The notes under the pieces were generated by a model. The model saw only the letters and a list, made by a program, of their open reading frames with translations. It was not told the origin of the DNA and ran no database searches. DNA of 37,063 nt from an uncultured Gemmatimonadaceae bacterium (GTDB taxonomy: Bacteria; Gemmatimonadota; Gemmatimonadetes; Longimicrobiales; RSA9), in contig CAYXJH010000001.1 in NCBI GenBank assembly GCA_964465415.1, positions 1 through 37,063 of the forward strand, given 5' to 3'. Below are positions 1-37,063 of the stretch, piece after piece. Within the stretch, counting starts at the first letter, position 1; every line of letters begins with the position of its first letter. The translations under genes were made by a program, and so were the position numbers.

Positions 1-266
1 CGCACCAGGGTCCGGACGAGCGGCACCGGCCCGTCCCGATCCAGCGCGGCATGGAGCAGAGCGCCGCCGCCCGGGGCCGGACCGTGCGGCGCGTCGGCAC
101 GGAGCTGGTGAGGCGCTTCCGGCGTCTCCGGCAAGCGGCTGTGGTGGAGGAGAAGGAGCCGAAGCAGCGGGTCCACCCGACCGTGGTCCTGAGCGGCCGC
201 GGGTGCCGCAAGTATGCCGACCACCGCCAGCGCCGGAGCCCAAGCTCGCCACCGAGCAAGTCGCAT
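1..266 (-). CDS. Exported protein, N-terminal part only (runs off the left edge); family undetermined
   Basis: Not in the ORF track. Manual translation from ATG 266 (alternative 278) gives MRLARWRAWAPALAVVGILAAPAAAQDHGRVDPLLRLLL..., a Sec signal peptide with an AAA|Q cleavage site, open to the window edge. Confidence 0.7.
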   Translation of the reverse strand, partial: MRLARWRAWAPALAVVGILAAPAAAQDHGRVDPLLRLLLLHHSRLPETPEAPHQLRADAPHGPAPGGGALLHAALDRDGPVPLVRTLV

Positions 267-301
267 CAGGAAACACATGGGGGTTGGAAAGGAGCCGAGG
301 C

Positions 302-781
302 TCAGGTCTCCCAGGGATCGAAGCCGAACGTGTAGTAGTCACTGGGCCGTCCGGAGACCGCCTCCACCGCCTCATCAAGCGCTTCGAGCGTTTCCGCCTC
401 CTCATCCGCGCCTTCCGCCGCCGCCCGGATCGCACGCAGGATCTCGCGTACGTCGTCCGGACGCAGCAACACGTACGAACGCGGATCCTCCCCCTCCCCG
501 CGACGATGCACCACCAGCTCCACCAGGTCAGTCTCGGCAGAGATCTTCCACACGTCCGCCGTCTTCTTGAGCAGCTTGTCGGACGTCTTCACCTCGGAGT
601 GCACCGCCTTCACCAGTCGCTGGACGTCCCGGTCCGTCGTTTCGGTTCGTCGACGACCGTAACGACGGCCCAGCTCCCCGGGATCCCCGTCCTCGGCCCT
701 CGCCGCGGCGCGGTTCATGAGGCCACCCGCCTGGGCGTAGATCCCAAGGACCAGCGGGACTGGATCGATGGCGATGCGCAT
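302..781 (-). CDS. Hypothetical protein (159 aa), acidic C-terminus ending DYYTFGFDPWET
   Basis: ORF 302..886 trimmed to ATG 781, which has an AGGAGG Shine-Dalgarno upstream. Composition is protein-like; no family recognised. Confidence 0.75.
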   Translation of the reverse strand: MRIAIDPVPLVLGIYAQAGGLMNRAAARAEDGDPGELGRRYGRRRTETTDRDVQRLVKAVHSEVKTSDKLLKKTADVWKISAETDLVELVVHRRGEGEDPRSYVLLRPDDVREILRAIRAAAEGADEEAETLEALDEAVEAVSGRPSDYYTFGFDPWET

Positions 782-918
782 CCGGACAGCCTCCTGTTGG
801 GTTTCATTTCCCGTCGCCACTCGCCATGACGACGTTACCACTGCTCTGGCCCGGACACCAGTTTGCGGCCGGCAGCGCGGCGGCACAACCGTCGGCCGGG
901 GCCGAGCCGGGAACCCGC

Positions 919-1722
919 TCAGGCGACCGTGAAGGCGAGGGAGCCGCCCGGAACGGCGCGGACCGGGCGCTCACCGGCGACCTCGCGGACCAGTCGCGTC
1001 ACGCCGTTGACGCCGACCCGCCCGAAGTCGTGCCACGCGACCACGCCGCCGGGGCGCACACAGGCGAACGCGTTGCGGGTGTCGGAGGCCACGTAGTCGT
1101 ATGAATGGGCGCCATCGATGAAGAAGAAGTCCACGGTGCCGTGGTACGGGGAGAAATCGAATCGCGCGCTATCGCCACTGAGCGGGATGATCCGTGACGC
1201 TGCCCCGGTGCCCTCGAACACGCGGCGGCTGCGTCGGCTCGCCTGGATATGGGCGTCATCCATGAGGGTGGTGCGGAGCGCGGGCTGAATCGATGCTTCG
1301 GCGGCAGGCAGATCGAGTGTGTAGACGAGGGCGTCATCCGGAGCATTCAGGGCGAGGTGCAGAGCCGTATACCCGTTGAGGGTGCCGATCTCGAAGACCA
1401 CCCGTGGCTCGATGATCCGACAAATGAGGCACAGCGATACCAGGTCCGTGGCGTAGGACGGGATCGTCTGGAGCCAGGTCTCGCCATCGAGGTTGGCAAG
1501 GGTGATGTCGCGAACCGGACCGGCGCCCAGCACAGCGGCGACGTGGGAGTCCATCACGCCCGGTCTGCCCGTGATGGACCGGAGCAGGAACAGGCTCTCG
1601 CCGGCGTAGGTCAGGAGCTTCCGGGGGCTGCCGAGCAGGCGCAGGGCTGCCAGGTTCCCACCCAGTGCAAGGTTCCGGGCCGCGGCCCACACCACCTCCA
1701 GGGACTGTCGAATCGTGGTCAT
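919..1722 (-). CDS. Class I SAM-dependent methyltransferase (Methyltransf_24-like)
   Basis: Motif I VFEIGTLNG, LYTLD-type motif II (VYTLD), GDS, FFIDGAHSYDYV..D and RPGGVVAWHD are typical of this family. Confidence 0.85.
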   Translation of the reverse strand: MTTIRQSLEVVWAAARNLALGGNLAALRLLGSPRKLLTYAGESLFLLRSITGRPGVMDSHVAAVLGAGPVRDITLANLDGETWLQTIPSYATDLVSLCLICRIIEPRVVFEIGTLNGYTALHLALNAPDDALVYTLDLPAAEASIQPALRTTLMDDAHIQASRRSRRVFEGTGAASRIIPLSGDSARFDFSPYHGTVDFFFIDGAHSYDYVASDTRNAFACVRPGGVVAWHDFGRVGVNGVTRLVREVAGERPVRAVPGGSLAFTVA

Positions 1723-1877
1723 GGTGTGGGATAGCGAGCCCTGGCCGGAGGCGCAACCACGACGTTCTCAGCCCCGGAGGCCACCGGGTGGCGCGTCGCC
1801 GGGGCGTCCTGCATCTTCCCGCCAGCCACCGGAGCCCGGCTCCGCGCCGGACCACGCAGCACCAGAGGAGAGGGAGC

Positions 1878-2375
1878 ATGAACCGGACACCCACCGCCCT
1901 GGTCGGACTGGCGATCCTGGTCGCGGGCTGTACCGATCTGGGCCTGGAGGGAAACATTCCGGCGGAGCAGGGCCGGACCGCCCCACCACCCGAACTGGTC
2001 GCCCAGGTCATGGCTCCAGCGGATCACGACACGCGCCCGCTCGTCGTGGATGGGCGACTCTGGGTCCCCGCCGGGCTGCCAACCACGCGCGCCGCCGCTG
2101 AGCTTCGTCCGGTCGGGTCGACCGCCGGCCAGACCGTGTATGCCCGGGCGTGGGACGAGCGTCCGTTCGGCGCTATCTTCACGCGCGTCCAGGTCCCCGA
2201 TGCGGAGTCGGCCACCACGGCCCGGGCCGCGATGCAGGCGCGCCGTGAGCACTGGCAAGAATACGCGCCAGCTTCGGGACCGTCCGGTCGTTCGGCACCG
2301 ACGGGTCGGTTCCGAACGGAAGCGCCGGGTATAGAAGCGCCCCAGGCGGCAGACCCGCAGGCGCCCGATCAGTAA
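1878..2375 (+). CDS. Hypothetical lipoprotein (165 aa)
   Basis: A purine-rich RBS (AGAGGAGAGGGAG) precedes ATG 1878; lipobox signal MNRTPTALVGLAILVAG|C. Confidence 0.75.
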   Translation: MNRTPTALVGLAILVAGCTDLGLEGNIPAEQGRTAPPPELVAQVMAPADHDTRPLVVDGRLWVPAGLPTTRAAAELRPVGSTAGQTVYARAWDERPFGAIFTRVQVPDAESATTARAAMQARREHWQEYAPASGPSGRSAPTGRFRTEAPGIEAPQAADPQAPDQ

Positions 2376-2716
2376 GCGCGCCGCGAACCGGCTTCGCGGG
2401 CGATCGCCGCGGCCGTGATGCCACCGTGTGACACATCCCACGCGGCACCGCCGTCCCGCACGAGAATCACCTGGGGCGACTCGTGCCGGACGCCCAGTCG
2501 GGTGGCGATCTCGGCGGACAGGGACCGCCCGCCCACCACGTCCACGATGTAGACGGGTACGTCCGGGTACTCCTCCAGGAATCGCTGCACCTCCAGCGCG
2601 GCGCGACGGGAGGTCCCGCAATACGGGCTGTGCTTGTAGATCACCGCGAGTGACGCGCCGCACGCCGCGATCACGTCGTCCTCCACCCTGACCCTGACCG
2701 CCTCCGGCTCGCTCAT
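2369..2716 (-). CDS. ytxJ: YtxJ/BrxC-family monothiol bacilliredoxin (DUF2847, thioredoxin fold)
   Basis: KHSPYCGTS (family KHSxxCxxS) and GVRHESPQVIL motifs; ATGA overlap with the DUF72 gene. Confidence 0.85.
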   Translation of the reverse strand: MSEPEAVRVRVEDDVIAACGASLAVIYKHSPYCGTSRRAALEVQRFLEEYPDVPVYIVDVVGGRSLSAEIATRLGVRHESPQVILVRDGGAAWDVSHGGITAAAIAREAGSRRAY

Positions 2717-3516
2717 CCGAACAGCTCCGTCTGTGGCGAAAGCTCATCAGGCGTCACGGCCTCATGGCCGAGCAGCGACTGTAGCCGTCGGGCGCTGGCC
2801 GGGCTGTGACCCTGGTAGTCGTTGTTGAAGAACGCGTACACCACGTCCACATCGAGGGATCGGATCCGTTCCGCCCACGCCGCGATCTCCCCGTCCCGCG
2901 CCGTCGCCAGGTCCCGCAGGTCCGGCCGTCGCCTGGGCGTGCCGAGCCAGCGGAGATAGAGCATCCGACCCGGCGTCTCGGCGGCCACGTCGCGGGCGTC
3001 CGACTCGGCCAGCCAGGGACCGACGCTGACGGCGAGCGCCGTATTCGTCTCCGCGATCATCCGAAACGTCGCCGGAGTGAACCAGTCCCGGTCTCGAAAC
3101 TCGATTGCGAAGCGCAGGTCCGGTGGGAGCTGGGACAGGAACGCCGCCACGGTCCCTGCGTGAGTCGGGCCGAAGTCGGGTGGGAGCTGGACCAGGATGG
3201 GTCCCAGCTTGGAGCCGAGGCCTCGCGCGTCTTCGCAGAAACGCAGCGCGGGGCGCGGGTCGCGTAACCGGGCCTCGTGCGTAACCTCACCTGGCATCTT
3301 CAACGTGAACGTGAACCCGTGGGGTGTCCGCTCACGCCAGGAAGCAAAACGCTCCGGCGGTGGCGGGCCGTAGAACGTGGAGTCGACCTCCACCACGTCG
3401 AATGCCCGTGCATAGATCCTCAGCTGATCCTCGGATCGGCTCCCGGTCGGATAGAAGCGGCCTGCCCAGTCGCTGTAGCTCCAGCCCTGCGTCCCGATGT
3501 GGATCTCGGGTCTCAA
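2713..3516 (-). CDS. DUF72 (YecE-like) domain protein
   Basis: IGTQGWSYSDW.G.FYP, VEVDSTFY, F.F.LK, LVQLPP.F, AIEFR, YLRW.G and FFNNDYQGH motifs. Confidence 0.9.
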   Translation of the reverse strand: MRPEIHIGTQGWSYSDWAGRFYPTGSRSEDQLRIYARAFDVVEVDSTFYGPPPPERFASWRERTPHGFTFTLKMPGEVTHEARLRDPRPALRFCEDARGLGSKLGPILVQLPPDFGPTHAGTVAAFLSQLPPDLRFAIEFRDRDWFTPATFRMIAETNTALAVSVGPWLAESDARDVAAETPGRMLYLRWLGTPRRRPDLRDLATARDGEIAAWAERIRSLDVDVVYAFFNNDYQGHSPASARRLQSLLGHEAVTPDELSPQTELFG

Positions 3517-3540
3517 CGGCTCTCCCGTTTCGCGTTCACG

Positions 3541-3819
3541 TCAGAACAGCTTGCCCGAAAGCGAGGGCTCCTTGTCCACACGCGTCCCGATCTTCACGAA
3601 GGTGGCAAGACGCGTCGTGCCCTCGGCGTGAAGCGTCTCATGCACCCGCCGGACCGCCTCGAGGATGTCCGCCAGCTCCCCCTCCATGTTCGTGCCGTTG
3701 CTGTGCAGCTCCACGCGCACCCCGGAGCCCTCGAGAACGGCGTGCGCCCGCTTCACTTCCTTACGGACCGACGTGCCGACTCCGATCGGTATGACCTGGA
3801 CTTCCGCTATGGCTTTCAT
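3541..3819 (-). CDS. MTH1187/YkoF-family thiamine-binding protein
   Basis: 92 aa with AEVQVIPIG...SV, GTNMEGE and KIGTRVDK; GGGAGG RBS upstream. Confidence 0.85.
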   Translation of the reverse strand: MKAIAEVQVIPIGVGTSVRKEVKRAHAVLEGSGVRVELHSNGTNMEGELADILEAVRRVHETLHAEGTTRLATFVKIGTRVDKEPSLSGKLF

Positions 3820-3894
3820 GACACCTCCCGGATCGTTTGACGACGATGGGCCGCATCCATCTTATCGGGGCCGTCGATCGCCGGGCCAGCGGCG

Positions 3895-4410
3895 TCAGCC
3901 CTGGCGGTAGAAGCTGAGCGTCGCGTCGCCGAACCGGTGGCGCTCGGCGCTGCCCGGCAGCCGGTGCTCCGCGGCGTGCTCCACGGCCAGGACGGGTGCG
4001 AACGGCACATCGATCCAGCGAATGACGATGCGGTCGGTCTGACGGGACCCGTACGGCGGGTCCAGGAGCGCGACGTCATAGCTGGCGACGGGTAGCTCGA
4101 ACGCGAACCGCAGTGCATCGCGTTTGAAGATGCGGGATCGTTTGGTGGCCCGGAGTGCGGCAACGTTCGCCTTCAGCGAGTGCAGCGCGGCCGGGTCATT
4201 CTCAACGAAGTCCACGGACCGGGCACCACGGGAGAGGGCCTCGAGCCCGACCGCGCCGGTACCGGCATAGAGCTCCACCACGCGCGCCCTGGCCAGCTCG
4301 GCTTCGAGCAGGGTGATCCAGCGGTCGCGGAGGTCCTCGGCTGTTGGACGGATCCGCCCAGCCGGTGAAGTCAGGTCGCGGCCGGCCCACCGGCCACCCA
4401 TGATCCTCAC
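3895..4410 (-). CDS. rsmD: RsmD-family 16S rRNA m2G966-type methyltransferase
   Basis: MRIMGG..GR, RPT, ELYAGTGAVGLEALSRGA and DPPY motifs. The GTG start overlaps the upstream stop (GTGA). Could be a paralogue. Confidence 0.85.
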   Translation of the reverse strand: MRIMGGRWAGRDLTSPAGRIRPTAEDLRDRWITLLEAELARARVVELYAGTGAVGLEALSRGARSVDFVENDPAALHSLKANVAALRATKRSRIFKRDALRFAFELPVASYDVALLDPPYGSRQTDRIVIRWIDVPFAPVLAVEHAAEHRLPGSAERHRFGDATLSFYRQG

Positions 4411-4757
4411 GAGCCGCGGATGCGGGCGATATGGAGCGTGAGCGCGTCCGCCATGCGCTTGCGAACGTCGGGCTCGGTCTCACCCGTCGCCCCGCACCCC
4501 GACACGTCCGGGCTGTACGCCGAGTACCCGACACCCGTATCCTCGACGACGATGTCGGTCGAATCCACCGCCGTACCGGGCTCCGCCGGCGCCAGAATGC
4601 TCTTCAGCGAGTCGGGGCCGAGCGTGTCGGTATAGCGGAGACAGACCGTGATGACGCCCCGTCGCTTCCCGTGGACGTACTGACGGCAAGCGCCTGCGGT
4701 ATCACCCAGGTACCAACCCTCGTCCTTGAGCTGCTTGAGCAAGTGTCTGGCTTCCAT
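4407..4757 (-). CDS. HicA-like/HicB-like fusion protein (116 aa), catalytic His replaced by Cys
   Basis: aa 1-58 match the HicA dsRBD-like pattern (LKDEGWY...G[AC]RQYVH....G.ITV......L....LKSIL). aa ~68-116 match the HicB partial RNase H domain (IVVEDTGVGYSAYSPDVSGCGATGET..V...M.DAL.LHI). Confidence 0.8.
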   Translation of the reverse strand: MEARHLLKQLKDEGWYLGDTAGACRQYVHGKRRGVITVCLRYTDTLGPDSLKSILAPAEPGTAVDSTDIVVEDTGVGYSAYSPDVSGCGATGETEPDVRKRMADALTLHIARIRGS

Positions 4758-4772
4758 AACCGGCCGGTGGCC

Positions 4773-6350
4773 TCAGGGCGCGATGGAGTGGAAGGTGATG
4801 CTCTCCTCCCGATCCTCACTGTGCTGCAACGCCCAGCGACTGCCGAAGAGGATCAGTGGCCGGTCCCTCGCGTCGTACACCAGGAGCCGACCCTCCCCCC
4901 GGGCGACCCGTCGGATGTCGGGCTCGGGACCTTCCACCCACCGGGCGAACCGGTAGTCCAGCCGGTCGAGGATCCCGCGGGCGCCGTACTCATGCTCGAG
5001 GCGGTGCAGGAGGACGTCGAACTGCAGCAGTCCGACCGCACCCACGATCGGGGTGTGCCCGGCCTGCACATCCTCGTAGAAGACCTGCGCCGCTCCCTCC
5101 TCGCTCAATTGCCGGAGACCGGTGTCCAGCTGCTTGCGTCGCAGCGGGTCGGCCACCCGGATCCGGGCGAAATGCTCCGGGCTGAAACGCGGGATGCCGC
5201 CGAACCGGATGTCGCCGTCCCCCGACAGGGTGTCGCCGATGCGCAGGGCGCCCCGATCGTGGATCCCGATCACGTCGCCCGGCCATGCTTCTTCCACGGC
5301 CGAGCGATCCTGCGCCATGAACTGTTGCGGCTGGGCGAGCCGGATGATCGCCCCGCTGCGGGTATTGCGCACTTCGAGACCCGGCTCGAACCGGCCGCTG
5401 CAGATCCGAAGGAACGCGATCCGGTCCCGGTGCCGTGGATCCATATTCGCCTGGATCTTGAAGACGAAGCCAGTGAACGCAGGGTACGACGGTCCGACCT
5501 CCGCGCCGTCCTCCGCCTGCCGGCCCGTAGGCGAGGGAGCGAACTCCAGGAAGTGCCGAAGCAGCGGCTCCACCCCGAAATTGGTCAGGGCGCTTCCGAA
5601 GAACGTGGGTGACAGCTCACCGCTCGCGACGGCGCCGGCGTCGAACCCGGATCCAGCCATGTCGAGCAGCTCGAGGTCCTCACCGAGACGATCCACAATG
5701 TCGGCGCCGAGCCGCTCCACGACCTCAGGATCCGCCAGGCCGCCCTCGAACACGTTCGCCCGTCGGGCCCCATGGTCGCCACCACGCTCGAACAGCCGCA
5801 CCGCCCCGGCGCGCCGGTCGTACACGCCCAGGAACTCGTTTCCACGGTGGATCGGCCACGTCACCGGGTAGCACCGGATGCCGAGCTCGGTCTCCACATC
5901 GTCGATCAGCTGGAGCGGGTTCTCGCCCGCCCGGTCACACTTGTTCACGAAGGTGAAGATCGGGATCCGCCGCAGCTTGCACACTTCGAACAGCTTCCGC
6001 GTCTGCTCCTCCACCCCCTTGCGGTTGTCCAGGAGCATGATCGCGCTGTCCGCCGCGACCAGCGTACGGTAGGTGTCTTCCGAGAAGTCCTGGTGGCCCG
6101 GCGTATCCAGCAGGTTGATCCGGTACCCCTCGTAGTCGAACTGCAACACGCTCGACGTCACAGAAATGCCCCGCTCCTTCTCCAGCTCCATCCAGTCGGA
6201 CGTCGCGTGACGCTCGGCACGCCGCGCCTTGACGGACCCCGCCAGGTGGATCGCCCCACCGTACAGCAGGAGCTTCTCCGTCAACGTGGTCTTGCCCGCA
6301 TCGGGGTGACTGATGATGGCGAATGTGCGCCGTCGTTCGATCTCCGTCAT
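4773..6350 (-). CDS. prfC: Peptide chain release factor 3 (525 aa)
   Basis: RRRTFAIISHPDAGKTTLTEKLLL, SDWMELEKERGISVTSS, DTPGHQDFSEDTYRTL, NKCD, GSALTNFGV and FKIQANMDPRHRDR. True start is ATG 6350. Confidence 0.97.
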   Translation of the reverse strand: MTEIERRRTFAIISHPDAGKTTLTEKLLLYGGAIHLAGSVKARRAERHATSDWMELEKERGISVTSSVLQFDYEGYRINLLDTPGHQDFSEDTYRTLVAADSAIMLLDNRKGVEEQTRKLFEVCKLRRIPIFTFVNKCDRAGENPLQLIDDVETELGIRCYPVTWPIHRGNEFLGVYDRRAGAVRLFERGGDHGARRANVFEGGLADPEVVERLGADIVDRLGEDLELLDMAGSGFDAGAVASGELSPTFFGSALTNFGVEPLLRHFLEFAPSPTGRQAEDGAEVGPSYPAFTGFVFKIQANMDPRHRDRIAFLRICSGRFEPGLEVRNTRSGAIIRLAQPQQFMAQDRSAVEEAWPGDVIGIHDRGALRIGDTLSGDGDIRFGGIPRFSPEHFARIRVADPLRRKQLDTGLRQLSEEGAAQVFYEDVQAGHTPIVGAVGLLQFDVLLHRLEHEYGARGILDRLDYRFARWVEGPEPDIRRVARGEGRLLVYDARDRPLILFGSRWALQHSEDREESITFHSIAP

Positions 6351-7078
6351 CGTCGTGGAACCTGAAGCCGGACCGGCACCGTGGCGGGAACGCCCATCCC
6401 ATCGTGTAGCTTGGGCTCGTAGCGACCGGCCCGGGCCACCTCGATCGCGTACTGGTCCCAGTACCGGCTCCCCGAGCCGCCCGTCAGGCGTACCCCCGTT
6501 ACCCGCCCGGACTCGTCCAGGGACACGGCCAGGTCGATCGGTCGGCCCCTGGCCTGTCGTGCTTCCACCAGGTCCTGTGACGTCGCGAGCGGTGGCAGCA
6601 CGCGACCGGTCCTGCCCCGTTGTTCCGCTTCGCAGATGACACCCGGCAGAACCGACGCCACCCGACCCTCGATCACTCTCAACCGTACGCCCCAGTCCGC
6701 CGGCCCATCGGCCAGCAGCCCGGTCTCCACCATCCGTGCGAGCTCGTAGGCGCGTTCGCTCGGCACGCTGCTTCGGAGGATCCGGACCCACGACAGCCGA
6801 CCGTCGTTGCCGTACCGCACCGAAAGCTCGACCGAGTCCGCCGGCGTCGCGTCCGTGGCCCACAGGAGCATGGCTCCGCGGGTGCCCGGTCGCGTCAGCG
6901 CATCCAGGGATTGGGGTACCTGCGGCTCACCGACATAGACACACCGCCGATTGCCCAGCCCGTCCAACGCCTGGCGAGGTGGCTCCAACTCGGCGTAACG
7001 CCGCTCACCGCCGGACCTGCACCCCGCGAGCACCAGCGGCAGCAGCAGCACCACCGCCACCGCGTATCGAACGATCAC
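6347..7078 (-). CDS. Lipoprotein with TonB C-terminal-like domain(s)
   Basis: Lipobox LVLAG|C. The C-terminal IDLAVSLDESGRVTGVRLTGGSG..YWDQYAIEVAR..RYEP...DG..V is TonB_C-like. The stop overlaps the prfC ATG. Confidence 0.75.
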   Translation of the reverse strand: MIVRYAVAVVLLLPLVLAGCRSGGERRYAELEPPRQALDGLGNRRCVYVGEPQVPQSLDALTRPGTRGAMLLWATDATPADSVELSVRYGNDGRLSWVRILRSSVPSERAYELARMVETGLLADGPADWGVRLRVIEGRVASVLPGVICEAEQRGRTGRVLPPLATSQDLVEARQARGRPIDLAVSLDESGRVTGVRLTGGSGSRYWDQYAIEVARAGRYEPKLHDGMGVPATVPVRLQVPRR

Positions 7079-7198
7079 TGCCCGTTTTCTCCCTCCGGAT
7101 CAACCGATCCCCAGCTGAACGCCGCCTTCTACACCGAATGGCCGCCGATGAGCCACCCTGCGTGCCGATACATCGGCCGGCGGATGCGGGCGGTCGCT

Positions 7199-7954
7199 TC
7201 AGGCGGAATCCAGGTCGGAACCACGCCCGACGAGGCTGAGCATCCTGCGGGTCTCGATCGAGGCCAGCGCGGTCATGAACGGCACGAACACGAGGTAGGT
7301 GGCAGCCTGGACCAGGCGAGGGAAACCCGCGTCTCCGGCGTACCCGGCCGCGGCCACGAGCAGGACGGCCCAGAGCAAATTTAGACCGAGCACCAGGCCG
7401 GTGCGCCGGCGGGACCCGGCCACGCCATGGAGCCGGCGCGCGTCCCCGTACCGGGGACCGCGCCACGCACGGCTTCCCGCTCGGCGGTAGTGCAGGTGAT
7501 CCGGCACCAGGTAGGCAATGACGGCTGCCGGCCAGTGCCACCAGAGCACGGGCAGGCTAGCGAGCACCGCGAGCGGCATGGACAGGATGCGATCGTCCGA
7601 GAGGCCCACCAGCTCAGCGATCATGGCGCCCACCGTCCCGCCGATCGCGGCCGCGAACGCGGTCAGCACGAGTAGAACCAGCACATTGGTCAGGTGCGTG
7701 AACGCCCGGTCCACTGCCAGGGCGGCCACCGACCAGCCCTCGTGCATGCCGAGTCCCCTGGCAGCGGCAGCGACGAGGAAGGGGCTCGCGCCGGCCACGA
7801 GCAGGATCTGTTGCCCGGCCGGTCCGGGAATCGTCGCCGCGACGGCCCACGTCACCAACAACCAGGGCAGCATCGCCCGATAGACCGCCACGAGCTCGCG
7901 ACCTCGCACGGTCCCATCGAAGCCGTTCTGCGCGGGCGCCGACCTTCCTCTCAT
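7199..7954 (-). CDS. Hypothetical integral membrane protein (251 aa)
   Basis: About 6 hydrophobic segments in the distal part of ORF 7199..8563. ATG 7954 overlaps the upstream TGA (ATGA). Confidence 0.7.
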   Translation of the reverse strand: MRGRSAPAQNGFDGTVRGRELVAVYRAMLPWLLVTWAVAATIPGPAGQQILLVAGASPFLVAAAARGLGMHEGWSVAALAVDRAFTHLTNVLVLLVLTAFAAAIGGTVGAMIAELVGLSDDRILSMPLAVLASLPVLWWHWPAAVIAYLVPDHLHYRRAGSRAWRGPRYGDARRLHGVAGSRRRTGLVLGLNLLWAVLLVAAAGYAGDAGFPRLVQAATYLVFVPFMTALASIETRRMLSLVGRGSDLDSA

Positions 7955-8421
7955 GGCGGGGATGGTAAGCCGGCTCGCACACCGAAGCCACGGGCCATGG
8001 CCACCGCCACCAGGACGATCGCCACGACGATGACCACCTGCGCGTAGCTGATCACCGCCAGCCGGCGGGCCGCGCCGGTGTCGAACCGTCGTCCCCGCCC
8101 CAGCCAGATCCCCCACTGGATCAGGATGGCCATGGGCCAGAGCTCCAGCGTGTACAGCAACGCGGCCAACCCCATCTTCAACCAGAACAGGTCGTTGTAC
8201 AGGTAGTATCCCCCGGGCTTCTCCAGTCCGGCGATCGCGCGAACCAGACCCGTCACCAACCAGAGTGACAGCGCCACGATCCACCAGTTGTCCGCCGTGA
8301 ACACCGGCCGGAGCGAACCGCCGCGCGCGTGCGACCGGAGGGCGGACGCACGCATCCAGATCGCGCCCAGTCCGATCCCGAGCGCCAGGAGATGGAACGT
8401 CGCGAACAACCATCGGATCAT
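7951..8421 (-). CDS. DUF2214-family membrane protein
   Basis: FHLLAL, ADNWW, TGLVR....EK...YY..N.LFWLKM and E..P motifs, and C-terminal AVAMARGFG. Confidence 0.8.
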   Translation of the reverse strand: MIRWLFATFHLLALGIGLGAIWMRASALRSHARGGSLRPVFTADNWWIVALSLWLVTGLVRAIAGLEKPGGYYLYNDLFWLKMGLAALLYTLELWPMAILIQWGIWLGRGRRFDTGAARRLAVISYAQVVIVVAIVLVAVAMARGFGVRAGLPSPP

Positions 8422-8607
8422 GGAGAGCGGAACCGTGTATGGGTCGGTCGACATGGCTTCGGCCGCCCACGACGTTGCGCGCGGCCGGGCGTTTCGGCAA
8501 CCATCCCGCCCCGCGTATGACTGACACCGCCCGCGTCTGGTGCGGTCCGCGGCCGGGTGCCATTTTGAGAACCCCGTTAACGAACTGCCGATGGAGGTAT
8601 GACGACT

Positions 8608-10290
8608 ATGCGACGGCATTGGATCGCTGCGATTCTGGGGCTCGCGATGCTAGGCGCGTGCGCGGACCCCGGCGAACGGCAGCAGGCGGTCACGCCGGAG
8701 ACGGTGGGCCCGGCGTTGGAGAGCCTGACGGCGGATCGGCTGCTCGGGCATATCGAGGTGCTGGCCTCGGACGAGTTCGAAGGCCGGCTGCCGGGAACGG
8801 TGGGTGAGGAGAAAACGGTCTCGTATCTCATCGAGCAGTTCCGTGCGCTGGGAATCGAGCCGGGTCATCCGGATGGCGGGTACACGCAGGACGTGACGCT
8901 GGTCGGCGTGCGATCGACGACGACGGGGTCGATCGAGGCGGACGGCCGTTCGCTCCCGCTGCGGTTCCCCGACAACTTCGTGGGCGTGTCGTACAGGGAC
9001 GGGGACCGGGTGGAGGTGAGCGGCTCGGAGCTCGTGTTCGTGGGGTACGGCGTCGAAGCCCCCGAGTACGGGTGGGACGACTTCAAGGGCCAGGACATGA
9101 CGGGCAAGACGCTGGTCATGCTGGTGAACGATCCGCCCGTGGCGCACCCAGGCGACCCGACGGCGTTGGACCCCGACATGTTCAACGGGGAGGCGATGAC
9201 CTATTACGGGCGCTGGACCTACAAGTACGAGATCGGTGCGGCGAAGGGCGCGGACGCGGTGATCATCGTGCACGAGACCGGCCCCGCGGGATACCCCTGG
9301 GATGTGGTGACGGGGAGCTGGGGCGGCGAGAACATGAGCATCCGGACCGATGGCGGCGGCGAGCCCGTTAAGGTCGAGGCCTGGATCACCGACGACTTCG
9401 CCCGTGAGCTCTTCGCCGCCACGGGCCATGACTTCGATGGGTTGAAGGAAGGCGCGCGGACGGCCGACTTCCAGCCGGTCTCGCTCGGGGCGCGGGCGGA
9501 CATCGCGGTGGACATGGTGCGACGCACGCTGGAGTCCCAGAACGTCATCGGAAGGGTGTCCGGCGCCCATCCGGAGCGGGGCGATGAATACGTCATCTAC
9601 GTGGCCCACTGGGACCACCTTGGCCAGGACGGCGACCTGGTATACAACGGGGCGGTGGACAATGCGACGGGAACGTCCGCCCTGCTGGAGATGGCCCGCG
9701 CGTACGCAGCCCTCCCAGCGGCACCCGACCGCACGATCCTTTTCCTGGCGGTCACGGCCGAAGAGCAGGGCCTGCTGGGCGCGCGGCATTACGGCCAGAA
9801 TCCCCTCTACCCGCTGGATCGGACCCTCGCCGTCATCAATATGGACGCGTTCCTCCCGCTGGGTCGCACCGAAGACGTGGTCGTGGTCGGACGCGGCAGC
9901 TCCTCCCTGGAAGACGTCCTCGAGCGCCATGCCGCCTCACAGGGACGCGTGGTCGAGCCGGATGCCGAGCCGGAAAAGGGATTCTTCTACCGGTCCGACC
10001 ACTTCGAGTTCGCCAAGCTCGGCGTGCCCTCCCTCTACATCGACACCGGCACACACGTCCGGGATCGTCCCGAGGGCTGGGGTCTGGCCAAGCGCGAGGA
10101 GTTCAACGTAAACGACTATCACAAGCCCACCGATGAAGTGAAGCCCGACTGGGACCTGTCCGGCCTGGTCGAGGATGTCCAGCTCCTTTTCCTTGTCGGA
10201 TACGACGTGTCCCAGACGCCAGAGTACCCGATCTGGCGGGAGGGCAACGAGTTCAAGGCCAGGCGGGACGAGATGCTCGCCAACCGATGA
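8608..10290 (+). CDS. M28-family metallo-aminopeptidase lipoprotein with PA domain
   Basis: Lipobox LGA|C; LASDEFEGR, AHWDHLG, NGAVDNATG, TAEEQGLLG, NMD, RSDHFEF and YHKPTDE. GGAGG spacing favours ATG 8608 over 8599. Confidence 0.92.
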   Translation: MRRHWIAAILGLAMLGACADPGERQQAVTPETVGPALESLTADRLLGHIEVLASDEFEGRLPGTVGEEKTVSYLIEQFRALGIEPGHPDGGYTQDVTLVGVRSTTTGSIEADGRSLPLRFPDNFVGVSYRDGDRVEVSGSELVFVGYGVEAPEYGWDDFKGQDMTGKTLVMLVNDPPVAHPGDPTALDPDMFNGEAMTYYGRWTYKYEIGAAKGADAVIIVHETGPAGYPWDVVTGSWGGENMSIRTDGGGEPVKVEAWITDDFARELFAATGHDFDGLKEGARTADFQPVSLGARADIAVDMVRRTLESQNVIGRVSGAHPERGDEYVIYVAHWDHLGQDGDLVYNGAVDNATGTSALLEMARAYAALPAAPDRTILFLAVTAEEQGLLGARHYGQNPLYPLDRTLAVINMDAFLPLGRTEDVVVVGRGSSSLEDVLERHAASQGRVVEPDAEPEKGFFYRSDHFEFAKLGVPSLYIDTGTHVRDRPEGWGLAKREEFNVNDYHKPTDEVKPDWDLSGLVEDVQLLFLVGYDVSQTPEYPIWREGNEFKARRDEMLANR

Positions 10291-10315
10291 CACCATTCGA
10301 CATGGACGTCCCCGA

Positions 10316-10345
10316 TTGGCGTTCCCGGGCACGGCCGCGTACCTT
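10316..10345 (+). promoter_or_regulatory. Candidate sigma70-type promoter of the csp gene
   Basis: TTGGCG-N18-TACCTT (TANNNT -10 box) about 145 nt upstream of the csp ATG; identified by eye only. Confidence 0.3.
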
Positions 10346-10490
10346 TCATGGATGACGGACGGTCGGTCGTACCGGCCGACGCCTCGCCTTCATCCAGGTC
10401 GGGTGACCAAACCATTTCGCAGGGGGAGCACGATCTTTGCGGACTGTGATGGGCGAGTATCAGGATACCCCAACCTATCCGGGACAGATC

Positions 10491-10706
10491 ATGGCACGAG
10501 AGACGGGCAAGGTAGCGCGGTTCATGGACGACAAGGGATTCGGATTCATCCAGCCCGACAGGGGCGGCAAGGATGTCTTCGTCCACCACTCAGCGATCGA
10601 GGGCTCCGGCTTCAAGTCGCTGGCCGAAGGTGACCGCGTCGAGTTCGACCTGGTGCAGGACCCCAAGGGTCCGCGGGCCGAGAACGTTCGCAAACTGGAC
10701 GACTAA
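10491..10706 (+). CDS. Cold-shock domain protein (71 aa)
   Basis: RNP1 KGFGFI, RNP2 VFVH, and [16 protein letters not shown]. Confidence 0.95.
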
Positions 10707-10716
10707 CGTCGCTCAT

Positions 10717-10750
10717 GAGGCGGTGGCGGTCTGGCGACCGCCACCGCCTC
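10717..10750 (+). terminator. Strong hairpin downstream of csp (terminator or 3' stabiliser)
   Basis: Perfect 15-bp stem GAGGCGGTGGCGGTC / GACCGCCACCGCCTC with a TGGC loop, 10 nt after the stop; no U-tract. Confidence 0.7.
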
Positions 10751-10818
10751 CCCTCCCGATCGAGGCTGCAGCGCAGGGCGCCGGCCTCGGTTTGTCGTGC
10801 CCACCAATGGCCTGATCC

Positions 10819-12711
10819 GTGAGCCGGTTATACCGCGATGAAGCGCTCGGCGCCGCGGGGGCTCGCGTGCTTCGGCTATGGCGGCCGCTGGTCGGCTGGA
10901 CCGTGCTCGTGTGGGCGGCAATGGCCGTCGCGCTGACGCCGCTCTCCACGGCCCTCCTGGGGTGGCAGCTCCTCCGCGGGCCCCGCGCGGTGGTGGGCAA
11001 CGAGGCGCTGCTCGTGTGGCTGGTGACCCCTCGCGGGGCGGCGTGGGCGCTTCTCGCGGGCGGGTTCGTCCTGATGGGGGCGTTGATCCGCTACGCCGGC
11101 GTCTTCCACATGGTGACGGACGACCTGTGGGGCCGACGTGCGACCGTCCGCCGGACCGCGCTCCACTTCGCGCCGCGCCTTCCATCCCTGTTCAAGCTCT
11201 CGGTGCTGTCGGCGGCGACGGGGGCGATAATGGCGGGCGTGGCGGTGGCCGGGCTTGCTGGGATCCGTTGGCTGCTTCTGGGCGAGTACGACATCAACTA
11301 CTACCTGTCCGAGCGACCGCCGGAGTGGGGTCGGGCGCTGGTATTGGCGGCAACCTGGATCGGGCTGTGGGCGGTGGCCGCCCTGTTCGTGGTAGGGCGG
11401 ACGGTCCTGGCAGTGCCCGCCTATCTCGACGGACACGAGCCGGTCCGGGTGGCGTTTGCCCGAGCACGGGAGCGCGGGCGCGGCCACAAGCCTCGATTGT
11501 TCCGGTTGCTGGCCGTTGCCGCCGCGGCCTGGCTTGGCGTGCGGCTGGTCGTGACAGCCGCGTACCTGGCCGCTGGCGCGGTGCTGATAGAGTGGACGGG
11601 ATCGTTCTTCGCCGTAACGTCGTTGCGGCCTCTCGTAGCGGCGACGGCGGCCTATGGCGCGGGACTGTTCATCGTGGATGCCGCGGTGAACATCGCCGGG
11701 TTCTCGTTTCTGGCGGTGGTCCTTACGAAGTTCTACTACGAGGATACGAATCTACACGACTTGGTCCCGGCGCCACAGCTGCGGGAGGTGCCGTGGCGGG
11801 TCATGCGGCGTGCCCGCCCGTGGCTTCGACCTCGACGTCTGATCCCGGTGGCGGGGGCGGCCGCGGTGGCGAGCGTGGTCGCCGCCGGAGTGCTCCTGGA
11901 TCGGCTCCCGGACGTACGTCCGGTGACGGTCGTTGCCCATCGGGCCGGCCCTCCGCCGGCGCCGGAGAACACCCTGGCGGCGCTGGAGCGGTCCATTGCA
12001 GCGGGAGCGAATTACGCGGAGATCGACGTGCAGCGGACGCGGGATGGCGTGCTGATCGTGGTGCACGACGAGGATCTGATGCGTGTGACGGGGGATCCGC
12101 GACGGGTCGCCACCGTGACATACGCCGATGTGGCACGACTGGTCCAGCCAGGACAGGACGGCAGCCCGGCGGCGGAGCGAAGGGTGGCCACGCTGGACTC
12201 GTTCCTCATGCGAGCCCGCGACCGGATCGGCCTGACCATCGAGCTCAAGTATTATGGCCCGGACCCGGATCTGGCGCGAGCGGTGGTGGAAACGGTCCGC
12301 GCCCACGGAATGGTGGACCAGGTCACGCTCATGTCGCTGGATGCACGGGCGGTGGAGCAGCTTGCCCGGATCGCGCCCGAGTTCCGGATCGGGTACGCGG
12401 CCGCCGCGGCGGTGGGCGACCTGACGCGGCTACCGGTAGGGTTCCTCGCCGTGTCACGCACGCTGGCCACTCCGCGGCTACTCCGATCGGCGACCCAGCG
12501 CGGAGTGGATGTCCACGTCTGGACCGTCAACCGGGCCGACGTGATGGCGGAGCTGATGGAACGAGGCGTGAACGGGCTGATCACCGATGACCCGGCGCTG
12601 GCCGTCCGGGTGAACCGGGAGATGATCGGCATGTCGCCCCCAGCGCGGCTACTGCTGCGGATCCGTCCGATCGCCTGGGACGAGGTCGGCGCGTCCCGAC
12701 CGGATGGCTGA
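10819..12711 (+). CDS. Glycerophosphodiester phosphodiesterase with N-terminal membrane domain
   Basis: Multi-TM N-terminal half. The C-terminal GDPD motifs are AHRAG, PENTLAAL, EIDV, HD, IELK, VWTVN and GLITDDP. Confidence 0.88.
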   Translation: MSRLYRDEALGAAGARVLRLWRPLVGWTVLVWAAMAVALTPLSTALLGWQLLRGPRAVVGNEALLVWLVTPRGAAWALLAGGFVLMGALIRYAGVFHMVTDDLWGRRATVRRTALHFAPRLPSLFKLSVLSAATGAIMAGVAVAGLAGIRWLLLGEYDINYYLSERPPEWGRALVLAATWIGLWAVAALFVVGRTVLAVPAYLDGHEPVRVAFARARERGRGHKPRLFRLLAVAAAAWLGVRLVVTAAYLAAGAVLIEWTGSFFAVTSLRPLVAATAAYGAGLFIVDAAVNIAGFSFLAVVLTKFYYEDTNLHDLVPAPQLREVPWRVMRRARPWLRPRRLIPVAGAAAVASVVAAGVLLDRLPDVRPVTVVAHRAGPPPAPENTLAALERSIAAGANYAEIDVQRTRDGVLIVVHDEDLMRVTGDPRRVATVTYADVARLVQPGQDGSPAAERRVATLDSFLMRARDRIGLTIELKYYGPDPDLARAVVETVRAHGMVDQVTLMSLDARAVEQLARIAPEFRIGYAAAAAVGDLTRLPVGFLAVSRTLATPRLLRSATQRGVDVHVWTVNRADVMAELMERGVNGLITDDPALAVRVNREMIGMSPPARLLLRIRPIAWDEVGASRPDG

Positions 12712-13866
12712 CAGCACCTCCTCCGTGTGCTCGCCGAGTCGTGGCGGCGGCCGGCGCACGGCGGGGCGGCTGCCGTCCCAGCGGACGGGCATGGCCACGT
12801 CCACGTAGCCGGGGATGGTGGCGTCCGGTAGAGGCCGCAACATGCCTGCTGCGCGAACCTGCTCGTCAGCCACGACCTGCGCGACATCGTTGATGGGGGC
12901 GCAAGGGACCGCGGCATGCCGCAGCCTGGACACGAGGGCGCCGACCGTTTCCGTGGCGGTCCGACCAGCCAGCGCGGCCGTGAGGGCCGCACGGTGCGTC
13001 ACCCGGTCCGGGTTGCTCCTGAACCGGCTGTCGGCCGCGACCGCGTCCAGGGCCAGCGCTCCGCACAGTCGCTGGAAGGTGGCGTCATTGCCCGCGGCGA
13101 TCATGACGTACCCGTCGGCCGCCTGGAACGCCTCGTAGGGGGCGATCATGCCCAGGCCGGAGCCTCCCGGGCCCGGCACCGTTCCGCTTCCGATGTAGCC
13201 CTGGATATGGTACGCCATCCAACCGATGGCGGTATCCAGGAGGGATCCGGTCACATGACAGCCTCGCCCGTCGCGTTCGCGCTTTTGGATCGCGGCCATG
13301 ACCGCGATGGCGGTCCACAGCCCCGTACCCATGTCGACCAGCGACGTGCCGGCCCGGGCCGGCTCACCACCGGCTCCGCCGGTGACGGACATGAGCCCCG
13401 CGTACGCCTGCATGAGCGGGTCGTAGCCCGGCTGATCGCGGAGTGGGCCCTCCGAGCCGAACGCGGTAACGGAAACGTAGACTACGGCGGGGTTGATCTC
13501 CTGGATCGCGTCGTAGCCGCAGCCGAGGCGATCCGCGACGCCGTCGCGGAACGCCTGGACGAACACGTCCGCCCGCGCGGCCAGAGCGTTCAGCGCGTCC
13601 CGATCGGCCGTCCGACGGAGGTCCAGCACCACGCTCCGCTTGTTGCGGTTGGCGCACAGGAAGAGCGGGCTCTCACCTCCCTGGAAGGGCGGACCCCAGG
13701 CCCGGGCGGCATCGCCGGCCGGCGGCTCGACCTTGATCACGTCGGCGCCCAGATCCGCCAGGATCTGTGTGGCGAAGGGACCCGCCAGGTTCTGTGACAG
13801 GTCCACGATCCGGATGCCCTCGAGGGGTGCGGGCGGCCGTCCGGCGGCCGCGGAATCGGTGCGCAT
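12649..13866 (-). CDS. CaiB/BaiF family III CoA-transferase
   Basis: PLEGIRIVDLSQNLAGP, LADLGADVIKVEPP.GD, NRNKRS, GYD and PPRLGEHT. Confidence 0.93.
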   Translation of the reverse strand: MRTDSAAAGRPPAPLEGIRIVDLSQNLAGPFATQILADLGADVIKVEPPAGDAARAWGPPFQGGESPLFLCANRNKRSVVLDLRRTADRDALNALAARADVFVQAFRDGVADRLGCGYDAIQEINPAVVYVSVTAFGSEGPLRDQPGYDPLMQAYAGLMSVTGGAGGEPARAGTSLVDMGTGLWTAIAVMAAIQKRERDGRGCHVTGSLLDTAIGWMAYHIQGYIGSGTVPGPGGSGLGMIAPYEAFQAADGYVMIAAGNDATFQRLCGALALDAVAADSRFRSNPDRVTHRAALTAALAGRTATETVGALVSRLRHAAVPCAPINDVAQVVADEQVRAAGMLRPLPDATIPGYVDVAMPVRWDGSRPAVRRPPPRLGEHTEEVLSAIRSGRADLVPGDRTDPQQ

Positions 13867-13944
13867 GCCCGGAGCTTAGCTCTCCGGCGGCCAGGGCACC
13901 ACCATACCTCGCCGTTGTCGGGTCGCGGCTGTAGCTTCGGCGCC

Positions 13945-15264
13945 ATGATGACCCGGATGCGGGATACCCTGGGCCACGCGTTCCGCGCGCTCCGCCGCCG
14001 TAACTACCGGCTGCTCTTCATCGGCCAGTCCATCTCGCTGACGGGCTCCTGGATGCAGCAGCTGGCGTTGAGCTGGCTCGTGTACCGCCTCACCGGGTCG
14101 GCGTTCTTTCTCGGGCTCGTCGCCTTCGCCAGCCAGCTCCCGGCCACGCTCATCTCTCCCCTGGCCGGCGTTCTGGCGGACCGGTGGGACCGGCACCGGA
14201 TTGTCCTCGGCACGCAGGTGCTCGGCATGGCTCAGGCGACAACCATCGCGGTGCTCGTGATCGGCGGGTGGGTCGAGGCGTGGCACATCGTCGCGCTCGC
14301 GGGTCTCCTCGGCATGGTCATGGGCCTGGACATCCCGGCGCGCCAGGCCCTCTTCGTCGACCTGGTGGAGGGGGACAGGGAGGACCTGGCCAACGCCATC
14401 GCCCTCAACTCCTCGCTATTCAATGCAACGCGCCTCATCGGACCCTCGCTGGCGGGATTCTTGATCGCCACCCTGGGCGAGGGGCCGGTCTTCGCCATCA
14501 ACGCGGTGAGCTACCTGGCGGTGCTCGCGGCCCTGGTCGCCATGCGGCTCCAACCCGTCGCCATGCCCGAGGGCGGCGGACCCGTCCTGGACCGGCTCCG
14601 CGAAGGCTTCCGCTATTCCGCGGGGTTCCCGCCCGTGCGCGCCCTTCTGCTGCTCCTCGGGGCGCTGTCGCTCGTGGGGATGCCGTACGTCGTCCTCCTG
14701 CCTGTCTTCGCGGAGGTGGTCCTGGACGGGGGGCCACGCACGCTCGGCCTCCTCATGTCCGCCGCCGGGCTCGGCGCCCTCGGAGGCGCGCTCTGGCTCG
14801 CCGCCCGCCGGACCGTCCGCGGGCTGAGCAAGGTCATCATGCTCTCCGGCGGAGTGTTCGGCGTCGGCCTGATCGCCTTCTCGTTCAGCCGCACGCTGGC
14901 GTTCTCCCTGCCGCTCCTGGTCGTGGCAGGGGCTGGGATGATGATCGTCGCCGCGGCGATCAACACCGTCCTTCAGACGGTCGTACCGACCCACCTCCGC
15001 GGCCGTGTCATGAGCCTCTACGCCATGGCTTTCATGGGTATGGGCACCGTCGGATCCCTGGCGGCGGGCGGTCTGGCGACGATCCTGGGCGCGCCGATGA
15101 CCGTGGGAATCGGCGGCGCCGGCTGCCTGGCCGCCTCCGCCTGGTTCTCTCGTCAGCGGCCGGCGCTACGCTCCCTCGTACGGCCGATATACCAGGACCT
15201 GGGGATCGTTCCCGAAGTGGCCACGGGCCTCCTCACGGCGAGCGAGCTTCGCACGCGGGGGTAG
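13945..15264 (+). CDS. MFS transporter (MFS_3/DUF894-like)
   Basis: About 12 TM segments; ALRRRNYR.LF.GQ.IS..G.WMQ, GVLADR.DR, D.PARQA, NAIALNS..FN..R..GP and LRGRVMS. Confidence 0.9.
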   Translation: MMTRMRDTLGHAFRALRRRNYRLLFIGQSISLTGSWMQQLALSWLVYRLTGSAFFLGLVAFASQLPATLISPLAGVLADRWDRHRIVLGTQVLGMAQATTIAVLVIGGWVEAWHIVALAGLLGMVMGLDIPARQALFVDLVEGDREDLANAIALNSSLFNATRLIGPSLAGFLIATLGEGPVFAINAVSYLAVLAALVAMRLQPVAMPEGGGPVLDRLREGFRYSAGFPPVRALLLLLGALSLVGMPYVVLLPVFAEVVLDGGPRTLGLLMSAAGLGALGGALWLAARRTVRGLSKVIMLSGGVFGVGLIAFSFSRTLAFSLPLLVVAGAGMMIVAAAINTVLQTVVPTHLRGRVMSLYAMAFMGMGTVGSLAAGGLATILGAPMTVGIGGAGCLAASAWFSRQRPALRSLVRPIYQDLGIVPEVATGLLTASELRTRG

Positions 15265-15436
15265 TCGGCGGGACGACTTCGACTTCGACTTCGAACGGCG
15301 GCAGGGGGGCCACCGCCCGCGGCGAGCAGCGCGAGCCCGGCCCTGATTCCGCAGAAACCGGTGCTTGATGCGCGGCGCCGCTCGCGTCCCCCACTTTCGC
15401 CGCGCGAAGTCGAAGTCGATGTCGAAGTCGTGCCGA
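15265..15436. repeat. Intergenic inverted repeat with (GACTTC)n arms between convergent genes
   Basis: Left arm ACGACTTC GACTTC GACTTC G (15273-15293); right arm C GAAGTC GAAGTC GATGTC GAAGTC GT (15405-15431). Outer TCGGC/GCCGA and inner CGGCG/CGCCG also pair. Confidence 0.8.
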
Positions 15437-15438
15437 GC

Positions 15439-15780
15439 CTAGTCGATCCCACCCGCCGGGTCGTCATCGTCACGGATCATTACGAGCATCATCTTGAACG
15501 GTCGGCGCGCGTCCAACGCGTGCGGAACCCGTGCCGGCAGCGTGATGGTCTCCCCCTCGGCGACCGCGTGCTCCTGGCCGCCGACGCGGATCGCCGCCTC
15601 GCCGTCGAGGACCACGACCAGCGCGTCATAGGGCGATGTGTGCTCGGTAAGCCCCTCCCCCGCGGCGAACGCGAACAGCGTGACGTTCCCTCGCTTCCGT
15701 CCCAGGATCTTCCGACTCACGACCGATCCTTCCTGGTACGAGACCTGGTCGGCCAACACTGCAACCTGCACGTGGCTCAT
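15439..15780 (-). CDS. Cupin domain protein (113 aa)
   Basis: VSYQEGSVVS, VTLFAF.AGEGLTEHTSPYDA and PARVPHAL; GGAGG RBS before ATG 15780. Confidence 0.9.
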   Translation of the reverse strand: MSHVQVAVLADQVSYQEGSVVSRKILGRKRGNVTLFAFAAGEGLTEHTSPYDALVVVLDGEAAIRVGGQEHAVAEGETITLPARVPHALDARRPFKMMLVMIRDDDDPAGGID

Positions 15781-15913
15781 CGCCTCCGCCTCCGGAAAAG
15801 GCCGTATCGCCGGCATCGGCCTCATGATAATGTGCCGGGCCCCGGTCGGCACGGGCGTACCGACCGTCCGGGGGGCGGGAACACCCTCATTGCCTCCGTC
15901 CTTCCAGGGGTCC

Positions 15914-18010
15914 ATGTTTCATTATCGGACACCCCCGACCCCATTCGACCGGACTGTGATGTTGCCAGAGCGTATATTCGCCGGCCCCGGCGAGATGGTC
16001 GCCCTGTGTCGCGAGAAGGACTGGGCGACGACCCCGCTGGGGCCCGTCGAGACGTGGCCCCAGAGCCTCCAGACCGCCGCGACCCTCACGCTCGCGTCCG
16101 GGCTGCCGACCATGCTGCTTTGGGGGCCGGATCTGACCCAGATCTACAACGACCCCGTTGCGCCGATCCTGGGGTCGCGACACCCCGGTGCGCTGGGAGC
16201 GCCCGCGCGGGAATGCTGGGCTGACATCTGGGACCGAACGGCCCCCGTTCTGGCCCGGGTCCTGGGGGGCGAGACGGTGGTGCGGCGTGACTCGGTGTAT
16301 CCGCTCTCACCGGTCGATACACATGTGCGCTACTTCACCGTGAGCTTCGCGCCGATCCGGGATGAGGCGGGCGCGGTTTCCGGTGCGGTGGTCGCTGCGG
16401 TGGAAACCACCGAGGAGGTTGCGGCGCGGGCGGAAGCGGAACGGGCACGCGACCAGGCCGAGGCGCTGTCCAGCGAGATCCGGGGGCACCGATCCCTCCT
16501 GGACGCGGTCCTGGACCAGATGCCGTCGGGCGTTTCGATCGCGAATGCTTCCGCGGGACAGATCGTCTATCGTAACGAGGAAGCTACGCGGCTCCTCGGG
16601 CACGCCCTCCGGCGCGATGAGCGTGGGGATCCCGGCGGGAAGTATGGCGCTCTGCGCGATGACGGCTCGCTGCTCGACAGCAAGGACTACCCGCTCATGC
16701 GCGCGGTCCGGGGGGAGGTGGTGACCGCGGAGGAGTTCGTGTATCGCCGGCCGGACGGAACGCTGACACAGCTTTCGGTGAATGCCGCCCCCGTCCGCAA
16801 CGAGGAAGGCGCGATCGTCGCCGCGGTATCGACCTACTTCGACATCAGTGACCGACGAGCGGCCGAGCGGGCACTGGCACTCCATGCCGCGGAGGCGGAC
16901 CTCCAACACCGCCGACTGGAGGCAGTCCTCGACCTCCTGCCCGTCGCGGTGTGGATCACGGACGATGCCGGCAGGATCGTCCGCGCCAATTCCGCCGTGG
17001 CCACGATCTGGGGTGGGCCACCACCGGACAACGTCGGCCCGGACCTGTTCCACGACGTGTTCCGGGGGTGGCGGACGGACGGCACACGGGTGGGACAGGG
17101 CGAGTGGGCGCTCTCCAGAGCGCTACGCGGCGAGACCACTGGCCCGGTGGAGATCGAGATCGAAACGTTCGGCGGTGAGCGCAAGACCATTCTCAATTTC
17201 GGCATCCCGATCCTCGATGGTCAGGGCGGGATCGCGGGTGGCGTCGCGCTGGACGTGGACATCAGCGACAGGAAGCGATCCGAGGAGGAGCTGCGGCGCG
17301 CGAAGGAGACGGCCGAGCAGGCCAGCGAGGTGAAGAGCCAGTTCCTGTCCACCATCAGCCACGAGCTGAGGACCCCCCTGACCGCCGTCACCGGCCTGTC
17401 CGACCTCCTGGAGACGGAAGTCCTCGGACCGCTCAACGACCAGCAGAAGAAGCAGCTGAAGCGGATCCGGTCCAGCGCCTGGCACCTGGTCCGGATCATC
17501 GACGAGATCCTGACGTTCTCCCGCACCGAGGCGGGCAAGGAGCTGATCCGCACCGCACCGGTCGACGTGGGCGACGTGGTGGGGAGCGTTACGGCGCTGC
17601 TGGAAGCCGAGGCCGAGATCAAGGGCGTCGAGCTCCGCGTCGAGATCCCCGGCGACCTGGCGCTCCTCGACACCGATGAGGGTAAGCTCCGTCAGATCGT
17701 GATGAACCTGGTGGGCAACGCCGTCAAGTTCACCGACGCGGGGAGGGTCGATGTGGTGGTTTCCAGCTCGGCGGACGAGGTGCTCGTCGCCGTGGGGGAC
17801 ACCGGTCCGGGAATCGCCGCCGAGTGGCTGGGAAAGGTCTTCGAGCCATTCATCCAGGTGGACAGCTCGACAACCCGATCGAAGGGGGGCACGGGCCTCG
17901 GGCTCACCGTGTCCCGCAAGCTGGCCCGCCTACTGGGCGGCGATGTGGAGGCGAAGAGCGAGCCGGGCGTCGGGAGCACGTTCACGCTTCGTCTGACTCG
18001 CGTCCAGTAA
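15914..18010 (+). CDS. Cytoplasmic multi-PAS sensor histidine kinase
   Basis: DWATTPLGPVETWPQSL N-terminal PAS-like domain plus two more PAS/PAC domains. H-box SHELRTPL, N-box NLVGNAVKFT, G1 DTGPGI, G2 GGTGLGL. Start is 15914 or 15959. Confidence 0.92.
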   Translation: MFHYRTPPTPFDRTVMLPERIFAGPGEMVALCREKDWATTPLGPVETWPQSLQTAATLTLASGLPTMLLWGPDLTQIYNDPVAPILGSRHPGALGAPARECWADIWDRTAPVLARVLGGETVVRRDSVYPLSPVDTHVRYFTVSFAPIRDEAGAVSGAVVAAVETTEEVAARAEAERARDQAEALSSEIRGHRSLLDAVLDQMPSGVSIANASAGQIVYRNEEATRLLGHALRRDERGDPGGKYGALRDDGSLLDSKDYPLMRAVRGEVVTAEEFVYRRPDGTLTQLSVNAAPVRNEEGAIVAAVSTYFDISDRRAAERALALHAAEADLQHRRLEAVLDLLPVAVWITDDAGRIVRANSAVATIWGGPPPDNVGPDLFHDVFRGWRTDGTRVGQGEWALSRALRGETTGPVEIEIETFGGERKTILNFGIPILDGQGGIAGGVALDVDISDRKRSEEELRRAKETAEQASEVKSQFLSTISHELRTPLTAVTGLSDLLETEVLGPLNDQQKKQLKRIRSSAWHLVRIIDEILTFSRTEAGKELIRTAPVDVGDVVGSVTALLEAEAEIKGVELRVEIPGDLALLDTDEGKLRQIVMNLVGNAVKFTDAGRVDVVVSSSADEVLVAVGDTGPGIAAEWLGKVFEPFIQVDSSTTRSKGGTGLGLTVSRKLARLLGGDVEAKSEPGVGSTFTLRLTRVQ

Positions 18011-18029
18011 GCCCCGTCCTGCACCGGTC

Positions 18030-19109
18030 TCAGCGATGGATCGCCGTCTGCACCTCGCCGCTCTGATCGATGTACCCCCTGTACATTCCCTGACTGTTGA
18101 ACGTCATGACCACATGGCCCTCCGCGTCCAGGGCAATGATGCCGCCGGTTTCCGGCTGTTGCCGCTCGAGCCGGTCCCAGATCACCTCGTGGGCGGCTTC
18201 CTGGAGCGTGATCCCCCGGTAGCGCATGCGGGCGCAGATGTCGTGGGCCACCACGTTCACGATGAAGTATTCGCCCCACCCGGTGGTGCTGACGCCGCAC
18301 CGGTCGTCGGCGTACGTGCCCGCGCCGATGATGGGGACATCGCCGACGCGGCCCCAGCGCTTGTTCGTCATGCCGCCGGTCGACGTACCGGCCGCAATGG
18401 TGCCGTCGCGTGCCAACGCGACGACGCCCACGGTTCCGTACCGGCCCGTGGGAGCATCGACGGCATCGATGGGGCCGGCTTCACGGTCCGCGCCCGACTC
18501 CTGCCTGCGCCGCTCGGCTTCCCGGGCCCGTTGCAGCGCATCCCACCGCTGATCGGTGTGGAAGTAGGACGGGTCGACCAGCTCGAGACCCTGTAGCTCC
18601 GCGAACTCTTCCGCGCCTTCCCCGGCCAGCATCACGTGTGGTGAATCGTCCATGATCCGCCGCGCCAGCTCGATCGGGTTACGCACGCGCAACACGCCGG
18701 CAACGGCTCCCGCCCGCAACGTGGCGCCGTCCATGATGCTGGCATCCAGCTCGTTCCGTCCTTCCGCCGTGAACACCGCGCCGCGTCCGGCGTTGAACAG
18801 GGGCGAGTCCTCGAGGATCCGGGTGGCGGCGATGACCGCGTCGAGTCCGCTGCCATCCTCGGACAGGACCGCGTGGCCCGCGCGAAGCGACTCTTCCAGG
18901 GTGGCCCGGTACGCCGCCTCCCGCTCGGCCGTCATGCTCTCGCGAGTCATGGTTCCCGCACCTCCATGGATCACCAGCCCCCACTCGATCACCGGTACCT
19001 CCGCCGGAACGCCGGCGCTGGCCGGTGGCGGTACGCACGCGGCGAGGGTGAGCATGAAAACCGGCACGGCGGCCGGAAGGGAGGCGCGCGAACGCGAGGT
19101 GGCTTTCAT
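18030..19109 (-). CDS. iaaA: Isoaspartyl peptidase/L-asparaginase (Ntn hydrolase), probably exported
   Basis: IHGGAG, LEDSPLFNAGRG, ELDASIMDG, catalytic GTVG, TSTGG and GRVGDVPIIGAGTYA; signal ending LAA|C; AAGGAG RBS before ATG 19109. Confidence 0.9.
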   Translation of the reverse strand: MKATSRSRASLPAAVPVFMLTLAACVPPPASAGVPAEVPVIEWGLVIHGGAGTMTRESMTAEREAAYRATLEESLRAGHAVLSEDGSGLDAVIAATRILEDSPLFNAGRGAVFTAEGRNELDASIMDGATLRAGAVAGVLRVRNPIELARRIMDDSPHVMLAGEGAEEFAELQGLELVDPSYFHTDQRWDALQRAREAERRRQESGADREAGPIDAVDAPTGRYGTVGVVALARDGTIAAGTSTGGMTNKRWGRVGDVPIIGAGTYADDRCGVSTTGWGEYFIVNVVAHDICARMRYRGITLQEAAHEVIWDRLERQQPETGGIIALDAEGHVVMTFNSQGMYRGYIDQSGEVQTAIHR

Positions 19110-19245
19110 GACGGCTCCTTCTTCGTGAGGCGATGATGCGACGCAAGGTACAGAGGCCATCGATACGGGAAAAGCGGCAGCCCACCGCGCGCTGTCCCGG
19201 GTCGCCTGGCTTGACGCCCCCCGGGGCGGAGATCACGTTGGAAGC

Positions 19246-19836
19246 ATGAGAACCCTAACCATCGCTCTCGTGAGCGCAATGGCTGCCACGGCCACGGCCT
19301 GCGCACCCCGCGCCCCCGACCCGGACGCCCTGCCTGATCCGCAGGAACAGTTCTGGGCGTCGCTCCAGGGAGCGTGCGGGCAGGCCTTCCGGGGCGAGCT
19401 GGTCGAGCGCATCCCCTGGGACGACGTATTCGCCGGGCGGGAGCTGGTCATGCACGTTCGGGAGTGCAATGACCAGGAGATCCGGATCCCGTTCCACGTG
19501 GGAGAGAACCGCTCGCGGACATGGGTTCTCACCCGAACCGATCGCGGGCTCCGGCTGAAGCACGACCACCGACACGAGGACGGGACCCACGAGGACCTGA
19601 CCTGGTACGGAGGGGATACGGCAGTCTCCGGTACGGCCACCACGCAGGAGTTCCCGGCCGACCTCGAGACGGCCGAGATGCTCCCCGAAGCAGCGACCAA
19701 CGTGTGGACCGTCGAGATCGTGCCGGGCGAGATGTTCGCGTACGCGCTCCGCCGTGAGGGCACCGAACGCCGGCTACGCGTTGAGTTCGACCTGACGGAG
19801 CCGGTCCCGGCACCGCCGGCGCCCTGGGGTTTCTGA
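19246..19836 (+). CDS. Conserved-looking hypothetical lipoprotein (196 aa)
   Basis: Signal ending ATA|C; CGQAFRG, MHVREC, IPFHVGENRSRTW, LRLKHDHRHEDG, YGG and PPAPWG. Confidence 0.8.
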   Translation: MRTLTIALVSAMAATATACAPRAPDPDALPDPQEQFWASLQGACGQAFRGELVERIPWDDVFAGRELVMHVRECNDQEIRIPFHVGENRSRTWVLTRTDRGLRLKHDHRHEDGTHEDLTWYGGDTAVSGTATTQEFPADLETAEMLPEAATNVWTVEIVPGEMFAYALRREGTERRLRVEFDLTEPVPAPPAPWGF

Positions 19837-19863
19837 CGACCAGCCGCCCAGGCCAGCGCGGGG

Positions 19864-20814
19864 TCAGTCGATGGGCTTGAGGTTCGCAACGATCTCATCG
19901 CGGCGCGGTTCGAGGAACGGCGGCAGGGCCACCTCCTCGCCGAGCCGGTCCGGGTCCTCGTCCACAGCGAAGCCGGGGCCGTCGGTGGCGATCTCGAACA
20001 GCACCCCGTTCGGCTCCCGGAAGTATAGGCTCCGGAAGTAGAACCGATCCACCGGTCCGCTGTTGGGTATGCCCAGCTCGCCGAGCCGGTTCGCCCAGGC
20101 GTCGTACTCGTCGTCCGGCGTACGGAACGCCACGTGGTGCACGCCTCCCGCCCCCTGGCGAACCACCGGCAGGTCCGGCTGCACGGCGACATGTAGCTCC
20201 GCGTGCGCTCCGCCTCCGGCCATCTCGAATACGTGGACCGGACTCCTTCCCAGCGCCGGGTCGGTGTATTCGCGCGTGGCGGTCATGTTCATGACATTGG
20301 TCAGGACCGCATCGGTGGGCGGGAGCGTCGGCACGCTCATGACGATGGGGCCGAGCCCCCGGATCTGGTGCTCTTCCGGGACCGAGCTGCGCTCCCAGGG
20401 CACCCCGGCCTCCCCCACCCCGCCGTCGTCCACCAGCGCCAGGCGCTGACCCTCCGGGTCCTCGAAATCCAGGGTCGCCCGGCCGTCCCGCTCGCTCACA
20501 CCGCCGTGGACGATATCGTGCTCGTCCAGCCGACGCGCCCACCACTCCAGCGACTCGGCGCCGCCCACCCGGAGCGCCGTCCGCACGATGCTGTGCGCAC
20601 CACGCCGCTCCGGCGGCATGGGCCAGTCGAAAAAAGTCAGGTCGGTGCCGGGCGATCCGACGGCGTCGGCATAGAAGAGGTGGTAGGCCGAAACGTCGTC
20701 CTGGTTCACGCTCCGCTTCACCAGCCGCATTCCCAGTACCTTGATGTAGAACCGGTAGTTCTCCCGGACCGCCGCCGTTATCGCGGTGAGATGATGGATT
20801 CCAAGCAGATCCAT
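19864..20814 (-). CDS. Ring-cleaving dioxygenase, VOC superfamily (MhqA/MhqO-like)
   Basis: [62 protein letters not shown] and LPPFLE. Confidence 0.93.
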
Positions 20815-20856
20815 GGGGTGTCCGTCCTTTCTGTGGAGTTGTCCCCAGGCGGAGCA

Positions 20857-22098
20857 TCATCCGGGCCGGCCGTTCGCCACATACGCCGCCGCGCCGAGCC
20901 CGCCCGCCCGACCCGTCGCCCAGGCCCAGAGGAAGTTGTACCCGCCGATGGGTCCGAACGCGTCCAACATCTCCCCGCAAAGGAAGAGCCCGGGCCGCAG
21001 GCGGCTCTCCATCGTCCGGGGATCGATCTCGGCCAGGGCGACGCCCCCACCCGTCACCTCCGCCTTCCTGTACCCTTCGTCTCCGTCCCAAGGGAGAGGA
21101 TACCGACCTAACACGGCGGCGAGGCGGGTCCGGTCGTCGCGGCGCAGCTGGGCGAGGACCGTGGTCGGTGGCACGTCCGCCTCGGCAAGCAACGTGTCGG
21201 CCAGTCGCGCGGGCAGGTGACGCCGAAGCAGCGTTCCGACGGCCGTGGCGCTCCGGTCCATGAGCCGGCGGTCCCACGCGGCTTCGTCATCCCCATTCCA
21301 GGCCGCCAGGATCGGTTGGTGCGGCGAGCCGGCAGTTCGAGACCGAACGGCGTGATGGGAGATGTCCAGGACGGCCGGGCCACTGTATCCGTGATGGGTG
21401 AACAGGAAACCGCCACGGGCCGTTGCGGCTCCCTTCTCCAGCGGAGCAGTGAGCGTGACCGCAAGCGAGATGCCCGCCAGGCCGGCGTGGGCAAGCGATG
21501 ACGCGGTGAGCGGCGTCAGCGCCGGGTACAGCTCGTGGATGGTGTGGCCGAGCCGCCTCGCCGCACCCAGGCCGAAGCCGTCGCTGCCCGTCTTCGGTAC
21601 GGACAGACCGCCGCTGGCCAGCACCACCGCCGACGCCTCCACACCCGTTCCGTTCGCGAGCCCGACGCGCCACCGCCCGCTGGTGCCCACCGGATCCAGG
21701 GCATCCACCCTGGCCTGGAACCGGATGTCGGCGCCACGGTCGCGCGCCGCCGAGACCAGTCGATCACGGACATCGCGGGCGCGGTTCGACACCGGGAACA
21801 GCTTCCCCGACTCCGCCTCCAGCGCGAGAGGAACGCCCAGTTCATTCTCGAAGAACCGGCGCTGCTCGGGCAGGGGCCAGGAACGCAGGATATTGCGCAG
21901 GGTGTTGGACGACGACGCCGTCGTATACTGACGCGGATCAACTCGGGATGGCAGGACGTTGCAACGGCCGCCACCGCTGATCAGGATCTTGCGGCCGCCG
22001 TCCGCGGTCGTTTCCAGCAGGAGCACCCGGGCGCCCCGTTCCGCCGCGAAGATCGTGGCCATGAGGCCGGCAGCGCCGGCCCCGACCACCACGATCAA
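20857..22098 (-). CDS. HI0933/BaiN-family NAD(P)/FAD-dependent oxidoreductase
   Basis: GAGAAG, GRKILISGGGRCN, GKLFP, ASGGLSVPKTGSDG, FLFTH.G.SGP, AEVTGGGV and GPIGGYN; TTG start. Confidence 0.92.
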   Translation of the reverse strand: MIVVVGAGAAGLMATIFAAERGARVLLLETTADGGRKILISGGGRCNVLPSRVDPRQYTTASSSNTLRNILRSWPLPEQRRFFENELGVPLALEAESGKLFPVSNRARDVRDRLVSAARDRGADIRFQARVDALDPVGTSGRWRVGLANGTGVEASAVVLASGGLSVPKTGSDGFGLGAARRLGHTIHELYPALTPLTASSLAHAGLAGISLAVTLTAPLEKGAATARGGFLFTHHGYSGPAVLDISHHAVRSRTAGSPHQPILAAWNGDDEAAWDRRLMDRSATAVGTLLRRHLPARLADTLLAEADVPPTTVLAQLRRDDRTRLAAVLGRYPLPWDGDEGYRKAEVTGGGVALAEIDPRTMESRLRPGLFLCGEMLDAFGPIGGYNFLWAWATGRAGGLGAAAYVANGRPG

Positions 22099-22126
22099 CG
22101 ATTCAGGGCGCGCTGGCCCGCTCCCC

Positions 22127-23629
22127 TCACCGCCGATTGGCCTCCTCGACCCTGGGCACGTAATCCGTGGGCCCGGGTTGGACGTGGGCCGCGGACTCGT
22201 ACCAACGGGGCAGCGTGTCCTGTATGAACGCCTCCTTCTGGCGGCGCTGGGCGTCCATGTCCAGTCCGATGTACGCCTGGAGCGTCGCCTTTTCCCATTC
22301 CGGCATGGGCACCGGCTGCGCCACGCCCAGCCGGCTCAGGATCCGCGAAAGCTGGAGCCGGGCTTCACCCGCCATCTGCGCCGACACCGCCAGCAGCCTG
22401 GCCGACTCCGTCGGGGCGTGGGCGCCGGCACCGTGCGACGCCGCGATCCAGTCCCAGCGCCACTGCGCGCTCCGGATCATCTGGAGGATCGGCTCCATCT
22501 CGGCTTCCGTCGCGCCCGCGTCCCAGGCCGCTCCGGCCTCGATGTGCAGCATCGCGAGCTGACGCTCCGCGGCCCGACGCAGCTCGAACACCTTGTCCTG
22601 GTTGTCGTTTACCCGGTCGATCATCTCCTGCTCGGTCCCGCCGTGACAGATGAGGCAGGAGGTCTCGACCGCGTTTAGCGGGCTCTGGATGTGGTGACTC
22701 GTGAACTTGACCCCGCCCTCCCGGCGGAACGGCATGTGACAGTCGGCGCAGGCCACGCCCCGGAACGCGTGCACGCTGCTCTGATACAACTCGTAATCCG
22801 GGTGCTGGACCTTGATCATCGGTGCCCGGCTGATCGAATGGACCCAGTCGGTATGCCCAACGCGATCCAGAAAGGCCTCCTGCGCATCGGGGTCCAGACC
22901 GTTCTCGTCCCACGGGAAGATCAGGTAGTTGCTGGGACCGGTGAAGTAGTATTCCACGTGGCACTGGGCACACACCAGCGAGCGCATCTCCTGGTGCCCG
23001 ATGCGGTCCATGTCACGGCCCATTCGCTCCAGCGCCTCGACCAGCGCCGGTCGCGTGATCCTGAGCTGCATGGTGGTTGGATCGTGACAGTCCTGGCAGC
23101 CAATCGGATTCACGACCTCCTCACCGTGATCGCGCCATTTGGCGGCGTAGAATCCCTCCGTCCCGTACTCATTCATGAGCCGGGGTACGTCGGTACTCTT
23201 GCACGTCCAACACGTGCCGGGCTGGTCGATGTTGGTGCGCAGCGACCGGTGAACATCCTTGACCGCGTAATAGTGGCCACGGATCTGGTCGTAGTCCCGG
23301 GCGAATGCGTATCCGGCCCAGAGCACGACCATCTCGGGGTGCTGGGCCAGCATGTCACGATGTCGCGAGCCCCCGTACTTCGACTGGAACGTGGTGTCCA
23401 GCGTCTGGATGTAGCTCTGGAATTGACGCTGGAACTGCTGACCCCACACGGCGTTGCGCGGCTCGAACTCCGGCAGCGGCTGGACGGGCACGCCTGCCAC
23501 TACGGCCTCGGTCCTGCGCTCGATGATGGATGCGCCGAGCATCCCGATCAGGAAGACGAGGACGACCGTCGCAAGGAATAGGAGCCACGCGACCCAGGGC
23601 CTGTGCTGCACGTAGTCTGTGATTCTCAT
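22127..23629 (-). CDS. nrfA: Pentaheme ammonia-forming cytochrome c nitrite reductase
   Basis: CWTCK active-site heme plus CQDCH, CAQCHVEYY, CADCH and CLICH; LWAGYAF, RGH, KVQHPDYE and AQWRWD...ASHG...HAP; N-terminal TM helix. Confidence 0.96.
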   Translation of the reverse strand: MRITDYVQHRPWVAWLLFLATVVLVFLIGMLGASIIERRTEAVVAGVPVQPLPEFEPRNAVWGQQFQRQFQSYIQTLDTTFQSKYGGSRHRDMLAQHPEMVVLWAGYAFARDYDQIRGHYYAVKDVHRSLRTNIDQPGTCWTCKSTDVPRLMNEYGTEGFYAAKWRDHGEEVVNPIGCQDCHDPTTMQLRITRPALVEALERMGRDMDRIGHQEMRSLVCAQCHVEYYFTGPSNYLIFPWDENGLDPDAQEAFLDRVGHTDWVHSISRAPMIKVQHPDYELYQSSVHAFRGVACADCHMPFRREGGVKFTSHHIQSPLNAVETSCLICHGGTEQEMIDRVNDNQDKVFELRRAAERQLAMLHIEAGAAWDAGATEAEMEPILQMIRSAQWRWDWIAASHGAGAHAPTESARLLAVSAQMAGEARLQLSRILSRLGVAQPVPMPEWEKATLQAYIGLDMDAQRRQKEAFIQDTLPRWYESAAHVQPGPTDYVPRVEEANRR

Positions 23630-24262
23630 TTATCGATCGGCTTCGGGTGGATTGCGGTCTGGGCGCACGAGGTCGCGGAGCCACACGGGCGTCGTCGGCC
23701 CGACCAGCGGGATGTGCTCGTAGGGCACGGCCGCCAGGCCACGCGTCCTGCCATGAGGTGTCTCCCGGTGGCAGGCCCAGCAGCGGAGACCCGCCTCCGC
23801 GTGGACGTCGTCTCCACGGACCTCGCTGAGCTGCGTCGTGTGGACTGAACCGGCGTGGCAGCGGATGCAGTTCTCCTGGACCACCCGCTGGCCCGCCGAA
23901 TGGATCCGGATGACCTGGGGCTCCAGGCGGAAGGTGAACATGAAGGCGTGCCGTGCGCCATCCGACGCTTTGAACGCGTAGTGGCGTACCTTGTTGTCAT
24001 GGGGCACGTGACAGTCGTTGCACGTCGCCACCTCGCGGTGCCGGCTGTGGAACCAGGTCGCGTACTGCGGCGCCATGACATGACAATTCACGCAGGTCGC
24101 CGGATTGTCCGACAGATACGAAGTGGCGTGGGAGACATGGAAGACCAATGCGAGCAGTCCGATGGCGGCGCCGACGGCGATTGCGACGGGTAGGACCCAT
24201 TGCGGCGGCGGCGCGACGGCCGTGAAGGCCTGCCGGATACCCCTGCCGAGCCGTCTCAACAT
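23630..24262 (-). CDS. nrfH: Tetraheme NapC/NirT-family quinol dehydrogenase, nitrite reductase small subunit
   Basis: TM anchor; SYLSD.P..CVNCHVM, CNDCHVPH, KA.DG.RH, CIRCH and CWACHRETPHG; abuts nrfA (TAAATG). Start may be GTG 24271. Confidence 0.93.
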   Translation of the reverse strand: MLRRLGRGIRQAFTAVAPPPQWVLPVAIAVGAAIGLLALVFHVSHATSYLSDNPATCVNCHVMAPQYATWFHSRHREVATCNDCHVPHDNKVRHYAFKASDGARHAFMFTFRLEPQVIRIHSAGQRVVQENCIRCHAGSVHTTQLSEVRGDDVHAEAGLRCWACHRETPHGRTRGLAAVPYEHIPLVGPTTPVWLRDLVRPDRNPPEADR

Positions 24263-24329
24263 ATTGGACACGGTCCGTTCTACTCCTGAACCGGATCTGC
24301 TTTTTCGACCCACCCAAGTGAAGGTCGCA

Positions 24330-24357
24330 GGGCGGGAGGCGCAAGTCGCTCCCGCCC
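24330..24357 (-). terminator. Hairpin after the DUF4920 gene, in the nrfH leader
   Basis: 9-bp stem GGGCGGGAG / CTCCCGCCC, 7 nt after the DUF4920 stop; no U-tract. Confidence 0.4.
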
Positions 24358-24364
24358 GCTCCCG

Positions 24365-24847
24365 TCAGTCCGCGATGAGGGCGCCGGTGGCCTTGATCCG
24401 GTAGATGGTCTCCGGGCCCGTCACGACTCCCGGATCGAATTCGAGGCCGCGCTCGTCGGCCCTATGTTTGGCCGCCTCGAGCGCTTCCTCCTCGGTGCGG
24501 TCGATCCGCTCGACCACGCCTTCCACCCGGGCCCGGTGCCCGCTTGCTTCCTGCGGGAAGACGATGACGCCGTCATCCACCTTGACCCGGATCCGCTCGT
24601 CATCGCGATCGCCAGCAAGGTCCATCCAGCAGCCCATGTGGTCGCAAACATCAGTCACGGTACCCTCGACCAGGACGCGCTCGCCGACGAAATCGTCGGG
24701 ACGCTCGAGGATGACCGCCACATGCGTCAGGGTCGTGAGGGTAAGGGGCTCTCCGTAGGGCGTCCCTGCGAACTCCCCGTCCGAGGGCGGGCCGCTCTGA
24801 CACGCAGCGAACGCTAGCAGCCCGGCTACCAGCATCAGTCTATTCAT
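24365..24847 (-). CDS. DUF4920-like lipoprotein (OB-fold-like)
   Basis: Lipobox FAA|C; YGEPL, VLVEGTVTDVCDHMGCWMDL and RVKVDDG..VFP. Start is 24847 or 24853. Confidence 0.8.
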   Translation of the reverse strand: MNRLMLVAGLLAFAACQSGPPSDGEFAGTPYGEPLTLTTLTHVAVILERPDDFVGERVLVEGTVTDVCDHMGCWMDLAGDRDDERIRVKVDDGVIVFPQEASGHRARVEGVVERIDRTEEEALEAAKHRADERGLEFDPGVVTGPETIYRIKATGALIAD

Positions 24848-24924
24848 GACCATTCTCTCTGGATTCCTGGAAAGACAGCGCGGTGAAAATATGTCGCGCG
24901 CGGCGCGCCGGCCAGCGCCGCCGG

Positions 24925-25719
24925 TCATCGATCCACGCGCAACTGCCGGGCGAAATCCGCGATGGCGCGACCGTGATCGGCCCCGGCCACCATCGCCAGG
25001 TCGTTGTGGCCCGCGCCCTCCACCCAGACCCCCCACCTGGGGCCGGGCGCCGCCTCGTACAGCCGCCTCCCGTGCCAGGTCGGAATCACGCCATCCCGGG
25101 TCCCATGGATCACCAGCAGTGGACTGGAAAGTCGACTCACCCGTTCCAGGTTCGGGTAGTGGTCGAACGGGAACAGGCGAACCCGGGTCACAACGCGGAG
25201 GACGCTCACGAACGCGCTCTCGAGAACCACGCCCGCGACCTCGTGGCGAAGCGCCAGCTCCAGCGTCGGGCCGGAGCCGAGGGAGCGGCCGTGCAGGATC
25301 AGCTGGCCAGGCTCGACCCCCAGCTCGTCGACGGCATAGCGGTACACCGCCTCCGCATCCTCCACCGCCCCACGAACGGTAGGTCGGCGTGCCGAGCTTT
25401 GGCCGTAACCGCGGTAGTCGTAGGCCAGCACGGAGAAACCGGCGTTCCTCAGGTCCGTCAGAATCCCCTGTAGGTAGCCCAGGTCCTCGGCGTTGCCATG
25501 GCTGAAAAGTAGCGTGAACTCCGCCTCGGGGTTCGGCAGGTACTGCACGGCGAGCGTGTCCCGGTCGCCTACCGGCACGCGTGTGAAGGGCACGAGTGAG
25601 CCGGTGTAGGATGACGCGGGCGGCTGGAACAGTACGCGCTCGGCGTACAGGTAGGCGAGCAGCGCCAGGACTCCGTACGTGGCGGCTCCGAGGAGGATCA
25701 ACCGGAGGACGGTGGTCAC
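24925..25719 (-). CDS. Alpha/beta hydrolase (ABHD13/17-like)
   Basis: N-terminal TM; FSHGNAED, YDYRGYG, nucleophile GRSLG, IHGTRD and GAGHND. Confidence 0.9.
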   Translation of the reverse strand: MTTVLRLILLGAATYGVLALLAYLYAERVLFQPPASSYTGSLVPFTRVPVGDRDTLAVQYLPNPEAEFTLLFSHGNAEDLGYLQGILTDLRNAGFSVLAYDYRGYGQSSARRPTVRGAVEDAEAVYRYAVDELGVEPGQLILHGRSLGSGPTLELALRHEVAGVVLESAFVSVLRVVTRVRLFPFDHYPNLERVSRLSSPLLVIHGTRDGVIPTWHGRRLYEAAPGPRWGVWVEGAGHNDLAMVAGADHGRAIADFARQLRVDR

Positions 25720-25732
25720 GCTGTTGGCACGG

Positions 25733-27247
25733 TCAGACCAGCAATACGCCTGCGAGCAGGTACAGCGCGAGCGCTCCGGCCGCGCCGACCATGGCGAGCG
25801 GCAGCTGGGTCAACGCATGGTCCATGAGATCGCCCCCGGTCGTCAGGGCGCTCAGAATGGTGGTGTCGCTGATCGGCGAGCACTGGTCCCCGAACACCGC
25901 GCCACCCACGACCGCCCCGAAGCACAATGACAGATACGTCGGGTCCGGCTGCAGAGCCCACGCCAGTGGCAGGCCGATGGGGAACACCACGGCGAAGGTG
26001 CTGAACGAGCTGCCGATCGAAAATGCGACGGCCATGCAGATCAGGAACAGGGCGGCGGGCAGGAACGCGGCCGGCAGTGCTCCCGCCGTAGCGTCCACGA
26101 GCCAGGCGGCGGCGCCCAGGGACCGCGAGACATAACCGAGCGTGACAGCCAGCCCCAGGACCAGCGCCCCGATGGTGACGCCCTTGATCCCGTTCACGAT
26201 CCCGTCCACCGCGTCCCGGAGCGCCATACCGCGGGCGAGGGCCAGGAGGAACCCCGTCGCGACGGCCAGGGTGAAGGCCTCCGCGATAGGCACGCGGATC
26301 GCGCCCAGATCCCCGGCCGCCAGACCGGGCACGACCCCGGCGGCCGCCACGCCGATCAGTACGGCGAGCGGGACCAGGAAATCGACCATGGACGGCTTGT
26401 AGCCCGCCGGGATGGTCGGGTGGTCCAGCTCCCGGGACGACAGCGTCACCGCATCCGGCCGATCCAGGAGTCCCTGCTCCCGCGCGCGCAGCCGCGCGGC
26501 CCGCATCCGCCGCCCCTCCCACGGCAGCAGCTCCAGCGCGAACAGAAGCGCGCCGCCCACGGCGAGGATCGCGTAGAAATTGGCGGGTATGGACCGGAAG
26601 AAGAAGGAGACGGCCTCAGCCTCCGTGGCCAGGATGGGGACCGTGCCCACCACGAGCCCGGCAATGTAGAGCGGCCACACGTTCAGTGGAATCAGGGTGG
26701 CCAGCGGCGCGCCGGTCACATCGACCAGGAAGGAGCTCTCCTCGTGGGATACGCGCTCCCGATCCAGGAGGGGCCGGGCCGTGGTCCCGGTCAGGACGGT
26801 TGACACGGTACCGCCCTGGTGGAACACCACGCCGAGCACCCAGGCGAACAGCTTGGCGGAACGGGGACCCCGGACGAGGCGATCTCCAGCCCACGCCGCG
26901 AACCGGGCGGCGCCGCCGGTCGTCCCCCAGATCCCGATCAGGCCGCCGAGCGACCAGAAGTAGACCAGGATGATCACGGCGAACGTCTCGGTGGCCAGGG
27001 CGGGCAGGAAGTACGCCTCCACAACGTTGGGTGCGCGGATCACGAGCCCTCCGATCAGCACGCCGAAGACGAGCGAGCTGACCACCTCGCGGGTCACGAA
27101 GACGAGGGCGAGAACGGCGACGGCCGGGAGGAGAGAGACCCAACCGTGGTGGAGGGCGTCCGGTGGCCGGACCCCACCTCCGAGGAAGCCGGCCACCACG
27201 ACCACCAGCACGACGACGCCGGCGAGCACCACTCGCGCCCGGCTCAC
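25733..27247 (-). CDS. NhaC-family (Na+/H+ antiporter-like, possibly amino acid) transporter
   Basis: WVSLLP, SHEE.SFLVD.T.AP, FF.SIP.NFYA, GAVFGDQCSPISDTTILS and DH..TQLP; multi-TM. Confidence 0.88.
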   Translation of the reverse strand: MSRARVVLAGVVVLVVVVAGFLGGGVRPPDALHHGWVSLLPAVAVLALVFVTREVVSSLVFGVLIGGLVIRAPNVVEAYFLPALATETFAVIILVYFWSLGGLIGIWGTTGGAARFAAWAGDRLVRGPRSAKLFAWVLGVVFHQGGTVSTVLTGTTARPLLDRERVSHEESSFLVDVTGAPLATLIPLNVWPLYIAGLVVGTVPILATEAEAVSFFFRSIPANFYAILAVGGALLFALELLPWEGRRMRAARLRAREQGLLDRPDAVTLSSRELDHPTIPAGYKPSMVDFLVPLAVLIGVAAAGVVPGLAAGDLGAIRVPIAEAFTLAVATGFLLALARGMALRDAVDGIVNGIKGVTIGALVLGLAVTLGYVSRSLGAAAWLVDATAGALPAAFLPAALFLICMAVAFSIGSSFSTFAVVFPIGLPLAWALQPDPTYLSLCFGAVVGGAVFGDQCSPISDTTILSALTTGGDLMDHALTQLPLAMVGAAGALALYLLAGVLLV

Positions 27248-27391
27248 CGCAACGCCCCGATACGGGCGGCGCCCGGCGGGACCCGCTTCTCCGCGTGGCG
27301 CCCAGCTGTGATCGATCGGTACCGGATCATGGGTGGGGGAGAGTAATGCCCGGCGGCCGACACGAAAAGAGTGACGTCCCGCCCCCCGCCG

Positions 27392-30300
27392 TCAGAACCG
27401 CCACTCACGGCGTATGAAGCCGCCGAACACGCTGGTGCGTGTGGGGTCGAAACCCCGGAGCGTCGGCTCCGGCGCCATGTAGCGCGGCTCCACGCTCGTG
27501 GTGAAGCGGAAACCCGCGGGCGTCCAGTACTCCAGGGTCGCGCCCGGTCGCGTCTCCGTGGTGGGGCGGGCCCGGACGAGCGCGAAGAAGCGAGGGCCGA
27601 TGTATCGCCCCGCTTCGATCTGCGTGCCTCGCAACAGGTCGCCAAAGCGCCCGGAGAACAGTTCGGAAGGGAGGTCCGCAGGCGCGATATGGAGCACATC
27701 GAGCCCGAACTCCCGCGCCATTTCGCTCTCGAACTCGTCCAGCATGGTGCCGGCGGCGATGGCCGTCATCTGTTGGGTCATGAGGCCGGCCACGTTGCCG
27801 ACCAGGTCGCCCGTGGCCGAGCCCTGACCGCCCAGCGTGGACCCCTGCTGCTGCAGGAGGGACCCGGATGAGCGCCCCAGGGCCACGTAGGTGAACAGGT
27901 CCGTGGTGGATATAGGCGGACGCGCGTCGCTCTCGAGGGCCAGCGTCGGATCGAGCGCGGTGCCCCCGATGATGACCCGGATGGCGATCGTTTCCCGACC
28001 AGGAAGCTGGACCTCGTGCTCCGCAACGATCTGGAGGAGCGGGTCGATCTCCGACCCGCCCACGAACGTCGCCGCCCCACGCGTGACCCGGAAGCGACGC
28101 GACATGAACGAGTAGTCGCCGCGGTCCGAGTTCACCGTCCCTTCCAGCGTGAGACGACCCGCCCGCTGGTCCAATCGGACCACCAGCGGTCCCGCGTCTT
28201 CGGGCGTATAGATCTCGACATTCATGTCAGACGATCGGACCCAGGTGTCGGGAGCGATCACCAGGTCGACCTCGACTTCCAGGTTGGCCAGCAGCGGCGA
28301 AGGCGGATCCACCAGCTCCTCGAAGCGTTCACGGAGCCGCGCCTCCAGCGCTTCGACCAGCCCCGGGTCATCAAGAGCGACCACGTTCTTGTCGTGGGCT
28401 TCGGGCAAGTAGATCACCGCGCTGTGGGTCCGCGCGTCACCGCTCACCACGACACGATCGAACGGTCCGGAAACCTGAAGGTCCGCGTCCATTCGCAACT
28501 CCAGGTCCTCGGTACGCATCGCCCACGCGTTCTGCGCCTGGACCTCCAGGTCGAATCCGGGCTCGGTCAGCGTGCTCACGTCGATCTGCCCGGTCACCCG
28601 GATCGGCCCGCCGGCACGGGCTACCAGCGAATCGACCACCACCGTCGTCCCGTCCAGGCGGATCGCACCGGCCACGTCCTGGTAGTGGACGCCGGTGCCA
28701 TTGAGTCGGAACGACGCCAGATCAAGGGTCAGGGCCCCCTCCAGCACCGGGGCGTCCCACGTCCCGCGAACGGCCACATCACCGGCTATGACGCCTCTCG
28801 CGTCCCGTACTTCCTCGGTCAAGGCCGGAAGGGCATCGACCGGAAGGCTGTCGGCCCGGATGTCGATCACGAGCGGGCCGTCCAGCAGGCGGCGGCCCTC
28901 CCGGTCCGCCAGTGCCAGGTCGATGGGGAACACTGATTCCGCAACGGCGAACACCACGCCGTCACGGAAGAGCTCCGCATCGGTGGCCAGCTCGGCGTTC
29001 GCGTACGCGAACGTCGCCTGGATATCGGGCAACTCCTGGCCGTTGCGCTGGCCATCCGCCAGCGACACCTCGCCTTCGAACCGCGGCGAAGCGAGCGACC
29101 CCTCCATGCGAGCGTGCACGCTCACCCGCCCCTGGACCTGCGCGTCGTCCTGCAGCAGGATCGCCAGGTTGGCGAGCTGGACTTCCTCCAGGATCAGCTC
29201 CAGGTCGGCCTGACCATCCACCGGAACGCGGCCATCGACGAGGATGCGGCCGCCGGCATCGCTGGTGAGCTCGATGGACTCGACTTCGATGCCCGCCCCG
29301 TTCCAGCTCACCACAGCGGGGCGAGTCGCGCTCCAGGTCAACGTGTCGAACCGGAGATCCATGTCGTGGAAGACGAGCTCGTTCCGATCCAGGCCCAGGG
29401 TGAACTCCAGGTCCGCGCGGTAGTCCGTGTCGCCATCCTGATAGGCGACGAGGGTGGCCCGGCCGGAGCCGTGGCGGTCGCCGGCATGCCGGACTTCCGC
29501 CCGTGCGCTGTCCAGCGCGAAGCCCTCGATGACCAGCCGTTCGGCTTCCCCGTCGAACTCGATGGTCGGCTCGTCACGCCCCCGTTGCAGCCAGCTGAAC
29601 TCCGCCCTGCCCGCGCCCACGTTCTGACCACTGAGCACCAGCTCCTCCGCCCGTGCGCTGCCCTCCAGATCGAAGCTTGCGACGTTGCCCCTCAACACCC
29701 CCTCCGCCTCGAGCCGCCCGGCCAGGGAGTCTCGGGGAACCCCTTCCAGCGCCAGCGTGTCTACCTCCACTGGCTCTGGCGGGCGTTCCCGGCCGGTCGC
29801 GAGCTGCGCGACGAGGCGCCGCCGCTCCTCCTGCTCCACCGCCGCCCGCGCCTCCGTCAGCGCCCTCTGCCGAACCCGGGGCCGGGGCTCCGCCACACCG
29901 GTGTCGGCAACCTCGACATACGGGGCCAGGGCGTGGAGGGAATCGATCTCGATCCGGTACCGGAGCTCCCCATCCCGGCCCGCAACGAGGCCGAACCGGC
30001 CGTCCGCCCACGCCTCCGCTGGACCGAGGCGGACCATTGAGGAGTCGACCCGGGCGAGCCCGTCGGCGATCCCCGCCCGGATCCGCACCTCGTCGGCCGC
30101 CACGCCATTCATCACCGGGCTCACCAGGTCGGCCCGAATCTCCGCCCGCATCGTGGCAGGATCCACCCCGCGCCCGGTCGCGTCCAGCGTTCCCGTCAGC
30201 GAGGTGGCCGCCGGCGCCCGCGCCGTAACGGCCGACACGTCGAACGCCTGGAAGCGGGTATCCAGGGCGTACCCCGGCCGGTCGGACGCCAGGTCGAGCG

Positions 30301-32434
30301 CGCCGACCGCCAGGACGTCGCCACCCCCGGGGATCGTCAAGTCCGCGCGCACGGAAAGGTCGGACAGGTCGCCGGCCGCCTGCACGGTGCCCCGCGCCTC
30401 ACCTCGCAGCCCCGCCTCAGGGACGAATCGTCCCGCCGTGACCAGCGACAACGGAAGCAGGCGGACGTCCACCCGGGCCTGGTCTCCTGGAAGAATTTCC
30501 GCGCTGCCCGCTACCCGGGACCGCTCTCCCGCCTCCACGTGCTCCAGGTCGCCACGGACGGAGAGGCTTCTCGCCGGGAACCCATCGAGCCGGGCCGTGC
30601 CGGTCAGCGTTCCGCCCACCGGCAGATCCAGGTCCGCCCCGCGCAGCAGGGGGAGGTGGAGCGGATCGAAATGGAGGTTTAGCCCGACGAACCCGAGCTC
30701 TCCCCGGAGGTCCAGGCCTCCACTCGTCACGACGCGACTCTCGCCCGTGGTCGGGTCCGTGACGACCAGGTCGCCGTTCACTCCGAGGATCCCGGCGGAC
30801 GAGCCGTCCAGCGCGACGGTACCCGAGACCGTGGCGCCGGCCGGGAGCTCGGGCAGCTCCGGCTGGAGCAGCCCCGCCTGCAGCGGTCGGAGGTGAAGCC
30901 GGAAATCGGAGAACCGGACGGCGTCGGGCAGCGGATCGACCAGCCCGGCCGCGAGCACCCGGCTGAGCCCTGTGACTGGGTCGTCCAGGGCCAGGTCCGC
31001 GTTGAGCCGCAGCGGACCGCCCAGCGTACCGTCCAGGGCGGCGTGGCCGGTGATCGCGGCGCCCGGCGGCAGACGCGGGACCTGGTCGCGAAGCAGGTCG
31101 GTCTGGAGGGGACGCAGGTCCAGCCGAAGGTTGGAGAACTGCACCTCTTCGTCCATGCCCACCACGCCGTCGGCGATCACACGGCTCCGCCCGGCATCCT
31201 CTGCGGTGAATACGACGTCGCCGTCCACGCGCATCGACTCCGGCACTCCGTCCAGGGAGACGCGACCGTCCAGGGTGCCGTGGCGGGGCAGCTCGAAACC
31301 CGGGATCATGCGAGCGACGAGGCGGGACTCGAGGCGCGCGAAACGCAAGTCCGTCGGCAGGATACGGAACGTGTCACCCAGGACCATTCGGAGGTCGCCG
31401 GTCAGCTCCGATTCCCGCACCCGCACATCCATGTCCTCGGCCTCGAGGCGTGTCCCCACCTGTCGGCTATGTACGGTCAGCCGCAGGTCTCCGCCGCCCT
31501 CCTCCGGGAAGGCGGGGTAGAGCCAGCGCAGATCGTCGAACGCGGCCGGCGCGCCGACGAGCCGCAGGACCAGGTCGGCGGTCTCCAGGTGATAGACGCC
31601 CTGCCCCGCCACGCGGGACCCGGGGAGTCGGGCGCGGACGTCCTGGAACCACACCGAGTCCTCGGATATGTAGAACCGGCCCTCCAGGGCCCGCACCTCG
31701 GCGACCGGTGGGCGGTACGGCTGGGCGATCGCCCGGAGGATGGCGACGTTCAACTCCGTCCGGTCCACGTCCGGGTCTGCCAGCAGCACGTCCGACAACC
31801 GCGCGTCCACGTTGCGGAACTCCATGATGTTCTGGAACCCGCCGGGCACACGCTGGATGTTGGCCCGCTCCCGGTCGGGATCGAGCGCTTCCGCGACCTT
31901 CCGTTCCCGCTCCGCCGGCGACAGCGACGGGTCCGGCTTCCACTCGCTGCGCACCGTAACCCGGGCGTTCACGATCACAACGTTCTCGAACCGAACCCAG
32001 TCCCCCCACCCAGCGGGCGTGGGCTGCGGGTCCGGCTCAGGCAGGATCCGGGCGTAGTTCCACCGCTCACCCGGCGGCTGATCCAGCAGGACCCGGGCGT
32101 TGACCAGCTCCGTGTCCGTCAGGACGATGCGGCGGCGGAGAAGGGACCGGAGGGAGTAACCGGTAGCCACGGTGTCCGCCGCGAGGAACGGCCGGCCTTC
32201 ACGATCGGTGATGGACACGTCCAGCAGGCGCAGCCGGGTCAGGAGATTCCCCTCCAGGCCCACGATCGCCACCTCCCCATCGAGGGCACCCCGCAGCTGC
32301 TCCTCCGCGAATGCCCGCACCTGCTCCCGTCCCCAGTCGGTCCGGGTAAGGACGACGAGCGCAAGTCCCACCAGGAGCAGGATCGAGCCGGCCGCCACGG
32401 CCGACCAGACCGCGATCCGCTGGCCTCGCGTCAT
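27392..32434 (-). CDS. tamB: Translocation/assembly module TamB-like protein (1680 aa)
   Basis: N-terminal TM anchor, long beta-rich body and DUF490-like C-terminus (RGDY.F..RRF, IDP.L.I.A, GT...P.L.L.S, QIEAGRYI). ATG 32434 overlaps the tamA stop (TGATG). Confidence 0.85.
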   Translation of the reverse strand: MTRGQRIAVWSAVAAGSILLLVGLALVVLTRTDWGREQVRAFAEEQLRGALDGEVAIVGLEGNLLTRLRLLDVSITDREGRPFLAADTVATGYSLRSLLRRRIVLTDTELVNARVLLDQPPGERWNYARILPEPDPQPTPAGWGDWVRFENVVIVNARVTVRSEWKPDPSLSPAERERKVAEALDPDRERANIQRVPGGFQNIMEFRNVDARLSDVLLADPDVDRTELNVAILRAIAQPYRPPVAEVRALEGRFYISEDSVWFQDVRARLPGSRVAGQGVYHLETADLVLRLVGAPAAFDDLRWLYPAFPEEGGGDLRLTVHSRQVGTRLEAEDMDVRVRESELTGDLRMVLGDTFRILPTDLRFARLESRLVARMIPGFELPRHGTLDGRVSLDGVPESMRVDGDVVFTAEDAGRSRVIADGVVGMDEEVQFSNLRLDLRPLQTDLLRDQVPRLPPGAAITGHAALDGTLGGPLRLNADLALDDPVTGLSRVLAAGLVDPLPDAVRFSDFRLHLRPLQAGLLQPELPELPAGATVSGTVALDGSSAGILGVNGDLVVTDPTTGESRVVTSGGLDLRGELGFVGLNLHFDPLHLPLLRGADLDLPVGGTLTGTARLDGFPARSLSVRGDLEHVEAGERSRVAGSAEILPGDQARVDVRLLPLSLVTAGRFVPEAGLRGEARGTVQAAGDLSDLSVRADLTIPGGGDVLAVGALDLASDRPGYALDTRFQAFDVSAVTARAPAATSLTGTLDATGRGVDPATMRAEIRADLVSPVMNGVAADEVRIRAGIADGLARVDSSMVRLGPAEAWADGRFGLVAGRDGELRYRIEIDSLHALAPYVEVADTGVAEPRPRVRQRALTEARAAVEQEERRRLVAQLATGRERPPEPVEVDTLALEGVPRDSLAGRLEAEGVLRGNVASFDLEGSARAEELVLSGQNVGAGRAEFSWLQRGRDEPTIEFDGEAERLVIEGFALDSARAEVRHAGDRHGSGRATLVAYQDGDTDYRADLEFTLGLDRNELVFHDMDLRFDTLTWSATRPAVVSWNGAGIEVESIELTSDAGGRILVDGRVPVDGQADLELILEEVQLANLAILLQDDAQVQGRVSVHARMEGSLASPRFEGEVSLADGQRNGQELPDIQATFAYANAELATDAELFRDGVVFAVAESVFPIDLALADREGRRLLDGPLVIDIRADSLPVDALPALTEEVRDARGVIAGDVAVRGTWDAPVLEGALTLDLASFRLNGTGVHYQDVAGAIRLDGTTVVVDSLVARAGGPIRVTGQIDVSTLTEPGFDLEVQAQNAWAMRTEDLELRMDADLQVSGPFDRVVVSGDARTHSAVIYLPEAHDKNVVALDDPGLVEALEARLRERFEELVDPPSPLLANLEVEVDLVIAPDTWVRSSDMNVEIYTPEDAGPLVVRLDQRAGRLTLEGTVNSDRGDYSFMSRRFRVTRGAATFVGGSEIDPLLQIVAEHEVQLPGRETIAIRVIIGGTALDPTLALESDARPPISTTDLFTYVALGRSSGSLLQQQGSTLGGQGSATGDLVGNVAGLMTQQMTAIAAGTMLDEFESEMAREFGLDVLHIAPADLPSELFSGRFGDLLRGTQIEAGRYIGPRFFALVRARPTTETRPGATLEYWTPAGFRFTTSVEPRYMAPEPTLRGFDPTRTSVFGGFIRREWRF

Positions 32435-34656
32435 CAGAATGCCTGGCCGATGGAGATGTGAAGCCGGAGCCGGCCGAGGAGTTGACCGAAGAATCCATCG
32501 ACATCCTCGAGTGGGTCGTACCGACGGGGGGTGTCCAACCGGACCAGCTGGAGGACGCCATCTTCGTCGAGCCGCTCGGTGACCACTTCCAGCTCCTCGA
32601 CCTGACTCGGATTGAACCCGAGGTCCACTCGAACAGGGCCCACCGGGGTCGTATAGCGGGCGCCGAGCCCCGGCGTAACGGCCCATGAACCCGTGCCGAC
32701 CCGTGCCGCCTCGCGCCCACCGACGTGCGCGCCATCGACGAAGACAGCCCCCTGCAGCGCGCGCCAGACATGGAACCGGTACTCCACGTTCGCCTGGATG
32801 ACCGACGTGCCGCCCAGTGCACGGGGCTCGAACGCGTCCACGGGCGCGAAGTTCGGATCGCAACTTCCATCGGCGATCTCGTCCGCGGTGCAGGCGCCCT
32901 CCACATCCTCCGCCATCAGGGCGTCCGGGCTCACGGTCAGGATCCGGGGGCCGAGCTGGTTCTCGCCATAGCCACGAACCGAGGTCGCGCCGCCGGCATA
33001 GAAGCGCTTGCGCGGGTGCAGGATCTCGCCTTCGATGTCCTCGAGACCGACCGCTTCCGCGCTACCGCCCAGAGGCCGGACCCAGCCGCCGCGAACTCGG
33101 AGGGCCAGCACGTTGCGACCGCGGTTGAACGGGAAATACTGGGCCCAGGCTCCTGAGGCGCGGTGGAAGTGGAACTGGGACCACGTCAGGTCGGAGGCGT
33201 GCTCCAGGTCCAGGCGGGCGCGCCACCCGCGCACGGGGTCGAGCGGATCGTCCGAGTGGTCCATGCTCAGACTCGCCGAGGCCGGGGACAGGCGACGCGG
33301 GCGGCGCACGGCGTCCACCGTGGGCAGGTCGCAAAGCCCATAGTTTACACAGAAATAGAGCTCTCCCGCCTCGATACGCGTGACCTCCGCGCGGTAAGCC
33401 AGGCTGGTCGGGCTGCGATCGCGCAGCAACCGCGTGAGCGTGACGTCCGCCCCGTAGCTCTGGTCCACCGCAACCCCGGGCACGAGACGACGGGTCGCGA
33501 ATACGCCGGTGCCGATCGTGTTCTCTGCCGCGCGGAATCCGGGCTGTTGAAGCTCCACGCTGACCTGCCAGGTGGGGCGGAAGAAGGGGCTTTCGTCCTC
33601 GAAGTCGCTGAACTCGGGGATCACATCGCTGAAGATGCCGCGATCGTTGAGCTGCCGAGCCAGCAGGTTGCCCACCGTGGCCCGCGCATCCAGCCGCCGC
33701 CCCCCGCCCCCCCAATTGTGGTGGGCGAAGCGGCCTTCCAGCTGCACGAACTCCACCGTGTTGAACCCGCCACCCGCCCGCCCAAGGCGAGGGGGAGCCT
33801 CCCGAACCGCGATCGCAACCCGCTTGGCGCTGTCCGGCTGGGGGGGCACGGTCACATCGACCTCGTGGAAGAGGTTCGACTCGTACAAGCTACGTCGGGC
33901 CGATGTCAGATCGCTTCGCCGGATCACGCGACCCGGGCGGAGCACCGTGCCCGTCACGATCACGCCATCCGAGACGCGCCGGTTGCCCTGGATGTCGAAC
34001 GACGCGAGCACCGACCGGGGGCCGGGCTCCACCAGAACCGCGAGGGACGCGGCCCCGTTCCCATCATGGAAGCGGATCGAGTCGGAGATCGAGGCATCCA
34101 GGTATCCGGCGTTCTCGATCTCCTCCTGGAGCTGCACCAGGGCCGAGTCCAATCGGATCAGGTCCAAAGGACCCCCTTCCGCGGGCAACCCGGCCCACCG
34201 GATCTGGCGCCCCGACAGGACCTCCCGGCTCTGGTGGACTTCACGGGAGGCGACCACCGTCGGAGCGCCTTCCTCGACCTCGAACACCACCTCGACGCCA
34301 TCGTCCCGGGGGCGGACCTCGCCTCGGACCACGGCGTGCCGGTACCCCCGCTGGAAGTAGCGAACCTCGAGACGCAGCTCGTCACGAGCCACCTCATCAC
34401 GGTCGAGATATGCACGCTGGACGAACAACTCCCAGTCCGTGACCCAGCAGAAGGGGCGGAGGAGGATACTACGGCAACGGGTCTCCCCGGTCGCGATACT
34501 CCGACGGAGCTCGCGCTCGTCCACGGCATCCACGCCGCGGAACGTGAGACGCTCCACGCGCGGGCGCTCGGCTTCCTGCTGCTGGGACAGCGCAGTGGCG
34601 GGCAGCAGCGTGAGGCACAGCACCGCCGCCTGCAAGTGTCTGAGCGGGTGTAACAT
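32434..34656 (-). CDS. tamA: Omp85 family TamA/BamA-like outer membrane protein (740 aa)
   Basis: Signal peptide, POTRA-like repeats, RFYAGGATSVRGY, G.RY.TPVGPVRVD.G and beta-signal HISIGQAF; directly upstream of tamB. Confidence 0.88.
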   Translation of the reverse strand: MLHPLRHLQAAVLCLTLLPATALSQQQEAERPRVERLTFRGVDAVDERELRRSIATGETRCRSILLRPFCWVTDWELFVQRAYLDRDEVARDELRLEVRYFQRGYRHAVVRGEVRPRDDGVEVVFEVEEGAPTVVASREVHQSREVLSGRQIRWAGLPAEGGPLDLIRLDSALVQLQEEIENAGYLDASISDSIRFHDGNGAASLAVLVEPGPRSVLASFDIQGNRRVSDGVIVTGTVLRPGRVIRRSDLTSARRSLYESNLFHEVDVTVPPQPDSAKRVAIAVREAPPRLGRAGGGFNTVEFVQLEGRFAHHNWGGGGRRLDARATVGNLLARQLNDRGIFSDVIPEFSDFEDESPFFRPTWQVSVELQQPGFRAAENTIGTGVFATRRLVPGVAVDQSYGADVTLTRLLRDRSPTSLAYRAEVTRIEAGELYFCVNYGLCDLPTVDAVRRPRRLSPASASLSMDHSDDPLDPVRGWRARLDLEHASDLTWSQFHFHRASGAWAQYFPFNRGRNVLALRVRGGWVRPLGGSAEAVGLEDIEGEILHPRKRFYAGGATSVRGYGENQLGPRILTVSPDALMAEDVEGACTADEIADGSCDPNFAPVDAFEPRALGGTSVIQANVEYRFHVWRALQGAVFVDGAHVGGREAARVGTGSWAVTPGLGARYTTPVGPVRVDLGFNPSQVEELEVVTERLDEDGVLQLVRLDTPRRYDPLEDVDGFFGQLLGRLRLHISIGQAF

Positions 34657-34729
34657 GCAGGCGTGGCAGAGCAAGAACTCTGCCTCCAACGATTCCGACC
34701 AGCGCTGACGCCCCGTCGCTCGTGTGACG

Positions 34730-34936
34730 TCAGCCCGGACCGCTCTCGGGAGGCATCAGAAGCCAGAGGATCACGTAGATGATGATCCCGGGGAACGCGG
34801 CGGACACGATCGAGGCCAGCACGTACACGATCCGCACGCGCGTTGGAGACCACCCGAAGAACTCCGCGATCCCTCCGCACACGCCGCCAATGAGGCGGTC
34901 GCCGGTCGACCGCGCGAGGCGCTGTGTTCCAGCCAT
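34730..34936 (-). CDS. pspC: PspC domain protein (68 aa)
   Basis: RLARSTGDRLIGGVCGGIAEFFG...RVR...YVILWLLMP; GGGAGG RBS. Confidence 0.9.
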   Translation of the reverse strand: MAGTQRLARSTGDRLIGGVCGGIAEFFGWSPTRVRIVYVLASIVSAAFPGIIIYVILWLLMPPESGPG

Positions 34937-34955
34937 GTCTGCCCTCCCTTCCAGT

Positions 34956-36527
34956 TTACGGCCGGCGAAGGACCGTCCCGTGGCGGCCGCCGGTGAACTC
35001 TCCATCGCGGATGGCGAACCGGCCATCCACCAGCAGGTGCACGACCCCCTCCGCGTATTGATGCGGATCCGTATAGGTCGCCGGGCTGTGGAGGCGGTCC
35101 AGGTCGAACACGACCAGGTCCGCCGCCATGCCCGGCCGAATCAGCCCACGACCCACGAGCCCGTACACGCGGGCCGGCAGATCGGTCATCGACCGGATCG
35201 CCGCCGGCACGTCCGTGACGCCTCGCTCGACCGCATACACGGCGATCCGGCGCGGGAAGGTGCCGTAGGCCCGCGGGTGCGGAACGCCGTCGCCCAGGGC
35301 CACGTACTCGCCGTCCGAAGCCGTCATGGTCCACTCCTGGCGCATGAACCGGACGACATCGTCCTCATCCATGTTGAACGACACGATACCGGCCCCCCCG
35401 ACCAGGAGCATCTCCAGCGCCACATCGACCGGATCCCGGCCTCGCTCCTCGGACACCTGGGCCAGCGTACGACCTTCCACCGACGGGTCGGGCCCGTGGC
35501 GGCGAAACTGGACTCGATCCGCCCCACCCCTGCGCTCGAGGTTCGCCGCCATGTCGGCCTTCAGCCGGTCACGGTCGGCAGGCCGGCGAGCCCGCGCCAG
35601 GAGGGAATCCGCCCCGCCGGCCAGCGCCCAGCGAGGCGCGAGGGCACCGGACAGGCTGGTGGCGGACGCTTCGTACGGATACTGGTCGGCGAAGATCCGG
35701 AGTCCGTCCTCCCGGGCGCGCTCCACGCGCTCGACCACCTCCGGCGACAGGCCCCAGACCGACGGACCCAGCGCCTTGATGTGACTCACGACGCCAATCA
35801 CGCCCGTCCGCCTGGAGATCTCGATCAGCTCGTCGACGGCCGCCAGGAGCCCGATGGTGAAATCACCCTCATCCCGGATGTGGCTCTGATGGACCCCATC
35901 GAACTCCGCCACCACCGTCGCCAGCGCGGCAAGCTCGTCGGTATCGGCATAGCTGCCCGGGGCATAGTACGGGCCGCTGGACATGCCCACCGCCCCGGCC
36001 TCCATCCCGGCCCGGACCAGAGTGCGCATGCGGTCCTGCTCGCCGGCGTCCGGCGCACGATCGGACATCCCCAGCACCGCCCGGCGAACCGCGCCATGGG
36101 GGATCAGCTGCGCCACATGGACGCCCAACCCGTGCTCCAGCAGCGCGCGCCGCTGGGCTACGAGGTCGATCGCGCCGCTGCCGTCCGGGTTTACCACGAC
36201 CGTCGTGATGCCCTGGGCGAGGAGGGCCCGGCCATCGCTGAGGCCCTCCGTGGTCAGGCCGGCGGCGGCATGCGAATGAGAATCGATGAAACCGGGGGCC
36301 AGCTGGAGCCCCGACAGGTCCACCGTGTCCCGGGCCTCGGCATGGGCGAGCGGACCGACCGCGGCGATCCGGCCAGCCCGCACCGCGACATCCGCCAGGA
36401 AGGGCGCCGTTCCGGAGCCGTCGATGACGTGGGCCTGACGCAGCAGGAGATCGTACGGCGCCTCGTCGAACATCTGCCCGTACACCAGGCCGGGCGTACA
36501 GAGCAAGAGCGCCAGCGCACGTATCAT
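34956..36527 (-). CDS. N-acyl-D-amino acid deacylase family amidohydrolase with signal peptide
   Basis: IDGSG, APGFIDSHSH, QGITT, SHIRDE, SHIK, DQYPY.AS.T, ASDG, PHPRAYGTFPR and RG.I..G..ADLVVFD. Confidence 0.9.
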   Translation of the reverse strand: MIRALALLLCTPGLVYGQMFDEAPYDLLLRQAHVIDGSGTAPFLADVAVRAGRIAAVGPLAHAEARDTVDLSGLQLAPGFIDSHSHAAAGLTTEGLSDGRALLAQGITTVVVNPDGSGAIDLVAQRRALLEHGLGVHVAQLIPHGAVRRAVLGMSDRAPDAGEQDRMRTLVRAGMEAGAVGMSSGPYYAPGSYADTDELAALATVVAEFDGVHQSHIRDEGDFTIGLLAAVDELIEISRRTGVIGVVSHIKALGPSVWGLSPEVVERVERAREDGLRIFADQYPYEASATSLSGALAPRWALAGGADSLLARARRPADRDRLKADMAANLERRGGADRVQFRRHGPDPSVEGRTLAQVSEERGRDPVDVALEMLLVGGAGIVSFNMDEDDVVRFMRQEWTMTASDGEYVALGDGVPHPRAYGTFPRRIAVYAVERGVTDVPAAIRSMTDLPARVYGLVGRGLIRPGMAADLVVFDLDRLHSPATYTDPHQYAEGVVHLLVDGRFAIRDGEFTGGRHGTVLRRP

Positions 36528-37063
36528 GGACGGCGCTCCACACCCGGACGGTAGCTGCGCACCAGCGTGCGAGCGATGTCGTCCTCGGTGAACGCGATCT
36601 CCTTCCGTCCCAGCTCGACGAACATGCGGAGCTGATCCTCCGAGTGCGGGTGGCCGTCCCGGCTGGACTGGCCGTACGCCAGCACCGTGTACGCGCGCGG
36701 CGGGTCACCGAACTCTACCGCCGAGACCCACCCATCCCCGCCGCGCACCCTGCGCAGGCCGTCTTCATCGTCCCTGAACCAGATGACGCGGAAACAGCCG
36801 AGCAGCCCGTCGCAGCCGCCCACCGGGAGATCCAGCCCGCCCAGTCGCGCCCGGTGCACGTCGCCCCACGCGACGGCCCAGCTCCCCCAGCGCTCCCGGG
36901 TGGCCGGCACCGCCTCCAGGAACGCCGTTACCGCCCGCTCCGGGTCCGCCAACCCTCGTGGAGTGGTCATCGGTCGATCCGGACTCCACGAATCGCGGAA
37001 CAGGCTCTCCGCCGTGGCCGGGAACCCGGCGTACACGGTGGACGGCGGCGAGATCCTGTTCAA
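36524..37063 (-). CDS. Penicillin acylase family (Ntn hydrolase, PvdQ/aculeacin acylase-like), C-terminal part only
   Basis: WGDVHR, LPVGG, GDGWVSAVEFG.PPRAY.VLAYGQS....HPH..DQ..MF. The frame continues past the right edge; the stop overlaps the next ATG. Confidence 0.85.
   Translation of the reverse strand: MNRISPPSTVYAGFPATAESLFRDSWSPDRPMTTPRGLADPERAVTAFLEAVPATRERWGSWAVAWGDVHRARLGGLDLPVGGCDGLLGCFRVIWFRDDEDGLRRVRGGDGWVSAVEFGDPPRAYTVLAYGQSSRDGHPHSEDQLRMFVELGRKEIAFTEDDIARTLVRSYRPGVERRP

Follow-up and report, generated by a model that had tools for sequence, protein, structure and literature searches.

The fused gene and its neighbours

On the minus strand of the window, the whole stretch of 37,063 nucleotides from an uncultured Gemmatimonadaceae bacterium that was analysed here, a gene of 116 codons plus stop (4407..4757) joins a His-less HicA-like half to a small HicB-like half. 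The frame opens with ATG, and its product begins MEARHLLK as read from the window sequence. Residues 1-58 (4584..4757, minus strand) form the HicA-like, dsRBD-type half, delimited by a Pfam match to residues 4-56, by the fit to 6g26 (Z 6.6) and by secondary structure. Within it lies the former active-site motif G22-A23-C24 (4686-4694, minus strand), where C24 is encoded by TGC (gca at 4686-4688 of the plus strand). The linker PAEPGTAVDST (residues 57-67; 4557..4589, minus strand), placed by family alignments and by its dN/dS, varies in both length and sequence across the fusion family. The HicB-like or UPF0150-like half (residues 65-116; 4410..4565, minus strand), assigned by Pfam (residues 73-112) and by matches to 6u0i_B, 6hpb_B, 2dsy and 6g1c, consists of three strands and one long helix at 95-115, and it stops short of the beta4/DBD region found in canonical HicB. 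Cysteines are found at positions 24, 39 and 88. An earlier note had described the single 116-aa frame, its two domains, the linker, the TGC-encoded motif and the three Cys, and all of these are present. Its statement that the protein has no HTH or RHH domain is also correct, as both the sequence and the AlphaFold2 (AF2) model end directly after helix 95-115, and the C-terminal DNA-binding domain of HicB is absent.

We confirmed that this is a real gene encoding a single-chain HicA-HicB protein. Soil-metagenome contigs from runs X4 and X5, neither of them flagged as the source, cover 4383-4873 and 4425-4869, respectively, with 0 differences from the window, and a single open frame is kept in 12/12 DNA-level orthologues and in 46 protein clusters. 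No stop separates the halves in the X4 and X5 contigs or in the 12 fused orthologues at the DNA level, and because the contigs are identical to the window and the orthologues keep one open frame, the fused frame is not an assembly artefact. An antisense ORF (4431..5612, plus strand) was rejected as a high-GC artefact, since the conserved genes lie on the minus strand. When 2300-7300 was scanned for promoters and terminators, none turned up around the fusion gene, and no tRNA was found within the window.

The stop of prfC, which encodes RF3 (523 aa from MTEIERRR; 4773..6344, minus strand; Pfam GTP_EFTU and RF3_C, with synteny), lies 15 nt upstream of the ATG of the fusion gene. The mechanically called RF3 ORF is longer (4773-6863, minus strand, 696 aa), with an upstream GTG opening a 173-aa Gly/Arg-rich extension. 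This extension overlaps the region of a TonB-like gene and is probably untranslated, the conserved start being MTEIERRR at about 6344. On the other side, an RsmD-like methyltransferase paralogue (Cons_hypoth95; 3895..4410, minus strand) has a GTG start that overlaps the TGA stop of the fusion gene (GTGA, 4407-4410), and the same overlap was deduced from coordinates in genus g150. Another RsmD-like paralogue is present in the same genome (G000:C63:773-1285, 43% identity to the window copy); the copy beside the fusion is of a second type, which only part of the family has. We rejected this neighbour as an obligate partner because it is a second paralogue and because the window-type gene, at 55% identity or more, was not found in several fusion-bearing genomes (G463, G167, G440, G438 and G442).

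The other genes of the window are ordinary ones, namely those for an M28 peptidase, GDPD, a CoA-transferase, an MFS transporter, a histidine kinase, asparaginase, cytochrome c552, an antiporter and TamB. The cytochrome c552 gene (22127-23629, minus strand), of the NrfA nitrite reductase type (Pfam E 1.8e-156), suggests that this soil Gemmatimonadota genome supports ammonifying nitrite reduction. Two ORFs of 454 and 460 aa (7199-8563 and 19895-21277, both minus strand) could not be assigned to a Pfam family under the thresholds applied, and the first of them has homologues in syntenic loci.

A HicA-HicB fold without the catalytic histidine

The window protein matched Pfam HicA_toxin at residues 4-56 (E 3.6e-5, 24.2 bits) and HicB_lk_antitox at residues 73-112 (E 0.008, 16.8 bits), neither reaching the 27-bit cut-off of its profile (PF07927 for HicA_toxin, PF15919 / UPF0150 for the HicB antitoxin), and it matched UPF0150 with E 0.047. 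These matches are sub-threshold yet specific. Across the fusion family, at E <= 0.01, HicA_toxin was matched by 41/46 members and HicB_lk_antitox by 22/46, while UPF0150 matched 10/46. NCBIfam held no family for the window protein, and none was matched in PADLOC. Searched against PDB sequences, a profile of the family retrieved HicA (4c26, E 0.0016; 6g26_E) and HicB3 (4p78, E 0.0083); matches to alphaRep proteins in the same search were discarded as repeat artefacts over 12 residues.

The AF2 model built with the family alignment had a pLDDT of 95.2 and a pTM of 0.87. Residues 1-58 adopt the dsRBD-like alpha-beta3-alpha fold of the HicA toxin when the model is set against solved structures (helix 3-12, strands 15-21, 24-29 and 35-39, helix 48-54), and residues 65-116 adopt the partial RNase H-like fold of the HicB N-terminal domain, with three strands (70-73, 78-81, 88-92) and helix 95-115. 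HicA chains ranked first in VIA-align, led by 6g26 (rmsd 1.7, 57/60 aligned, model residues 1-58), with 4p78, 1whz and 5yrz at Z 4.8-5.4. HicB N-domains and UPF0150 proteins ranked next, over model residues 65-116 (6u0i, 6hpb, 2dsy and 6g1c, Z 4.2-4.8), with 6u0i_B and 6hpb_B reaching Z 4.7-4.8 (rmsd 1.7, 52 aligned) and 6g1c Z 4.2. The HicB-like Z values are modest, but these matches are still top-ranked and span the whole domain. Owing to the small size of the domains, nothing in the PDB reached E <= 0.001 in Foldseek, whose weaker matches agree with VIA-align. No solved single chain fitted both halves well, whole-model rows of VIA-align giving Z <= 3.9 and rmsd >3. The profile and fold matches, which bear out the HicA and HicB assignments proposed earlier from the letters alone, therefore show that the two-domain HicA plus HicB reading is correct.

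Homologues of the fusion were found in a search of 5.8 billion proteins as 46 clusters (114-150 aa, 48-100% identity, all full length), and none carries a His at position 24, which is occupied by C (29 members), S (12), V (3) or T (2). As controls, other Gemmatimonadota HicA loci had the His in 17/17 alignments spanning the site, and metagenome loci outside the fusion family had it in 73/74; of the 80 metagenome loci, 77 span position 24, including 3 that belong to the fusion family (C, C and S), and the lone non-His control, L181, looks misaligned. According to a review (PMC11594946), this His is required for activity or toxicity in HicA of Y. pestis, B. pseudomallei, S. pneumoniae and E. coli, and is buried under HicB in the complexes.

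The change extends beyond the catalytic position. The canonical R-x-R-G-S-H is replaced in the fusion family by G-D-T-x-G-A-C, with loss of the R-x-R before the Gly, and the median net charge of the HicA-like half is -2 (n=46), whereas canonical HicA stands at +5 in both comparison sets (n=14 and n=65). The median pI of the family is 5.2. Judged from these sequences, both HicA catalysis and its basic RNA-binding character appear to be gone, which weakens the proposal of the earlier note that the protein serves as an RNA-binding adaptor.

Other residues have been held constant, and the invariant positions of the 46-member alignment include G22, R25, Q26, Y27, H29, E72, G87, C88, R101 and H109. 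Invariance of G22, R25, Q26, Y27 and H29 would fit a protein that is still a fused, autoinhibited TA or phage-defence protein (CapRel- or EzeT-like) using other catalytic residues, and fused HicAB have been proposed as defence proteins in the Gerdes preprint (bioRxiv 10.1101/2023.12.08.570793). We consider this very unlikely, given the absence of His in 46/46 members, the Val or Thr that stands at the site in 5 of them, the lost basic surface, the lack of a PADLOC match and a core chromosomal setting with vertical inheritance. Moreover, H29 and RQY are ancestral, being found in canonical HicA too.

The three Cys of the window protein had led to the idea of a thiol or metal sensor acting through C24, C39 and C88, and two of them are common in the family, C39 being found in 41/46 members and C88 in 46/46 of the protein alignment. 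However, C24 is present in just 29/46 and gives way to S, V or T, C39 is replaced by W, A or S in some members, and C88 is Val in genus g3 and in 7/12 DNA-level orthologues, while H29, C88 and H109 are ancestral HicA/HicB residues. A sensor role is thus extremely unlikely.

The locus in related genomes

In a phylum-wide sample of 401 genomes, an orthologue was present only in the genome of the window and in G167, and the remaining hits were either fusions that keep the His, L012 among them, or standard hicAB pairs. Among 73 genomes of the GTDB family, a few of them flagged as unpublished, fused copies were found in 9 genomes from 3/37 genera (2/2 in g1, 2/2 in g150 and 5/7 in g3), and split copies, with two genes at the same locus, in 2 more genomes of the same family, both of genus g167. 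The fused or split gene is confined to these four related genera of one Gemmatimonadota family, which fall into one clade of the RF3 tree (95/96) as a polytomy.

In the split form of G435 (L052/L006), a 62-aa HicA-like gene with the motif G-D-G-V-RQY, already without the His, is joined in L052 by an ATGA overlap to a HicB-like gene whose C-terminus is of the longer, canonical kind. In G434 (L005) this pair is also present, each gene in a different frame, and G-x-G-V-RQY describes the 62-aa HicA-like gene of both genomes. P0049 is a third 62-aa HicA-like protein of the split type. A small ORF lies between prfC and the split pair in this genus (L052 3066-3530, L005 1-470) and ends two codons before the HicA-like start; it may encode a DUF4442 or thioesterase-like protein.

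Every locus whose sequence extends far enough has prfC upstream of the gene (12/12; the window, G463, G167, G406, G407, G440, G443, G438, G442, the split G435, L105 and L106). The distance from prfC to the gene is 15 nt in the window and reaches about 1.5 kb elsewhere, some loci having further genes between the two. This fixed site 3' of prfC, among ordinary neighbours, departs from the mobile, patchy, defence-island pattern of type II TA modules, and the locus appears to have been inherited vertically within one clade. At least one close relative does without the gene: in G441 of genus g3 (95% complete) it is missing, and a DDAH-like ORF occupies the site. No further HicA or HicB was found in the genome of the window, which is 92% complete.

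Selection was estimated as dN/dS (Nei-Gojobori) over the 66 pairs formed by 12 DNA orthologues, bearing in mind that dS is near saturation between genera, which makes those ratios rough. All 66 pairs gave a dN/dS <1 (range 0.13-0.69), so the gene is not evolving neutrally. Within genera, where saturation is lower, the whole gene gave 0.13-0.27, its HicA half 0.09-0.42 and its HicB half 0.11-0.21. The linker was looser, at 0.17-0.85. These ratios show purifying selection on both halves at the level of sequence, of a moderate strength, with 48-68% identity across the family, like a fast-evolving neighbour. A slowly decaying remnant without function would agree with the loss in G441, the narrow distribution and the fairly fast divergence, but the frame stays open throughout the 12 DNA orthologues and the 46 clusters, every pair gives a dN/dS below 1 and both halves are constrained, making decay highly improbable.

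The same data bear on the suggestion, also made in the earlier note, that the protein is a decoy or orphan antitoxin neutralising incoming HicA toxins of phages or plasmids. The HicB-like half does retain the conserved HicB core (PDLPGC..H); its binding face, however, is presumably filled in cis by the tethered HicA-like half, which is itself under selection, and the genome has no other resident HicA or HicB. We hold a decoy function to be quite unlikely.

With regard to conservation, the fusion itself and its synteny with prfC were borne out, while C24 was not conserved. Vertical inheritance, purifying selection, a housekeeping context and the absence of His in all 46 members are in line with the claim that the protein is domesticated and does not work as a classical addiction system. 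Taken as a whole, the earlier interpretation is partly supported.

Proposed origin and known relatives

We propose, with moderate confidence, that a compact hicAB toxin-antitoxin pair was exapted (domesticated) and that the fusion is what remains of it, now non-toxic. In this scheme, the common ancestor of a few Gemmatimonadota genera would have carried a hicAB pair downstream of prfC. The catalytic His would have been lost first, while the pair was still two genes, a state retained in genus g167, and gene fusion and trimming of the HicB C-terminus would have followed in g1, g150 and g3. Disarming probably preceded fusion because the split genes of g167 already lack the His. The four genera form a polytomy, so the tree does not order the two states; that the split form came first is read from its HicB, which has a canonical-looking C-terminus.

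The product of these steps, as the model suggests, would fold as a single compact unit, with a permanent tether between its HicB-like and HicA-like halves. With no RNase chemistry and its basic surface lost, such a protein would not act as a toxin, nor would it serve in addiction or abortive infection. Our best guess for its present role is an exapted protein-binding module, possibly a small acidic adaptor or regulator that binds through the outer surface of a locked HicA:HicB look-alike, and we favour protein binding over RNA binding because the fusion is acidic and the basic motif of HicA is lost. The loss of the gene from G441, the moderate constraint, and the invariance of R25, Q26, Y27 and H29, by which some ancestral surface is kept, count against exaptation.

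A special case of exaptation would be an accessory factor that binds RF3 and modulates termination or quality control, and among the partner candidates RF3 is the only one with any support, which is weak and comes from modelling. Beyond the presence of prfC upstream in all 12 loci and the short gap in the window, complex prediction with RF3 and fusion family alignments gave 0.40 (runs of 0.41, 0.26 and 0.40) against 0.00 for the best control, the runs sharing at least 80% of contacts with a partner pLDDT of at least 81. The mark used was reached by 58/80 solved complexes and 2/110 mismatched pairs, but the range at 0.60 or under comprised only 7 of the 80 solved complexes and both mismatches. 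By the method's own account, most passes of this kind are wrong if the pairing was not likely beforehand, and we treat the score as a lead only. The gap to prfC also varies with intervening genes, the genera are close kin, so the synteny may be simply inherited, and the RF3 alignment (523 aa in 525 columns) has no indel particular to the clade. We consider an RF3 accessory factor unlikely, and the more specific version, in which the disarmed, fused TA pair is a dedicated RF3 accessory subunit and a lineage-specific regulator of termination or quality control, slightly less likely still.

TA genes are usually viewed as selfish or defensive modules, and clear cases in which a whole TA pair is kept by selection after the death of the toxin are rare. 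Here, successive stages are found in living relatives, from canonical pairs elsewhere in the phylum to a His-less split pair and a His-less protein that is fused and trimmed, and these preserved stages allow a direct test of how an addiction module becomes a host gene. If the link to RF3 held, termination factors would gain a partner of a novel type.

The split form of G435 has the layout of class 1 in the Gerdes preprint, the compact bicistronic hicAB with HicA before HicB, a small HicB without a DBD and an overlapping stop and start, but canonical class 1 members retain G-S-H and a basic HicA, unlike the His-less split form described here. Many HicB classes have an HTH or RHH domain, which classes 1 and 2 lack. 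The C-terminal half of the fusion also resembles UPF0150 or TTHA0281-type proteins, matching 2dsy (Z 4.6, 52-54 aligned) and the UPF0150 profile noted above; those proteins stand alone, whereas the window protein carries this domain in one chain with a HicA-like partner.

HicA and HicB in one polypeptide encoded by a monocistronic gene are known from Slr1999 of Synechocystis 6803 (PMC4963859) and from the fused classes 11-13 defined in the Gerdes preprint. As set out there, class 11 bears an HTH or RHH domain and classes 12 and 13 have the order B to A; the window protein has neither of these layouts (A-B-DBD or B-A), its order being A to B with no DBD. Compared with those classes, and with Slr1999 as far as its published description allows, the fusion studied here has a truncated HicB, is His-less throughout its family, is acidic and occupies a fixed chromosomal site. 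Fused relatives of 119-163 aa form sizeable ESM Atlas clusters in Acidobacteriota and Cyanobacteriota, and those with an intact GSH include P0048, P0051, P0061, P0112 and L012. The last of these (G326:C1:2566816-2567157) is a His-bearing single-chain HicA-HicB (GSHRQY) with a full HicB N-domain in a closed Gemmatimonadota genome, and offers a natural 'armed' fused counterpart for comparison. Among the distant relatives retrieved that span the site, 18/23 have the His. The unrelated cluster representatives P0066, P0072 and P0160 are fused HicA-HicB proteins with Y, Q and R, respectively, in its place, while P0086 and P0147, also without the His, look frameshifted. His loss may therefore be recurrent in fused forms.

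In the main texts of the literature on inactive, domesticated or fused HicA, no account of a HicAB that is conserved yet His-less was found, although the supplementary tables of PMC4963859 and of the Gerdes preprint may list similar proteins; in the text of the preprint, the words 'catalytic', 'active site', 'his' and 'inactive' do not occur. A parallel in fate is offered by Cas2, described in a review (PMC8987985) as a toxin component exapted from VapD-like toxins, which likewise combines a TA-derived fold, a structural non-toxic role (proposed in our case) and vertical inheritance, although the fold family of Cas2 and VapD differs from that of the HicA-HicB fusion. The fusion as such has already been published, and what the present locus adds to these known systems is a conserved dead form and the evolutionary series that leads to it.
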